64,000 nt of DNA from Nitrospirota bacterium (lineage in GTDB: Bacteria > Nitrospirota > UBA9217): positions 928,001 to 992,000 of the forward strand of contig CAVVUN010000015.1 of NCBI GenBank assembly GCA_963751455.1, in the 5' to 3' direction. The translations under genes were made by a program, and so were the position numbers. Below the pieces are notes generated by a model that saw only the letters and a list, made by a program, of their open reading frames with translations, was not told the DNA's origin and ran no database searches. Numbering within the stretch: position 1 is the stretch's first letter; every line of letters starts with the position of its first letter. Below, in pieces: positions 1-64,000 of this stretch.

Positions 1-1
1 C

Positions 2-184
2 AACCTGGAAGGAGACCGGCTGAAGCTCCAAGGTGAGGCTTCGTCGTTCGAATCCGTGGATAAGATCAAGGCTGAATTGCAGAAGTCGGAACTGTTCAGC
101 GAGATTACGGTCCTGGATACGAGAATGGGCACGGATAACAAGGTGAAGTTCCGGTTGGACATCAAACTGAAGCAGGCGGGGTAA
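2..184 (+). CDS. 3' end of type II secretion GspL/PilN-like protein (partial, runs off window start)
   Basis: Open frame NLEGDRLKLQGEASSFESVDKIKAELQKS...KVKFRLDIKLKQAG-stop resembles a PilN/GspL periplasmic domain; lies upstream of gspM- and gspN-like genes. Confidence 0.7.
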   Translation, partial: NLEGDRLKLQGEASSFESVDKIKAELQKSELFSEITVLDTRMGTDNKVKFRLDIKLKQAG

Positions 185-195
185 CCCGAACGAAT

Positions 196-598
196 TTGTA
201 ACCACGGATGAACACGGTTAAAAGCTGAGAAACCCCATGAGTGGAGAAAAGGAACTTCTTCATGGGATCTTACTTAAAAAAGATAAAGGTAATCCTCCAA
301 CAAGAGTTCAAGGTTCTGTACCGGGAAAAAGAAGTAGGTCTCTATTTACGCAGACCTCGTTGTTGAACAGAAGGTAATCGTGGAAGTAAAGTCAGTAGAT
401 AGAATTGACGATGTTCACCGTGCTCAGATTATGAATTACCTGAGGATATCGGGAGTGCGGATAGGACTGCTGATAAACTTTTCGCGTCCGAAGTTAGAAT
501 ATGAGAGAATAGTTGTTTAACCGTGTGTTTTGATTTAAACCCGGGATATTTATCTGTGTGTGCGGCGAAGCCGCACCCGTGTTTATCTGTGGTTACAA
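196..598. repeat. 22-bp inverted repeats enclosing the GxxExxY remnant
   Basis: 196-217 TTGTAACCACGGATGAACACGG versus reverse complement of 577-598 TTGTAACCACAGATAAACACGG (2 mismatches); internal hairpin GTGCGGC-GAA-GCCGCAC at 560-576. Confidence 0.9.
237..520 (+). pseudogene. Degraded GxxExxY-family (PD-(D/E)XK-like) protein gene
   Basis: Manual translation across frameshifts: MSGEKELLHG/DLT.../IKVILQQEFKVLYREKEVGLY/YADLVVEQKVIVEVKSVDRIDDVHRAQIMNYLRISGVRIGLLINFSRPKLEYERIVV-stop. The C-terminal half is typical of the family; the segment carrying the GxxExxY motif is missing. Confidence 0.85.
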
Positions 599-610
599 TC
601 AGAGGTTGTT

Positions 611-1111
611 GTGAAGTTAGAATCCAGAGATAAAAAAGTTCTGATCATCGGCGGTATCGTCGTGGCGATCATCCTGCTCTACGCCCTCGTCCTCGGCCCC
701 TTGTATGCGGACTTGTCCCGGAAGCGGGACCTGATTCCGAAAAAGGAAAAGGACCTTGCGGAGATGCGCATTCTGAAGGACGAATACCTCGAAATGCAGA
801 AACGCCTGCAGCAGCTGCAGGAAGCGGCCGCAAAGCGCGGCCCGCTGCTGACTGAGATCGAGAACATAACAAAACGATCGAACCTGGGAGGCAAGATCGT
901 TTCGCTCAAGCCGCAGCCCGGCGTTCAGGCGGAAAATTTCAAGGAAAGCATTGTCGAGATCAAGCTCAAGAGCATCACGCTGTATGACGTTCTCAATTAC
1001 GTGAATCTTCTCGAGAAATCCTCGCTCCGCATCAGGAAGCTGTACTTCAAACCGCGCTTCGATAATCCGAAGCTCTTAAACTCCACAATACAGGTTTCGA
1101 GCGCTGGGTAG
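611..1111 (+). CDS. gspM: Type II secretion system protein GspM-like
   Basis: GTG at 611 after AGAGG; N-terminal (L)ESRDKK plus one TM helix, a coiled coil and a ferredoxin-like C-terminal domain; operon context. Confidence 0.75.
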   Translation: MKLESRDKKVLIIGGIVVAIILLYALVLGPLYADLSRKRDLIPKKEKDLAEMRILKDEYLEMQKRLQQLQEAAAKRGPLLTEIENITKRSNLGGKIVSLKPQPGVQAENFKESIVEIKLKSITLYDVLNYVNLLEKSSLRIRKLYFKPRFDNPKLLNSTIQVSSAG

Positions 1112-1114
1112 GCC

Positions 1115-1945
1115 ATGATCGACAGGAATTTGCTCATCAGAAGACTCTCCTTTGCAGGCTATTTCATCGCCGCCTTTTTACTGTTCCTCCTCCTGCTCTT
1201 TCCTTTTGACCGCGTCAAGCAGAAGCTGGAAGCGGAGTTTCGCCAGCGGACCAATCTCAAGTTGTCGGTATCCCGCATTTCGCCGAGATTTTTCAACCAA
1301 TACGTGCTTTCTGATGTCGTGATATCGGACAAAAAGGGCAAGGTTTTGTTCGAAAGCCGGTCGGTCAATGCTTCGGTTTCGCTTTTCAGTCTTCTTCGCG
1401 GCGGCCTCTCGGTCAAGATGAAGGCGGACGCCTATGGGGGCGCCCTGCTCATGAAGGCGCAGCAATCGACCGGACGCCGGTATCTTCTGCTGGACGCCGA
1501 CGCCCTCGATATCGCTTTGTACCCGATGCTTAAGGAACTGGGTGTGCGGCTGACCGGGAAATTGGGCGGTAACTTTGAAATGAACGGCGATTCCGGGAAA
1601 GGCCGCCTCTGGGTGAAGGGTGTGACGTCGAGGGAACTGAAGATAAAGGGATTCAGCATTCCTGATTTTGATTTTGAAAAGGGATGGATTGAAACGGAGC
1701 TCAGAGGAGATCGGTTAATGGTGAAGAAACTGGACCTCGAGGGTAAAGAAATCAAGATCCAGGTTACGGGGGACCTCGTTCTTCAGGAACGCGGTACGTT
1801 GAATATGTCCGTAAAAATCAAACCGTCCGAACGGTTGGCGCATGAACAGGCAGCATTCCTTTCTCTGCTGAAAAACCGCGACGCAGACGGTTATTATAAT
1901 CTTGTGATCGGCGGCTTGGTCTCGGAGCCCATGCCGAGATTCTAA
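1115..1945 (+). CDS. gspN: Type II secretion system protein GspN-like
   Basis: N-terminal TM helix followed by FPFD, beta-rich periplasmic part with AYGG; follows gspM. Confidence 0.75.
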   Translation: MIDRNLLIRRLSFAGYFIAAFLLFLLLLFPFDRVKQKLEAEFRQRTNLKLSVSRISPRFFNQYVLSDVVISDKKGKVLFESRSVNASVSLFSLLRGGLSVKMKADAYGGALLMKAQQSTGRRYLLLDADALDIALYPMLKELGVRLTGKLGGNFEMNGDSGKGRLWVKGVTSRELKIKGFSIPDFDFEKGWIETELRGDRLMVKKLDLEGKEIKIQVTGDLVLQERGTLNMSVKIKPSERLAHEQAAFLSLLKNRDADGYYNLVIGGLVSEPMPRF

Positions 1946-2204
1946 TAATGATGCATTCGGAAAAGTCCAGTCTCACACAAAGCCACGAAGACACAAAGAA
2001 AATCATCGCTCATGTAGTTTCTATTTCGAAACGATTTATAATTCCTTCCCTCCTTTTCTCCTTGTTATTGGTGATCGTCGCCTTCGGAATTCCCACTTTT
2101 TATAGTTGTGCAATTTGGTGTTTACACTCATGATAATGTAGGGTACACTGAGTTTTGGAAATATGGCTGAGGCCGGAACAACCGTGTGATGATAGGGAAC
2201 GAGG

Positions 2205-4844
2205 ATGGATCATTTACAACTGATAGGATTTCCCCTTTTTATCGTCGGCGGCCTGGAAGTCCTCCTGGCCATGGTGCTTCTGAGAGAAAATCCGAGAAAC
2301 AGTCCTGTCAATAAATCGATCGCAACCTTCTCATTCTTCACCGGTGCTTTTTCCCTGATCACGGCCGTTATGTACGTGCGGGCCTCTTTCGGCTTCGACA
2401 TTACCGGGCTCGCCCGCGCAAACTGGATCGGCTGGCTCATAATACCCGCAACCGCGCAATTCGTCTTTTATCTCAAGGACGAAAAAAGCAGGATAGCCCG
2501 TATTGCCGGCTGGGTGCTCTACCCCTTTTGGACCATTATTTTTTTCATAAGCGTGACGACCAATCTGATCGAGAGCGGAAACTACACGCTTTTGCCGTAT
2601 ATTGATCGTTCGGGCCCACTCGGAAAACCTCTCCGCATGGTCGGCATTATCGTCATCTTCTGGGTCGTGTATGAGATATTCCGCCTCAGGCGCCACGTAA
2701 CCGGCATAAAGAGAGCGCAGCTCAACTACTTTATCCACGGCGTTCTTATATTCGCGGGCGGCGCCGGCATTTTCGCCGGGGTCCTTCAATTGTTCGGCGG
2801 ATTCGGCTTCGAACCGGGGCTCAGTTCCTATTTCAGCCTCCCCTGGGTCGTCCTGACGTTCTACTCGATAACCCGCTATCGTTTGTTTGATATTCGCAGC
2901 ATCTTTTCCCGCGTTATCACGATCAGCATCCTGGCCCTCTTTTTTTCTCTCATCCAGACCGGCTTCTTCAGCATAGCCCAGCCGGTCCTCGGCACGACGT
3001 TTACGATTATCGTATCCTTGTTCTTTATCGGGTTCCTCTTTTTCGCAACTTCGTTTGTCAACACTGTCGAGCTTTTTATCCGACGTATTGTCCTCCAGGA
3101 AAAATTCGACTACCAGCAGATCCTGAAGGAATCGATCAAGGCCATTATTACTATCCTGGATTTGAAGGAACTTCTGAATTATCTTGTGTACAGCATCAGG
3201 ACGAGCATCAGGTCCGAAAAAGTGTGCCTGTTTCTGAAAGCGGACGACGGGCAGTACCGCCGGCGCCCCGAAACCGGCCTGAGCAGACCCTTGATAGCGC
3301 CGCTCTGCGATGATGAAGTGCTTGACGGGAGCGCAGTGGAATGGATAAAGCGGTCAGGAGGCGTGACCATCCGGGAAGAATTGGAGGGAACCGTTCCTGA
3401 AGAGGAGTTTCGCTTCCTGAATACCTACATGAAGCAAAACGGCATCGAGCTCTTTATCCCGATGTACTATAAGGGCGGATTGCAGGGAGTGCTGGGGCTT
3501 GGACAGAAAGGCGATGGTGAGCCGTACGCTCAAAGCGACATAGATCTGCTCGAGACACTTGCCGGCCATGCAGCCGTTGCTTTAGAGAATGCCCGGCTTT
3601 ATGCTGAATCGCGTCTGGTCCAGGAATCCAGCAGGCAAAATCAGGAGCGGTTCCGCAATCTGATTGAAACGACCAGCGATTGGGTCTGGGAAATGAACGA
3701 CCGGGGTGTGTACACGTATGTCAATCCCAAAATCCGCGACATCCTCGGCCACGAACCACAGGACGTGTTAGGCAAGACCTTCTTCGATTTTATGCCGAAG
3801 GAAGAGGCGCGGCGGGTAGCGGACTTTTTCGTTTCTATGGCAGTTCAAAAGAAGCCGTTCCTGATGTTTAAGAACAGCAAGGTCCACAAGGAAGGCCGGC
3901 TCGTGATTCTTGAATCAAGCGGCGTGCCTGTTTTTGACGGCAAAGGCGCATTCACGGGATACCGCGGCATCGACCGGGATGTTACCGAGCGCTATGATCT
4001 TGAAGGAAAGCTGCGCTATGTTCAGAAAATGGAGGCTATCGGGAGGCTGGCAGGCGGGATCGCTCACGATCTTAATGCAATAGTTCATTCCGTTACGGGA
4101 CATGCGGAGCTTCTGCATCTGAACATGAAAAAAGAAGACCCTCTGCGAAGCAGCATCGAGCATATCCTGGCCGCGGCTGACCGGGCCTCCAAGATTACGC
4201 GCAATCTGCTTGCGTTGGGCGACAAAAAGGCCTTGGATCTGAAAATTGTCAAGGTCAACGATATCATTCGCGGAGTTGAGAAGCTTCTCACCGGGCTGCT
4301 CAGGGAGAATATTAAACTTTCGCTTTACTTCGAGGACGAAGATTGGCCGATTCGGGCGGACTCTACACAGCTCGAGCGCGTACTCATGAACATCATATCA
4401 AATGCAGTCGATGCAATGCCGGATGACGGCCAACTGACCATAGAATCGGGACTTGCTGAAATAAACGATGAATTCACGACGGAACACGGGTACGGAAAGC
4501 CTGGTCCGTATGCGGTCATATCTGTTTCCGATACGGGTAAAGGCATGGATGATCACACCAGGCGAAGGATTTTTGAGCCATTCTTCACAACAAAAAGCTA
4601 CGGCAAGGGCACCGGGTTCGGCCTGTCCATTGTGTACGACATAGTCAAGGAGCACCAAGGGTATATTACTGTCGACACGGTACCGGGAAAGGGTTCGCGG
4701 TTCAGTATATACCTGCCGTTGCAGCTGTCGCCGTTTATGGACACTATACCGGCTTCAAGCGACAGCCCCATACAGAACCGGCCGGCCGTGAGTCCGGACG
4801 GCGATGGAGAATCGTCCGGAGCGCCGATGGATGAAACGCGCTGA
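2205..4844 (+). CDS. Membrane sensor histidine kinase (multi-TM, GAF, PAS, HisKA/HATPase)
   Basis: Multiple N-terminal TM helices; GAF end LETLAGHAAVALENARLY; PAS (SDWVWE...YVNP); H-box GGIAHDLN; N/G/F boxes NAVDAM, DTGKGM, FEPFFTTK, GTGFGL; no receiver domain. Confidence 0.93.
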   Translation: MDHLQLIGFPLFIVGGLEVLLAMVLLRENPRNSPVNKSIATFSFFTGAFSLITAVMYVRASFGFDITGLARANWIGWLIIPATAQFVFYLKDEKSRIARIAGWVLYPFWTIIFFISVTTNLIESGNYTLLPYIDRSGPLGKPLRMVGIIVIFWVVYEIFRLRRHVTGIKRAQLNYFIHGVLIFAGGAGIFAGVLQLFGGFGFEPGLSSYFSLPWVVLTFYSITRYRLFDIRSIFSRVITISILALFFSLIQTGFFSIAQPVLGTTFTIIVSLFFIGFLFFATSFVNTVELFIRRIVLQEKFDYQQILKESIKAIITILDLKELLNYLVYSIRTSIRSEKVCLFLKADDGQYRRRPETGLSRPLIAPLCDDEVLDGSAVEWIKRSGGVTIREELEGTVPEEEFRFLNTYMKQNGIELFIPMYYKGGLQGVLGLGQKGDGEPYAQSDIDLLETLAGHAAVALENARLYAESRLVQESSRQNQERFRNLIETTSDWVWEMNDRGVYTYVNPKIRDILGHEPQDVLGKTFFDFMPKEEARRVADFFVSMAVQKKPFLMFKNSKVHKEGRLVILESSGVPVFDGKGAFTGYRGIDRDVTERYDLEGKLRYVQKMEAIGRLAGGIAHDLNAIVHSVTGHAELLHLNMKKEDPLRSSIEHILAAADRASKITRNLLALGDKKALDLKIVKVNDIIRGVEKLLTGLLRENIKLSLYFEDEDWPIRADSTQLERVLMNIISNAVDAMPDDGQLTIESGLAEINDEFTTEHGYGKPGPYAVISVSDTGKGMDDHTRRRIFEPFFTTKSYGKGTGFGLSIVYDIVKEHQGYITVDTVPGKGSRFSIYLPLQLSPFMDTIPASSDSPIQNRPAVSPDGDGESSGAPMDETR

Positions 4845-4891
4845 CCGTCCGGGCAAGGAGTGACAGAAAGCCCGGAGAAAGGCATCTGCAA

Positions 4892-6262
4892 GTGAAATCG
4901 CGATCTAAAACCGTTTATGTTTGCCAATCCTGCGGGACCCAGTCTCCGCGCTGGATGGGGAAGTGTCCTGACTGCGGCCAATGGAACACCATGGTCGAAG
5001 AGCGTCTTGAGAAACCGCAGGAAAGAGGGAGCGGCAAGCGGCGCGACGGATCCGAGCCCATCCTGCTCGGCGCTATCGAAACCAGGGATGAAGACCGCTT
5101 TGGTACGGGAATCGGCGAACTCGACCGCGTGCTGGGAGGCGGCATTGTTTCAGGGTCGGTGGTGCTTATCGGCGGAGACCCGGGAATTGGCAAATCGACG
5201 CTCGTGCTCCAGATGCTTCGACAGGTTTCGGAGCTTCGGGGCAAGGCGCTTTACGTTTCAGGAGAAGAGTCGCCGTCCCAGATCAAGATGCGCGCCGTCC
5301 GTCTGGGCGTCAAAACCGAAAACCTTTACGTGCTTGCCGAAACGCAGCTCGAGGAGATCCTCCATGCCGCAAAGGGGCTCCAGCCGCAGGTTCTCGTTGT
5401 CGATTCGGTGCAGACGGTCTTTACGTCCGAACTTCCGTCAGCTCCGGGAAGTGTCGGCCAGGTGCGGGAGGTGTCAGGCAGGCTGATGCTGTATGCAAAA
5501 AAGACAGGGACCCCGACATTTCTCATTGGACACGTAACCAAGGACGGCGCCATAGCCGGCCCGCGGGTGCTGGAGCATATTGTGGACACGGTGCTCTATT
5601 TCGAAGGCGACAAGGGACACTCTTTCCGGATCCTGAGGGCGGTCAAGAACCGCTTCGGGTCCACGAACGAGATCGGCGTGTTCGAGATGAAGGAGGGCGG
5701 CCTGGCCGAGGTTGCAAATCCGTCCGAGATATTCCTTGCCGAGCGGCCTGCCGATGCCACCGGCTCGGTTGTAGTATCATCGCTTGAAGGAACACGGCCG
5801 ATCCTGGCCGAGCTCCAGGCCCTTGTTGCGCCTTCAAAACTCACAATGCCCCGGCGGACCTGCATCGGGGTCGATTTTAACCGGGTCTCGCTTCTCCTTG
5901 CGGTCCTCGAGAAACGCGTTGGCATGCATCTCATGGGAATGGATGTGTTCGTGAACGTTGTGGGCGGACTCAAGATCGATGAGCCGGCAGTCGACCTCGG
6001 TGTGATTGCCGCGGTGGCGTCCAGCTTCAGGGAAAAGCCCGTTCATGCCCAGACGCTGGTAATGGGAGAGGTTGGTCTTGCCGGAGAAGTTCGCGCCATA
6101 AGCCAGGCAGAGGCGAGGCTCAAGGACGCCGCCAAACTGGGGTTCACGCGCTGCATCCTTCCGGCCCTCAATATAGAAAAGATGGAAAAATCCCCGGCGC
6201 TCAAAAAGATGGAGCTCATGGGTGTGCGTTCTGTTGACGAGGCGATGGAGAGGCTGTTTTAG
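4892..6262 (+). CDS. radA: DNA repair protein RadA/Sms
   Basis: Zn finger CQSC...CPDC, Walker A GDPGIGKST, KNRFG motif, Lon-like C-terminus. Confidence 0.98.
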   Translation: MKSRSKTVYVCQSCGTQSPRWMGKCPDCGQWNTMVEERLEKPQERGSGKRRDGSEPILLGAIETRDEDRFGTGIGELDRVLGGGIVSGSVVLIGGDPGIGKSTLVLQMLRQVSELRGKALYVSGEESPSQIKMRAVRLGVKTENLYVLAETQLEEILHAAKGLQPQVLVVDSVQTVFTSELPSAPGSVGQVREVSGRLMLYAKKTGTPTFLIGHVTKDGAIAGPRVLEHIVDTVLYFEGDKGHSFRILRAVKNRFGSTNEIGVFEMKEGGLAEVANPSEIFLAERPADATGSVVVSSLEGTRPILAELQALVAPSKLTMPRRTCIGVDFNRVSLLLAVLEKRVGMHLMGMDVFVNVVGGLKIDEPAVDLGVIAAVASSFREKPVHAQTLVMGEVGLAGEVRAISQAEARLKDAAKLGFTRCILPALNIEKMEKSPALKKMELMGVRSVDEAMERLF

Positions 6263-6347
6263 CGCGAGTCGAAATGGCATTAAACACGTCCCAAATAGAA
6301 TCATCAGTGATGTTTGATTTGCTTAACATTTTCAATTACAATTAAGT

Positions 6348-6563
6348 ATGCCTATTAAACCCCATCCCAACCATAAGATCTACATTCAGACGCTTCGGCG
6401 GATGTCGCCTGAGGCGCGTCTCATGAAGTCCTTCGAGCTTTCGCAGTTTACGAAAGACCTCTTCCTCCACGGCCTTCGTAAACGGTTCCCGAATTTCTCC
6501 GATGAAGCGATCAAGAAGCTCTATCTGGAGCGCCTCAATAAATGTCACAACAGGAACTACTGA
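6348..6563 (+). CDS. Small helical protein, putative antitoxin partner of the downstream nucleotidyltransferase
   Basis: 71 aa with LRRMSPEARL motif; overlaps the next gene. Confidence 0.65.
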   Translation: MPIKPHPNHKIYIQTLRRMSPEARLMKSFELSQFTKDLFLHGLRKRFPNFSDEAIKKLYLERLNKCHNRNY

Positions 6564-7117
6564 AAAGAGTCATCCAGTCGCTGGATGCTGCAGGCATCGA
6601 GTACATGGCAACGGGTTCGATCGTATCCAGCCTTCAGGGCGAGCCACGCTCAACTCATGATATCGATCTTGTCGTCGCGATTCCGAGACATGCTGTTAAA
6701 AACCTGATTAAGGCTTTTCCCCCTCCGGCTTATTACCTTGACGAGGATAGCATCATCGAAGCAATTAACAGTCGTGGGATGTTCAATTTGGTTGATGTGA
6801 ACGTCGGGGACAAAATTGATTTTTGGATGCTGACCGATGACTCCTTCGATCGATCTCGCTTTGCGCGTAGGTACCCGGAGGAGTTGATAGGCATAAAAAT
6901 GTTTGTTTCGACCCCGGAGGATACTATCCTTATGAAGCTGAGATGGGCAAAGCTCTCCGGCGGCAGTGAAAAACAGTTTACTGACGCGCTGCGCGTATAT
7001 GAAGTGCAATATGAAAAGCTGGACATGAATTATTTGCGAACGTGGGCTGCAAAGTTGGATATCGAGACGATGCTTCAACGCCTTCAAAACGAGGCAGATA
7101 TAATACAAAGACCCTGA
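6542..7117 (+). CDS. Nucleotidyltransferase-fold protein (putative toxin)
   Basis: GS...GEPRSTHDIDL Pol-beta-type NTase motif; TPEDTILMKL. Confidence 0.8.
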   Translation: MSQQELLKRVIQSLDAAGIEYMATGSIVSSLQGEPRSTHDIDLVVAIPRHAVKNLIKAFPPPAYYLDEDSIIEAINSRGMFNLVDVNVGDKIDFWMLTDDSFDRSRFARRYPEELIGIKMFVSTPEDTILMKLRWAKLSGGSEKQFTDALRVYEVQYEKLDMNYLRTWAAKLDIETMLQRLQNEADIIQRP

Positions 7118-7226
7118 TTTTCGTTTTTTTTGTCTCCCGGCGTCCTGGCCAGTACCTTTCCTCTTCATACAATACATCCAATTTCCGTTTGTTTTGAGCA
7201 CTTCCCTGTGGTATTCTGTTTCTCGT

Positions 7227-9158
7227 ATGAAAATCGGAAAGCTCTGGAAATTTTTCGGGAACCGGACAGGCATGGCGATTCTCCTTGCCCAACTCGCGGT
7301 TGTTCTTGTCTTCGCCTATTTCTATACCGGCTACCACTCGAGTGATCAATGCGTGAAGTGCCACGCGGACACGCAGAAAATGAAGTCCCTCGGGTACCCG
7401 CAGTTCGTAATGACGCGTGCACAGGTCCAGAAAGAGGCCCGGCATCCGAATACGGAGTGCCGCGACTGCCACCTGGGAAACGGTTTGTTCGATGATCCTT
7501 CCAAAGCACATCAGGGAATGCTGAAGCTACTCGTGCTCGACAATGACCTGAACGTGATCCCGAGGAAGGGGCATCTGGACCGTCTTCTTCCGTCCGGGAC
7601 CGATCCTCTCCGGCAGATGCTCCCAAGGCGGCCCGACGGGTCTCTTGACGATGAAGTCGGTACTCTTCTATGGCATGACCGGAATAAACTTACCCTTGGC
7701 TATGACCCTCGTATCGCGGAAAAGACCTGCGGTAAATCGGGTTGCCATCCGGACCAGGTAAAACAATTCGGCACCAGCATAATGGGCTCGAATTTCCGGC
7801 AGCGCTCCATGATGATATGGAACGACGTTCACGGACCAAACAATTGAGGGCCGTCCTTTGCGGACACCCGGCCGGTCGGCAGGGCGGAAGGCGACAGGTT
7901 CTCCTTCGAAAACACGAAAAAGATTACCGAAGAATTAAATTTCACGGTCACGAACGAACAGGCAGTGGCAAAACAGAGGGCATGCAATATCTGCCATTCA
8001 GGCTGTCTCGACTGCCATTATACTCCCTCGGGCGAACGCGGCAGCCATGCGTTTACCCGGACCCCTCCCTCCGCGAACTGTACAGGCGGCGGACGAAGCA
8101 GCTTCGTGTGCCATGCCGGCACCATGGAGCGGCGGCGCGGAGACAGCTATCTGGGAAACGATTATTCGGAGCCGACAGGGCTGCCGATGGACGTCCACGT
8201 CGCCAAAAAGGTGGAATGCCTCGACTGTCACCAGACCGGTGAGGGCGGCATGGGCCATATCCAGCGAAAGGCCACATGCCAGGATTGCCACATCGAGGTC
8301 GAGCAGGCCATGGCGGCAAGCGTTCACAGAAACCTGGCGTGCGAAGCCTGCCATGTGAAGGTGCTCGGCGGATACGAAATGACATCCTGGGGCCCTGGCA
8401 CTATTTCATCCATGCCGAACCCGTTCAAGAAGTATTCATTGTATTACGGTCAGCAGGAACCACCGATATTGATCAAGGACCAGACCGGCAGGTGGATACC
8501 GACAAAGATCTGGCCGAACAGCGCAGGAGGATTTAAGGCAGCCGTTGCACCGAAGCCGGGAATTACGTTCCGATGGCCCAAGGGCGAGACCCATGACGCG
8601 TATGCGCAGCTCGGAACGTTCGATTTCCCGGGAGGGAACAACAACTATCTTGCATGGCTCCAGATAGAGCAAGTCGCCCATCCGCTTGAAAAGTCGCGCG
8701 CCTGCGGCAGCTGTCACGATTCAGCTATCCAGCTGTCCCGCGTCACCTGGCGATATTTCGATACCCAGGGGGCCGAACCGTTTACCGGAAGCCAGAAGAT
8801 CGTGGCAGACAAGGCCGGTCTTCATATCAAGGACATCAAGGCCACTTCAAGAATTACGCTCATGGAAGGCGGGAGGATAGAAAATTTTGCAGCGTGGATG
8901 AAGCTGGGAGACATATGGAAAACAAGCGGCGATTTTTCAATTCCCAAATCGGACCCGATCAAGTACCGCAAGCTGGATAGAGCTGTTCGGGATGCACTTG
9001 TGCGCCTTGATCGTATTGATAAGAACCTTAGAAAGAGAGAGGCCCGGGGCGAGGACGTGAAGAAGCTCCGGCGCAGATGGAAAGAGGCGAAGGCTGCGGC
9101 AGTTCATGAGCCGGGGGGCGTCTTGGAGGTGATGAATTACTATGACCAATTCAGGTAA
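7227..9158 (+). CDS. Membrane-anchored multiheme cytochrome c, probable selenoprotein (TGA 7845-7847 read as Sec, about U207 of 643 aa)
   Basis: The two listed ORFs are in one frame, separated by one TGA and 39 sense codons (HGPNN-U-GPSFAD). 8 CxxCH plus CX4CH and CX9CH motifs; N-terminal TM only in the first part; hairpin downstream of the TGA. Confidence 0.85.
7848..7895 (+). promoter_or_regulatory. Putative bacterial SECIS element
   Basis: CCC-G-GCC[GGTC]GGC-A-GGG at 7867-7884; apical loop starts 26 nt after the TGA; possible lower stem GTCCTTT (7853-7859) with AAGGCGAC (7888-7895). Confidence 0.7.
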
Positions 9159-9250
9159 GATTTTGATTTTAGTCTTGCGTTTTCAAGCCTTTTATATTAT
9201 GTTTTAATTAGCTTCGTAACGCGATAAGGACTGCGAATATGGGAATGGGA

Positions 9251-9460
9251 ATGACAATTCATAAAAAAATCGTAGTAGACGAGGAAAATAAACCAGTAGA
9301 AGTCATAATCACCTACGATGAATGGAAAAAAATTGAACGGCTGCTGAAAACTGTTGAAAAAGGCCTGACACGGGAACAACTGAAAGAGTATGCAGGTGCA
9401 GTGCATATCGAGGAAGAACCATTAGAGTACCAGCGGAGGATGCGGAGTGAATGGAAATAG
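9251..9460 (+). CDS. Putative antitoxin (VapB-like)
   Basis: About 69 aa ending EEPLEYQRRMRSEWK, typical of PIN-toxin partners; overlaps the PIN gene. Confidence 0.75.
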   Translation: MTIHKKIVVDEENKPVEVIITYDEWKKIERLLKTVEKGLTREQLKEYAGAVHIEEEPLEYQRRMRSEWK

Positions 9461-9734
9461 GTTTCTGCTCGATACCAACATCCTCCTCTATATAACAGGA
9501 AAAAGATTAGATATCAGCGCTCTTCCCGCAGGAGAATTTTACAGCTCATTCGTGACCGAACTGGAAATTCTCTCCTATCCTTCACTCACCGCCCAAGAGG
9601 AAAAGCAGCTTAGGCTTTTGCTTGCCGACATACCCGTTATCGACGTTACTGCGGAAATAAAAGACCGAACAATCCATTTGCGAAAAAAATACCGCCTTAA
9701 ACTTCCCGATGCGATCATTGCATCGACTGCCTGA
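9447..9734 (+). pseudogene. VapC/PIN-domain toxin, C-terminally truncated
   Basis: LLDTN...ELE...LKLPDAIIASTA then stop; the final strand with the conserved T-x-D is missing; 95 aa against about 125-135 expected. Confidence 0.8.
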
Positions 9735-9749
9735 TCAGGCAACTAGATC

Positions 9750-10361
9750 GTGAACACTCTCATTAAAACAATCGAAATTCTGGGCATCATCGCTTTTGCG
9801 CTTACCGGTTTCTACAAGGCGCGAAAGCTCGGGATGGACCTCATCGGCGTCTACTCCCTCGGCATGGTTACAGCTCTCGGAGGCGGGTCCCTGCGCGATG
9901 TTATCCTGAACCGGCATCCCTTGTTCTGGGTGCAGCATTACGAGTATGCGATCCTCCTTCTGGTCCTGGCGATCGTTGCAAGTCTCGTTTCCCAGGACCT
10001 GTTTCACAAAAAGAAGCTGATCATCTTCGTACTGGCCCTCGACGCCCTTGGCCTCGGTTCTTTCAGCGCTTCAGGCGCATCGCTGGCTCATCAGGCCGGA
10101 TGCCATCCCTTCATTTCGGCCCTTCTTGGAGTTGCAACAGGAGCCTTCGGCGGCGTCATGCGGGATGTCGTCTGCAACGAGATTCCGTACGTTTTCCAGA
10201 GAACGGAACTCTATGTGACCTGCTCGTTTGCCGGGGCGTGGGCCTACCTTCTCATCGTCGGGCCATCCGGCAATGAAATAATAGCAGTGGCCGCCTGCAT
10301 CGGTATAACATTCATCTTGCGAATGCTGTCTTTACAGTATAAAATCAAGCTGCCTATATGA
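9750..10361 (+). CDS. TRIC-family (UPF0126) membrane protein
   Basis: Duplicated GGGxxRD motifs (ALGGGSLRD, AFGGVMRD); about 7 TM helices. Confidence 0.92.
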   Translation: MNTLIKTIEILGIIAFALTGFYKARKLGMDLIGVYSLGMVTALGGGSLRDVILNRHPLFWVQHYEYAILLLVLAIVASLVSQDLFHKKKLIIFVLALDALGLGSFSASGASLAHQAGCHPFISALLGVATGAFGGVMRDVVCNEIPYVFQRTELYVTCSFAGAWAYLLIVGPSGNEIIAVAACIGITFILRMLSLQYKIKLPI

Positions 10362-10909
10362 GTGTCCTGTTTCCGAAAGCAGCAAATAGCGTCTCGAAAA
10401 CCTACGGCTGGGATGTCGATTTGTCCTGCAGTCAGTGCAAGTACGTCGGTCAGCCGCGGTATGAAGGCTGGTCGCCCAGCCTGACCACCAACACTGCGAA
10501 TGCAACCATCTATGCCAAAGTGGCCTGTTCCAAATGCGGCCGTCGATTGACCGATGAAGCAGGCAGAAAGCTGGTCGACCTGTTCACGGACGTCGAGATC
10601 TCTTCCGAAAACAGAAAGATCATAAGCAGTTTCATTACACGGTTAATTCTCGTGCCCGCAGGACTCGCGTTCATTCTTTTTTTCGGGATGCAGATGGACT
10701 GGTGGACATGGGGACTGGGAAGTATTTGGATACTTCTCGCTTCTATCGTCGCCATCCCGCTTCTCCTGTATCATAAGAACAGCCGAATTACAGTGTTGTT
10801 GGATTCCTGTGAGTGCGGAAAACCGAACTATGTTTACATGGGGTCGTTCGACGACACCCAATGCTTCCGCTGTTTTTCATGTGGAAGATTGATGAAGCTG
10901 CGGGAGTAG
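10358..10909 (+). CDS. Hypothetical membrane protein with Zn-ribbon-like Cys motifs
   Basis: CSQC, CSKC, two TM helices, CEC, CFRCFSC; ATGA overlap with the upstream gene. Confidence 0.65.
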   Translation: MSVLFPKAANSVSKTYGWDVDLSCSQCKYVGQPRYEGWSPSLTTNTANATIYAKVACSKCGRRLTDEAGRKLVDLFTDVEISSENRKIISSFITRLILVPAGLAFILFFGMQMDWWTWGLGSIWILLASIVAIPLLLYHKNSRITVLLDSCECGKPNYVYMGSFDDTQCFRCFSCGRLMKLRE

Positions 10910-10958
10910 CAGCAACAGGATACACGACCCGATTCATGCGGCGAGACAAGGAGATTGC

Positions 10959-11165
10959 ATGCCCTACGTAAATATTAAAATAACGAACGAAGGCGCAACA
11001 GCCGAGCAGAAAAAGCTGCTTATCCAGGGAGTTACAAAAATGCTTCAGGACATTCTGGGAAAGAACCCCCAGACTACCTGCGTGGTCATAGAAGAAGTGG
11101 AGACCGACAACTGGGGACTTGGCGGCGAAACGATTACCGAGAGGCGAAAGCGGGAAAAGAAGTAG
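10959..11165 (+). CDS. 4-oxalocrotonate tautomerase family protein
   Basis: MPYVNIK start giving catalytic Pro1; NWGLGG; AGGAG RBS. Confidence 0.92.
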   Translation: MPYVNIKITNEGATAEQKKLLIQGVTKMLQDILGKNPQTTCVVIEEVETDNWGLGGETITERRKREKK

Positions 11166-11221
11166 ATTCGGTAAATTACGCATGCTAAAGCATGCGGCTA
11201 CCAGTTTCGAGATGAAATTGG

Positions 11222-11244
11222 TAGGCGCACCCTTTAGGGTGCGT
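11222..11244. repeat. GTAG-type REP-like palindrome
   Basis: (G)TAGG-CGCACCCT-TT-AGGGTGCG followed by a T tract. Confidence 0.55.
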
Positions 11245-11276
11245 TTTTAAGAAAATTATGCAATGAGGACTTATTG

Positions 11277-12305
11277 ATGCTTATCGTAATGCACCATTGG
11301 GCCACGGACAAGGATGTCGCATTCGTAAATAAAATTATTGCGTCAATGGGACTGAAGCCCGTTGCCATTCCCGGGGCTGAGCGAACCGCGATCGGAATCA
11401 TAGGCAACCAGGGCAGGGTAAACGACGCGCCGCTAAGGGGCATCAAGGCCATACTGGATATTATCCATGTGACCAAGCCCTACAAACTGGTGAGCCGGGA
11501 CTTTCATCCGGGAGACACGGTCGTTACGCTTGGGAAAAAAGTGAGGATCGGTGCAAAGTCTCCGATCGTGATGATCGCCGGACCCTGTGCAGTCGAGAGC
11601 AGAGGACAGCTCTTCAAGACGGCGAGTTTTCTTCAGAAGATGGGGGTTCCCGTGCTCCGGGGAGGAGCGTACAAACCGAGGACCAGCCCTCATAGTTTCC
11701 AAGGGCTTCGCGAGGCAGGACTGAAACTCCTCGACGAGGTCAGGAAGAAGACAGGGCTTCTGGTCGTTACTGAAGTGGTAAGTCCGGAGCATGTCGAGCT
11801 TGTTGCGGCGCATGTCGATATACTTCAGATCGGAGCCCGCAATATGCAGAACTTCGATCTGCTGACAGAGGTTGGAAAGATCAAAAAGCCGGTCATCCTC
11901 AAGCGAGGTCTTTCCGGCACCCTCGAAGAATGGCTCGGATCGGCCGAGTACATCCTGCTCGGCGGCAATCCGAATGTGGTTCTGTGTGAACGAGGCATCC
12001 GCACGTTCGAGACGGCAACCAGGAACACCGCGGACCTTGCGATCATCCCCCTTGTCAGGGAGAAGACGCATTTGCCCGTTATCTTCGATCCAAGCCACGC
12101 AACAGGCAAGAGAAATCTCGTGGGCCCGATGGCATTGGCATCTATTATTGCCGGTGCGCACGGAGTCATGGTCGAGGTCCATCCTGATCCCGAACGCGCC
12201 CTGTCGGACGGTCCGCAGTCGCTGCACTTTAAGGAATTCGAGAAGCTGCAGAAGCAGTTCAAAAGCTTGGAAATATTCGCCAGGCAGAAACTGGCCAACT
12301 GCTAA
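11277..12305 (+). CDS. aroF: DAHP synthase (type I-beta with N-terminal regulatory domain)
   Basis: IAGPCAVES, GGAYKPRTSP, QIGARNMQNF, DPSHATG, SDGPQSL. Confidence 0.96.
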   Translation: MLIVMHHWATDKDVAFVNKIIASMGLKPVAIPGAERTAIGIIGNQGRVNDAPLRGIKAILDIIHVTKPYKLVSRDFHPGDTVVTLGKKVRIGAKSPIVMIAGPCAVESRGQLFKTASFLQKMGVPVLRGGAYKPRTSPHSFQGLREAGLKLLDEVRKKTGLLVVTEVVSPEHVELVAAHVDILQIGARNMQNFDLLTEVGKIKKPVILKRGLSGTLEEWLGSAEYILLGGNPNVVLCERGIRTFETATRNTADLAIIPLVREKTHLPVIFDPSHATGKRNLVGPMALASIIAGAHGVMVEVHPDPERALSDGPQSLHFKEFEKLQKQFKSLEIFARQKLANC

Positions 12306-12350
12306 AAAGCTTGCAATCACACGTCCCGAAAGTCGGGACACTCAGATAAA

Positions 12351-12524
12351 CCTGAAAACGGCAGTTGGACGCAGATGAACGCAGATAACCACAGATCAAA
12401 CAAAAGATTTTTAGAGAAAAAAATTCACCCGCAGGGTGACTGCTTTTACGATACAAGAACGTTTTTTTATCCGATCTTATCTGCGTTTATCCGATTTTTC
12501 TGCGTCCCAAATGCTTTTTTTAGG
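12351..12524. mobile_element. MITE-like element, diverged relative of the 164-bp MITE
   Basis: Ends CCTGAAAACGGCAGTTGGAC...GTCCCAAATGCTTTTTTTAGG; internal ACGCAGAT 9-mers; flanks ATAAA and ATCGC do not form a target duplication. Confidence 0.75.
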
Positions 12525-12571
12525 ATCGCAGTCGGGACCCGTGTTCATCTGTGGTTGCTATAAAGAAAAGT

Positions 12572-14287
12572 ATGAACAACGCCATCGAAATCATACTGAA
12601 CTCTGCCTACGAAGGAGTGATAGCCATTGACGAGAACGGACTGGTCACGCTTTTCAACCGGGCGGCGGAGCGCATCATCGGATTGACTGCATCCTCCGTC
12701 ATCGGCCGTAAAGCAATCGACGTAATTCCCAACACACGCTTGCCTATCGTTCTGTCTACCGGCGAACCGGAATTGAACCAACAGCAGAATGTCGACAGCA
12801 CTGCTATCATTACCAGTCGTTTTCCGCTTAAAGACGACGCGGGCAGAATCATCGGCGCTGCAGCGGTATTCCGTGACATTTCAGAGATCAAGTCGCTCAC
12901 CGAGCAGGTATCGAACCTTTGGACTGCACGGAACCTTCTTGAGGCCGTGATCGACGCGACGGAAGATGCGATATCCGTTGCCGATGAGCACGGAAATACG
13001 ATAATCGTCAATTCGGCTTATACCAGGATCACCGGGCTGCCGCGCGATGCGGTGGTGAACAAACCGGTGACGGTCGACATCGCAGAGGGCGAGAGCATGC
13101 ATCTCCAGATTTTGAGGACCGGCACGCCGGTCAGGAATGTCCGGATGAAAGTCGGGCCTGCAAAAAAGGAAGTCATCGTCAACGTGGCGCCGATCTTCAT
13201 TGACGGAAATATCACAGGCAGCGTAGGCACGATCCACGACATATCGGAGATCATGGCGCTGAACGAGGAACTTGCCCGGGCACGGAAGCTGATCCGGCAG
13301 CTCAAGGCAAAATACAGCTGCCATGATATCATCGGCAACAGCGCTGCCATGAAGGCCGCGAAAGAGCTGGCCCGGCGGGCAGCGGAAACACCGGCGACTG
13401 TTCTTCTTCGGGGAGAGAGCGGGACCGGCAAGGAGCTTTTTGCCCACGCGATCCACAATGCGAGCAGCAGGCGGAAGGGACAGTTCGTACGCGTGAACTG
13501 CACTGCGCTGTCCGAGGACCTGCTGGAGAGCGAGCTTTTCGGATATGTTGAAGGCGCATTTACCGGCGCATTGAAAGGCGGAAAAAAGGGACTGTTCGAG
13601 GAAGCGGACGGAGGCACAATATTCCTGGATGAAATCGGCGAAATCAGCATCGCCCTGCAGAGAAAACTGCTCAGGGTGCTCCAGGAACGTGAAATACTGC
13701 CTGTCGGAAGCACCGTGCCGGTCGCAATCGACGTGCGCGTGATTGCCGCAACCAACGCGAACCTCGAGCTGAAACTCAAGGACGGGACGTTTAAAGGAGA
13801 CCTCTATTATCGTCTGAACGTTCTTCCTATCATCATCCCTGCCCTCCGCAAGGTCAAGGAAGATATTCCTCTGCTCGTAAACCATATCATCTTCAAGCTC
13901 AACCAGGACTACGGGCGGCAGGTGGAGCGGATGAGCGACGAGGCAATAGAGGCCTTGAAGGGCTACGATTGGCCGGGAAACGTGCGTGAGCTCGAGAGCG
14001 TTATCGGGCGCGCGATAATCAGCATGAAGCCGGCCGAAAGGACCATCGAGGCGGTGCACCTGCCGCTCTTCGAGTGTGAACGGATCGGCCAGATTCTTTT
14101 AGGCGCCGCCGGAGGGCCTGTGCAACCGCTCAGCCAGGTGATCGCAGAGGCGGAAAAGGCAGCCATCGAGCGGGCTTTAAACGAAGCAAAAGGGAACAGG
14201 GAACAGGCGGCTCAGCTGCTCGGAACTGCGGTAAGGAATCTGTATTACAAAATAAGAAAATACAAGATAAAGAACGTAACGCATTGA
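12572..14287 (+). CDS. Sigma54-dependent transcriptional activator (PAS-PAS-AAA+-HTH)
   Basis: Two PAS domains, [19 protein letters not shown]-like [13 protein letters not shown], Fis-type HTH. Confidence 0.96.
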
Positions 14288-14312
14288 AACCAACAGCGTA
14301 GTCTTCCTTAAT

Positions 14313-14828
14313 TCACGCTTTATGTAATACCTGGATCGACTTTTTATCGTCCGCAGTCTTGATAACCGACGTTGCGGTCTTTCCGGAGCTTGTTGTAGCG
14401 TAGAAATAGTAGATATTGATCCCTGCATCCGCGATGATTCGGGCTATTCTCTCCAGCGATCCAACCTTGTTCGGCGTCTCCACCAGAATGACCGAAGACT
14501 CATGAATTTCCTCAGCCCCTATTTTTTCGAGCGCCCTCTCCGCCTTGGCAAAATCGTCAACGACCAGCGTAAACGTAGCATTCCGGCGCTCACTGCTGGC
14601 CGAGTAGCCCGTGGCGGCGAGAATGTTCACGTTCTCCGCGGCAACGGCCGCGGCCACCTTTGCCGTCAATCCGATAGTGTCCTGAAAGGTTGCGGTAATC
14701 TCGATTCCGGTCTTTGCGGTAAACCCGGCGTCTCCCTTCTTTGCCGATAAAACAGGTTTGGCCGACGATTTTACCGCGACTTTCTTTGGTGTTTTTTTTG
14801 AAGCTGCTTTTTTTACTGCCTTAGCCAT
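14313..14828 (-). CDS. Tandem ACT-domain protein with Lys/Ala-rich N-terminal tail
   Basis: DTIGLTAKV...VNI and PNKVGSLERIARIIADAGINI ACT motifs; AAGGAG RBS. Confidence 0.8.
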   Translation of the reverse strand: MAKAVKKAASKKTPKKVAVKSSAKPVLSAKKGDAGFTAKTGIEITATFQDTIGLTAKVAAAVAAENVNILAATGYSASSERRNATFTLVVDDFAKAERALEKIGAEEIHESSVILVETPNKVGSLERIARIIADAGINIYYFYATTSSGKTATSVIKTADDKKSIQVLHKA

Positions 14829-14881
14829 TGTCTTCTCTCCTTATTATGAACTCCGGAATAACGTATTTTTTGATAGTTAAT

Positions 14882-15045
14882 CCTGAAAAAAGCAGTTGGA
14901 CACGGATAAAATCTGATCAACACGGATTTATAGGAAGTTACGAACAGTAATGGATTCACCCAAAAGGCGAGATGGCTTTTTGCTCTATCACATTGTTTTG
15001 ATCCGCTGTTTCCGTGTTCATCCGTGTTCAAATGCCGTTTTTAGG
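14882..15045. mobile_element. 164-bp MITE, copy 1, with 5-bp target duplication TTAAT
   Basis: Imperfect TIR CCTGAAAAAAGCAGTTGGACACGGAT / ATCCGTGTTCAAATGCCGTTTTTAGG; TTAAT at 14877-14881 and 15046-15050; identical to 17401-17564. Confidence 0.92.
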
Positions 15046-15322
15046 TTAATTGATTTTGTCTTTACAAAAACGTTATGCCGGCATCAAGATGCTGGAAGTT
15101 TACTATATCTGAAGAAGGGAAAGCAAGAGGGTTCTAGCTGGAATTAACATAAAGAAACAACCTTATTTTAAACATGATCCCGTGAGAGCGATAGCTTGAA
15201 ATAAGCTGTCAGTTCAAAATGAGCCATCCATAACGAGCAGGTTCGTAAGTTCCCGCATCATACTGCATTAATAAGTCTGTCCAACACATTGAATAATCAG
15301 TCTTTCTCAAACTTTACGCATA

Positions 15323-15338
15323 TGGCACTTCTATTGCT
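15323..15338 (+). promoter_or_regulatory. Sigma54 (-24/-12) promoter upstream of the sigma factor gene
   Basis: TGGCAC-TTCTA-TTGCT with exact GG-N10-GC spacing, about 70 nt upstream of the start codon. Confidence 0.8.
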
Positions 15339-15409
15339 TATATAGGCGTGTGCTTCAGTCTAGAAGCAAGGTTACTTTTCTAATCTATTGATAACACCGG
15401 AGGAAGAAC

Positions 15410-16390
15410 GTGAACGATTGGATGAAGCCAGTGGATGACGTAATGGTGATGGAACACTATGAGATCGAACATGAAGTCGGAGAGGATCATACCGCAGAGC
15501 GCGCTAATAATAAAGAGAGCCAATCCGACGAAGAGCTTCCGAACGCACGCGAAAAAGGTGGGAGCGTTGACTCCATCAAGTGCTATTTGAAGGAAATTCG
15601 AAGAACGCCGCTGTTGACCGTTGCAGAAGAACAGGAACTGGGCAAGAGAATTTTCGAAGGTGACTTGGAGGCCAGGACGAAGATGATAGAGTCAAACCTG
15701 CGCCTCGTCGTGGCCATAGCCAAAAAGTACGTCAACCGGGGCCTGTGTTTTTCGGATGTCATCGCCGAGGGGAATCTCGGTCTGATCCGCGCCGTTGAAA
15801 AGTTCGATTACCGGAAGGGCTTCAGGTTGAGCACTTACGCGTCCTGGTGGATCAAGCAGTATATCGAAAGGGCGTTTGTCAACCAGTTGAGCACAATTCG
15901 CCTGCCCGTCCATGTTGCGGAAATCGTACACCAGTATAAGCGAACGTTTACCCATCTTACTCATGACCTGGAGCGGGAACCGACCATCGAGGAAATTGCA
16001 TGCAAGATGGAGCTGCCTTTGGAAAAAGTTCGCCATATCTCGCAAGTCGCTCCTGAGACATTTTCGCTGGACACGATCATTGGTGACAAGGATGAAGACA
16101 CGCTCGAGGACGTGCTGAAGGACACTTCCGCGGTTCTGCCCGACACCTACTCGGAAAGCTTGCACAGGAAAGATCTTATTAATGAGTGGCTCGCCCGCCT
16201 TACCGGATCCGAACGCAGTGTGATCGAACAGCGGTTCGGACTGAATGACGAAGAACCCAAAACACTGGACTCCATCGGCAAAGTGTTCAAAATAACCCGT
16301 GAACGGGTCCGGCAGATAGAAAACAAGGCCCTGAACAAATTGAGAAACATAACAAAAGAAGAGAATATCGCCCTCGAGGTAATGCTGTAG
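15410..16390 (+). CDS. RNA polymerase sigma factor, sigma70 group 2 (RpoS-like)
   Basis: Region 1.2 [12 protein letters not shown], region 2 NLRLVV...[10 protein letters not shown], region 4 TRERVRQIE; no region 1.1; GGAGG RBS. Confidence 0.93.
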
Positions 16391-16433
16391 CGCGGAACTG
16401 GTAAGTGACAAAAAACGTGAATATGGAAGGTGA

Positions 16434-16462
16434 AGCGGCCGGTTTCCCGGCCGCTGTTTTTT
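16434..16462 (+). terminator. Intrinsic terminator after the sigma factor gene
   Basis: AGCGGCCGG-TTTC-CCGGCCGCT followed by GTTTTTT. Confidence 0.8.
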
Positions 16463-16501
16463 ACACTAAAAAGTAATACTTCAAGTCACGATTACGCAGA
16501 T

Positions 16502-17308
16502 TTATCTCCCCAGGTATCGTTTGAGCAGACCTTCAGCGCCCTTTTTCAGGTACTTCTCTCCCTGCGTTCGTGCAACAGCTTTAGCTGTCTGCTCTGCAAG
16601 GGCGAGGGCTACTGTCGATGCAATCTCATCAGGTGTAGCGCCGCTGTTTCCGCCGATATTGGCCAGTTCCAGCCGCGGCAGCTCGAGCATAATCTGCTTT
16701 TCGCCGAGAGCGGCAACGCGCGCTTCAACCCGGCCTTTCTCGATCACAAGCTTCCGGACGGAAAGCCTGACTTCCTTCTTTCCCTTCTTTTCCGGCGGTT
16801 TCTTTTCCGGGCCCTGCAGGTTTTTTGTAAGCGCGTCGAGGTTGGACTTCCCTGAGCTGTTCATTTCGTAGAAAACCTCCGGCCCGGTAACGCGGATGTC
16901 ATCGACAATGATAGGAGATTTGGTAATCGATTTTGTATCAATACGGGTCGAGATGTTGCCCAGGCTGAAAATGTTCCTGGCTGTAAACCCGGCAGGGTTA
17001 GCAACGGTCACTCCGGTAATCGACGCCCCGCCGGACGAGAGCTGTATATCCACTGAAGATACCCGTACCGGTGTCTTTGTCGCCAGGGACCCGTATTTCT
17101 CAATGGCATCTTTCACGATGAAATTTATGCTCGTTAGGACGTAGAATATCGCTCCGCCTGCCGCGAGCACCAGAACCGCAGCGATGATCAGGAATACTCT
17201 GCCTTTTCTCATGGACTGCCTCCTTGTGCTTCCTCTTTTCTCTTTTAATCCTCCCCGGTCCCAGTCGATCTTCTTTTCCCGATACCATTCTCTATCTTCG
17301 ATTCCCAT
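16502..17308 (-). CDS. AsmA/DUF748-like membrane-anchored protein (start may be 17212)
   Basis: One TM helix then VRVSSVDIQLSSGGASITGVTVANPAGF, typical of AsmA-like N-terminal domains. Confidence 0.7.
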   Translation of the reverse strand: MGIEDREWYREKKIDWDRGGLKEKRGSTRRQSMRKGRVFLIIAAVLVLAAGGAIFYVLTSINFIVKDAIEKYGSLATKTPVRVSSVDIQLSSGGASITGVTVANPAGFTARNIFSLGNISTRIDTKSITKSPIIVDDIRVTGPEVFYEMNSSGKSNLDALTKNLQGPEKKPPEKKGKKEVRLSVRKLVIEKGRVEARVAALGEKQIMLELPRLELANIGGNSGATPDEIASTVALALAEQTAKAVARTQGEKYLKKGAEGLLKRYLGR

Positions 17309-17400
17309 AAAAAATCCCTCAAAGAAGAACCATTCTTTTCCTAAAAGCCGATATAATTTTAGTATAACTCACAGTTTTTTAGAAGCGTTTCCGGTATAAA

Positions 17401-17564
17401 CCTGAAAAAAGCAGTTGGACACGGATAAAATCTGATCAACACGGATTTATAGGAAGTTACGAACAGTAATGGATTCACCCAAAAGGCGAGATGGCTTTTT
17501 GCTCTATCACATTGTTTTGATCCGCTGTTTCCGTGTTCATCCGTGTTCAAATGCCGTTTTTAGG
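17401..17564. mobile_element. 164-bp MITE, copy 2, with 5-bp target duplication ATAAA
   Basis: Identical to 14882-15045; ATAAA at 17396-17400 and 17565-17569. Confidence 0.92.
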
Positions 17565-17802
17565 ATAAAGGATTATAACTCCCGGAACCGATGGTGTCAG
17601 TGCGGCCTTTATGACTGCAGAGATAACGAAGAATTAAATAAAAACCGGCCCGGTGACTGTTTTAGACTTGGAAACTGAAAAGCGACAGGTCACGTCACAG
17701 AAAGGCAAGCTGGCGCCTGTGGCAGAATGATTTCTCCGTGGCGACGTGGAAGATCTGAAGGGACAGCGAAACGAACATGACGACTGAACGGCGCTCGATT
17801 GT

Positions 17803-18252
17803 TCAGGTATTCTTTTTAGATGCATAGGTAAAATCTACATACCCTGCTATCTGCATGCGTGCCTCGTCAGTTACCTGCCGCATTTTTCTCAGCATCATGA
17901 TTTCTTCAACGCTCAGGATTTTGGCAAGATAAGTTGTCTGCTCTTCGGAAAGGGGATATTTACGCTTGCCCCGGTTGAGCTTGGCTTCAGAAGGGGCAAG
18001 AAAAAAGCCCTTCAACTCGTCCGGAACTTTTTCCCTGTGTGCCGCGAGAACGAGAACGGACATGTCGAGGTTCAGCTTTTTTGCGATCATGGTGAGCGTA
18101 TTATCTTTCGGGATATGTCCCTTGTTAATAATGACCCTCAGGAGCTCCGGGCTGATACCGAGCGCCGTAGAAGCTTGTTTCAGGTTTTTTAGCCCCTTTT
18201 TCTCGACTGCCGCCCTGATCATTTCGGATATTTTCATTTGCAGCCTCCGCAT
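17803..18252 (-). CDS. XRE-like helix-turn-helix protein (start likely 18237)
   Basis: LKQASTALGISPELLRVIINKGHIP...LTMIAKKL; GGAGG upstream of ATG 18237. Confidence 0.7.
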   Translation of the reverse strand: MRRLQMKISEMIRAAVEKKGLKNLKQASTALGISPELLRVIINKGHIPKDNTLTMIAKKLNLDMSVLVLAAHREKVPDELKGFFLAPSEAKLNRGKRKYPLSEEQTTYLAKILSVEEIMMLRKMRQVTDEARMQIAGYVDFTYASKKNT

Positions 18253-18547
18253 GAAAACAGAATATGTCGGATGTCCATGTGTCGTTTAATGCTCTCTATA
18301 ATCCGCGCTAATCGGCCGCCGATCACAAGCACGGAAGGAATATCGATGAACAACTATATCATGAAATAGAGATTTCGTATAGAACTCTTTGAGAGGCCGA
18401 AAGAGAAGCGACGAGGAGACGAAGAGGCGACGAGAAGCGATAAAGCCGGCAGCGTGACGGAGAGCGACCAGAAAACCGACGAAGAAGCGACCAGGAGATG
18501 GATAATAGGGAACGCGGAATCCGGAACAACGCAAAAACCAGTGAATG

Positions 18548-19762
18548 CTACAGCCATCGCCGGGGATCGTAGGCGCCGGTGATCTGGCGCGTAATGGCCT
18601 GCCAAAGCATCTGCCTGCCCCAATTGTACTTGCCCCAGGGATACAGGAATTTTGCACTGTCCCTCGTGACGATCATTTTTTCTCTGAAGCTCCGTTTTCG
18701 TAATGTTTCCATAAAGTCGGCCTCATGGGGTCGTCCAAACAGGATTTTCACGATATTCCACTGGTCCGAGCATCGCCGGACCTCGCTCCGGATCATGGCC
18801 CGGTATATCTCCTGGACCGGGCGGTTCAATCGAAACGCGTCTACCACAGCCTCTCCCGCGATCGCGCCCGAGTGGAGCGCCGCGGACATGCCTTCGGCGA
18901 TCATGTTCAGAAAACCGGCTGCCTGGCCGGTTACGAGCACATTTCCCTTCCCGAACACATAGCGGTTGATGAGCGACAGCCCGAAATTGTTCACGCTCGA
19001 CTCACGGACGTCGCAGGGGCCGAGCCGCACCCCGTGCCGTTTCTCCAGGTAATTAAGGACCTGTACATGGCGGGCGGAGAAATCGTCATTTGCTTCATAG
19101 CCCACGCCCACGATCTGCTTTCCGTTGCGCAGGTGGCTCCAGGTGTAGTAGCCCAGACCGGGGTGGAGCCAGAAATGAAAATATTCCGGATCGAGAGGGC
19201 AGTCGATGATTTCGTGCAGATGCTGCCGCACGGTAAACCACCTTATGCTGTCACGGTACCCGGGATAGAGCGTGCTCACGACTTTGGAGTTCGGGCCGTC
19301 CGCGCCGATCAGGAAGCGGGCGCGGTACCGGCGCTCCTCATGGTCATTAGCGGCGAAAATGTCCACGTGCGACCCGTGATCGATTGCAGACAGGAACCGC
19401 ATGTTGTCATGGACCGCGGCCCCGCTCCTTCTGATAGCCCAGAAGTCTGAACACGAGCGGTTCAGATGGGGCGTTGTTCCGCCATCGAACTGCATGGGCA
19501 GCTTCACACCGCCGGGAAAGTGAAACGTCACGCCGCGGCAGGCCCCAGGTTCGTGCAGGATTGTTTTCGGCAGGGGGCCGAAATTCTCGATCAAAAAACG
19601 GTGGCCCCGGGGCGATATAATGCCGCTGCACGGCTTGTGACGGGGCAGGGGAAAGCGTTCGAGCGCGACTGTGTCATAGCCCGCATCCACGAGCCGCTTT
19701 GCTGCCGCTGCAGCGGAAAGGCTGGCACCGACAATGACGACATCGAAGACGCGTGGCTCATG
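18548..19762 (-). CDS. FAD-dependent oxidoreductase, geranylgeranyl-reductase/FixC-like family
   Basis: DVVIVGA, PRHKPCSG, LIGADG, GQAAGFLNMIAEGM; canonical GxGxxG and GDAAG are altered. Confidence 0.85.
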   Translation of the reverse strand, partial: HEPRVFDVVIVGASLSAAAAAKRLVDAGYDTVALERFPLPRHKPCSGIISPRGHRFLIENFGPLPKTILHEPGACRGVTFHFPGGVKLPMQFDGGTTPHLNRSCSDFWAIRRSGAAVHDNMRFLSAIDHGSHVDIFAANDHEERRYRARFLIGADGPNSKVVSTLYPGYRDSIRWFTVRQHLHEIIDCPLDPEYFHFWLHPGLGYYTWSHLRNGKQIVGVGYEANDDFSARHVQVLNYLEKRHGVRLGPCDVRESSVNNFGLSLINRYVFGKGNVLVTGQAAGFLNMIAEGMSAALHSGAIAGEAVVDAFRLNRPVQEIYRAMIRSEVRRCSDQWNIVKILFGRPHEADFMETLRKRSFREKMIVTRDSAKFLYPWGKYNWGRQMLWQAITRQITGAYDPRRWL

Positions 19763-20738
19763 CATGGCTGGCCGCCTCTGCAAGATGAATTACCGGAAGC
19801 TTAGTATATGCCTCGAATGCGGCGCGGTCGTCGAGATGCTCGACCACGATACGGTCGCACGCGCGGCCCTCGAGCAGCCAGTGGACCTGGTCCTCAACGG
19901 AAACCGCAGCTGCGATTCCCTCACGATGCTGGTAACACGATGCCCCCGTGGGGGTCGCTACCCGGTGGAGATCGAGATTCATACTGCAGCCGGTTTCGCG
20001 GCGGATTCCATCGTAGAGCTGCATCGCTTCCCGTCGTGCATTATACGCGCGCGTTTCAATCATCAGGAAATCACGTGGCCTCAGACTTGAACGCACTCGC
20101 GAGTTTTCGAGCAACACAGGCCCTAATGCGCGCAGGGCGATTGAAGGCGGGAGGTGAGGACGCAAGAGGTTGAATAGCAGCCCATCGGCTACGATAATCT
20201 CAGACGCCTTCATCAGAGAGGTCATGAAGGAATGGAAGTGTTTATCTGATGGAACATGGCCTGACTCGAGCATAAGCCAAGGATCGTGACCATCCTCCGC
20301 CGCACAAATGACAGGTCTCCCGGATTGTTCCAGGAGATGCAGTACAATTTCGAGCAGGGCTCTATGCTTGGAAAGCGCCGGGCCGGCAAGCAGGAGCCTG
20401 GTTCGGTCGGCTTCGCGGGCAGCGGGCCGTTTTGCAGGAAAGACCACGGATGGCATCAGCCCTTTTTTCGCAAGACGCCGGCGCAATACGAGCGTTGCCT
20501 GCTGGGTCCGGATGCCTGTCGGACAGAGGCTTTCACAGGAGCCGCACAAAATGCAGGCTTGCGCAGAGGCTGCAAGTTCCTCTTCGGCGGCCCCGCCAAT
20601 GGCTGCGCGGTTTCTCCCGCAGAACGTAAGAGCGTGGGTATGGTGCTGCCTCCATACCGGGCAGGAAAGCAGGCCCACCCCGCATCCGTTGCACTCGGCA
20701 GGGGAGGGTTTGAGGGACATATCTATATAGCGCTTCAT
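19758..20738 (-). CDS. 4Fe-4S dicluster protein with a degenerate CCG-like C-terminus
   Basis: CNGCGVGLLSCP and CILCGSCESLCP; ends PVIHLAE as in GlcF-like proteins. Confidence 0.8.
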   Translation of the reverse strand: MKRYIDMSLKPSPAECNGCGVGLLSCPVWRQHHTHALTFCGRNRAAIGGAAEEELAASAQACILCGSCESLCPTGIRTQQATLVLRRRLAKKGLMPSVVFPAKRPAAREADRTRLLLAGPALSKHRALLEIVLHLLEQSGRPVICAAEDGHDPWLMLESGHVPSDKHFHSFMTSLMKASEIIVADGLLFNLLRPHLPPSIALRALGPVLLENSRVRSSLRPRDFLMIETRAYNARREAMQLYDGIRRETGCSMNLDLHRVATPTGASCYQHREGIAAAVSVEDQVHWLLEGRACDRIVVEHLDDRAAFEAYTKLPVIHLAEAASHA

Positions 20739-20763
20739 GGGAGACACTCTCTTGGTACACCTT

Positions 20764-20948
20764 TTATCCACAGATTACGCAGATATCGCAGATAAAACCA
20801 CACTGTATTTAGTTTTTTGTAATGATCGTTGACTGCTATGAAGAAAAAGTCAGATCTTTTTAATATGAAATTCTCTCAGCGCTCTTTGCATACTCTGCGA
20901 TTAATTATTCTTTATATAATCTGCGTCATCTGCGTAATCTGCGGATAA
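20764..20948. repeat. 9-mer-repeat inverted-repeat hairpin
   Basis: TTATCCACAGATTACGCAGAT ... ATCTGCGTAATCTGCGGATAA (1 mismatch in 21). Confidence 0.88.
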
Positions 20949-20971
20949 TGCTTATCAAGATTCTGTGTTTC

Positions 20972-22399
20972 TCAAAATATCGTATCCCGGTTCAGGATCA
21001 TATTCGGGTCAACCTGTCTTTTCATGGCCAGGTGCGTGTCCACGAGCGCATCTCCGAAGACCCTGCGGATGTAGCCTTTCATCATGCCCCCGAACCGGTA
21101 ATAACTCGTTCCCAGGTCAACGCCGATGTCATAGATTTCATTTTTGAACGACTGCAGGTGGTCCCTGCTGTAGGCGCGGCCTTCGAGCATGGGCTCGAAC
21201 TCGCATCCGTAAGCAATCCCCTCGGCATCAGGCGGAATGCAGGAAAGCTCGTAGCGCTCCCGGGGGCCGATCAGCTTTATGCCCACGCAATAAAGCGTGT
21301 AATGCGGAAAGTATTTCTTGCAGACTTTGTTTCCGCGCAGCACGGCCTCGATAAATTTCGCGCGGCTTGTTGCGAGGTCCGGGATGACCATCTGCCTTCC
21401 GCCCCAGAATTTCCAGACCGCGTTCGAGAAGACTACGCTGCGGTCCACGATCTTGCCGTTGTCAATATGGTGCGGCGGCTTGAGCGCGGGCATCAAAGTC
21501 CGCTTTCTGTCGAGCAGATAGAGCGCTTCCCTGAATTTCCATGGCCTCATGAGATAATGGAAACCCGTGCGCACGGCGAACCCTGTTTCTCCGAATCCCC
21601 GTATCCTGGAGCGCCACGTCTCAAAAAACTTCTTCTCCCGCTCGTCCGAATCAAAGGCGACGAGCAGATTGACTGCCCGGTCAAGCATGGTAAGGATACC
21701 CATGTAATCCGCTGCATCCTCCTCGCTCACCATGACCAGATCTTCCATTGCCGTACGCAGGTCGCCGTAATAAAAATAGTGCATGCTGAGCGGCGTGTAT
21801 GGCCTGATCCGGAGCGTAGCTTCGGTGATCACGCCGAACTGGCCGTATCCGAGCAGCACCCTATTGAACCACCAGGCATTTTCCCGTTCGGAACACTCCA
21901 GCATCTCCCCTGTGGGTGTCACAATTCTTAACGAAAGGGCCTGGTCTGCGCTGCAGCCCAGGCGGGGAGAATTAATGTCAATACCTCCTACATTGAGCGT
22001 GCCTCCAACAGAGGAGGTCAGGTTCAGGGGCGCGGAGAGATAATCGAGATTGTGTCTCCGGAGGGATTCGGCCAGGGAGTGCCAGTAAATGCCGGCCTCT
22101 GTCCGGACGGTAAGGTTCTCCTTGTCGATTGAAAGAACACGGCTCATTCCGCGCATGTCGAGCTGCAACCCGCCGAACGAGACCGTTTCTCCTTCAGTCG
22201 TGAGCCCGCCGCCCCGCGCGGTGATTGGCACGCAATGTTTCTGTGCCGCTTTCATGACCAGGGCGACCATCTCGCTCGACCTCGCAATCAGAAGGCCGTG
22301 CGGCATGCCGTAGGCCATCCCGCCTGCGTCCGTAATCGAGAGAGAGCGAGAAGAACGCAGTTCGTCGATGTTGACGCCTGCCCCGGCGAGATCCGCCAC
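20972..22399 (-). CDS. FAD-binding (VAO/PCMH family) oxidoreductase; true start may be CTG at 22543
   Basis: PITARGGG, SSVGGTL, GYGQFGVITEATL, C-terminal KRQVDPNMILN. Confidence 0.88.
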   Translation of the reverse strand: MADLAGAGVNIDELRSSRSLSITDAGGMAYGMPHGLLIARSSEMVALVMKAAQKHCVPITARGGGLTTEGETVSFGGLQLDMRGMSRVLSIDKENLTVRTEAGIYWHSLAESLRRHNLDYLSAPLNLTSSVGGTLNVGGIDINSPRLGCSADQALSLRIVTPTGEMLECSERENAWWFNRVLLGYGQFGVITEATLRIRPYTPLSMHYFYYGDLRTAMEDLVMVSEEDAADYMGILTMLDRAVNLLVAFDSDEREKKFFETWRSRIRGFGETGFAVRTGFHYLMRPWKFREALYLLDRKRTLMPALKPPHHIDNGKIVDRSVVFSNAVWKFWGGRQMVIPDLATSRAKFIEAVLRGNKVCKKYFPHYTLYCVGIKLIGPRERYELSCIPPDAEGIAYGCEFEPMLEGRAYSRDHLQSFKNEIYDIGVDLGTSYYRFGGMMKGYIRRVFGDALVDTHLAMKRQVDPNMILNRDTIF

Positions 22400-22732
22400 A
22401 AACGCGGACCAGTTCTCTCCGGTCCACCTGGAGGGATTGGTCTGCTGCCTCGGTATTCCGCAGAGGGCTTCTTTACCTACGGGGCAGGGAGGGATGTCGC
22501 CCGGCGCGGGGCGGGGAAAATCGTAAGCTTCGTTGGTTTTCAGGGTGCTTTCCTCTTTTTGTCAGCTGATGATTTAGCTCCGGCCAAGATGCATGGTTCA
22601 AGAAGGAATGGAGCTAACGTTGATTGATGTCCGTTTGATTATACGGTTGTGAAGTTTATTGTCAAGAGTTCCCTGGATTCAATGTTGCATGCTTCAGGAA
22701 TGCGCGACGTGCTGCGCTTTTACAACAGCCTG

Positions 22733-24355
22733 CTAGAGGAGTTTATAAATCAGTTCATTCTCCGAATAGTCGATCGGCACATCGATTATGACAGGGACCT
22801 CTCGGGTCAGCGCCTCTTTTAGCAGGGGTTCAAAGTCTTGGGCTGTTTTGAGCCTCAGACCGACTGCGCCGAAGCCTTCGGCAACCTTGACGAAATCGGG
22901 GTTCGTAAAATCGACGCCGTATGAGGTGCCGAACTTTTTCATGGATTTCCATTTGATCAGGTTGTAGCTGCTGTCGTTGAAGACGATGATGGCCATGTTC
23001 AACTTCATCCGGACTGCGGTCTCGAGGTCCTGCAGGTTCATCAGGAAACCTCCGTCGCCGGAGAGGGCTACGACCTTGCGGCCAGGATGAACGAGTTTGG
23101 CCACGATCGCGGTAGGAAGGGAAAAGCCCATGGATGCAAAGCCGTTGGACATGATGAACGTATTATTGTTATAGACCGGGTAAAATTTCGCCGCCCAGAA
23201 TTTGCATGTGCCCACATCCGAAACAAGAATATCAGAATCGCCGAGCACCTTTCTGATGCCGTACAGGACCTGCGGAGGACGGACCGGCCAGGTCTTCTGA
23301 GTTCCTATGCGTTCGAATTCGTCCCGGAAATTGCTGTGGAGATCGATCGCGCACTGGCTCTTTTTGTTGGTGCTCAACATGCCCTGGAGGAGATCGAGGC
23401 TCTCCCGGATGTCCGAAACGATTTCCACTTCCGGCACGTAATGAAGATCGACCTCGCTCGAAGTAAAGTCGATATGAATGATCTGTTTGTTCAGTTTCGG
23501 GTTCCAGTTCCTGGGCGCATATTCGACAAGGCCGTACCCGAGGGCGATGATGAGGTCGGCCCGGCTGAACACATCTTCGATCTGGCGGTCGTTCGCAAGT
23601 CCGAGGGAGCCGATACAGGACGGGCTCTTGGCGCTGACTGCGCCTTTGCCCATGAAAGTGGTTACCACGGGGATGCAAAGCATCTCGGCAAACTGCTGGA
23701 GCTGTACGTTCGCTGCCTTGCGAACGACGCCGTGGCCCGCAAGGATGACAGGAAACGCCGCTGCCTCTATCAGGTCCGCCGCCTTTCTGAGGGACTGCCG
23801 GTCAGGAGAGCTTCTTCGGGCCCTGATTGGCGGAATCATCGCGGCATACATCTCGTATGCGGTCATGGAGGCGATGTTTTCGGGGAGTTCCAGGTGTGTG
23901 GGGCCCGGTTTCTCCGATTCAGCGAGCTTAAAGGCCTTTCGGACCATCTCGGGGATCACTTCCGGCGTCTCAATCCGGCCGTTCCACTTGGTCACGCTCT
24001 CGCACATGTCCACGATATTGATGTACTGGTGCGATTCCTTGTGTATCCTTTTGAGGTCCGCTTGCCCGGTTATGGCGACCAGCGGAGAAGCATCCAGAAA
24101 CGCATCTCCTACGCCGGTCAGTATATTTGTGGCTCCCGGTCCGAGCGTGGACATGCAGACGCCTGCCTTTCCGGTCAACCTGCCGTAGGCGTCCGCCATA
24201 AAGGCTGCAGCCTGTTCGTGGCGGGTGAGGACGAATTTTATTTTCGAAGTCCTGAGCGACTCCATGAGGTCGAGCGTTTCTTCGCCGGGAATGCCGAAGA
24301 TATACTCGACCCCCTCATTTTCGAGACATTTCACAAGCAGGTCGGATGCTTTCAC
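22733..24355 (-). CDS. Acetolactate synthase large subunit (ThDP enzyme)
   Basis: IFGIPGEE, RHEQAAAFMA, GDGGFLMN...N ThDP motif; GGAGG RBS. Confidence 0.94.
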   Translation of the reverse strand: MKASDLLVKCLENEGVEYIFGIPGEETLDLMESLRTSKIKFVLTRHEQAAAFMADAYGRLTGKAGVCMSTLGPGATNILTGVGDAFLDASPLVAITGQADLKRIHKESHQYINIVDMCESVTKWNGRIETPEVIPEMVRKAFKLAESEKPGPTHLELPENIASMTAYEMYAAMIPPIRARRSSPDRQSLRKAADLIEAAAFPVILAGHGVVRKAANVQLQQFAEMLCIPVVTTFMGKGAVSAKSPSCIGSLGLANDRQIEDVFSRADLIIALGYGLVEYAPRNWNPKLNKQIIHIDFTSSEVDLHYVPEVEIVSDIRESLDLLQGMLSTNKKSQCAIDLHSNFRDEFERIGTQKTWPVRPPQVLYGIRKVLGDSDILVSDVGTCKFWAAKFYPVYNNNTFIMSNGFASMGFSLPTAIVAKLVHPGRKVVALSGDGGFLMNLQDLETAVRMKLNMAIIVFNDSSYNLIKWKSMKKFGTSYGVDFTNPDFVKVAEGFGAVGLRLKTAQDFEPLLKEALTREVPVIIDVPIDYSENELIYKLL

Positions 24356-24560
24356 GAATGCGATACCTCCAAAGAATCAAAATCCATTCTCACACGAAGG
24401 ACGGAGGCGTGAGTGCACGGTGCGGCTTCGTGTGGAAAACCGTGTATAAGATCATAATTTGTATCATTGTCCGAGGCCAATGCCTAGCATAATAGTACTT
24501 CATTGTTTCCAAAAACGCATGCGGTATTCTTTGACTTAGGAACTGTCTTAAAATTTTAAA

Positions 24561-24605
24561 TGCAAAACCTTGCCTGCAACTATTTGCAAAGTGAAAATTC
24601 TTGCA
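24561..24605. promoter_or_regulatory. Three TGCA-N6-TGCA-like palindromes, putative enhancer sites
   Basis: TGCAAAACCTTGCC, TGCAACTATTTGCA and TGAAAATTCTTGCA, 90-130 bp upstream of the sigma54 site. Confidence 0.6.
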
Positions 24606-24693
24606 TGAACATATTATACTATGTAAACTGTATCCTTCCTTTCAATTACTGTTCTTTCAGCTACTTACTTTTTTTATTTTCGTTGCACTGTTT

Positions 24694-24709
24694 TGGAACG
24701 ATACTTGCT
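24694..24709 (+). promoter_or_regulatory. Sigma54 promoter of the prp operon
   Basis: TGGAACG-ATAC-TTGCT with GG-N10-GC spacing. Confidence 0.8.
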
Positions 24710-24754
24710 CTCTATAAATATGCATTAAGTATTCCGAACGGAGGAGGATATAGC

Positions 24755-25642
24755 ATGACGAAAGCAATCTCAGCAGGCGCCCGTTTTCGGGCCGCTGTCA
24801 AGGAAGAGAAACCCCTGCAGGTCGTCGGCGCGATCAACGCCTATGCCGCAAGGCTCGCGGAGCGGAGCGGTTTCAAGGCGCTTTACGTCTCGGGCGGCGG
24901 GGTTGCTGCGAGCTCCCTGGGCGTTCCCGATCTCGGCATCAGCACCATGGACGATGTAGTGACTGATGTGCGGCGGATCACCGATATCACGAACCTGCCG
25001 GTGCTGGTTGACATAGACACCGGCTGGGGCGGCGCCTTCAACATCGCGCGCGCGATCAAATCGATGATCAAGGCGGGAGCAGCAGCTGTCCATATTGAAG
25101 ACCAGGTGCAGGCAAAGCGCTGCGGCCACCGGCCCGGCAAAGCGATCGTGTCCAGGGAGGAAATGGTTGACCGCATCAAGGCCGCGGTCGACGCGTCGAC
25201 TGATCCTGAATTCGTTATCATGGCGAGAACGGACGCCCTTGCCGTGGAAGGGCTCGAAGCGGCCATTGAACGGGCAGTAGCCTGCGTTGAGGCCGGTGCG
25301 GATATGATATTCCCGGAGGCGATGACCGACCTGGCAATGTATAAAAAATTTTCCCAGGCGGTCAAGGTTCCCATCCTCGCGAACATCACCGAATTCGGGT
25401 CCACGCCGCTGTATTCCGTGAAAGAGCTCCGGAGTGCAGACGTTTCGCTCGTGCTCTATCCCCTCTCAGCGTTTCGCGCAATGAGCAAGGCGGCGCTTGA
25501 CGTGTACGGCGCGATCCGCAAAGAAGGGACCCAGAAAAACGTGGTGAACCTCATGCAGACCCGGGCCGACCTCTACGGTTACCTCGATTACCATGCTTTC
25601 GAAGAAAAGCTCGATAAAATATTTACCAAGGAGGACAAATAA
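24755..25642 (+). CDS. prpB: 2-methylisocitrate lyase
   Basis: SGGGVAA, DIDTG, KRCGHR active-site motif; GGAGG RBS. Confidence 0.96.
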
Positions 25643-25643
25643 T

Positions 25644-26813
25644 ATGAGCAGCGACACTCTTACTGCGACTCCGCCCGCAGCGCCGAAAGTAAAAAAGTCC
25701 GTCGCCCTCTCGGGCGTCATAGCGGGAAACTCCGCGGTCTGTACCGTGGGCCGGACCGGGAACGATCTTCATTATCGGGGCTATGACATCGTGGAGCTTG
25801 CAAAACAGTCCACGTTCGAGGAAGTTTCCTATCTTCTGATCCATGGCGAATTGCCGACAATATCGGCTCTCAAGGACTATAAAAAGAAATTGAAAAATCT
25901 GCGCGGCCTGCCTGCCCAGGTGAAGACCGTGCTCGAACTTATCCCCGCATCGGCCCATCCGATGGACGTGCTGCGCACCGGCTGCTCGATACTCGGCAAT
26001 GTGCTGCCTGAGAAGGAAGACCAGAACATCCCGGCAGCCAAGGACATAATGGACCGCCTGATCTCCTCCTTCGGGTCCATGCTGCTCTACTGGTGGCACT
26101 TCAGCCAGAACGGACGCAGGATCGAGGTCGAAACCGACGACGATACCGTTGCCGGACATTTTCTGCACCTGCTGCACGGCAGGAAGCCGTCGCCGCTTCA
26201 TGAAAAAGCTCTCGATCAGTCCCTGATCCTTTACGCGGAACACGAGTTCACCGCATCGACGTTTACCGCCCGCGTGATTGCCGGCACACTGTCGGATGCC
26301 TACTCGGCAATCGGCGGAGCAATCGGCGCGCTGCGCGGGCCGAAGCACGGCGGCGCTAACGAAGCTGCCCACGAAATCCAGAGACGCTACGGCTCACCAG
26401 ACGAGGCTGAAGCGGACATCATGGCGCGGGTGGCAAGAAAAGAGATCATCATCGGGTTTGGACATCCGGTATACACCGTGAGCGATCCCAGGAACCAGAC
26501 CATCAAGTCAATCGCAAGGGGCCTTTGCGAAGACGGCGACAATATGAATCTCTTTAATGTTGCCGACCGTATCGAAGCGGTCATGAAGCGGGAAAAGAAC
26601 ATGTTCTCCAATCTCGACTGGTATTCCTCCGTGACCTACCATATGCTCGGCGTGCCGACCTCCCTGTTCACGCCCATCTTCGTGATCTCGCGAACCACGG
26701 GATGGGGCGCGCATGTGATCGAGCAGCGGCTGGATAACAAGATCATCCGGCCGTCGGCCAACTACACCGGTCCGGAAGACCGGAAATATGTGCCGATGAA
26801 GGAAAGGAAGTAA
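25644..26813 (+). CDS. prpC: 2-methylcitrate synthase
   Basis: [39 protein letters not shown]. Confidence 0.95.
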
Positions 26814-26915
26814 AAAGAGAAGGATGAAGTAAGAAGGAAGAAGTAAGAAGGTAGAGGGACGAAATACGAAATATGCTACATCTCATACTATAATTAGAAA
26901 CCGAAAGGTGAACAC

Positions 26916-28367
26916 ATGAGCTCTCACATCTCCAATGTCCGGCCTGACCCTGATAAGGTGCTGGTCGACATCGCCAACTACGTTTCCGACTACGAGATCA
27001 AATCCTCTGAGGCGTTCGAGACCTCCCGGTACTGCCTGATCGATACACTGGGCTGCGGGCTCGAAGCGCTTGCCTATCCCGCCTGCACGAAGCTCCTCGG
27101 GCCGATCGTCCCGGGAACCGTCGTGCCTCATGGCGCAAAGGTGCCGGGCACGCAATTTCAGCTCGACCCTGTTCAGGCGGCCTTTAATATCGGCGCCATG
27201 GTCCGCTGGCTCGATTTCAACGACACTTGGCTTGCCGCCGAATGGGGACACCCCTCCGACAACCTGGGCGGCATTCTTGCCACCGCAGATTGGATGTCCC
27301 GCACCAGGCTTGCTGCAGGTAAAGGACCGCTTGCAATGAAGACGGTGCTCGAGGCCATGATAAAGGCCCACGAGATACAGGGCGTTATTGCACTAGAGAA
27401 CGCCTTCAACCGCGTCGGTCTCGATCACGTAGTCCTGGTCAAGGTCGCCTCCGCTGCGGTATGCGCCCGGCTGATGGACGGCACCAGAGAAGAGATCATT
27501 AACGCGGTGTCACAGGCTTTTGTCGACGGCCAATCGCTTCGCACGTACCGTCATGCGCCGAACACCGGCTCGCGGAAATCCTGGGCTGCAGGAGACGCTA
27601 CAAGCCGCGCTGTTCGCCTGGCCCTCTTTTCTCTGAAAGGCGAGATGGGTATCCCGGGCGTGCTTACCGCCAAGGGGTGGGGTTTTTATGACGCGCTTTT
27701 CAGGGGGAATGAATTCAAATTCCAGCGTCCCTACGGATCGTATGTCATGGAGCAGGTGCTCTTCAAGATCTCGTTCCCGGCTGAATTCCATTCCCAGACC
27801 GCAGTCGAATGCGCAATGACGCTGCATAACACTTTGAAGGCAAAAGGCAAGACAACCGATGATATCAAAAGGATATCCATCCGGACCCACGAGGCTGCGA
27901 TACGGATCATCGACAAGAAAGGGCCTCTCAATAACCCGGCGGACCGTGACCACTGCATTCAATACATGGTCGCCGTGCCGCTCATTTTTGGAAGGCTCAC
28001 TGCTGCAGACTACGAAGACAGCGTCGCTGCAGACCCGAGAATCGACGCGCTTCGTGATAAGATCCAATGCGTCGAAGACCCGCAATTTACAAAGGATTAC
28101 CATGACCCGGACAAGCGTTCCATTGCCAATGCCTTGACCGTGGAGTTGAAAGACGGGACGACGCTTCCCGAGATTGTTGTCGAGTATCCCATTGGTCACC
28201 GGCGCCGCAGAAAAGAAGGGATGCCGGTCCTGGTCGAGAAATTCAAGACGAACCTTGCGCGCAGGTTTCCGGCAAAGCAGCAAAAAGCGATCCTGGACGT
28301 CAGCCTCGACCAGAAGAAACTGGAAGCAACGCCGGTTAATGAGTACGTTGATCTTTTTGTGATTTAA
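26916..28367 (+). CDS. prpD: 2-methylcitrate dehydratase
   Basis: [30 protein letters not shown]. Confidence 0.97.
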
Positions 28368-28520
28368 CTGAAAGACCAAAAGCAATTTTCAAGCAAAGAC
28401 GCAAAGACGCCAAGAAACAAGTTAAACAAGAATTAAGACTTTCTTTGCGGCTCTGCGGCTTTGCGAGAGACAGCTTTGTTTGCTGTCTGTTTTCGCTATT
28501 TCTCACTTAAAAAAAAGAAT

Positions 28521-31217
28521 ATGAGCCATAACCTCTATAACACTCTCCGAGAATTCGATGCGGGAAACGGAAAAAAAGGGAAACTCTATTCCCTGCCCGA
28601 GCTCGAAAACGCGGGGATCGCAAAAATTTCCCGTCTTCCCGTTTCCATCCGCATCGTTCTTGAATCCGTGCTCCGCAATTACGACGGCAAAAAGATCACC
28701 GTGGAGCATGTAAAACAGCTTGCAGCCTGGTCTCCGCAGTGTGCGCGCACTCGGGAAATCCCCTTTGTTGTCGCACGAATCCTGCTCCAGGATTTTACCG
28801 GCGTGCCCCTCCTCTGCGACCTCGCTGCGATGCGCAACGCAGCTCTGCGAATGCGCAAAAATCCGGGCGTCATAGAACCGCTCGTTCCCGTGGACCTGGT
28901 CGTGGACCACTCGGTCCAGATCGACTCGTATGGAAACCCGGATGCGCTGCGGAAAAACATGGAGTTGGAATTTAAACGGAACCGCGAGCGGTATGAATTT
29001 CTGAAGTGGGGCATGAATACGTTTCATACCTTCAAGGTTGTGCCGCCCGGCATCGGTATCGTGCACCAGGTGAACCTTGAATATCTTGCCCGGGGAGTTC
29101 ATCAGAAAAACGGTCTCTATTATCCTGACACCCTCGTTGGCACAGACAGCCACACTACGATGATCAACGGTATTGGTGTTGTCGGCTGGGGCGTGGGAGG
29201 CATCGAAGCGGAGGCCGGCATGCTGGGCCAGCCGCTCTACTTCCTCACTCCGGATGTTGTCGGAGTCAACCTTACCGGGAAACTCCGAGAGGGGGTCACC
29301 GCGACCGACCTTGTACTGACTGTCACGGAACTGCTGCGCAAGAATAAGGTTGTGGGGGCATTTGTGGAGTTCTTCGGATCGGGCACCGAGTCGCTCAGCG
29401 TGCCGGACCGGGCCACAGTCGCTAATATGGCGCCTGAATACGGAGCAACCATGGGCTTTTTCCCGGTGGACGATGTCGCCATGGATTATTTCCGCGGCAG
29501 CGGCCGCACTCCTGATGAAATTGCCGCGTGCAAGGCGTACTATAAAACGCAGGCTCTGTATGGTATTCCCAAAGCAGGCCAGATCGATTATTCGCGAACG
29601 CTCGACCTCGACCTCTCAACGATCACGCCCTCTGTTGCCGGGCCGAAGCGGCCGCAGGACCGGATAGAGCTCCCGAGACTGAAGGACAGGTTTATTGAAT
29701 TATTAGTCAAGCCGGCAGCGGAAAACGGCTTTGCAAAAAAGGCAGCGGACCTTTTCGCACGCGTCAAGATAAAAGACGGCCTCGATGTCGGCTCCGGCGA
29801 TGTGATCATCGCTGCCATTACCTCCTGCACGAACACATCCAACCCCTCGGTTCTTTTAGCTGCCGGCCTGCTTGCGAAAAAGGCGGTGGAGAAAGGCCTG
29901 ACGGTCAATAAAAAAGTAAAAACGTCGCTTGCTCCCGGATCGCGCGTAGTAACCGAGTATCTGCAGAAAGCCGGGCTGCTGTCCTCCCTCGAGCAGCTCG
30001 GTTTTTGTGTTTCTGCCTATGGCTGTACGACCTGTATCGGGAATTCCGGTCCCCTGGATGAAGCAGTTGAGAATGCTATTGTTAAGAATGACCTTGTCTG
30101 CGCTTCGGTGCTTTCGGGCAACCGGAACTTCGAGGCCAGGATCCATCCGAACATCCGTGCCAACTTCCTGATGAGCCCGCCCCTCGTAGTTGCCTTTGCC
30201 ATTGCCGGCACCGTGCTCTGGAATCCGGAGAACGAGCCGGTTGGCATTGCAAAAGACGGAAGTAAAGTGTACTTGAGAGAGATCTGGCCGAGCAGCTCTG
30301 AAGTCGCTTCACTCATGAAATACGCCGCCGATCCCGGCACGTTCCAGCGTCTGTATTCCGATCTTGCTAAAGACCATGTGTTATGGAACAGCGTCTCCGC
30401 TGTTTCGGACGAAGTGTATCCGTGGCCGAAATCGACGTACATCGCGGAGCCGCCGTTTTTCAAGGACTTTGCAATGGAAACCCCGGCACCCGGAAATATT
30501 CTCGGCGCCAGGATACTCGGCATTTTCGGAGACTCACTCACTACCGACCACATCAGTCCTGCGGGTTCCATCAAGGAGTCTTCACCTGCCGGAAAATATC
30601 TGAACGGGAGCGGGGTAGCCAAAACAGACTTCCAGAGCTACGGCACCCGCAGGGGCAATCATGAAGTTATGATTCGCGGCACGTTTGGCAACGTTCGAAT
30701 CAGGAACCAGATGCTGCCTCCGCAGGAAGACGGCACACGCGTAGAGGGCGGAGTCACGCTGTTTCAACCCGTGCGCGAGCGAATGTCCATTTATGACGCA
30801 GCTATGAAATACATGGCGCAGGGCACGCCCACAATCGTCTTCGGCGGGGAGGAATACGGCACTGGATCATCCAGGGATTGGGCCGCGAAAGGGACGCTTC
30901 TCCTCGGAGTAAGGTCGGTTATCGCGAAAAGCTTTGAACGGATACATCGCTCGAACCTGGTCGGAATGGGGGTCTTGCCGCTGCAGTTCAAAGGCAATGA
31001 TTCAGTTCAGTCGCTCCGTATCGATGGCGATGAAGCCTTCGACGTACTGGGATTGCGCGAGCTCAAACCGCAGCAGGATGTGACCCTGGTTATCAAGCGC
31101 AGTGACGGCACAAGACAAGAGGTCCTGCTGCTGTCGCGCATCGACACGCCTATAGAAGTCGACTATTATCTACACGGCGGAATATTGCCGTATGTGCTGC
31201 GGGAGCTTTTGAAATAG
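28521..31217 (+). CDS. acnA: Aconitate hydratase A
   Basis: [46 protein letters not shown]. Confidence 0.96.
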
Positions 31218-31351
31218 GCGGCCAAGGCCGCTAATTTCAAAGTCAAATTTAAAATTGCAAATTGCAAAATGCAAATGTGCGGTATGGCCCCAGGCCATGA
31301 TCACTAATTTTAAATTTTGCACTTTGCAATGCTAAAGGAAGTCAAAAGACA

Positions 31352-32026
31352 ATGCGATTCCTGAGTAACCCTATAGGAAGGAAACTGGTAATGGCGGCCT
31401 CCGGGTTTTCCATGATCGCCTTCGTGCTGGTGCATCCGCTCGGAAATGCTTCCCTCTATTACGGTCCTGACGGCATAAATGCCTACGCAAAGGCGCTTCA
31501 CAGCTTTCCTCCTGCTGTCTGGGCTTTCCGCATTGTCATGCTCGGTCTTTTTAGCCTGCATTTTTTCTATGGCACGCAGCTCAGCCTCGAGAACAGCGCT
31601 GCAAAGCCGGAGGCATATGCGGTAAAGAAAAGCATCAGTTCAACGTTTGCGTCACGGAACATGATCTGGACAGGGGTTGTAATAGCCTCATTCCTCATTT
31701 TTCATTTGTTGCACTTCACGTTTCAGGTCATTTATCCGGAGTTCTCCGCCGGCACCCGCGCGGACATACTCGGCCGTCCGGACGTATTCACCATGGTCAT
31801 CAAGAGCTTCGACCACGCGTCGATTGTCGCACTGTACATAGTCGGCGTTTTTGCGCTGGGGCTTCACCTGTTTCACGGCATCGAAAGCTCGATTCAGACG
31901 CTCGGCTTGAATAATGAACATACCCTGCCAATCGTTGTCAAGGCCGGGGTAACCGCGTCTGCCATTCTGTTCCTTGCATATGCGGCGATTCCGGTTGCGG
32001 TATTTGCCGGAATATTTAATAAATAA
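31352..32026 (+). CDS. sdhC: Succinate dehydrogenase/fumarate reductase cytochrome b subunit
   Basis: IGRKLVMA, about 5 TM helices with heme-ligand His residues; operon context. Confidence 0.92.
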   Translation: MRFLSNPIGRKLVMAASGFSMIAFVLVHPLGNASLYYGPDGINAYAKALHSFPPAVWAFRIVMLGLFSLHFFYGTQLSLENSAAKPEAYAVKKSISSTFASRNMIWTGVVIASFLIFHLLHFTFQVIYPEFSAGTRADILGRPDVFTMVIKSFDHASIVALYIVGVFALGLHLFHGIESSIQTLGLNNEHTLPIVVKAGVTASAILFLAYAAIPVAVFAGIFNK

Positions 32027-32030
32027 AAAT

Positions 32031-32198
32031 CGTAACTATTCAGCTTCTTTTCAGAACGGCATTAAGACAAATCTGAGAAAAAGCCTTCTATCCGCAGATT
32101 TCGCAGATGGACGCAGATTTTAAAACCAGAATTCAGGTTTTGTTTTTATCTGCGAAATCTGCGTGATCTGCGGATAAAAAAATGACCTGAGTAGTTAC
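32031..32198. mobile_element. MITE-like element with GTAACTATTCAG ends and a 9-mer hairpin core
   Basis: (C)GTAACTATTCAG ... CTGAGTAGTTAC; AAAT on both flanks (32027-32030, 32199-32202); internal CCGCAGAT/ATCTGCGG repeats. Confidence 0.75.
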
Positions 32199-32335
32199 AA
32201 ATTATTTTTTAAAAAGCCTAAATACGCCCTTGTGATTTACCTTGGCGACTTTGCCTGCACCCAGCGTTTACGAGTGCTCAGCGCGAGTGCAGGGCGCGGC
32301 TTTGCGAGAGACAATTTGTTTTCAAGGTTTTAACT

Positions 32336-34249
32336 ATGATCCTAGACGGTAAAATACCTTCCGGTCCGCTTCCCGAAAAATGGGACAGGCAATGCCGTGA
32401 CATGAAGTTGGTGAACCCAGCGAACAAGCGGAAGTACACAATCATTGTCGTGGGCACCGGCCTTGCCGGTTCATCGGCAGCCGCTACCTTGGGCGAGCTC
32501 GGCTATAATGTGGAGGCCTTCTGCTTCCAGGACAGCCCGCGCCGCGCTCACAGCATCGCGGCCCAGGGAGGCATCAACGCCGCAAAGAACTACCCCAATG
32601 ACGGAGACAGCATCTTCAGACTGTTTCATGACACGATCAAGGGAGGGGATTTCCGGGCGCGCGAGGCGAATGTGTACCGGTTGGCATCGATCAGCAACAA
32701 TATCATCGATCAATGCGCGGCCCAGGGCGTTCCTTTTGCACGCGATTACGCGGGATATTTAGACAACCGTTCTTTCGGCGGGGCGCAGGTCTCCCGCACT
32801 TTTTATGCCATGGGACAGACGGGCCAGCAGCTGCTGCTCGGCGCTTACTCGGCGCTTTCACGCCAGGTGAAGGCGGGGACAGTCAAACTTCATCCCCGGA
32901 CCGAAATGCTCGATCTGGTGGTCGTGGATGGACACGCCAAAGGGATAATCATCCGCGATCTGGTGACCGGACAGATCCGCTCACATGCCGCAGACGCGGT
33001 CTGCCTCTGCAGCGGCGGTTATGCGAACGTGTTTCACCTTTCCACAAATGCCATGGGAAACAATGTTACTGCGACGTACCGGGCGTATAAAAAAGGAGCG
33101 CTTTTCGCGAATCCGTGCTATACGCAGATCCATCCGACATGTATCCCGGTCACCGGCGATCACCAGGCCAAGCTCACACTCATGTCCGAGTCGCTAAGGA
33201 ACGACGGCCGCGTCTGGGTCCCGAAGCTGAAGGGGGACAGCCGCGCTCCCCAAGATATTCCCGAGCAGGAAAGGGACTACTATCTGGAACGGAAGTACCC
33301 CGCCTTCGGCAACCTTGCACCCCGCGATATAGCGTCCCGAGCAGCGAAAGAGGTATGCGACGAAGGCCGCGGCGTGGGTGCAAGCGGCCGGGGTGTATAC
33401 CTCGATTTTGCCGGCGCCATCGAGCGCCTTGGAGCGGATACAATACAGGAGCGGTACGGCAACCTCTTTGACATGTACGAAAAGATAACGGACGAAAACG
33501 CTTATACGCGGCCGATGCGTATCTACCCTGCGCCGCATTACACCATGGGCGGGCTCTGGGTTGACTACAATCTCGAGAGTACGGTGCCGGGTCTCTTCGT
33601 TCTGGGCGAGGCGAATTTTTCGGACCACGGCGCAAACAGGCTCGGCGCAAGCGCGCTGATGCAGGGACTGGCAGACGGGTATTTCATAATTCCCTACACC
33701 ATAGCGAATTATCTTGGGCAAACAAAGCCGGGCGCAGTAAGCGCCTGCAACTCGGCATTCGCACAATCAGCGGCAGAGAGCGAGGCTTCGATCAAGAGGC
33801 TTCTGTCGATTAACGGAAAGAAGACGGTTAGCGAGTTCCACAGCGAGCTCGGGCATATCATGTGGGAGAACGTGGGCATGGCGCGCAGTAAAGAGAGCCT
33901 CACAAAGGCCCTCAATCTAATCCCCGTACTTCGGGCGGAATTCTGGGAGAACGTGCGGGTGTCCGGCGCTGAAGCAGGGTTGAATCAGCAGCTCGAAAAA
34001 GCGGGCCGCGTGGCGGACTTCCTTGAGTTCTCTGAACTCCTCGTTCGGGATGCTTTGCACCGGAACGAATCCTGCGGAGGCCATTTCCGGGTCGAATACC
34101 AGACACCGGACGGCGAGGCCAAACGCGACGACGAGAACTTCTGCTATGTGGCGGGATGGGAATATAAGGGCGTTGACCAGGAGCCGGAGCTGCACAAGGA
34201 ACCGCTGGTTTTTGAGAATGTGCACCTGGCGGTGAGAAGCTATAAATAG
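32336..34249 (+). CDS. sdhA: Succinate dehydrogenase/fumarate reductase flavoprotein subunit
   Basis: [15 protein letters not shown] flavinylation site, QIHPT, HYTMGG, HGANRLG. Confidence 0.96.
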
Positions 34250-34694
34250 AAATATTTTTTTGGACGCAGATAAACGCGGAAAAATCGGATTAAATTTAAA
34301 AATCTGCGTGGATCTGCGAAAATCTGCGTCCAGGAGATTTGAAGAGGTTGTTTATGAATCTGACTCTCTATGTCTGGCGGCAGACGGAGGCCATTTCCGG
34401 GTCGAGTACCAGACACCGGACGGCGAGGCCATGCGTGACGATGAGAACTTCTGCTATGTGGCGGGATGGGAATATAAGGGTGTTGACCAGGAGCCGGAAC
34501 TGCACAAGGAACCGCTGGTTTTTGAGAATGTGCACCTGGCGGTGAGAAGCTATAAATAGAAATATTTTTTTGGACGCAGATAAACGCGGAAAAATCGGAT
34601 TAAATTTAAAAATCTGCGTGGATCTGCGAAAATCTGCGTCCAGGAGATTTGAAGAGGTTGTTTATGAATCTGACCTTATACGTCTGGCGGCAGA
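34075..34694 (+). repeat. 310-bp tandem duplication of the sdhA 3' end, spacer and sdhB 5' end
   Basis: 34075-34384 versus 34385-34694; about 11 substitutions, nearly all synonymous. Confidence 0.95.
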
Positions 34695-35401
34695 GCGGTC
34701 CGCGTGACAAAGGACGACTCGTTCAATACCAGGCAGCCGGCATCTCGCGCGACATGACGTTTCTCGAGATGCTCGATGTCGTGAACGAAGGATTGATCGA
34801 GAGCGGCGAAGAGCCGATAGCGTTCGACCACGACTGCCGCGAGGGCATCTGCGGCATGTGCGCGCAGGTGGTCAACGGCGTTCCGCAGGGGCCGCAGGAG
34901 AAGACCACGATCTGCCAACTCCACATGAGACGCTTCAAGGACGGGGACACGCTGTATATCGAACCTCTGCGCGCAAGGGCATTCCCGGTAATTAAAGATC
35001 TGATCGTCGATCGTGGGGCGCTTGACCGCATGATACAGTCCGGCGGTTACATTTCGGTTCATACGGGCGGCGTTCCGGATGCAAATGCGATTCTGATCCC
35101 GAAGACTGACGCGGATGAAGCCATGGATGCGGCGGAATGCATCGGGTGCGGAGCATGCGTGGCAGCTTGCCCGAACGGTTCGGCCATGCTCTTTACAGCG
35201 GCGAAAGTGACGCACCTTGCAAAGCTGCCCCAGGGAAGGGCCGAGGCTGCGCGCCGTGTCTGCGTGATGACCGAAGCGATGTTGAAGGAAGGCTTCGGCA
35301 ACTGCAGCAACCATTACGAGTGCCAGGCAGTGTGTCCGAAAGGTATCAAAGCGAAATTCGTGGCGAAACTGAACCGGGAATATATCAAGGCGCAGTTTTA
35401 A
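34664..35401 (+). CDS. sdhB: Succinate dehydrogenase/fumarate reductase iron-sulfur subunit
   Basis: [33 protein letters not shown]. Confidence 0.96.
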
Positions 35402-35464
35402 TTATTTTTGCAATTTGCACTTTGAAATTTGACTTTTGCATTTTCTTTTTGATGGGAGCGATTC

Positions 35465-36397
35465 ATGAAAAAGAAGGTCACAGTCGTCGGCGCGGGTAAC
35501 GTCGGAGCGTCGCTGACACAAATGATCGTCCAGGAAGGCAGCGCGAATGTAGTGCTGTATGACATTATGGCGGGGGTCCCGCAGGGCAAGGCGCTTGACC
35601 TCGCAGAAGCATGTCCTCTCTGGGGTTCCTCGTCCGGTGTCATTGGCACGAATGATTATGCTCAAACTGCCGGTTCCGATGTTATCGTCGTTACCGCGGG
35701 CTTTCCAAGAAAGCCGGGCATGAGCCGGGACGACCTTTTGATTGCAAATGCAAAGGTCGTATCCGATGTTGTGGAGAACACCACAAAGGTGTCGCCGCAG
35801 GCTGTTGTTATAATCGTCACCAACCCCATGGACGTCATGACGCAGTTGGCCCTGAACGTTTCCGGCTTCGATCCGAAGCGGGTGATCGGAATGGGGGGCA
35901 TCCTTGATTCTGCCCGGTTCAGGACATTTGTTGCCTGGGAACTAAGCGTTTCTCCCCAGGATGTGGAGGCGCTTGTTCTCGGAGGACACGGGGACCTGAT
36001 GGTTCCCATGCCCAGGTTCACGACTGTGAAAGGGGTCTCAATCACCGAGGTAATGAGCGGAGAACGGATTAAGGCGCTGGTCGAACGCACAAAGAACGGA
36101 GGCGCGGAAGTCGTCGCTCTGCTCAAGACCGGAAGCGCCTACTATGCGCCGGCTGCGGCCGCGAACCAGATGGTCAGGTCGGTAATCACGGACGAAAAGA
36201 GAATGCTGCCGTGCGCTGCCTACTTAAACGGCGAATTCGGCGCCCGGGGCGTTTATACGGGAGTGCCGGCGGTGCTGGGCGCAGCAGGAGTCGAAAAGAT
36301 CATAGAACTGTCATTGAATCAGCAGGAGAAGAAGGATTTCGAGCGGTCAGTAGATGCGGTGAGGGAGCTTGTTCAAAAATTGAAGGTGATGGACTAG
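35465..36397 (+). CDS. mdh: Malate dehydrogenase (LDH-like)
   Basis: GAGNVG, PRKPGMSRDDL, LDSARF, GGHGD. Confidence 0.96.
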   Translation: MKKKVTVVGAGNVGASLTQMIVQEGSANVVLYDIMAGVPQGKALDLAEACPLWGSSSGVIGTNDYAQTAGSDVIVVTAGFPRKPGMSRDDLLIANAKVVSDVVENTTKVSPQAVVIIVTNPMDVMTQLALNVSGFDPKRVIGMGGILDSARFRTFVAWELSVSPQDVEALVLGGHGDLMVPMPRFTTVKGVSITEVMSGERIKALVERTKNGGAEVVALLKTGSAYYAPAAAANQMVRSVITDEKRMLPCAAYLNGEFGARGVYTGVPAVLGAAGVEKIIELSLNQQEKKDFERSVDAVRELVQKLKVMD

Positions 36398-36541
36398 CGG
36401 ACTGCTGTATGTGTCTTTTAAGCAGTCTTTGCGAGCGAAGCGAAGCAATCTCGCAATATATAACAATTTTGAAAACCGAGCTTGCCTCGTTGCAAAAAAC
36501 GCTCCTCGCATGACAGCTGGTTTTTTTCAACAGCTTGCTGG
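36396..36541. repeat. Degenerate REP-like hairpin inside possible IS-like ends
   Basis: GTCTTTGCGAGCGAAGCGAAGCAATCTC ... GAGCTTGCCTCG...CCTCGCATGACA; outer AGCGGACTGCTG ... TTTTTCAACAGCTTGCT. Confidence 0.6.
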
Positions 36542-36681
36542 TTCCTATTTCAGCGGGATTACTCCGACTTGATTTTGCAACAAAATGCTCTATAATGATT
36601 TTCATTGCATTGTATCCGCAATGACAGCGCCATGGAATTATAAAGCCTTGAATAACAGGTAAACCTTTAAAGGAGGTATCA

Positions 36682-38580
36682 ATGGGCAGGTATGACGATT
36701 TATTTCAGAAGAGCATCAAGGATCCGGCCGGCTTCTGGGAGAACGCTGCGCAGGCCATCACCTGGGATAAAAAATGGGACAAGGTCCTCGACGATTCGAA
36801 CAAGCCGTTTTACCGCTGGTTCACGGACGGGGAGCTGAATACCTGCTTCAACGCACTCGACCGCCATGTCAAGGCCGGCCGCGCGGACCAGGTTGCGCTT
36901 ATCTACGATAGCCCTGTTACGAACACCATCAGGAAGTACAGCTACAAGGAACTGCTCGATCTGGTGTCCCGCTTCGCCGGAGCCCTGAAGGGTCTCGGAG
37001 TCGGGAAGGGAGACACGGTCATAATCTACATGCCGATGATCCCGCAGGCCGCTATAGCGATGCTCGCCTGCGCCCGGCTGGGCGCGGTGCATTCGGTTGT
37101 GTTCGGCGGCTTTGCGCCGCATGAGCTTGCGATCAGGATTGACGACGCCAGGCCGAAAGTAATCGTTACGGCATCGGGCGCGATCGAAGGGAAAAAAATC
37201 CTCGAGTATAAACCGATGCTGGACAAGGCAATTGAAGAGGCTGCGCATAAACCGCAGAAGTGCGTCGTATTTCAGCGGCAATTCGTACAGTCTGCCCTGG
37301 TGAACGGCCGTGACCTGGACTGGGAAGCACTCATGGCAAAAGCCAGTCCCGCCGGTTGTACACCGGTAAAGGCTACAGATCCTCTCTATATCCTGTATAC
37401 CTCCGGCACTACGGGAAAGCCGAAGGGCGTTGTTCGGGATAACGGCGGTCACGCCGTGGCGCTCCGCTGGAGTATGCGGTATATCTACGGGGTCGAGCCG
37501 GGTGACGTATACTGGGCGGCTTCCGATGTCGGATGGGTCGTCGGCCACTCGTATATCGTCTACGCACCGCTTTTCCATGGCTGTACCACGATCCTGTACG
37601 AGGGGAAACCCGTCGGAACCCCGGATGCAGGCGCCTTCTGGCGGGTCATCTCGGAGCACGGCGTGAACGTGCTGTTCACGGCGCCCACGGCCTTCCGGGC
37701 GATCAAGAAGGAAGATCCGAAGGGCGCTTTCATCGGCAAGTACGATCTCTCCCGGTTCAAATATCTTTTTCTTGCCGGCGAACGGCTCGACCCCGATACA
37801 TACCATTGGGCGCATGATCTCCTGAAGAAGCCGGTCATTGACCATTGGTGGCAGACCGAGACAGGCTGGCCCATCACTGCGAACTGCATGGGCATCGAAA
37901 AACATCGCATCAAGCCGGGCTCTTCAACCAAGCCAGTGCCGGGCTACAATGTCACTATCCTGGACACCAACGGCAAACAGATGGATGCCAAGCAGACCGG
38001 CCTCGTTACGATCAAGCTTCCGCTGCCGCCGGGGACACTCCCCACCTTATGGCAGGCGGACCAGCGTTTTCTTGAGTCCTATCTCAAAGTGTATCCAGGC
38101 TACTATTTTACCAGCGACGGAGGATACATCGACGAGGACGGCTACGTCTTTATCATGGGCAGGGTGGATGATGTGATCAACGTTGCGGGCCATCGGCTCT
38201 CCACCGGCGAAATGGAAGAGGTTGTTTCGACCCACAAGGACATCGCGGAATGCGCCGTTATCGGCGTGCACGACAGTCTCAAGGGACAGCTGCCGGTCGG
38301 ACTCTGCGTGCTGAAAGCCGGTGTTAACACGAGCGAAGAGGAGATCAGGAAAGATCTTGCGAGAATGATCCGGGAAACGATCGGGCCCATTGCGGGATAT
38401 AAGGAAACCTGCGTTGTGAAACGGCTTCCCAAGACCCGTTCCGGCAAGATCCTGCGCGGCACAATGAGAAAGATCGCCGACGGTGAGCCCTATACCATGC
38501 CATCGACGATCGACGATCCTGCGACCCTGAACGAGATAGAAGAGGCGCTCAAAAAAGTCGGGTACGCGCGAAAACAGTAG
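36682..38580 (+). CDS. prpE: Propionyl-CoA synthetase
   Basis: YTSGTTGKPKG, DHWWQTETGW, LPKTRSGKILR; AGGAGG RBS; prp context. Confidence 0.92.
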   Translation: MGRYDDLFQKSIKDPAGFWENAAQAITWDKKWDKVLDDSNKPFYRWFTDGELNTCFNALDRHVKAGRADQVALIYDSPVTNTIRKYSYKELLDLVSRFAGALKGLGVGKGDTVIIYMPMIPQAAIAMLACARLGAVHSVVFGGFAPHELAIRIDDARPKVIVTASGAIEGKKILEYKPMLDKAIEEAAHKPQKCVVFQRQFVQSALVNGRDLDWEALMAKASPAGCTPVKATDPLYILYTSGTTGKPKGVVRDNGGHAVALRWSMRYIYGVEPGDVYWAASDVGWVVGHSYIVYAPLFHGCTTILYEGKPVGTPDAGAFWRVISEHGVNVLFTAPTAFRAIKKEDPKGAFIGKYDLSRFKYLFLAGERLDPDTYHWAHDLLKKPVIDHWWQTETGWPITANCMGIEKHRIKPGSSTKPVPGYNVTILDTNGKQMDAKQTGLVTIKLPLPPGTLPTLWQADQRFLESYLKVYPGYYFTSDGGYIDEDGYVFIMGRVDDVINVAGHRLSTGEMEEVVSTHKDIAECAVIGVHDSLKGQLPVGLCVLKAGVNTSEEEIRKDLARMIRETIGPIAGYKETCVVKRLPKTRSGKILRGTMRKIADGEPYTMPSTIDDPATLNEIEEALKKVGYARKQ

Positions 38581-38592
38581 TTACTATAACAT

Positions 38593-38866
38593 TAACCACA
38601 GAATGTCCAGGCAGCCGTAAACGCGGTCAGATAAACACGGATGGACACAGATAAAGTCTAAATAAAAAAGTTTTTGCCACAGAGTTCACCGAGCACACAG
38701 AGAGGCTCCTTTCTCACACAAAGCCACTAAGCAACAGAGAAAAGAATTTTAAAAATATATTTTCTTCGTGGCTCCACGGCTTCGTGTGAAATCGACTTTT
38801 TCTTCTATGTCAAATTTTAATTTAAGCTTCTTCTCTCTCTGTGCCCTCTGTGTTCTCTGTGGCAAA
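38593..38866. repeat. Nested inverted-repeat hairpins of three 8/9-mer subtypes
   Basis: Outer AACCACAG...ACACGGATGGACACAGAT; middle TTTGCCACAGAG / CTCTGTGGCAAA; inner TTCTCACACAAAGCC / GGCTTCGTGTGAAA. Confidence 0.8.
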
Positions 38867-38942
38867 TATATTTTCATGTTATTCCGTGGTAAGGAATCTT
38901 TCATGCGGCCTTCATGGCCGCATTTATTTTAAGAAACAGGAA

Positions 38943-39128
38943 ATGAAGACAGGGTTCAAGCTGGGAGACTTCGAGTTGACCTGGCTGAACGGCGGACGGT
39001 TCGAGCTTGACGGCGGGGCGATGTTCGAGAATGCCGGTTCACTTTGCTACCACGATCCGTTCATGCTGGCCTGCAAATTCGACGGGAAGGGAAACATCCT
39101 TGAAAAACGGCCAGTAGAGCCAGCATGA
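38943..39128 (+). pseudogene. MBL-fold hydrolase (YtnP-like) with most of the gene deleted
   Basis: N-terminus GGRFELDGGAMF joined directly to the C-terminal YHDP motif; no HxHxDH core. Confidence 0.75.
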
Positions 39129-39406
39129 CCTGCTCCTGCTTTTTGTTCTTTTCTCCATCTAAATGACCACCGCATAAATCATTATCTTTCTCCCATTTTC
39201 GTTTTGCTGGGTTGAAAGACCGTCCTCCATGCCTTAGAGACCGGCCCCAAAACAGTCCGCTGAATTCATCGCTAAAACTTTCTCTGAATTTCGCGCTTGT
39301 AATAACTTAGTCCAATTGACTCTGAGAACCTATGATTCTATTCTTTCCATAAGGACTGAATCTATTCAATGTTGTTTGTGAATCGCTCAGGGGAGAGGAG
39401 GATACG

Positions 39407-39709
39407 ATGCAGGTAAGCCAGGTAATGCAAAGGGACTTTATTACAGTCCAATCCACGGAATCTATCCAGGATGCCGCGAAAAAGATGCGGGAAAAACATC
39501 TCGGGACAGTACTCGTGCTTGAGGAGGACCATATTAAGGGAATATTGACCGAAAAGGAATTAATAGAAGCCATGGCCTCTATTTCCACGACACCAGGTAC
39601 ATTTCCGTCGGATGTGAACGTAATGAGCACGGAGCCGTCTGTTAACGATAATGCGAACAGATGCTGTTACTTCAGCGATTTGCAGGTTGAATTACTGATG
39701 GGCCGATAA
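39407..39709 (+). CDS. CBS-domain protein, second CBS repeat apparently truncated
   Basis: MQVSQVM...SIQDAAKKM...GILTEKEL; GAGGAGG RBS. Confidence 0.7.
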   Translation: MQVSQVMQRDFITVQSTESIQDAAKKMREKHLGTVLVLEEDHIKGILTEKELIEAMASISTTPGTFPSDVNVMSTEPSVNDNANRCCYFSDLQVELLMGR

Positions 39710-39743
39710 TCGCTAAAACGCTTCAAGCAATTAAAGAGGGGCT

Positions 39744-40487
39744 ATGGACATTGCAGGAAAAAATGTTGTGATCACCGGTGGCGCACGAGGGCTCGGACGC
39801 GAATACGCACTACAGTTGAGGGCGCTCGGCGCAAAGCCTTTTGTGTTGAATCTCCGTCAGGAGTCTCTCGAAGCATTTAAACGGGAGACGGATATTCCGG
39901 GAAAGGTGGTTGACGTAGGCAACGAAAAAGAGGTCGAAGCGTTTCTCGAAAACTATACGGAAGAATACGGGCCCCCTCATGTCCTGATCAATAATGCCGG
40001 GATCACCGCAGACGGGTTATTTATCAAGAAGAAAGGGGACGAGATCACGAAATTTTCCTATGCGAAGTGGGAAAAAGTCGTCAACGTAAATCTTACCGGT
40101 ACATTTCTTGTCTCACGGGAAGCGGCTTACCACATGGTGAAGCACGGCGTAAAAGGCTTGATTATCAATGTTTCGTCTGTAAACCGCTGCGGCAATATCG
40201 GACAGATAAATTATTCCGCATCCAAGGCTGCAGTCGATGCCATGACCGTTACAATGGCAAAAGAGCTTTGTCAATACGGAATAAGGGTGGCTGCCGTTGC
40301 GCCCGGTTATATAAATACCGAGATGTGCGCTACCATCAGGCAGAATGTGCTGGACAGGATAATCAGCGGTATACCCATGGGCCGTCTCGGTAAACGTGAT
40401 GAAATTTCGGATGCTGTCGAGTTTATTATAAGAAATGACTTTTTTACCGGTCGTGTCCTCGAGTGTGATGGAGGAATGAAAGTTTGA
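39744..40487 (+). CDS. SDR 3-oxoacyl/acetoacetyl-CoA reductase (PhaB/FabG-like), paralog 1
   Basis: TGGARGLG, NNAG, YSASK; PHA cluster context. Confidence 0.9.
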   Translation: MDIAGKNVVITGGARGLGREYALQLRALGAKPFVLNLRQESLEAFKRETDIPGKVVDVGNEKEVEAFLENYTEEYGPPHVLINNAGITADGLFIKKKGDEITKFSYAKWEKVVNVNLTGTFLVSREAAYHMVKHGVKGLIINVSSVNRCGNIGQINYSASKAAVDAMTVTMAKELCQYGIRVAAVAPGYINTEMCATIRQNVLDRIISGIPMGRLGKRDEISDAVEFIIRNDFFTGRVLECDGGMKV

Positions 40488-40686
40488 CGCCCTCCTGGCT
40501 GCTTTAGAAAAAAATTCGTGTTCGGCACCCGTTCTCGAAAGCAGAACTGACCCTAACAAGCTACTGCAGAAATCGGCCTGCCGGCTGGCAATCCCTATTG
40601 TCTAAATTGGACGTTACGCATCGCGAGACGTTATGAAGGACTTCTCTTATAAATAAGAACAGAGCTATTAACGAGGAGGAGATACA

Positions 40687-41133
40687 GTGCCTACCACGGA
40701 AGACATGACAAAACAGATGATGGACATCTTTGCCAATCCTCTTTTCAAAATGGGGTTTTTCGATTATTTTTTGAAAATGCAGCAGGAAGGCATTGAGGCG
40801 GCGCGGAAATTTTGGAGTTCGACTGAGCACAAAAACAGCCCTGTTCCGAATGCGGTCGAAATGTACGAAAAGATGGTCGACTTTTTCATCATCCTGGGGT
40901 TCGTCCCGCGAATAAAATACGAAGAAGCCTTGAAGGAAAACAAAAACCTGAAGGAAGAAAACAAGTTCCTCAGGGACGCCATGCGGGAGCTCCAAACCAA
41001 CCTTTCCAAGGAATGGGGAGAAAAAGGGCAACAGGTCTGGGATGCGAGCATTGACCAGCAGCTTGAGATGCATAAAGAGATCGCAAGGAATTTTTTTGAG
41101 ATGTTCAGGCAGCTGAAAATGGGCAGCCGATAG
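40687..41133 (+). CDS. Hypothetical coiled-coil protein, putative PHA granule-associated
   Basis: GAGGAGG RBS; helical; C-terminus (QVWDASIDQQLEMHKEIARNFFEMF) resembles the next three proteins. Confidence 0.75.
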   Translation: MPTTEDMTKQMMDIFANPLFKMGFFDYFLKMQQEGIEAARKFWSSTEHKNSPVPNAVEMYEKMVDFFIILGFVPRIKYEEALKENKNLKEENKFLRDAMRELQTNLSKEWGEKGQQVWDASIDQQLEMHKEIARNFFEMFRQLKMGSR

Positions 41134-41194
41134 AAGGATCTGTGTCGAGTCATCACCGGAATGAATCGGGATTACAAAGAAAAAGGGAGAGAGA

Positions 41195-41578
41195 ATGGAA
41201 AACGTATCCGGCTTTGTTGACGCATGGGTCAAAGCCCAGCAGAAGTCCATCCAGAGCTGGATGGAAGTGCAGAAGGAATTCATCGAGGGTTGGATGAAAG
41301 CACAGAAGACGTTGATGGAAAACTGGATCAAGGCAACACGAAAACTGGAGGAGTCGTTTCCTGCCGGGGGCACCTCCCAAGACAGCGGCAGACGTGATAC
41401 GCTCAATCTGTACGGGACCTGGATAAAGAGCATGGAGGATTCTTCGAAAGCTTTTGCAGACGAATCGGGGAGACTCCAGGAGACGTGGAGAAAGACAGTT
41501 GAAAAACAGATGGACATAAGCTCGGATATGGCGAAGAATTTTTTGGAAATATTCAAAAAAGCAGCTGAGAAGAAATAG
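41195..41578 (+). CDS. 11-residue-repeat amphipathic protein 1 (phasin candidate)
   Basis: DAWVKAQQKSI-QSWMEVQKEFI-EGWMKAQKTLM-ENWIKATRKLE. Confidence 0.85.
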   Translation: MENVSGFVDAWVKAQQKSIQSWMEVQKEFIEGWMKAQKTLMENWIKATRKLEESFPAGGTSQDSGRRDTLNLYGTWIKSMEDSSKAFADESGRLQETWRKTVEKQMDISSDMAKNFLEIFKKAAEKK

Positions 41579-41633
41579 GGGCTCTCCCGGGCGGGAGCAT
41601 CGACAATCACAACCGAGAAGGAGGAAAATTATC

Positions 41634-42029
41634 ATGGAAGAGGCCAGAGCAGAGGCAAAAAAAGGTTTTGAAGAGGCAAAAAAGGGTGTGGACAGGATCG
41701 CGCAGTTATTCGATTCCTGGATGAACACACAGAAGGATGTCATGGAGACCTGGGTGCGGTCGCAGAAGGAGTTCGTGGACACCTGGGTTGATGCAACGAA
41801 AAAACTGCAGGAGTCCTTTCTCAACACAGGCGGCGCCCAGGAAGGAACGATCAATGAGAACCTGAACGTGTACAGATCCTGGCTTACTACGATGTCGAAT
41901 TCTTCAAAAGTGTTCACTGATCAGGCAGGAAGAATTCAGGATACATGGAAGAACGCAGTCGAAAAACAGATGGACGTGAGCAGAGAGATGGTAAACCATT
42001 TCGCGGAGCTTTTCAAAAAGGCCGCCTGA
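41634..42029 (+). CDS. 11-residue-repeat amphipathic protein 2 (phasin candidate)
   Basis: DSWMNTQKDVM-ETWVRSQKEFV-DTWVDATKKLQ; AGGAGG RBS. Confidence 0.85.
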   Translation: MEEARAEAKKGFEEAKKGVDRIAQLFDSWMNTQKDVMETWVRSQKEFVDTWVDATKKLQESFLNTGGAQEGTINENLNVYRSWLTTMSNSSKVFTDQAGRIQDTWKNAVEKQMDVSREMVNHFAELFKKAA

Positions 42030-42127
42030 TGAAAGCAGCAAATAGCGGAGCAGGATGCAGCAGGGATTTAAAGTATTTCCTTGCTGCTTGATCCTTGCCC
42101 GCTGGTTGCTCGCACGCAGGAGGAGCG

Positions 42128-42466
42128 ATGGATAAGGTTCTGGAGTTCGTAGACGCATGGATGGGTTCGCAGAAAGAATTCATGGAGAGTTGGGTAAGTT
42201 CGCAGAAGCAATTCATGGATAACTGGACCATGGCTACCAAGATCATCCGTGATTCTTTGCTCCGCGCCGGGGGTCCACCGGAAGGCAAGACAAAAGAGAT
42301 AATGGAGCTGTACCAGTCCGCGCTTATGTCCCTGGTCGATTCGTCCAAAGTCTTGTCACATGAGGCGGAAAAAATTCAGGAGACCTGGAAAAACACGGTC
42401 GAGAAACAAATGGACATGAGCAGGGAGATGGTGAAGAACTTTTCGGAACTCATGAAGGCCTCCTAG
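42128..42466 (+). CDS. 11-residue-repeat amphipathic protein 3 (phasin candidate)
   Basis: DAWMGSQKEFM-ESWVSSQKQFM-DNWTMATKIIR; AGGAGG RBS. Confidence 0.85.
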   Translation: MDKVLEFVDAWMGSQKEFMESWVSSQKQFMDNWTMATKIIRDSLLRAGGPPEGKTKEIMELYQSALMSLVDSSKVLSHEAEKIQETWKNTVEKQMDMSREMVKNFSELMKAS

Positions 42467-42601
42467 CAGGTTGTCAGGAAACGTCATCTCGTCATCCTGG
42501 CGCAGGGAAGAATTTTCGCGTCTTTCGCTTCGTTCAGGATGGCGATGTTTTTAACAATCCGCCGCACAGGTCGGTCGAGCGCCGAAACGAGGAGGCACCT
42601 C

Positions 42602-43639
42602 ATGGATGACACAAAAAAGTATTTCGACAACTGGTTCAAATCTCAGGGCCGCATTCTTGAAGGCTTGGCCGAGATGACAAGGAAATACCAGGAGTCTTTC
42701 TGGGGCCTCGCGCAGAAGGGAGGACCCCCGAGTTTAACGGTTTTCCCAAATGTGTTTACCTCCTGGTCGAACACGGTTTTGAATGCAATGCGCCAGACAG
42801 GCAGTGGAGATCTATCCGACAGGCTTGGATCAAACGCGTACCTGAATCTTTATGAGATCTGGCTTACTCTCATAAAGGCAATCCAGGAAAAAACCATGGA
42901 TCCGAATGCTTATAAAGATCTGGCAGACTCGACAAAATACAAGGATGTTCTGGACCGGGTCTTCGGTTTTGATCCTGACTTCATCACCCAGGCCGCCGTT
43001 CAGGCCTCAAAGCTGCTGGAAGCATTCGGCGGTTCCACGCAGCACTTTATCAAACCGTGGATAGAGGCGTCCGAGAAAAACATGAAAACGCTTCCTCAGA
43101 TCGTAGAAGGCCGTCCCGAAGCGTATATGTCAGCATATCATAACCTGTTTAATGCGTTTGACGGCACGTTCGGGAAGTTTTTTCATGTTCCCCCAGTCGG
43201 GAAGGACAGGGAGAAAATTGAACTGATTCTAAGGACCCTCGATGACCTTTGTGTTTATCTTGCAAAGTCCATTGAATATCAGCATACGATGTACGTGACC
43301 GGAATGACGGCTCTGGAAAAAGTAATAACGACCATCACGGAAAAAGGCAACAAGGGGGAGGACATCAAGGGATTCGAAGAATTTATCGACGTGTGGGTCG
43401 ATATAAACGAGAAAACCTATTACGAGCTGTTTCAATCACGCGAGTTCTCCAGGATGCAGGGGGAATTGCTTGAGACAGGCCTCAAACTGCGGCAGCATAA
43501 TTTCAAGTTGATGGAGCTCTATTTGTACGATTATCCGATTGCGCTCCGTTCTGAAATGGACGATTTGTATAAAACCATTTACGAATTGAAGAAGAAGGTG
43601 AGAAGCCTCGAAAAACAATTCGGGGAGGTAGCCGCATGA
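42602..43639 (+). CDS. phaE: Class III PHA synthase subunit PhaE
   Basis: PPVGKDRE; C-terminal RSEMDDLYKTIYELKKKVR PhaE box; ATGA overlap with phaC. Confidence 0.9.
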   Translation: MDDTKKYFDNWFKSQGRILEGLAEMTRKYQESFWGLAQKGGPPSLTVFPNVFTSWSNTVLNAMRQTGSGDLSDRLGSNAYLNLYEIWLTLIKAIQEKTMDPNAYKDLADSTKYKDVLDRVFGFDPDFITQAAVQASKLLEAFGGSTQHFIKPWIEASEKNMKTLPQIVEGRPEAYMSAYHNLFNAFDGTFGKFFHVPPVGKDREKIELILRTLDDLCVYLAKSIEYQHTMYVTGMTALEKVITTITEKGNKGEDIKGFEEFIDVWVDINEKTYYELFQSREFSRMQGELLETGLKLRQHNFKLMELYLYDYPIALRSEMDDLYKTIYELKKKVRSLEKQFGEVAA

Positions 43640-44820
43640 AATCGCCACTTGACACAACACTCGTGAAAGATTTCGTGGAGCAGCTGGGAGACATGGGGGT
43701 GAAGCTCGCGAAGGGCTCGGAAACCGTCACGGAAATAGATGAAATTGACGTCGGGACAGCCCCCAAAGACATTATCTATGCCGAGGACAAGCTTCAGGTT
43801 TTCCATTACCGGCGGGAAGAGAAGGCAACCTGCACCATACCGGTCCTGATCGTGTATGCACTGGTGAACCGGGAGTACATGCTCGACCTTCAGCCTGACC
43901 GCAGCGTCGTCAGAAATCTTATCCAGCACGGGATTGATGTATATATGATCGATTGGGGCTATCCGACAAAAACGGACATGTACGTAAGCATGGACGATTA
44001 CATAAACGGATATCTGAATAACTGTGTCGACGTTGTCAGAAAAAATTCCGGTGCGGACAAGATCAATATCATGGGGATATGCCAGGGAGGCACCTTCAGC
44101 GGGATTTATTCGTCACTCTATCCCGAGAAGATCAAAAATCTCGTCACGATCGCAGCACCGTTCGATTTTTCAACCAATGACGCTCTTCTCTTCAACTGGT
44201 CAAAGGACATGCCTGCCGACGCCCTTGTCGATACCTACCGGGTCGTTCCAGGAGATTTTCTGAATCAGGGCTTCCTGATGCTGATGCCCTTTACGCTGAA
44301 CGTCAGAAAGTATGTCGATATGCTCGATCTGATAGAAGATAAGGAAAAATTCCTGAACTTCCTCCGGATGGAGAAATGGATCTTTGACAGCCCGGGCCAG
44401 GCAGGGGAGTGCCTGAGGCAGTTTATGAAGGATTTATATCAGGGGAACAAGCTCGTCAAAGGCGAATTGAAGCTGGGCGGTCAAACGGTAAACCTTAAAA
44501 ACATCACCATGCCGCTGTTGAACATCTATGCCACTGCAGACCACCTCGTCCCGCCCAACGCCACAAAGCCGTTGAATGATCTGGTGGGAAGCACCGATAA
44601 ATCACTCTATGAATTCAAAGGCGGCCATATCGGCATCTTTGTAGGGACGAAATCTCAAAAGGAGCTTGCTCCCGCGATAGCGCAGTGGCTTCAGCAGAGA
44701 TGCGGAAATGGGGCGGTAAAGCCTGAGGGGGCGACAAAGCCTGAGAAAGCGGAAACCCCGCCTTCTGCAGGGACCAGAGCCAAGGAGCCCGGACGCCGGA
44801 AACGCCCCGGGAATGAATGA
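43636..44820 (+). CDS. phaC: Class III PHA synthase subunit PhaC
   Basis: PVLIVYALVNR, lipase box GICQGG, RMEKWIFDSP, DHLVP, GGHIG. Confidence 0.96.
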   Translation: MKSPLDTTLVKDFVEQLGDMGVKLAKGSETVTEIDEIDVGTAPKDIIYAEDKLQVFHYRREEKATCTIPVLIVYALVNREYMLDLQPDRSVVRNLIQHGIDVYMIDWGYPTKTDMYVSMDDYINGYLNNCVDVVRKNSGADKINIMGICQGGTFSGIYSSLYPEKIKNLVTIAAPFDFSTNDALLFNWSKDMPADALVDTYRVVPGDFLNQGFLMLMPFTLNVRKYVDMLDLIEDKEKFLNFLRMEKWIFDSPGQAGECLRQFMKDLYQGNKLVKGELKLGGQTVNLKNITMPLLNIYATADHLVPPNATKPLNDLVGSTDKSLYEFKGGHIGIFVGTKSQKELAPAIAQWLQQRCGNGAVKPEGATKPEKAETPPSAGTRAKEPGRRKRPGNE

Positions 44821-44848
44821 AGCGGGAGGACGAGAGGAAAATATCATT

Positions 44849-45592
44849 ATGGAATTGACGGGCAAAAAAATCATTGTAACGGGCGGCGCGCGCGGTATGG
44901 GAAAGAGGTTCGCCGTGGATTTAAAGGCCCAGGGCGCCAAACCAACCGTTGTGGATGTGGCTCAGGATACACTTGACGCGCTGAAGAATGAAACCGGCAT
45001 CCCAGGACAGGTTGTCGATGTAAGCAATGAAAAGAGCGTCGAGTCCTTTTTTGAGCAATATACCCGGGAGAACGGCGCTCCGGATGCGTTGATCAACAAT
45101 GCCGGAATCACGGCTGATTCTCTCTTTATCAAGAAAAAAGGGGACGAGGTTACGAAGTTTCCCTTCCCGAACTGGGAAAGGGTGCTCAATGTCAACCTGA
45201 CGGGGGTCTTCCTGTGCGCGCGGGAGGCCGCGTTTCATATGGTGAAGAACAGCGTCAAAGGCGTGATCGTGAATATTTCATCGATCAGCCGGGCAGGGAA
45301 CCTGGGCCAGACAAACTATTCAGCTGCAAAATCCGCAGTTGACTCGATGACCGTAACCTGGGCGAAAGAACTGGCGAGATACGGCATCCGTGTGGGCGCG
45401 ATCGCTCCAGGCTATATCAACACCGAGATGGTTGCCAAGATCAGACCCGAAGTCCTCGAGAAACTCATCCAGAACATTCCGGCAGGGCGGCTCGGCGATA
45501 TGGGCGAAATATCTCTTGCCGTTCAGTTCATCATAAAAAATGACTTCTTTACCGGCAGAATTCTGGAAGTGGACGGCGGCATGAGGATCTGA
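44849..45592 (+). CDS. SDR 3-oxoacyl/acetoacetyl-CoA reductase (PhaB/FabG-like), paralog 2
   Basis: TGGARGMG, NNAG, YSAAK; lies between phaC and the thiolase. Confidence 0.9.
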   Translation: MELTGKKIIVTGGARGMGKRFAVDLKAQGAKPTVVDVAQDTLDALKNETGIPGQVVDVSNEKSVESFFEQYTRENGAPDALINNAGITADSLFIKKKGDEVTKFPFPNWERVLNVNLTGVFLCAREAAFHMVKNSVKGVIVNISSISRAGNLGQTNYSAAKSAVDSMTVTWAKELARYGIRVGAIAPGYINTEMVAKIRPEVLEKLIQNIPAGRLGDMGEISLAVQFIIKNDFFTGRILEVDGGMRI

Positions 45593-45735
45593 GCTTAAAA
45601 AAGAATTGCATATTGCAAAGTGTTGGAATGTATTTATGGCTTCCGGCCATACCGCAAATTTACAATTTAAATTTTCAATTTGCAATTAGTGCAGTCAGGC
45701 TTCCTGGCTTGACTCCACTCACTGGGGAGGATGCA

Positions 45736-46917
45736 ATGGAAGCGTATATCGTAGGAGGGACCAGGACAGCCATCGGAAGATACGGCGGCGCCCTCGCCTC
45801 CCTGGATGCCATAGATATAGGGTCGGCGGTGATCAAAGAGGTTTTGAAAAGAACCGGGATCCCGAGAGAAGCAGTTCAGGAAGTGATCATGGGGCAGGTA
45901 CTCCAGGCCGGGCTCGGGCAAAACCCGGCCCGCCAGGCAGCTATGCGCGCCGGACTGCCTGAAAACGTGCCGGCCTTCACCGTAAACAAGGTATGCGGCT
46001 CCGGATTGAAGTCTGTTGTGCTCGCGGGTTTAACCATTTCGGCGGGAGAAGAGAACGCTATTATTGCGGGCGGCATGGAGCATATGACAAGCGCGCCTTA
46101 TGTGGTAAAGTCCGCACGGTGGGGGCAGCGTCTGGGAAACGCAGAGATGACGGATACGCTCGTAAACGACGCGCTTTGGGATACTTTCTATGAGTGCCAT
46201 ATGGGAATTACAGCCGAGAACATTGCGACCAAGTACGGCATAAACAGAATCGATCAGGATCAGTTTGCAATGGACTCGCAAAGGAAGACAGAGCAGGCAA
46301 TCAAGGAAGGCAAGTTCAAGGATGAGATTGTTCCCCTGAAAGTCAAACCGGAAAAAGGTCCGGACAAGATTTTTGATACGGACGAGCATCCCCGCTTCGG
46401 TACCACGTGCGAGGCCCTTGGCAAATTGAAGCCGGCGTTCAGGACGGAGGGGACGGTCACCGCGGGCAACGCCTCGGGCATCAACGACGGAGCTGCGGCT
46501 GTGCTGGTTGTTTCCCGGGATAAAATGAAGGAAATGAGCCCTCCCTGGGCTTTTAAATTACGCGCTTGGTCCACAGCCGCAATAGATCCTGCGTTTATGG
46601 GTCTAGGACCCATTGACGCCTGCAAACAGGTCCTTGAACGCGGAAAGCTTGCTGTGAAAGATCTTGATCTGGTCGAGGTCAACGAAGCGTTTGCCGCACA
46701 GTCGATCCAGGTGCACCGGGCGTTGAAATGGGACATGGAAAAGGTGAATGTTCTGGGCGGGGCTATTGCGCTCGGACACCCGGTGGGAGCGAGCGGAACG
46801 AGGATCCTTGTAACCCTTCTTTATGAAATGGTACGGCGCAATGTAAATCTGGGCCTGGCCTCGCTTTGCATCGGCGGCGGGCAGGGCATTGCCGTGATCG
46901 TGGAGCGGGTCAGGTAA
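45736..46917 (+). CDS. Acetyl-CoA C-acetyltransferase (thiolase, PhaA-like)
   Basis: NKVCGSG, NEAFA, GHPVGASG, CIGGGQG. Confidence 0.95.
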   Translation: MEAYIVGGTRTAIGRYGGALASLDAIDIGSAVIKEVLKRTGIPREAVQEVIMGQVLQAGLGQNPARQAAMRAGLPENVPAFTVNKVCGSGLKSVVLAGLTISAGEENAIIAGGMEHMTSAPYVVKSARWGQRLGNAEMTDTLVNDALWDTFYECHMGITAENIATKYGINRIDQDQFAMDSQRKTEQAIKEGKFKDEIVPLKVKPEKGPDKIFDTDEHPRFGTTCEALGKLKPAFRTEGTVTAGNASGINDGAAAVLVVSRDKMKEMSPPWAFKLRAWSTAAIDPAFMGLGPIDACKQVLERGKLAVKDLDLVEVNEAFAAQSIQVHRALKWDMEKVNVLGGAIALGHPVGASGTRILVTLLYEMVRRNVNLGLASLCIGGGQGIAVIVERVR

Positions 46918-46988
46918 ATAAATTACCGGCTGTTTTCCGCTGTGCCGATCCGTGGTGACGGCTCACGGCATTTGCAATCACAGGATGA

Positions 46989-47540
46989 CTAGTCCGTATC
47001 GCAGGGTGGTATGCGTTCTTTAAGTTTTGAAAGGCGTGCCGCTGTAAGTTCGGATTTCAGCACGAAGTCGGTTTTGGCGTAAGCATCTTTTTTCTTCATG
47101 AGCAGCCATTCCTTCCCGGTGCCTTTCGGCAGGCCCTTCATCTGGGCAAGCGCGAATGCTCCTTTCAGTTTTTCCCCCTTGAGCTCGAAAACGAGCTTCC
47201 CTGCTGCAAGCCCCAATACCGGGTCCTGCCCCTCGAGGGGGAGGTACTCTCCGCTATCCCAGATTACGACCGGGCCTGCGCCGTACGATCCTTCGGGGAT
47301 GACGCCTTCGAAGTCTCTATATTCCACTGGATGGTCGGGCACCATGACAGCAAGCCGCTTGTCAGCCGGGTTCAGGGATGGGCCCTTCGGTACGGCCCAT
47401 GATTTAAGAACCCCTTCCATTTCCAGCCGGAAATCATAATGAAGTCTCGAGGCCTTGTGCTCATGTACAACAAAACGCAAATTTCTGGAATTCACTGTTA
47501 TTTTGTCCTTCCTGAAAATTCTTGACAAAGGTTTTGGCAA
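46989..47540 (-). CDS. Stand-alone LigD 3'-phosphoesterase domain protein
   Basis: [35 protein letters not shown]; no ligase or polymerase domain attached. Confidence 0.9.
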
Positions 47541-47636
47541 TCTATAATATTCTTAGTTCATTCGGAACATTTTCTGTCTGAACCAATTATACTAATACTA
47601 TAGCTTAAGTATACTCGAGATGAGGATGCGGGGTCT

Positions 47637-49112
47637 ATGATCAAACTGTACAACACACTCTCCGGAAAAAAAGAAGAATTCATACCGATCACCGAAGGTA
47701 AGGTGATGATGTACGCGTGCGGCGTAACCGTATACGATTACTCACATCTTGGCCACGCTCGGGGTGCGGTCGTCTTCGACCTCATACAGCGGTATTTCAG
47801 GCGCAAGGGGTTCGACGTCAAGTACGTCCGTAACTTCACCGATATCGACGACAAGATCATCAAGCGGGCCAAAGAGGAAGGCATTTCAGCCGCTGACGTC
47901 GCACATAAATATATCGAAGCGTACCAGGAGGACATGAAGCGGCTTGGCGTCGGCAGGGCTGATGTGGAACCCAAGGCAACAGAACATATCAAAGAAATGA
48001 TCGATGTTGTCAGCGGCCTGATAAAAAAAGGACAAGCGTATGCACTGGAAGGCGATGTTTATTTCTCTGTGAGCAGCTTTAAGGATTATGGAAAGCTGTC
48101 AAAACGGAACATCGATGACCTGAAGGCCGGCGCTCGGGTCGAGGTCGATGAACGAAAGACCGACCCGCTCGACTTCGCATTATGGAAGGCTTCCAAGCCG
48201 GGAGAGCCCGCATGGGACAGCCCTTGGGGACCGGGCAGACCGGGCTGGCACATCGAATGCTCGGCGATGGGGTTCAAGCATCTTGGAGAGACCTTCGATA
48301 TTCATGCGGGGGGCAAAGATCTGATTTTCCCGCACCACGAGAACGAGATCGCGCAGAGCGAAGCCTATTCGGGCAAAAAGTTCGTCAATTACTGGATACA
48401 CAACGGGTTCGTAAACATTAACGAGGAAAAGATGTCGAAGTCCCTCGGAAACTTCTTTACCATCCGCGATATCCTCGACCAGTATGACCCTGAAGTCGTC
48501 CGTATGTTTCTTCTGTCGACGCATTACCGCAGCCCGATAGACTTCTCGGACGCCAACCTGAAAGACGCGCGCGCAGGACTTGATCGCTTCTATACAATGA
48601 AAGAAGCCATCAATAAAATTCTGGAGGGAAAGACGGCGCCGACGAGCAAACCTGAAGAGCTCATTGAAACGACTGACCGGCCGCTTTACCAGAAGATCAT
48701 GGATCTTTCGAAGACGTTCGAAGAGGCTATGGACGACGACTTCAACACTGCTTTTGCGATCGGTCTCATCTTTGACGTTGTCCGCGATACCAACAAATTT
48801 CTGGCAGAGGCGGATAAAAAGAACGAGAAAGCGGTATTTTCGATTCTCTCCGCTGCGGCTGGATCCTTTGAAGATGTGAGCAAAACGCTCGGGATTTTCC
48901 TCCGTCAGCCTGACGAGTGGTTCAAACAGAGCAGGCTTGCGGACAACAAAGTCACGATCCCTGTTGAACAAATCGAGCAGCTGATACGTGAGCGGAATGA
49001 GGCACGTGCCCGCAAGGCATGGGCCGAGGCTGACCGGGTCCGTAAAGTTCTGGATGATGCCGGCGTTGCGCTGTATGACAGGGCTGACGGAACGGTCTGG
49101 AAACCGAAGTGA
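47637..49112 (+). CDS. cysS: Cysteine--tRNA ligase
   Basis: CGVTVYD, HLGH, GWHIECS, KMSKS. Confidence 0.98.
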   Translation: MIKLYNTLSGKKEEFIPITEGKVMMYACGVTVYDYSHLGHARGAVVFDLIQRYFRRKGFDVKYVRNFTDIDDKIIKRAKEEGISAADVAHKYIEAYQEDMKRLGVGRADVEPKATEHIKEMIDVVSGLIKKGQAYALEGDVYFSVSSFKDYGKLSKRNIDDLKAGARVEVDERKTDPLDFALWKASKPGEPAWDSPWGPGRPGWHIECSAMGFKHLGETFDIHAGGKDLIFPHHENEIAQSEAYSGKKFVNYWIHNGFVNINEEKMSKSLGNFFTIRDILDQYDPEVVRMFLLSTHYRSPIDFSDANLKDARAGLDRFYTMKEAINKILEGKTAPTSKPEELIETTDRPLYQKIMDLSKTFEEAMDDDFNTAFAIGLIFDVVRDTNKFLAEADKKNEKAVFSILSAAAGSFEDVSKTLGIFLRQPDEWFKQSRLADNKVTIPVEQIEQLIRERNEARARKAWAEADRVRKVLDDAGVALYDRADGTVWKPK

Positions 49113-49164
49113 AGCGGTCTTCGACCGTGGCCATTTTATTTGAATCAAAACATAAAACCGTTTT

Positions 49165-49383
49165 TCTCGCAAAGGCGCAAAGTTCGCTAAGAAGGCACCA
49201 GCATTTGATATTGTTTCATTCAAAACCAGAAGCTTTTTATTTTCTTCGTGTCTTCGCCTGTGGCCGGCGCCTTGAGTGCGTAGCGCGAATATAGGCCATG
49301 GCTTCGTGTAAGACCGCTTTTTGACTTTACATTCATTAAGACTTAAAGTTTTTCTTTGCGACCTTTGCGCCTTTGCGCGAGAC
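49165..49383. repeat. 8/9-mer-repeat hairpin with an internal sub-element
   Basis: TCTCGCAAAGGCGCAAAG ... CTTTGCGCCTTTGCGCGAGA; same family at 28388-28470 and 32240-32311. Confidence 0.8.
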
Positions 49384-49444
49384 TGCTTTTGCTTTTGAAT
49401 TGCTTCATCCGATCTGACCGTTGTTCCCTTAACTTATCGACCAC

Positions 49445-50188
49445 ATGCGAAGAGACAAAATATTCGGCATTAACCCTGTGCTGGAAGCGCTTAAATCCGG
49501 CAGGGCAATCCAACGCGTGCTGATCGCCGAGCAGCGGAAAATCGACCGTGATACCGCCGATCTGATCCGGATGGCGAAGAATGCCGGCATAGAAGTAAGA
49601 ATGGCAAGCCGGGAGGTTCTGGACCGGGAGTCACAGCGGGGTGTTCATCAAGGTGTTATCGCTCTTACCGCTGCCCACGAATACTCTTCGCTCGACGATG
49701 TTTTACAGATACCGAAGGAACGGCAGCAGGTTCCTCTTTTCCTTATCCTGGACGGAGTGGAGGATCCGAGAAACCTGGGCGCGATCCTGAGGACATGCGA
49801 GACGGCCGGTGTTCACGGTGTAATAATTCCTGAGCGAAGGGCTGCTGGTCTCACCGAGACGGTAGGGAAAACCGCGGCAGGAGCCCTCGAATACGTGCCG
49901 GTTGCCAAGGTTGTGAATATCACACAATCGATCGATCAACTCAAGGAAGCCGGCATATGGGTAGCTGCCGCCGAGGCGGGCGGAGAAACAGAATACTGGG
50001 ATGCCGATTTTGTCCGGCCGACGGCCCTCGTCCTGGGAGGCGAGGACAAGGGTATTCGCAGGCTGGTCGGAGAACATTGCGATTATTCAGTGTCGCTGCC
50101 GCTTATGGGACATATTAATTCTCTTAATGTATCAGTTGCTGCCGGTGTGCTGCTGTATGAGGTATTGCGACAACGCCGAACCAAATAG
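49445..50188 (+). CDS. rlmB: 23S rRNA Gm2251 methyltransferase
   Basis: HQGV, DPRNLGAILR, GGEDKG, SLNVSVAAG. Confidence 0.95.
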   Translation: MRRDKIFGINPVLEALKSGRAIQRVLIAEQRKIDRDTADLIRMAKNAGIEVRMASREVLDRESQRGVHQGVIALTAAHEYSSLDDVLQIPKERQQVPLFLILDGVEDPRNLGAILRTCETAGVHGVIIPERRAAGLTETVGKTAAGALEYVPVAKVVNITQSIDQLKEAGIWVAAAEAGGETEYWDADFVRPTALVLGGEDKGIRRLVGEHCDYSVSLPLMGHINSLNVSVAAGVLLYEVLRQRRTK

Positions 50189-50301
50189 CCCTAAAATGGT
50201 TCTCTTTTTCGTTTTTCCTCATTCCTCAGAAAATATTTCGGCCTCAACGACCCGCCAAAACAAACTTAAGTATCGATTATCGGCTTTGATAATATTTTTA
50301 C

Positions 50302-50331
50302 TTGACAAAATCAGTTACAATATCTTATAAT
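50302..50331 (+). promoter_or_regulatory. Sigma70 promoter of the tRNA-tuf operon
   Basis: TTGACA-N18-TATAAT. Confidence 0.8.
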
Positions 50332-50428
50332 AACAGTTCTTTGGGCGGGACTTAGTTATTTCCCTTATCATTTTTTTAAACCAGTCTTTCCACGCGGCGC
50401 AGGGGCGTGGTATGGCCCCAAGGGTTCT

Positions 50429-50504
50429 GCCACCGTAACTCAGCTGGTAGAGTAGCTGATTTGTAATCAGCCTGTCGGGGGTTCGAGTCCCTTCGGTGGC
50501 TCCA
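50429..50504 (+). tRNA. tRNA-Thr(TGT)
   Basis: Cloverleaf; anticodon arm CTGAT-TTGTAA-TCAG; TTCGA; CCA end. Confidence 0.96.
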
Positions 50505-50550
50505 CTTTACTGACTTCGTAGCTCGCTATCGGAAATTTGTTGTTGCGTTC

Positions 50551-50636
50551 GGGGAGGTGCCCGAGTGGCCAAAGGGAACAGACTGTAAATCTGTCGGCGT
50601 CAGCCTACGGAGGTTCGAAACCTCCCCTCCCCACCA
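50551..50636 (+). tRNA. tRNA-Tyr(GTA)
   Basis: ACAGA-CTGTAAA-TCTGT; long variable arm; CCA end. Confidence 0.96.
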
Positions 50637-50775
50637 CTTTTAGTAATACTTGATCGGGGACCTGTGGAATCCGATCTTGAGTCAGTTTCTGTAAGTCGCA
50701 GCCCGAGGTCATTCGACAAGACTTCGGGCGTGAGCCGAGTCGCTCATGATGGTGAGCGAAGTCGAACCATCGAAT

Positions 50776-50852
50776 GCGGGAATAGCTCAGCTGGCTAGAG
50801 CGCAAGCCTTCCAAGCTTGGGGTCGCGGGTTCGAATCCCGTTTCCCGCTCCA
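50776..50852 (+). tRNA. tRNA-Gly(TCC)
   Basis: CAAGC-CTTCCAA-GCTTG; CCA end. Confidence 0.96.
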
Positions 50853-50863
50853 TTTCCAAGACC

Positions 50864-50939
50864 GCCCATGTAGCTCAGTTGGTAGAGCACATCCTTGGTA
50901 AGGATGAGGTCAGCGGTTCAATCCCGCTCATGGGCTCCA
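50864..50939 (+). tRNA. tRNA-Thr(GGT)
   Basis: ATCCT-TGGTA-AGGAT arm; CCA end. Confidence 0.96.
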
Positions 50940-51002
50940 TTGAACCAAACAGGTTTGAGATTTTGAGTATATTACCTTCACTTCCCGACAGGAGGGGATA
51001 GC

Positions 51003-52202
51003 ATGGCAAAGGCAAAATTTGAGAGGACAAAACCTCATGTGAACGTGGGCACGATCGGCCACGTGGACCACGGCAAAACGACGTTGACGGCAGCCATTAC
51101 GAAGGTGCTGTCGCTCAAGAACTTTGCGAGCTTCGTGGCCTACGACCAGATCGACAAGGCTCCGGAAGAACGGGAGCGCGGCATCACGATCGCGACTGCG
51201 CATGTTGAATACCAGACCGACAACCGCCATTACGCGCACGTCGACTGCCCCGGCCATGCCGACTACGTCAAGAACATGATCACGGGCGCCGCCCAGATGG
51301 ACGGAGCGATTCTCGTTGTGTCCGCCGCGGACGGCCCCATGCCCCAGACCCGCGAGCATATCCTTCTTGCGCGCCAGGTCGGTGTGCCCTATATCGTCGT
51401 GTACATGAACAAGGTGGACATGGTAGATGACCCTGAGCTGATCGAGCTGGTGGAGCTTGAGATCCGGGAGCTTCTGTCCAAGTACCAGTTCCCCGGGGAC
51501 AAGACCCCGATCGTCAAGGGCAGCGCGTTAAAGGCCCTCCAGAGCGACAGCAAGGACATAAACGCCCCCGAGTTCAAGAGCATCATGGAGCTTATGGCCG
51601 CTGTGGACAGCTACATTCCGCAGCCCAAGCGCGACATCGACAAGCCCTATCTTATGCCGCTCGAAGACGTGTTTTCCATTGCGGGCCGCGGAACCGTGGT
51701 GACCGGCAGGATCGAGCGCGGTATCGTGAAGGTAGGCGATGAAATCGAGATTGTCGGAATCAAGCCCACGCAGAAGACGGTGGTCACGGGCGTTGAGATG
51801 TTCCGGAAGCTTCTGGATGCGGGCGAAGCCGGAGACAACGTTGGAGTTCTTCTGCGCGGCATCAAGAAAGAGGACGTGGAGCGCGGCATGGTTTTGGCAA
51901 AGCCGGGAAGCATCACCCCTCATACCAAGTTCAAGGCCGAGGCCTACGTGCTTACGAAAGAAGAGGGCGGCCGGCACACTCCGTTCTTCAAAGGATACCG
52001 TCCCCAGTTCTATTTCCGTACGACGGACGTGACGGGCGTGGTAACGCTTGCTGAAGGCGTCGAGATGGTGATGCCGGGCGACAACATGACCTGCAGTGTG
52101 GAGTTGATCACCCCGATCGCCATGGACCAGGGGCTCCGGTTCGCCATCCGCGAGGGCGGCAGGACGGTGGGAGCAGGGGTTATTACGCAGGTTATTGAGT
52201 AA
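51003..52202 (+). CDS. tuf: Elongation factor Tu
   Basis: [28 protein letters not shown]. Confidence 0.99.
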
Positions 52203-52325
52203 GAACTAAAGACGAGGGATGAGGGACGAAGGACGAACTTGAAGTATGCGTCCATCGTCCGAGCGAACGCAATGAGCGGTCGTCTATCGTTCATCGAGAA
52301 TTTAAATTAAAGAGGGGTTATTGAA

Positions 52326-52478
52326 ATGCGCGAAATTGTATTGCTCGCATGCGGTGACTGCAAGCGTAAAAATTATTCAACAACCAAGAACAAACGAAAC
52401 ACGCCCGATAAGCTGAATATGGACAAGTATTGCAAGTTCTGTCGCAAACATACCGTGCACAAAGAGACCAAAGCGTAA
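52326..52478 (+). CDS. rpmG: 50S ribosomal protein L33 (Zn-binding form; below the ORF-track cutoff)
   Basis: [50 protein letters not shown]. Confidence 0.96.
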
Positions 52479-52514
52479 CCTGCAGCACACAGACGCATGG
52501 AAGGTAGGGGACAC

Positions 52515-52590
52515 AGGCCAGTAGCTCTAATGGTAGAGCTCCGGACTCCAAATCCGGCTGCTGGGGGTTCGAGTCCCTCCTGGCCTGCCA
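52515..52590 (+). tRNA. tRNA-Trp(CCA)
   Basis: CCGGA-CTCCAAA-TCCGG; CCA end; canonical position before secE. Confidence 0.96.
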
Positions 52591-52623
52591 TTTTCCCTCA
52601 TTGTGCGGAGAGAGGTTTTTCGA

Positions 52624-52809
52624 ATGTTCAAAAGGATCTCGGAGTTTTTCCAAGAAGTAAAGCTGGAACTCAAGAAGGTTGTGTTTCCGACGAAAAAGGA
52701 GGTTATAGGTTCTACCTGGGTAGTGATCATTACGGTGCTCATTTCCGCCTTTTTTCTGGGTTTGGTAGATATGGGGTTGGGAAAATTGATGACCCTTGCC
52801 TTTAAGTAG
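52624..52809 (+). CDS. secE: Preprotein translocase subunit SecE
   Basis: EVKLELKKVVFPT plus one TM helix. Confidence 0.93.
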   Translation: MFKRISEFFQEVKLELKKVVFPTKKEVIGSTWVVIITVLISAFFLGLVDMGLGKLMTLAFK

Positions 52810-52817
52810 AGATTATT

Positions 52818-53363
52818 ATGGCGATGAACTGGTATGTGGTCCATACGTATGCGGGATTTGAGAACAAGGTAAAGATCAGCATTTTGGAGACTGTCTCCAA
52901 GCTGGGTCTGAAGGACAAAATCGGCCAGATCCTTGTTCCCACGGAAGAGGTTCTTTCCATCAAAGCGGGAAAAAAAAGGAAGTCACAGAGGAAATTTTTC
53001 CCGGGTTATATTCTCGTAGAGATGGAAATGGACGACAATACGTGGCATATTGTCAAAGATACTCCAAAAGTTACAGGTTTTGTCGGCGGAAGCACGAACC
53101 CGACGCCGTTGAGCGACGACGAAGTAAAAAATATCCTTAAACAGGCCGAGGAAGGCGCCGTAGCGCAGGTGCAGCCCAAACATGCCTATCAAAAGGGAGA
53201 CCGGGTCAGGGTAATCGATGGACCATTCAGCAGTTTTATCGGGACGGTAGAAGACGTAAACCCTGCGCACGGCAGGCTGCGGGTCATGGTCAGTATTTTC
53301 GGACGGTCTACCCCTGTAGAACTGGAGTTTCTGCAGGTTGAGCGGGAGAAGGAAACGAAGTAG
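52818..53363 (+). CDS. nusG: Transcription factor NusG
   Basis: WYVVHTYAGFE, FPGY, KOW motif, IFGRSTPVEL. Confidence 0.98.
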   Translation: MAMNWYVVHTYAGFENKVKISILETVSKLGLKDKIGQILVPTEEVLSIKAGKKRKSQRKFFPGYILVEMEMDDNTWHIVKDTPKVTGFVGGSTNPTPLSDDEVKNILKQAEEGAVAQVQPKHAYQKGDRVRVIDGPFSSFIGTVEDVNPAHGRLRVMVSIFGRSTPVELEFLQVEREKETK

Positions 53364-53473
53364 CAATTCATAAAAGCATTGCCACGGAGCCGAGAGAGAT
53401 TTACTATAGAAGAAGTTGCGGCGCTGTGGCTGTAATCATATTTTCAAAACATAAATCAGTCAGGAGTTTATAG

Positions 53474-53899
53474 ATGGCAAAAGAGATTACGGCAAAAATC
53501 AAGCTACAGGTTCCTGCAGGAAAGGCCAACCCGGCACCGCCGGTCGGCCCTGCTCTCGGTCAACATGGCGTGAACATCATGGAGTTTTGCAAAACATTCA
53601 ATGCCAGGACCCAGAAACTGGGGGAGACGATCGTTCCGGTTATCATAACGGTTTATTCCGACCGGTCGTTTACCTTTATCACCAAGACGCCGCCCGCAGC
53701 GGAACTCCTCAAGAAGGCCGCAGGGATTATCAAGGGCTCCGGCGTACCGAACAAGGACAAGGTCGGGAAGGTTACCCGCGCGCAGATCAAGGAAATTGCA
53801 CAGACAAAGCTGCCGGACTTGAACGCCGCGAACGTCGAATCCGCCATGCGGATGATCGAAGGCTCTGCAAAGAGCATGGGGCTTGAGGTCGTAGACTAA
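53474..53899 (+). CDS. rplK: 50S ribosomal protein L11
   Basis: [23 protein letters not shown]. Confidence 0.98.
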
Positions 53900-53954
53900 G
53901 CAAATCCGAAAATCGAAGCACGAAATCCTAATTTAGATTTCAATTTGTTTTATA

Positions 53955-53993
53955 TGCGGGAGGTCACGCCTCGGCGTGACCGCCAATACCGCA
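53955..53993 (+). promoter_or_regulatory. Putative L1-binding autoregulatory mRNA structure
   Basis: TGCGGGAG-GTCACGCC-TC-GGCGTGAC-CGCCAATACCGCA immediately before the rplA RBS. Confidence 0.65.
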
Positions 53994-54003
53994 AGGAGGA
54001 AGC

Positions 54004-54706
54004 ATGTCAGGGAAAAAGTATAAAGCAGTTGCAGCACTGGTGGACAGGACCAAGTTCTACGACGTTCAGGAAGCCATAGCCCTCGCAAAGAAAACAGCAC
54101 GGACTAAATTCGACGAGACGGTGGATCTGGCTCTCAAACTAGGCGTGGATCCCGAAGCAGGCCGACCAGATGGTGCGCGGCACAGTGGTGCTTCCGCATG
54201 GCACCGGGAAAAAAGTCAAAATCCTGGTTTTTGCAAAAGGGGAAAAGGAAAAAGAGGCACGGGACGCGGGCGCTGATTACGTTGGCGCCGAAGATCTTGC
54301 CGATAAGATACAGAAAGAAGGATGGACCGACTTCGACACCGTTGTTGCGACTCCTGATATCATGGGTCTCGTCGGCAAACTCGGCAAGGTGCTTGGCCCC
54401 CGGGGGTTAATGCCCAATCCGAAAACAGGAACCGTTACGTTTGATGTCACAAAGGCCATCAGGGAAATCAGGGCAGGAAAGGTTGAATACCGGGTGGAGA
54501 AGGCAGGAATCGTCCATGTGCCGGTAGGCAAGGCCTCCTTCGACGAGAACAAACTCGTGGAAAACGCGAAATCCGTCCTTGAATCCATTTTAAAAGCAAA
54601 GCCCGCTTCCAGTAAAGGCAAGTATGTCAGAAGTGCAACCGTTTCCACCACAATGGGGCCGGGTATAAAAATGGACGTTGCCCTGATTGAAAAAGAGGCA
54701 GGATAA
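54004..54706 (+). CDS. rplA: 50S ribosomal protein L1, split by a +1 frameshift near 54151-54153
   Basis: [13 protein letters not shown] in one frame, then [19 protein letters not shown] in the next; removing one C restores a continuous L1. Confidence 0.93.
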
Positions 54707-54809
54707 TCCAGGACAAAACCAAATTTGAAGTTCCGAAACCGTAAACGTTCGGATTTCGGATTTAGAAATTAGTATTTGCAGTAACAAAAGGTCGGCACCC
54801 ATGAGGGTG

Positions 54810-54890
54810 AGCGGTCCGAGACAGCGGGCACTGGTTGAGAAAGCGGTATTCTCTTCCGGTTTAAATCGTAAAAGAGCCTGCCGAGACCCC
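54810..54890 (+). ncRNA. Ribosomal protein L10 leader (approximate bounds)
   Basis: CCGAGACAGCGGG...TTAA...CCTGCCGAG upstream of rplJ. Confidence 0.7.
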
Positions 54891-54981
54891 GGGTCAGAGA
54901 AAGATAAGAGTGCGGTTCGCTGCTTTCTTTCGAGATTCCCGGGATGGTCATCGGGAACTCTTGGAAGAAAGGAGGATAGCG

Positions 54982-55494
54982 TTGAATAAAGAAGAAAAAA
55001 AAGCTGCCATTGAAGAGCTTCGCGAAAAGTTCAGTCGCGCAAAGACTGCGGTGATTACCGGCTACACAGGGATCAACGTGGAGCAGATAACAGAGCTTAG
55101 ATCCAAGCTGCGAACGGCAAAGGTCGAGTACCGGGTAGTAAAAAACACCCTCGCCCGCAAGGCGGCCGAAGGGACGGGCCTCGAGCCGCTCAAGGATTAT
55201 TTCATCGGTCCCGTCGGGCTCGCGCTGGGATATGATGATGTGGTTGCGCCGGCCAAGGTGCTCTCCGATTTCAGCAAGATCCAGGCCAAACTCGAACTCA
55301 AGGTCGGCGTGCTCGACGGCAGGTTGCTGAAGCAGGCTGACATCAAAGCGCTGGCAAGTTTGCCGTCGCTCAACGCGCTTCGCGGGAAGATCGTCGGACT
55401 TTTGCAGGCGCCGGCATCAAGAATCGTCGGCGTACTCGCGGCACCGGGCGGTCAAATAGCCAGGGTCATGAAGGCAAAGGCAGACAAGGGATAG
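54982..55494 (+). CDS. rplJ: 50S ribosomal protein L10
   Basis: TTG start after AGGAGG; VVKNTLAR; LASLPS. Confidence 0.96.
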   Translation: MNKEEKKAAIEELREKFSRAKTAVITGYTGINVEQITELRSKLRTAKVEYRVVKNTLARKAAEGTGLEPLKDYFIGPVGLALGYDDVVAPAKVLSDFSKIQAKLELKVGVLDGRLLKQADIKALASLPSLNALRGKIVGLLQAPASRIVGVLAAPGGQIARVMKAKADKG

Positions 55495-55653
55495 GGCAAG
55501 CTCGAAATACGAAGCACCAAATTCTAAATAAGTTCAAAATTCAAAGTAAGAAACATACACTTTGAACATTTTAACTTCAATATTGTTTAGGATTTCGAAT
55601 TTAGGATTTAGAATTTCACTCAAAAGTTTATAAATTCCTCGGAGGACATAATA

Positions 55654-56025
55654 ATGGCGGATTTAGCAAAGATCGTTGATGAATTGAGCGGTTTGACCGT
55701 TCTTGAAGCGGCAGAGCTGAGCAAGATGCTCGAAGAGAAGTGGGGCGTATCGGCCGCAGCCCCGGTTGCCGCTGCAGCAGCCGCAGGAGCAGCAGCACCG
55801 GCAGCGGAAGAAAAAACCGCTTTCGATGTGGTCCTGGCAGCCGCCGGTGCCCAGAAGATCAACGTGATCAAAGTAGTGCGCGAACTTACGGGCCTCGGCC
55901 TGAAGGAAGCGAAAGATCTGGTGGAAGGCGCTCCCAAGCCGGTGAAAACCGGAGTCACAAAAGAAGAGGCCGAGACCATGAAGAAAAAACTTACCGACGC
56001 AGGCGCAACTGTCGAGGTAAAGTAA
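55654..56025 (+). CDS. rplL: 50S ribosomal protein L7/L12
   Basis: Ala-rich hinge; [24 protein letters not shown]. Confidence 0.98.
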
Positions 56026-56048
56026 TACGTACATCAAGATGATTAAGC

Positions 56049-56092
56049 AAGTCCTTGCCCTCCGGCGGCAGTCCGGAGGGCAGAGGACTTTT
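56049..56092 (+). terminator. Terminator/attenuator between rplL and rpoB
   Basis: AAGTCCT-TGCCCTCCGG...CCGGAGGGCA-G-AGGACTTTTT. Confidence 0.75.
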
Positions 56093-56203
56093 TGCGTTTA
56101 TGGATGGTGCGGATTAATACGATGATATATATATTTTCAGCAATTATTCCTAAACAAAGCGTATTGATACCAGCCGGTCATTTTGCAGTAAAGGGGTGTA
56201 ACC

Positions 56204-59200
56204 ATGTCTAAGGAAAAAAGAGAACTTACTCGTACACGCAGAGATTTTTCGAGGATTCCAACAATTCTGGAGATTCCTGATCTTATTGAAATTCAGAAAC
56301 GGTCGTATGATTCGTTTCTTCAGAGGGATATCGCGTCCGATAAACGGAGGGATACCGGCCTGCAGGCCGCCTTCAAGAGCGTCTTCCCGATATACGACTT
56401 TAATGAAACAGCAATGGTTGATTACCTCGGGTTCTCGCTGGGCGACCCGAAGTACAGTTTGTGGGAGTGTTTGCAGCGCGGCGCGACGTATGCTGCTCCG
56501 CTCAAAATCAAGACGCGCCTGGTATTCTTTGAAAAAGACGAACAGACTGCTACGAAGCGTGTAAAGGATATCAAAGAACAGGAGGTGTATGTCGGCGACC
56601 TCCCTCTTATGACCGAAACCGGCACATTCATCGTGAACGGCACGGAGCGCGTCGTTGTAAGCCAGTTGCATCGTTCTCCCGGCGCATTCTTTACGCACGA
56701 CAAAGGCAGGACCCACGCGAGCGGGAAAATCCTGTATTCAGCCAGAATCATACCCTATCGCGGGTCCTGGCTCGACTTCGAGTTCGATGTCAAGGATATC
56801 GTTTATGTAAGAATCGACCGGCGAAGGAAGATCCCGGCAACGATCCTTCTGAAGTCCTTCGGCTATTCCAACGAAGACCTGCTGCGGATGTATTATCCGA
56901 TCGAAAACATCAGGATCAAGAAGGACGGCTTTACACGGGGCATTCACGCCGAAGTTCTTGCAGGCCAGAAGGCGCCTGTTACGATCACCGATAAAGCCAC
57001 GCGCGAACTGATCGTCAAAGAGGGGGCAAAGATCACCCGCGTCGCAATTAAAAAGATGGAAGCTGCGGGAATCAGCGAGATCCCTATCGCCCGCGAGGAA
57101 CTTATCGATCGAGTAGTTCTCCGCGATATCATCGATCCGGAAACCGGCGAAGTGCTGCTTCCTGCGAATGAAAAGATTACCGACGCTTTCCTGACAAAAA
57201 TTACCGGAACCAAGGTGGAGAAGATGGAAGTCATCTACATGGATGGCATCCATGTGATTTCCGCGCTTCGCGATACGCTGCTTTCAGACAAGGTACAGAG
57301 CTCGGACGAAGCGCTCCTTGAAATTTATCGCAAGATGCGGCCGGGAGAGCCCCCGACGGTCGAGATGGCGAGAAACCTTTTCTCCGGAATGTTCTTCAAT
57401 TCCAAACGTTATGACCTTTCCTCAGTTGGCAGACTGAAGCTGAACAAGAAGTTAAAACTCGACATTCCTATCGATAAAACGACATTGACGGCCCAGGACG
57501 TGGTGGAAGTAATCCGCTATCTGGTCAATCTTCGCACAGGCAAAGGCGAAGTGGACGATATCGATCATCTCGGCAACCGCAGGGTGAGATCGGTCGGAGA
57601 GCTTCTTGAAAACCAGATCCGCATCGGCCTCGCCAGGATGGAACGCGCAATCAAGGAGCGGATGAGCCTGCAGGATGTGGACCAGCTCATGCCGCACGAC
57701 ATCATCAACCCGAAGCCGGTCATCGCGGCGATCAAGGAATTTTTCGGATCGAGCCAGCTTTCGCAGTTCATGGACCAGACAAACCCGCTGGCGGAGATTA
57801 CGCACAAACGAAGGCTTTCCGCCCTCGGTCCGGGCGGTCTTACCCGTGAACGGGCAGGGTTCGAAGTGCGCGACGTGCATACCACGCATTACGGAAGGAT
57901 TTGCCCGATCGAGACGCCGGAAGGTCCGAACATCGGTCTCATCGTCTCGCTTGCAACGTATGCCCGCGTGAACGACTACGGCTTCATCGAGGCGCCGTAC
58001 CGGCAGGTTAAGGGGGCGAAGGTAAGCGACGATATCGAGTATCTATCCGCGGTGGACGGCGAAAATTACGTCATTGCGCAGGCGAATACTCCGGTTGACG
58101 GACGGGGTAAGATCGCGGTGGACAGCGTGTCTGCGCGCGTTGCCGGTGAATTCAAACTGGTGAGCGCGGAGGAAGTTCAGTACATGGACGTATCTCCGAA
58201 GCAGATTGTGTCCGTATCGGCCGCTCTTATTCCGTTCCTTGAAAATGACGACGCGAACCGCGCGCTCATGGGCTCGAACATGCAGCGCCAGGCAGTGCCG
58301 CTGCTGAGGCCGCAGGCGCCTGTTGTAGGCACCGGCATGGAGCGCGTTGCCGCTAGAGACTCAGGGGCTATCGTATCGGTCAAGCGTGACGGCATCGTTG
58401 AAGGCGTCGATTCCACGCGCATCGTCATAAAAGGCGAGGATGCCAAGGGTAGAACGGTTGTGGATACATATCCCCTTACCAAGTTTTACCGCTCGAACCA
58501 GAATACCTGCATGAATCAGAAACCGATCGTACGGGCAGGCGACAAGGTAAAAAAAGGCCAGGTGATCGCCGATGGTCCCGCGACCGATCTCGGGGAACTG
58601 GCGCTCGGTCAGAACGTTCTCGTGGCATTCATGCCCTGGAGCGGCTACAACTATGAAGACGCGATCATCATAAGCGAGAAACTCGTGAAGGAGGACCGTT
58701 ATACCTCCATCCATATCGAGGAGTTCGAGATCGAAGCCCGGGACACCAAACTCGGCAAGGAAGAGATAACGCGCGACATCCCGAACCTCGGCGAAGAGAC
58801 GCTCAGAAACCTCGACGAGAACGGCATCATCCGCATCGGCGCCGAAGTAATGCCGGGCGATATTCTGATCGGCAAAGTAACACCCAAAGGCGAGACGCAG
58901 CTGACGCCCGAGGAAAAACTTCTTCGCGCAATCTTCGGAGAGAAGGCGGGCGACGTGCGCGATGCCTCTCTCTACGCGCCTCCGGGCATTGAAGGCACGG
59001 TCATCGACGTCAAGGTGTTCTCGCGCAAGGGCGAAGACAAGAATGAACGCCTCAAGACGCAGGAGAGCGAAGAGATCGCGCGGCTGCAGAAGGAATACCA
59101 GGAAGAGGTCAAAGCCGAGAAAGAAGACCGGTATAAACGCATCAGGCGCATCCTGATCGGCAAAACTGCCGCCGATAAGATTGTGAATGCCAAGACCGGC

Positions 59201-60196
59201 AAGACTGAACTAGCCAAGGGTAAAAAAATAACAGCAGAGATTCTCGATAAACTTTCGGAAAAGGATTACGCCAAGATCAAGGTGGAGTCTGACGAATATC
59301 CCGCGAAACTGCAGGAGATCCTGGACAGCTCCGAGAACCAGCTCGGCATTCTCGAGGCAATTTACGACGAAAAGATAGGAAGGCTGAAACGGGGCGACGA
59401 TCTGCCCCCGGGCGTCGTCAAGCTGGTCAAAGCCTATGTCGCGATGAAGCGAAAGCTTTCGGTCGGCGATAAGATGGCAGGACGGCACGGGAACAAGGGC
59501 GTGGTATCCCGGATCGTGCCCGAGGAGGACATGCCGTATCTTCCCGACGGAACGCCCGTCGAGATCGTGCTGAATCCCCTCGGTGTTCCTTCTCGTATGA
59601 ACGTCGGACAGATCCTTGAAACGCATCTCGGCTGGGCGGCCAAGGCACTCGGGCTCCATGTCGCCACACCGGTGTTTGACGGCGCTTCGGAAGACCGGAT
59701 ACGGTCGCTGCTCAAGGAAGCGAAATTGCCGCTCACGGGACAGTCGATTCTGTTCGACGGCCGTACCGGCGATCCGTTTGATAAACCGATAACCGTCGGT
59801 TACATGTATATGCTGAAGCTGCACCATCTTGTCGACGACAAACTGCATGCACGGTCCATCGGGCCCTATTCGCTCGTCACCCAGCAGCCGCTCGGCGGAA
59901 AGGCCCAGTTCGGCGGGCAGCGTCTTGGAGAAATGGAAGTGTGGGCGCTCCAGGCGTATGGCGCGGCTTACTGTCTGCAGGAGTTCCTTACGGTCAAGTC
60001 GGATGACGTATCCGGAAGGGCAAAGATCTACGAGGCGATCGTAAAGGGCGAGAATACCCTCGAGCCCGGGCTGCCGGAGTCTTTCTACGTGCTCATCAAG
60101 GAGCTCCAGAGCCTTTGCCTCGATGTGGAACTGATCGAGCGAAAGAACGAGAAAGAACGGGTAATCGGACTGGAGAAAATTTCGTCGGCAAGGTAA
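56204..60196 (+). CDS. rpoB: RNA polymerase beta subunit
   Basis: [37 protein letters not shown]. Confidence 0.99.
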
Positions 60197-60319
60197 GAAA
60201 GACAAATTCCAAATAGCAGACACCAGAACCAAATGCCAAACGTTTGAAATTTAAAATAGCTAGAATTATTTGGGATTTGTATTTTAAGATTTGGGATTTG
60301 TCTTAACAGGAGGTTCAAA

Positions 60320-63300
60320 GTGGAAGACAAACGGATGACAGAAAGTAAGGCCAGAGCAGATGTCATGAGCTTGTTCGAAAAGCCGAAAGACATCAGTTTT
60401 GACGCAATGCGTATAAAAATAGCCTCTCCGGAGCGGATCAAGGAATGGTCTTTCGGCGAGGTGAAGAAGCCGGAGACCATTAATTACCGCTCATTCAAGC
60501 CCGAGCGTGACGGCCTCTTCTGTGCGAAGATATTCGGTCCTATCAAGGACTGGGAATGCCTGTGCGGCAAGTATAAGCGGATGAAACATCGCGGGATCGT
60601 ATGCGACAAGTGCGGTGTCGAAGTGATCCAGTCCAAGGTGCGCCGGGAGCGCATGGGCCACATCGAGCTCTCGTCTCCGGTTGCCCATATCTGGTTCCTC
60701 AAGGGACTCCCGAGCCGTATCGGAACGCTTCTCGACATGACGCTCAGGCAGTTGGAGAAAGTCCTTTATTTCGAGAACTATGTCGTGGTGGACGGGGCCG
60801 ATACGCCGCTCAAGAATAAAGAACTGCTGACCGAAGAAAAATTCCGCAAGGCGCAGCTGGAGTACGGCGTGTCCTCGTTCAAGGCCGGCATGGGCGCAGA
60901 GGCGATCCGGGAAATGCTGAATGCCATCGATCTCGAGGTCGAGTCCGAGGACATCCGCAAGAAGATCGAGACCGCAACATCCATGGCGACCAAGAAAAAG
61001 CTGACGAAGCGGCTCAAGGTGATCGAAGCTTTCCGCAAGTCGGGCAATAAGCCGGCTTGGATGATCCTCGACGTGATCCCGGTGATTCCGCCGGAATTGA
61101 GGCCCCTGGTTCCCCTCGAAGGCGGCCGGTTCGCCACATCCGATTTGAACGACCTCTATCGGAGAGTGATCAACCGCAATAATCGGCTGAGGCGGCTTGA
61201 AGAGCTGAAAGCGCCTTCGGTCATCATCCGGAACGAAAAACGGATGCTCCAGGAGGCGGTGGACGCCCTCTTTGACAACGGCAGGCGAGGCAGAGTGCTG
61301 CGCGGCCCGAACAAACGGCCGCTCAAGTCCCTCTCGGATATGCTTAAGGGAAAACAGGGACGGTTCCGCCAGAACCTGCTCGGGAAGCGTGTAGACTACT
61401 CAGGCCGTTCGGTGATCGTGGTTGGTCCGGACCTCAAGCTTCATCAGTGCGGTTTGCCGAAAAAGATGGCGCTTGAACTGTTCAAGCCCTTCATTTTCAA
61501 CAAGCTTGAGGAAAAGGGATATGCGACGACCATCAAGAGCGCCAAGAAGATGATTGAACGCGAGCGGCCCGAGGTGTGGGATGTGCTGGAAGAGGTGATC
61601 CAGGAGCACCCGGTGCTTCTGAACCGCGCTCCAACCCTGCACCGTCTCGGCATTCAGGCCTTCGACCCCGTGCTCGTGGAAGGCAAAGCCATCCGCCTGC
61701 ATCCCCTGGTCTGCGCGGCATTCAACGCGGACTTCGACGGCGACCAGATGGCGGTCCATATACCGCTCTCGGTCGAGGCACAACTCGAGGCGCGCGTGCT
61801 CATGCTCTCCATCAACAACGTGCTGTCTCCGGCGAACGGAAGGCCGATCACGGTTCCTTCGCAGGACATCGTGCTCGGCTGCTATTACCTTACGAAGGCG
61901 CGCTCCGGCGCGCGCGGTGAGGGCAAGATATTCTCGGGCCGGGATGAAGTACGCATTGCGTACGACCAGCGCATGGTGGATATCCACGCCCGTGTTCGGG
62001 TGCGTATGAACGGCAAGATCGAAGAAACAACCGTCGGAAGGGTCCTTTTCAGCGATATCCTGCCTGAAAGCATCCCGTTTTCGTCAGTCAACAGAGACAT
62101 GAACAAAAAGGAACTCGCGAAACTGATCGACGAGTGCTACCGGAAGCTCGGGTTGCGAAGGACGGTCGTTCTCATAGATGATCTGAAAGAAGTCGGCTTC
62201 AAGTACGCTATGCGCGCCGGCATCTCGATCTGCATTTCAGACATGCATATTCCGAGCAAGAAGCAGAAATTCATCGACCAGGCTCAAAAAGAGGTCATGG
62301 AGATCCATCATCAGTACACGGAGGGCCTCATCACGAACGGCGAGCGCTACAACAAGGAAATCGACATCTGGGCGAACGTGACCGAGAAAATCGCAGACGA
62401 AATGATGGCCGAACTCGGTATGGAGGCGGTGGAGATCGGGAGCGCGAAGAAGTCGGAGCTCCAGGAAGCCCGTTCGTTCAACAACATCTTCATGATGGCC
62501 GACTCCGGGGCGCGCGGCAGCACTCAGCAAATCAGGCAGCTTGCGGGCATGCGCGGCCTTATGGCCAAGCCTTCGGGTGAAATCATCGAAACGCCGATTA
62601 CTGCGAACTTCCGGGAAGGTCTCACCGTGCTGCAGTACTTCATTTCGACGCATGGCGCGCGCAAGGGTCTCGCGGATACGGCACTCAAGACTGCCAATTC
62701 CGGGTACCTGACGAGAAGGCTCGTGGACGTGTCCCAGGACGTAATCATCACCCAGGACGACTGCGGAACCACCGACGGAATCATCGTCGGATCTCTTGTA
62801 GAAGGCGGCGAAATCATCGAGCCGTTGTCCGAGCGTATTCTGGGCCGCGTAGCAGCCGAGGACATCAAGGACCCGATCACCAAGGACGTGATTATCGGCA
62901 CTCGCAGGGAAATCAATGAAGAGCTGGTCAAGCGGGTCGAGGAATCCGGAATAGACCGGATCAAGATACGTTCGGTTCTTACCTGTCAGTCCCTGAGGGG
63001 AGTATGCCGGATGTGTTACGGCCGCGATCTCGGCCGCGGCAAGCTCGTGGACATCGGCGAGGCAATCGGCATTGTTGCGGCCCAGTCGATCGGCGAGCCG
63101 GGAACACAGCTCACGATGAGAACATTCCATATCGGCGGCACGGCAAGTAAAGTCGTTGAACAGACCGTGCTCGAGGCGAAAAACGCGGGCGCCGTCAAGT
63201 ACCTGAATCTGAATACAGTGAAGAACAAAGACGGCGACTTCGTGGTCATGTCGCGCAGTGGAAACATTGCGATCTACGATGAGACAGGACGTGAAAAGGA

Positions 63301-64000
63301 AAAGTACGCCATCATTTACGGAGCCCGGTTAAAGGTGCAGGATGGGCAAAAGGTGGATGTGGCCCAGAAACTCGTGGAATGGGATCCCTATTCACTGCCG
63401 ATCCTTACCGAAATCGGAGGGAAAATCGCCTTCGGCGACATCATCGAAGGCGTAACGATGCGCGAGGAAGTCGACGAAGTCACCGGGTTGTCACGCAAGG
63501 TCATCATTGATTATCCCAACCAGAATCTGCGGCCGAGAATTTCGATCAAGGACCAGAGTGGAAAGACCGCCAGGCTGCCGGGCTCGAATGTTGTTGCCCG
63601 GTATCTGCTGCCTGCGGGAGCGCACATCCTGGTCGACAAGGGCCATGAAGTTTTCCCCGGGGACATCCTGGTCAAGATACCCCGAGAAACAACGAAGACA
63701 AAAGACATCACCGGAGGTCTGCCGCGCGTGGCCGAACTCTTCGAGGCCAGAAAGCCGAAAGAGCAGGCCATTATCAGTGAAATCGACGGAACAGTGGAGT
63801 TCGGCGGATTTGTGAAAGGTATGAGGCGCATCCTGGTGAAGGACGGTATGGGCAACGAGAAGGAATACCTTATCCCGAAGGGCAAACACGTGAACGTGCA
63901 TGAGGGTGACTGGGTGACCGCGGGCGAACCACTCATGGACGGCCCTGTCGACCCGCACGATATTCTGAGTGTACTCGGTCCCCGGGAACTCCAGAAGTAC
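60320..64000 (+). CDS. rpoC: RNA polymerase beta' subunit (partial, runs off window end; absent from the ORF track)
   Basis: GTG after AGGAGG; [12 protein letters not shown]; [12 protein letters not shown] near 61725; frame consistent at the window end. Confidence 0.97.

Follow-up and report, generated by a model that had tools for sequence, protein, structure and literature searches.

A decayed nuclease gene between inverted arms

The locus at positions 196-598 of the window, the 64,000-nucleotide stretch of Nitrospirota DNA that was analyzed, fills a spacer in a secretion operon that measures 426 nt from the gspL stop to the gspM start. L and G numbers below denote loci and genomes that were compared, G000 being the genome of the window. 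The following features were recognized, all on the + strand:

1-184, +: 3' end of gspL, the upstream host gene, with stop codon TAA at 182-184; the whole ORF in L007 matches GspL_C
196-222, +: 5' arm, consisting of a T-rich lead, a CACGGAT core (203), a second core CACGG (213) and a tail
237-520, +: GxxExxY (TIGR04256/PF13366) pseudogene, with ATG at 237, its C-terminal half open at 341-517 and stop codon TAA at 518-520
516-526, +: what is left of the inner part of the original 3' arm; it overlaps the stop codon of the nuclease gene, an arrangement shared with intact copies at gspL-gspM
527-576, +: 50-nt insert in the 3' arm, lying between CCGTGT direct repeats (521-526 and 577-582) and including a small hairpin (560-576)
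577-598, +: outer 3' arm, with its end 12 nt ahead of the gspM start and just before the GAGG ribosome-binding site of gspM
611-1111, +: gspM, the downstream host gene, with GTG start at 611

A sequence-only reading of this DNA had placed a decayed GxxExxY gene between gspL and gspM inside 22-nt inverted repeats, and we confirmed both parts. Residues from 341-517 match TIGR04256 GxxExxY (E 6e-21) and PF13366 (E 6e-19) and pass the curated cut-off of TIGR04256/PF13366 (74.9 bits vs 35; the intact gene at L021 reaches 140 bits), while the flanking genes match GspL_C (gspL), T2SSM (gspM) and TIGR04411 GspN (gspN). The inverted repeat joins 196-217 to 577-598 through 20 Watson-Crick pairs and two G.T pairs over 22 nt, with a second pairing of 212-222 with 516-526. 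Its score of 17 was reached by none of 300 dinucleotide shuffles of the spacer (mean 8.6, maximum 16), and in the RNA ensemble the arms have a predicted pair probability of about 1. The repeat unit had to be redrawn: instead of the proposed 9-mer it is the 7-nt core CACRGAT, which occurs twice per arm with a spacing of 10 nt (CAC at 203 and 213). No Rfam family was matched in a search of the locus. A scan for intrinsic terminators flagged the mini-hairpin at 560-576; for the main stem a terminator was ruled out, the sequence after it being A-rich on both strands.

The copy in the window is dead. Compared with L021, a deletion of ~97 nt at 263/264 removed codons 10-41, including the GxGxxExxY motif and the conserved acidic residue E33, and the frame is further broken by a -1 lesion near 271 and a +1 lesion near 349. 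A 151-nt DNA-read contig (depth 2.6) lacks the extra base near 345-349, and the +1 lesion may be an assembly error or strain-specific; the gene would be dead even if it were an assembly error, because the deletion alone suffices. The suggestion that this copy is an autonomous form must therefore be dropped, since the deletion took the namesake motif together with a conserved acidic residue. The pseudogene has a GC content of 42%, compared to 53% for the window.

The 3' arm is compound, with the start of the original arm (516-526) followed by the 50-nt insert and then by the outer arm. Compared by eye, positions 534-598 agree at about 60 of 65 bases with the 3' arm of a hairpin that lacks a gene and lies 5 kb upstream, between gspF and gspG (G000:C15 ~923490-923555), suggesting that arms at separate junctions exchange sequence by recombination via their cores. 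Different 17-nt mini-palindromes occupy the same position between CACRGAT arm cores at G000 C1:17773, C3:375571 and C15:844381 and at 560-576 of the window. Along G000:C15 918148-929946, most long spacers of the secretion operon carry a tandem-arm repeat, each of another class. A secretin-like gene of the same gsp operon, upstream of the window (G000:C15 918307-920314), is split into two overlapping frames, which suggests assembly indel errors or a broken gene.

The arm-nuclease-arm unit and its protein

That inverted repeat, nuclease and inverted repeat together form a cassette in operon spacers, as the sequence-only reading proposed, proved to hold generally. We sampled 30 loci and 80 further regions out of ~150 matches listed for genomes of the family. 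An inverted repeat with a score of at least 14 encloses 97 of 111 distinct GxxExxY genes with full flanks, vs 16 of 761 control genes of G000, and mismatched arm pairs reach this score in 86 of 1319 cases. Where both flanks could be called by homology, the flanking genes are co-directional in 85 of 96 cassettes; the cassette gene is co-oriented with the upstream gene in 101 of 107 and more AT-rich than its flanks in 109 of 111. All 8 PF13366 loci in G000 have tandem-core arms (by eye), with cores that differ per locus, and 6 of the 8 reach a score of 14. The proteins of these copies are about 40% identical, each at a different junction. Neither a transposase, nor a target-site duplication, nor near-identical dispersed copies, the hallmarks of insertion sequences and MITEs, were found for the GxxExxY cassette.

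In a quick tree of 101 intact proteins the clades correspond to the junctions gspL-gspM, larC-nadE, hemH-hemG, nuoF-nuoG and patatin-ubiA, where the labels nuoF-nuoG and patatin-ubiA are our presumed assignments from sequence. Arm class follows nuclease clade in the same tree. The two arms of a cassette resemble each other more closely than they resemble other arms of their class (1524 vs 1369 +/- 20; 0 of 2000 permutations, in which kin are not independent), and linker positions co-vary weakly between arms (0.62-0.79 vs 0.43-0.68). One kinase-regulator junction carries two different GxxExxY clades with different arm classes (L067 and L074). At L006 (G000:C15 1718983-1719392) the GxxExxY gene is split by a ~90-nt insertion.

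The intact protein encoded at gspL-gspM has 125 aa. A model built from 96 sequences reached a pLDDT of 94.8 (48 for a single-sequence model), and its best Foldseek match was Cas4 SSO0001 (E 1e-4), followed by alkaline and lambda exonucleases, MGME1 and AddAB. In a wide structure search Cas4 (Z 8.2, rmsd 3.6, 99 aligned) tied with a domain of the type IIG restriction enzyme BpuSI (Z 8.1, rmsd 2.2, 89 aligned); splicing endonucleases scored lower against the model (Z 5.3-5.8). Among the intact proteins E33, D72 and E82 are conserved in 96 of 96 and K84, Q96 and Y100 in 95 of 96, and we take these E...D...ExK...QxxxY residues to fit a RecB-type active site. By modeled fold and conserved residues the GxxExxY protein is predicted to be a PD-(D/E)XK protein of the RecB/Cas4-like kind, with putative nuclease activity. 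A sequence search found no relative in the PDB, an Atlas search with the nuclease matched only the same family, and PADLOC gave a weak Cas4a2 match for one of four proteins (E 4e-4).

The gspL-gspM nuclease clade extends to other sites and phyla. Of sixteen further loci examined, 11 lie outside gspL-gspM and hold full-length clade members (60-70%); each of the 11 bears the same arm type, with 10 scoring at least 14. Together with two partial copies they mark 8 other junctions, which include a tRNA-Leu/metalloenzyme gene junction, a DHODB-Fer4_20 pair, two M16 peptidases, a site before radC, and gcvT-gcvH. The source records are titled Nitrospinota, Sumerlaeota, Planctomycetales, Elusimicrobia, WOR-3 or Omnitrophota, or are unclassified. 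The clade is also present in records titled Nitrospirota/Nitrospirae, and for L208 the gspL-gspM junction itself was checked. Two distant Verrucomicrobia matches had no enclosing arms at this score threshold. Few plasmids or phages carry a member of the GxxExxY family (8 of 72,556 plasmid records, 2 of 50,697 phage records), and we found no viral contig with the gspL-gspM nuclease clade.

Junction states, gene-less hairpins and the nature of the arms

We identified gspM in 54 of 64 genomes of the family, which gave 55 gspL-gspM loci. Eleven hold an intact cassette (in 6 genera), 4 a broken one (the window included) and 8 only a 3'-arm remnant (remnant classes were assigned by eye). Of the other 32, in which the cassette gene is absent, 11 carry tandem-arm repeats of another kind and 21 a spacer that is short or unrelated. 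As for homing endonucleases, the cassette occupies a fixed site between conserved genes with empty alleles in relatives. Because these empty orthologous sites exist and GxxExxY flanks are enriched in arms, the outcome named beforehand as fatal to the sequence-only reading, genes with no arm enrichment and no empty sites, did not occur. No clean gene-less allele with both arms of the focal class is present among the 55 loci, and a target duplication is not definable at them. The 8 partial remnants (L025, L159, L160, L166, L170, L173-L175) all keep the 3' arm adjoining the gspM ribosome-binding site; none of the 8 is a 5'-arm-only remnant, and CGTC-type REPs replace the 5' part in three. In two genomes of the sister family the gspL stop and the gspM start overlap.

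Among the ~150 matches listed, identities to L021 are bimodal, with 13 places at 70-100% plus the window copy at 60%, and the next at 49% or less; all 13 of these closest relatives listed in the family lie directly before gspM. The 10 intact gspL-gspM copies in the family tree form one clade (quick tree, SH-aLRT 100). Over the 55 pairs of the 11 intact genes, dN was 0.11-0.24 and dS was saturated or above 1.7 in 53, indicating purifying selection and no recent hop. A recent insertion at gspL-gspM was ruled out, the junction being common to 7 genera with saturated dS.

An initial reading of vertical inheritance, drawn from dN/dS and single-clade tests, was overturned by models of gain and loss and by comparison with the neighboring genes. 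A history of losses alone requires 20 or more of them, and adding regain improves the fit by 4.7-5.3 lnL (LRT 9.4 and 10.7; p 0.001 and 0.0005). Hidden rates did not rescue the loss-only model (lnL -30.9 vs -26.5). A model of random presence in 20% of tips fits almost as well (lnL -27.5), as expected under fast turnover or lasting within-species polymorphism. At 10 gspL-gspM loci (L043, which is without gspL, was left out) nuclease protein distance is decoupled from that of gspL+gspN (Mantel 0.08, p 0.39), in contrast to gspM (0.69, p 0.001) and to five 125-aa pieces of gspL/N (0.48-0.77). The AU test rejected the host (gspL+gspN) topology for the nuclease (0.005 for protein, 0.004 for DNA); for gspM it was retained with protein (0.13) and weakly rejected with DNA (0.02). 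Decoupling was repeated at larC-nadE (nuclease 0.00 vs control 0.51, n=12) and patatin-ubiA (0.07 vs 0.84, n=8). The junctions nuoF-nuoG and hemH-hemG are uninformative, since the positive control failed at both. These tests have n=8-12 per junction, with one genome per species and a host tree built from the flanking genes.

Based on these results we tentatively read positions 196-598 as a remnant, now dead, of a selfish cassette of a homing-like kind, which encodes a Cas4/RecB-like nuclease with putative cleavage activity, an assignment to which we give slightly less than even confidence. It is suggested by the junction-specific clades, the patchy presence, the decay series, the purifying selection, the decoupled protein history and the recurrence of the same clade and arms elsewhere. 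Horizontal re-acquisition, as in homing endonucleases, is indicated by incongruence and regain, with small n. We count several results against the homing-like reading. At the DNA level, the distances of the nuclease and of the host are still correlated (rho 0.37), the nuclease and host trees agree on the two closest host pairs, and single-clade AU tests were mostly non-significant (0.09, 0.19 and 0.23; one group gave 0.019, with a long branch in play). There was also no co-conversion gradient beside the junction at the 10 loci, where 1 of 10 windows was significant, 300-420 nt away, and the weak rejection of the host topology for gspM DNA weighs in the same direction, as does the lack of an evident DNA-binding domain in a 125-aa protein that would have to read many different long targets.

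Under the homing-like reading, a cassette of ~0.45 kb, made of a tandem-core arm, the gene for the 125-aa nuclease with its predicted Cas4/RecB-like fold and an inverted arm, would sit at fixed operon junctions and, in the manner of free-standing homing endonucleases, likely persist by coming back into a given junction again and again from other lineages. The gene would be transcribed from the promoter of the host operon. Its product would cut DNA in or close to a gene-less allele, most plausibly after recognizing in it an arm remnant or the cores of its own arms, and repair that used an allele with the cassette would copy the cassette into the junction. Rare ectopic events would found new junction clades, and copies that had become fixed would break down, leaving a defective gene, part of an arm or just an empty spacer, as appears to have happened in the window. 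Gene-less hairpins may arise by deletion, by arm-to-arm recombination (seen in the focal 3' arm) and by hitch-hiking on MITEs. A broader form of this idea, which we consider doubtful, would make GxxExxY cassettes a large class of selfish elements of the chromosome that still lacks a name, each with a minimal Cas4/RecB-like nuclease that recognizes its own tandem-core arms, cuts gene-less or remnant arm alleles and homes into the same junction across genera, while arms spread by recombination and MITEs serve as landing pads for new junctions. If so, homing would be directed by the element's own repeats rather than by a host target.

Purifying selection, patchiness and incongruence would follow equally if the nuclease were an accessory host gene under intermittent selection (e.g. 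in defense or ssDNA processing) that is swapped by ordinary homologous recombination via its conserved flanks, with the arms acting as regulatory protein-binding sites. The Cas4/RecB-like fold, the weak PADLOC match and the weak co-variation of arm linkers, as in binding-site arrays, are compatible with such a gene. We nevertheless regard it as unlikely, since it does not account for genomes with as many as 8 divergent copies, every one of them at a separate housekeeping junction and within a separate arm class, or for the persistence of the arms across phyla, and the flanking DNA has no exchange tract.

Related gene-less hairpins elsewhere in the window, noted in the sequence-only reading, are indeed present, and at least one (32086-32179) sits inside a MITE. 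They comprise the following, none assigned to a strand:

12368-12554: compound gene-less hairpin with CRCRGAT cores, its outer right arm of the focal arm type
14878-15049: gene-less hairpin of the CACGGAT type, 172 bp, with a second copy at 17397-17568 (98.8%), 2.5 kb apart
20764-20948: gene-less CRCAGAT hairpin
32032-32198: ~165-bp MITE with a CGCAGAT tandem-arm hairpin as passenger (32086-32179), of a family with terminal inverted repeats and 8-bp target duplication
34261-34642: two gene-less hairpins of the CGCAGAT type, copied within a 310-bp tandem duplication
38635-38877: nested gene-less hairpins of the CACRGAT and CACAGAG types
49165-49380: gene-less hairpin of the CGCAAAG type, the arm class of larC-nadE cassettes

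The 310-bp tandem duplication (34075-34698, 96%), which comprises a gene end, a hairpin and the start of the next gene, may be real or an assembly artefact. The ~165-bp MITE looks active, with 8-bp AT-rich target duplications, and occurs at about 50 other places in G000 besides the window. Of its strict terminal-repeat pairs in G000, 32 of 41 have perfect 8-bp target duplications, which suggests a DDE-type transposase; a pattern search of G000 found no full-length partner transposase. Arm classes of 7-mers are common in G000. Where relatives have a filled junction, the orthologous junction in G000 often has a hairpin without a gene, in some cases of the same class and in others of a different one.

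These hairpins bear on the proposal that the cassette is analogous to REP/RAYT with a different enzyme, the nuclease copying in trans the gene-less hairpins of its own arm class and the gene moving rarely. This receives some support from arm class tracking protein clade, from a gene that is chromosomal and under purifying selection, and from the 27 focal-type arms in G000. The predicted correlation between hairpin number and gene presence was also found, with 1-9 CRCRGAT dimers (median 2) in 7 family genomes without a PF13366 match vs 7-170 (median 42) in 23 with a match (p 1e-4, kin not independent). The same 7 genomes, however, have 0-1 copies of the unrelated CGTC-type REP, and the correlation may therefore reflect repeat-free spacers. 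MITE carriage confounds it as well, since 46 of the 210 periodic hairpin loci in G000 (by the filter used) bear ends of the ~165-bp MITE, and about 10 CRCGAAG hairpins ride a ~225-bp unit, mostly with TTAA at both sides and without clear terminal inverted repeats (e.g. G000 C1 326912-327017). In genomes that have the gene, the count of gene copies is no predictor of the hairpin count (rho 0.34, p 0.11), and outside the family three genomes without a PF13366 match hold CRCRGAT dimers (G117 with 116, G029 with 13 and G038 with 21). G127, a congener of G117, has 164 dimers and one gene, and G141 has neither. The nuclease, moreover, has no HUH/tyrosine chemistry, and its gene has itself reached many junctions and phyla. 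As an account of the locus we find the analogy improbable.

Mismatches within the arms bear on whether these act as DNA or as RNA. A strand-symmetric element should have equal numbers of G.U and A.C mismatches unless one strand folds under selection. On the sense strand we counted 45 G.U vs 62 A.C mismatches in 100 cassettes, and 102 vs 118 in 121 co-directional gene-less hairpins, with seeds in arm detection that favor Watson-Crick matches. The 100 cassettes also contain 172 transversion-type mismatches, many at linker positions. The lack of a G.U excess together with these linker mismatches argues against a selected RNA helix and for DNA site arrays, although a stem with symmetric internal loops would be possible with the same mismatch data. 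Consistent with the homing-like reading, the arms are likely DNA recognition or recombination sites rather than a selected RNA helix. By rough ORF calls, the median distance is 11 nt from the upstream stop to the first arm and 20 nt from the second arm to the next start. In 55 of 84 intact copies the 5' arm and the start region overlap. Sequestration of the start codon by the 5' arm was considered and is weak, predicted accessibility being 0.36 at the start vs 0.40 in the coding interior. It is very unlikely that the cassette is an mRNA intervening sequence, in which the arms pair in the operon transcript, loop out the gene and place the stop codon of the upstream gene close to the ribosome-binding site of the downstream one, with RNase III or the encoded enzyme cutting the stem as in 23S rRNA intervening sequences that carry an ORF. 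Such a model would fit the co-orientation of cassette and upstream gene, the arms lying tight to the genes and overlapping the start region, the predicted pairing of the window arms and an overlapping ancestral gspL-gspM junction, but the mismatch spectrum, the hardly different start accessibility, the best structural matches to DNA exonucleases over splicing endonucleases and the absence of an Rfam match speak against it.

Significance and comparison with known systems

The cassette offers a testable job for a widespread nuclease family listed as of unknown function, and a possible origin for the tandem-arm hairpins that fill the spacers of many environmental bacteria and were once read as regulator sites. 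If the homing-like reading is true, chromosomal homing that cycles at housekeeping operon junctions across genera would extend a biology based on phages and would imply a very small site-directed nuclease. The window copy is itself a dead gene; intact, broken, remnant and empty alleles are available as a matched set at gspL-gspM.

We did not find a description of the cassette or of its junction behavior in the literature searched (subscription papers lay outside its scope, and the supplements of the Geobacteraceae papers PMC2700814, PMC2996986 and PMC3543383 may list these repeats). In the accessible text of PMC3424549 the GxxExxY/PDDEXK_3 family (TIGR04256, PF13366) is of unknown function with multiple transfers, and arms or junction behavior are not mentioned there. 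The 'global regulator binding sites' of Geobacter metallireducens, as far as described in the available parts of PMC2700814, resemble the arms in several ways: they lie in spacers, an array of 3-5 tandem 7-8-mers on one strand is paired with such an array on the other at a distance that varies, and an association with IS elements is noted. They differ in that no nuclease is linked to them there and that they are interpreted as regulator sites.

ORF-bearing 23S rRNA intervening sequences (S23p/PF05635; PMC4990558, seen in part) likewise have an ORF in the loop of a long terminal stem, are horizontally acquired and are prone to decay. The GxxExxY cassette lies outside rRNA, encodes another protein family than S23p and has no G.U signature. 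PF05635 genes (four-helix-bundle, 23S IVP) do occur in G000, at C15:113825, C9:376666, C9:369506 and C2:320592, the last being split around a hairpin MITE (320796-320889).

REPIN/RAYT systems, from the portions of PMC3337134 and 10.1101/2021.07.10.451892 available to us, share a short chromosomal gene with flanking inverted repeats, one repeat type per gene type and many gene-less doublets. One repeat type per gene type was found for GxxExxY cassettes too, and cis-linkage alone can give the same. In contrast to RAYTs, the cassette has a PF13366 protein with a Cas4-like fold in place of an HUH-Y1 tyrosine transposase, its arms are tandem arrays rather than palindromic REPs and one pair tightly encloses the gene. 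Many of its gene-less copies lie in MITEs, and its gene, present at many junctions and in several phyla, is not the non-jumping, vertically inherited gene of RAYT systems.

Homing by free-standing nucleases has been described mainly from phages, as in T4 seg/mob and intronless homing (PMC2988022, available in part). In contrast to those systems, the GxxExxY cassette is chromosomal, has inverted tandem-core arms with no co-conversion detected, and encodes a 125-aa protein with a predicted Cas4/RecB-like fold and no separate DNA-binding domain; we do not classify the cassette among them. The likeness lies in a nuclease gene in the spacer between conserved genes, patchy in distribution, with intact and decayed copies and a history decoupled from its neighbors. 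By analogy, and with cleavage putative, the GxxExxY cassette appears to work most like the free-standing homing endonucleases covered in the part of PMC2988022 that we could consult.

What the first reader, a model, noticed from the sequence alone, without database searches (positions are those of the whole stretch)
40687..42466. Tandem family of 11-mer-repeat amphipathic proteins upstream of phaEC: candidate new phasin class
Seen: three paralogs carry 3-4 repeats of an 11-residue unit, roughly (D/E)xWxxxQKxF(M/V/I), and share the C-terminus QETWKxxVEKQMDxSxxMxxxFxExxKxA. A fourth gene shares that C-terminus. All have strong RBSs, and no recognisable phaP or phaR is present. Established: 11-mer amphipathic helices are the lipid-surface-binding device of perilipins, apolipoproteins and synucleins. 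Inference: these are granule-coat proteins that converged on the lipid-droplet strategy.
Basis: partly seen in the sequence, partly recalled or inferred. Interest (0 to 1): 0.7.

Follow-up and report, generated by a model that had tools for sequence, protein, structure and literature searches.

The report
Chimeric phasin-like proteins derived from PhaE
Three small genes in a bioplastic (PHA) synthesis operon encode mosaics of the start of the synthase subunit PhaE and the end of the upstream gene, likely born by duplication of that gene junction, and their products likely coat the polymer granules in place of the standard phasins, which this genome lacks.

Summary
Three paralogs (B, C, D; 112-131 aa) have Trp every 11 residues and lie between an unnamed gene A and phaE-phaC (class III) in a Nitrospirota-type genome. 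They are under purifying selection. Relatives sit directly before phaE in 22 of 22 GTDB loci and 28 of 43 metagenome loci (Methylotenera-like). Searches for known phasin families and PhaR found nothing in the genome.

Residues 1-72 match the PhaE N-terminus (profile probability 99.1%); residues 73-112 match A's C-terminus (98.0%). A and PhaE do not match each other (0.3%). One tandem duplication of the A-3'/phaE-5' junction would give both this mosaic and this gene order; trees cannot fix the direction.

The 11-mer is therefore an expanded PhaE unit, not shown convergence on perilipins: the repeats are rich in aromatic residues, and PHA granules are reported to lack phospholipid. Phasin_2 is the top Pfam hit (53 of 83 members) but stays below its cut-off. 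The predicted helical hairpin superposes on a solved phasin, non-specifically.

Verdict: likely a new, lineage-restricted phasin family with an unusual origin. Granule binding is untested.

The parts
39744..40487 (+). SDR reductase, PhaB/FabG-like, copy 1; 65% identical to copy 2. It sits where about half of the related GTDB loci have the putative regulator R.
40687..41133 (+). Gene A: 148-aa unnamed helical protein with a central short coiled-coil stretch; phasin-like by language-model features only; likely donor of the C-terminal module of B/C/D
40999..41121 (+). C-terminal module of A (about residues 105-145), homologous to residues 73-112 of D
41195..41578 (+). Paralog B, 127 aa; four 11-mer units (41204-41335)
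41634..42029 (+). Paralog C, 131 aa; three 11-mer units (41697-41795) after a short charged N-terminal extension
42128..42466 (+). Paralog D, 112 aa; three 11-mer units (42137-42235); predicted helical hairpin, helices 2-47 and 54-111
42602..43639 (+). phaE, class III synthase subunit, 345 aa
   Evidence: PF09712 E 9.5e-32
42602..42793 (+). N-terminal module of PhaE (residues 1-64), homologous to residues 1-72 of B/C/D-type proteins, with one 11-mer fewer
43636..44820 (+). phaC, class III PHA synthase, 394 aa; motifs GICQGG (147-152), ADHLV (301-305) and GGHIG (329-333) present (their reading as the Cys-Asp-His triad is recalled)
   Evidence: TIGR01836 over cut-off
44849..45592 (+). SDR reductase, PhaB/FabG-like, copy 2
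45736..46917 (+). Thiolase, PhaA-like

Best explanation
B, C and D are mosaic proteins, PhaE-like in residues 1-72 and A-like in residues 73-112, that likely arose by tandem duplication of the A-3'/phaE-5' junction and likely serve as the structural coat (phasins) of PHA granules made by the adjacent PhaEC synthase. Shown: mosaic homology, position, purifying selection, amphipathic pattern, repeated copy-number gain, and no Phasin_2-family gene in the genomes searched. Predicted: each monomer is a two-helix hairpin. Inferred: in the cytoplasm monomers pack through their apolar faces, as the solved PhaP tetramer does. On a growing granule the F/W/M/V stripe would lie on the polyester, with the invariant central Gln possibly hydrogen-bonding ester carbonyls and the charged face pointing outward, which limits coalescence and sets granule size. 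Adding 11-mer units (33-nt slips) lengthens the stripe in register, and adding gene copies raises dosage. Gene A is probably a second coat or scaffold protein; the shared C-terminal helix would let the two families co-assemble.
For: Linkage: directly before phaE in 22 of 22 unique GTDB loci, with A directly before it in 20 of 22. Of 15 sampled genomes with the gene, 13 also have class III phaC; the other two are 65% and 75% complete. Only these 2 of the 373 genomes without a phaC hit have it (401 searched). Same order in 28 of 43 Methylotenera-like metagenome loci. Vacancy: Phasin_2 found in 0 of 22 cassette genomes and not in the own genome, with controls ringing. Character: Phasin_2 is the most frequent Pfam hit (53 of 83 members at E<=0.01; next family 14). 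The four nearest named Atlas clusters are all PHA-related: PhaE 0.89, PHB_acc 0.87, PhaP_Bmeg 0.86, Phasin_2 0.83 (leads only). Peak 18-residue moment is 0.62-0.67. The model aligns with phasin 5ip0_A at Z 10.0, rmsd 2.4, 97 residues. Two divergent copies carry Lys/Ala/Pro-rich tails like PhaF (PhaF tail per PMC5658603). dN/dS is 0.05-0.34 in 11 of 11 pairs. Mosaic: profile-profile match to PhaE P 99.1%, to A P 98.0%, A to PhaE P 0.3%. The profile of residues 1-72 scores on average 46 bits on PhaE 1-100 against 4 on A; that of 73-112 scores 46 bits on A's end against -1 to -2 on any part of PhaE; reversed controls 3-10 bits. Bacteroidota PhaEs (e.g. Microscilla marina) carry the same N-terminal module, so it is not confined to this cassette's lineages.
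Against: No experiment; granule binding, expression and oligomer state are unknown. Seven of 43 metagenome loci hold a copy with no phaE next to it although sequence continues; 8 more end too early to tell. Eight loci (Magnetobacterium and kin) have A-phaE-phaC with no such gene, so it is dispensable there. The direction of origin is not shown: the free PhaC tree nests the loci without the gene inside those with it, which suggests loss, while a tree holding the gene-bearing loci together is 2.96 log-likelihood units better and not rejected (p-AU 0.57). The fold match is a common arrangement: rank 6, tied with unrelated coiled coils, 3% identity, and Foldseek finds nothing at E<=0.001. Atlas recognition values were below the tool's threshold. 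hhalign also runs a weak alignment through A's N-terminal part, although windows there score no better than reversed controls.
Confidence: 0.65

Rival explanations
1. They are accessory subunits or modulators of the synthase rather than bulk coat. The PhaE-like half would co-assemble with PhaE or PhaC and tune activity, initiation or granule number, and the A-like half would tie the synthase to protein A.
For: The first 72 residues are a PhaE module. The gene is directly before phaE in 22 of 22 GTDB loci. The module is poorly ordered in the PhaE monomer model (pLDDT under 50 for residues 1-145), as expected of a part that needs a partner.
Against: Independent expansion to 2-3 tandem copies in at least three lineages and extension of the repeat fit a dosage-driven surface protein better than a stoichiometric subunit. 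No other Phasin_2-type candidate exists in these genomes. Stand-alone copies away from phaE exist.
Confidence: 0.2
2. They are ordinary but divergent members of the Phasin_2 (PhaP) family. The likeness to PhaE and A then reflects a shared ancient amphipathic module, or B/C/D is the donor of both modules, rather than a junction chimera.
For: Sub-threshold Phasin_2 hits in 53 of 83 members, best E 1.2e-4. Size and predicted fold match phasin 5ip0. Some databases label long Bacteroidota PhaEs 'regulator phasin'. Four of 120 homologues carry precomputed Pfam PF28174, which is not in the held library and could not be identified.
Against: None of the members whose scores were listed reached the 24.9-bit cut-off. 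Only 2 of 83 hit TIGR01841 at E<=0.01. A search of 1.84 billion representatives returned PhaE N-termini and A C-termini; no hit was identified as a PhaP, though most of the 109 were not scanned against Pfam. One PhaE N-terminus also hits Phasin_2 weakly, so the signal may be pattern-level. The sharp switch at about residue 72 needs two separate fusions under this view.
Confidence: 0.12
3. They bind a phospholipid surface (membrane or lipid monolayer) through 3-11 helices that converged on perilipins and apolipoproteins.
For: Exact 11-residue periodicity. In B the moment is slightly higher at 98.2 than at 100 degrees (0.58 against 0.53). Weak ApoLp-III hits in 4 of 83 members.
Against: The unit is PhaE-derived; the family moment peaks at 99.5-100 degrees; the face is aromatic-rich, unlike Plin4 (PMC5889406); PHA granules lacked phospholipid in vivo (PMC4879537).
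Confidence: 0.03

Closest known systems
PhaP phasins, Pfam Phasin_2 PF09361; solved chain 5ip0_A (its identity as the Aeromonas PhaP of Zhao 2016 is recalled)
   Same: Small (107 against 112-131 aa), all-helical, amphipathic; whole-chain superposition Z 10.0, rmsd 2.4 over 97 residues; top Pfam family below cut-off.
   Different: 3% identity to 5ip0; no member seen over the Pfam cut-off; exact Trp/Gln 11-mer repeat; mosaic of PhaE and gene A; no PhaR in the genome.
PhaE, class III synthase subunit (PF09712, TIGR01834)
   Same: Residues 1-72 are homologous to its N-terminal helix-loop-helix (P 99.1%; 31% mean identity against 37% among the PhaEs themselves).
   Different: Lacks the remaining ~280 residues including the conserved C-terminal region; has 1-2 extra 11-mers; ends in an A-type helix.
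Haloarchaeal PhaP (Haloferax mediterranei, phaR-phaP-phaE-phaC)
   Same: Lineage-restricted phasin upstream of phaEC with no similarity to bacterial phasins, preceded by a small regulator (PMC9049629, passages); relatives here have R-A-BCD-phaE-phaC.
   Different: No sequence comparison was made (sequence not fetched); its regulator is AbrB-like, whereas R here has no family match.
PhaF/PhaI of Pseudomonas (PF05597)
   Same: Amphipathic helix plus short leucine zipper (A has a short coiled-coil stretch); Lys/Ala/Pro-rich tail on two divergent copies.
   Different: No PF05597 or TIGR01837 match in the genome; window copies have no such tail.
Perilipin / apolipoprotein / synuclein 11-mer helices
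   Same: 11-residue repeat in an amphipathic helix.
   Different: Only 3-4 units, rich in Trp/Phe/Met with a central Gln; no homology; surface is polyester, not a lipid monolayer.

Membership tests
Phasins (functional class) | Small non-catalytic protein with amphipathic helices | tested here: met
   112-131 aa; no enzyme family over a cut-off; peak moment 0.62-0.67; two long predicted helices
Phasins (functional class) | Genetic linkage to or co-occurrence with a PHA synthase | tested here: met
   22 of 22 GTDB loci; 13 of 15 genomes; 28 of 43 metagenome loci
Phasins (functional class) | Abundant on the granule surface in vivo; controls granule size and number | not testable with these tools
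   Needs localisation, proteomics or deletion
Phasins (functional class) | Oligomerises through helices | not tested
Phasin_2 / PhaP (PF09361, TIGR01841) | Score over the curated cut-off | tested here: not met
   B 20.5, C 19.4, D 15.3 bits against 24.9; best family E 1.2e-4; 2 of 83 hit TIGR01841 weakly
Phasin_2 / PhaP (PF09361, TIGR01841) | PhaP helical-hairpin fold | tested here: inconclusive
   5ip0_A Z 10.0, tied with unrelated coiled coils; Foldseek nothing at E<=0.001
PhaF/PhaI (PF05597, TIGR01837) and PF09650 | Profile match | tested here: not met
   No hit on the proteins or in the genome; controls rang
PhaP_Bmeg (PF09602) | Profile match over 28.3 bits | tested here: not met
   No hit for A-D; one relative scored 22 bits; the genome search had no ringing control
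PhaE (PF09712) | Homologous N-terminal module | tested here: met
PhaE (PF09712) | Conserved central and C-terminal region; family score over cut-off | tested here: not met
   Residues 73-112 score -2 bits on PhaE 101-end; 2 of 83 members hit PF09712 weakly
Perilipin/apolipoprotein-type 11-mer helices | 11-residue sequence repeat | tested here: met
Perilipin/apolipoprotein-type 11-mer helices | 3-11 geometry preferred over 3.6 | tested here: inconclusive
   Family peak 99.5-100 degrees; B and C slightly favour 98.2, D does not
Perilipin-type 11-mer helices | Lack of large hydrophobic residues | tested here: not met
   W+F+Y+M make up 15-18% of B/C/D; Plin4 lacks large hydrophobics (PMC5889406)
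Haloarchaeal PhaP | Sequence homology | not tested
   Sequence not fetched; PMC3298179 not held

The most novel reading that the evidence does not exclude
A whole phasin family was created in one step by duplicating the junction between gene A and phaE, fusing PhaE's N-terminal helix to A's C-terminal helix. PhaE's N-terminus is itself a built-in granule anchor that has been spun off as a stand-alone coat protein more than once, since other Nitrospirota phaEC clusters have their own Trp-rich small gene before phaE. The R-A-BCD-phaEC cassette, with an unclassified regulator in place of PhaR, is a self-contained PHA granule system that moved between Nitrospirota and Methylophilaceae.
Probability: 0.4. 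Interest if true: 0.72.

Novelty: new variant of a known kind. Interest (0 to 1): 0.52.

Why it matters
Phasins are a mixed group whose origins are unclear, and the job of PhaE is poorly defined (recalled). A coat protein built from PhaE's first 70 residues points to that segment as the part of class III synthases that grips the granule, which can be tested by deleting or swapping it. It is also a clear candidate for gene birth by junction duplication, with the predicted order (A, chimera, phaE) intact in about 50 loci from two phyla. The family fills the missing-phasin slot in Nitrospirota and Methylotenera-like PHA clusters. A modular 11-mer with an invariant Gln in the middle of the apolar face would be a simple, tunable PHB-binding tag. 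If the proteins prove to be plain coat proteins, the result is one more lineage-specific phasin, as in haloarchaea.

Tried and rejected
PDB sequence search with the family profile gave only coiled-coil matches (viral fusion helices, designed bundles), treated as pattern noise. Foldseek on the model gave nothing at E<=0.001. Rfam found only 5 tRNAs in the window, none in the locus. The promoter/terminator scan was at chance level (10 against 6.9 and 13 against 9.5 expected). No plasmid match. No RNA holder was listed; no evidence either way. Complex prediction of a homotetramer was not available. PF28174, on 4 of 120 homologues, could not be identified. The idea that the proteins are internally deleted PhaE was rejected: the C-terminal part does not match any part of PhaE. 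The idea that A and B/C/D are full-length paralogues is not supported: N-terminal windows score on A no better than on reversed A. Using loci without the gene as proof of an ancestral state failed. A hint that those loci arose by recombination with the lost gene is weak: their A C-termini are 45% identical to other As and 43% to B/C/D-type ends. A first identity table had mis-anchored rows and was redone; there the Methylotenera-type PhaE N-termini dropped out (0 rows passed the gap filter). The PhaE model was poor (mean pLDDT 56.8) and was not used for fold search. Ten literature searches listed no paper describing this family; these cover open-access full text only, titles and abstract starts were read, and supplements were not searched, where gene tables could name it. 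The scan's own index had no look-alike.

Full report
Locus. The window carries, on the + strand: SDR reductase (39744-40487), gene A (40687-41133), paralogs B (41195-41578), C (41634-42029) and D (42128-42466), phaE (42602-43639), phaC (43636-44820), a second SDR (44849-45592) and a thiolase (45736-46917). PhaE matches PF09712 (E 9.5e-32) and PhaC passes the class III cut-off of TIGR01836. Named homologues are Nitrospirota, so the host is inferred to be one. The genome is 5.7 Mb and 100% complete and has no further copies of A-D.

The repeats are real. Trp recurs every 11 residues, three or four times. dN/dS was 0.05-0.34 in all 11 pairs tested, some with dS near saturation. These are maintained proteins.

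Family and context. A three-sequence profile found 162 relatives among 610 candidates; those of the 120 listed that carry a name are called hypothetical. An 83-sequence profile found 109 representatives among 1.84 billion proteins. In GTDB contigs it found 21 loci: 17 with a true B/C/D-type gene and 4 matching only through A and PhaE. Twenty more regions were fetched. After removing six duplicates, 22 of 22 loci have the gene directly before phaE and 20 of 22 have A directly before it; 8 loci have A-phaE with no such gene. Of 401 genomes of the phylum, 15 have the gene, 10 have only A and PhaE, and 28 have a class III-like phaC. Thirteen of the 15 have phaC; the two without are 65% and 75% complete. 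A divergent subgroup gave 43 metagenome loci. In 28 the gene is directly before phaE, 8 end too early to tell, and 7 are stand-alone. Cluster mates of proteins from these loci are labelled Methylotenera or Methylophilaceae. G000's three copies group with the three copies of one relative (97/83), while other two- and three-copy arrays arose separately.

No known phasin is present. Searches of G000 for PF09361, PF05597, PF09650, TIGR01841, TIGR01837 and PF07879 were empty while controls rang; PF09602 had no ringing control. PF09361 was also absent from 22 of 22 other cassette genomes and from 5 of 5 genomes with other phaEC types. B, C and D score 20.5, 19.4 and 15.3 bits on Phasin_2 against a cut-off of 24.9. 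It is nonetheless the commonest Pfam hit: 53 of 83 members at E<=0.01, next family 14. The Atlas's nearest clusters were unnamed Nitrososphaerota proteins (0.92-0.93) and then four PHA-related families (0.83-0.89); recognition was below threshold, so these are leads. For A the second hit was an automatically named phasin cluster (0.87).

Mosaic structure. C matched the start of its own PhaE (32% identity, E 0.008). Profile-profile comparison gave probability 99.1% to PhaE over PhaE residues 1-66, 98.0% to A with the strong part at the C-terminus, and 0.3% between A and PhaE. Sliding profiles switch cleanly near residue 72. Residues 1-72 score a mean 46 bits on PhaE 1-100 (range 29-60, 20 PhaEs), 9 on the rest of PhaE and 4 on A. 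Residues 73-112 score 46 bits on A's end (range 32-66, 15 As) and -1 to -2 on PhaE. Reversed controls gave -2 to 10. Within Nitrospirota, N-module identity to PhaE is 31% (37% among PhaEs) and C-module identity to A is 37% (57% among As) (rows were aligned to a B/C/D profile, which favours identity). PhaE has one unit of the 11-mer; the family usually has an extra one, B two extra, and a few relatives none. Bacteroidota PhaEs, including Microscilla marina, begin with the same module, often doubled.

Origin (inferred). Duplicating the segment from A's 3' end to phaE's 5' end turns A-phaE into A, [PhaE-N::A-C], phaE in one step, which matches both the mosaic and the order. The alternative needs two independent fusions on either side. 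Trees do not decide: the free PhaC tree (44 rows) nests the six loci without the gene inside those with it, next to one gene-bearing locus at 99/94. A constrained tree with the gene-bearing loci together was 2.96 log-likelihood units better and not rejected, p-AU 0.57. I put the junction-duplication origin at about 0.6.

Shape and surface. AlphaFold2 gives D two helices (2-47, 54-111), mean pLDDT 80.7, pTM 0.54. Foldseek found nothing significant. A wide structural search ranked phasin 5ip0_A sixth of 48,161 (Z 10.0, rmsd 2.4, 97 residues, 3% identity), tied with unrelated coiled coils, so this is compatible but not diagnostic. On an 11-position wheel the apolar face is Phe, Trp, Gln, Met, Val with the Gln at its centre and charged residues opposite. 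The only invariant columns in 83 sequences are four Gln: 15, 26, 84, 94. The family moment peaks at 99.5-100 degrees, so 3-11 geometry is neither shown nor excluded.

Comparison with what is known. A review describes phasins as heterogeneous, predicted amphipathic in all four Pfam families, and often oligomeric; the solved PhaP tetramer packs through hydrophobic faces and is thought to open on PHB (PMC5658603; first part and passages). Haloarchaeal PhaP lies upstream of phaEC and shares no similarity with bacterial phasins (PMC9049629; passages). Granules had no phospholipid in vivo in three proteobacteria (PMC4879537; abstract). Perilipin 11-mers lack large hydrophobic residues (PMC5889406; passages). 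So these proteins likely work like phasins, are not members of any curated phasin family by score, and resemble perilipins only in repeat length. One preprint on magnetotactic bacteria mentions no phasins (passages).

Verdict. Real feature; likely a new lineage-restricted phasin family (function about 0.65-0.75) with a demonstrable PhaE/A mosaic structure. New variant of a known kind; interest 0.52. All functional steps are inferred.

Noticed in passing
L062:4181-4513, L099:4162-4524, L025:5004-5432 and others: A highly conserved ~110-120 aa gene R precedes the cassette in 32 of 43 metagenome loci and occurs in 11 of 22 GTDB loci, 61-68% identical across the two phyla. Its N-terminus looks like a ribbon-helix-helix by eye (recalled pattern); no Pfam or PDB match. 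Likely a PhaR analogue. Not found in G000.
   Followed up: partly
L018:8885-9607 (-), L029:3935-4648 (-), L020:6215-6688 (-): Second copies of A; two carry a C-terminal PilZ-like domain just under the cut-off (20.9 and 19.4 against 22.5 bits), hinting at c-di-GMP control of a granule protein.
   Followed up: partly
L091:1891-2553, L092:1129-1686: Stand-alone B/C/D-type genes with long Lys/Ala/Pro-rich tails like PhaF's DNA-binding tail.
   Followed up: partly
L057-L099: Methylotenera-like betaproteobacterial contigs carry a class III phaEC cassette whose PhaC falls among Nitrospirota sequences, suggesting transfer between phyla; direction not tested.
   Followed up: partly
L037:5953-6510 (-), L038:5366-5974, L037:8893-9501 (-), L040:5084-5590 (-): Other Nitrospirota phaEC clusters have their own unnamed small genes, one type Trp-rich and directly before phaE, with at most weak Phasin_2 or family hits; possible further phasin families.
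   Followed up: partly
window 34075-34694: 310-bp tandem duplication (96.5% identical) spanning the 3' end of the sdhA-type gene and the start of the next gene, creating a small ORF with the flavoprotein's C-terminus (34260-34559). A recent junction duplication of the kind proposed for B/C/D, or an assembly artefact.
   Followed up: partly
G000:C1:644737-645747 (L100): A second, distant PhaC-like alpha/beta hydrolase (25% identity; 141.6 bits, under the TIGR01836 cut-off) next to two other hydrolases, with no phaE.
   Followed up: partly
window 46989-47540 (-): Stand-alone LigD 3'-phosphoesterase domain gene right after the thiolase.
   Followed up: no
window 38841-39128 and 39407-39709: Two short ORFs upstream of the locus: one with no family hit and one with a single CBS domain; possibly gene fragments.
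   Followed up: no
P0195, P0198, P0205, P0208, P0226: Long (443-482 aa) Bacteroidota-type PhaEs with a doubled N-terminal module; several are labelled 'regulator phasin' by a source.
   Followed up: partly
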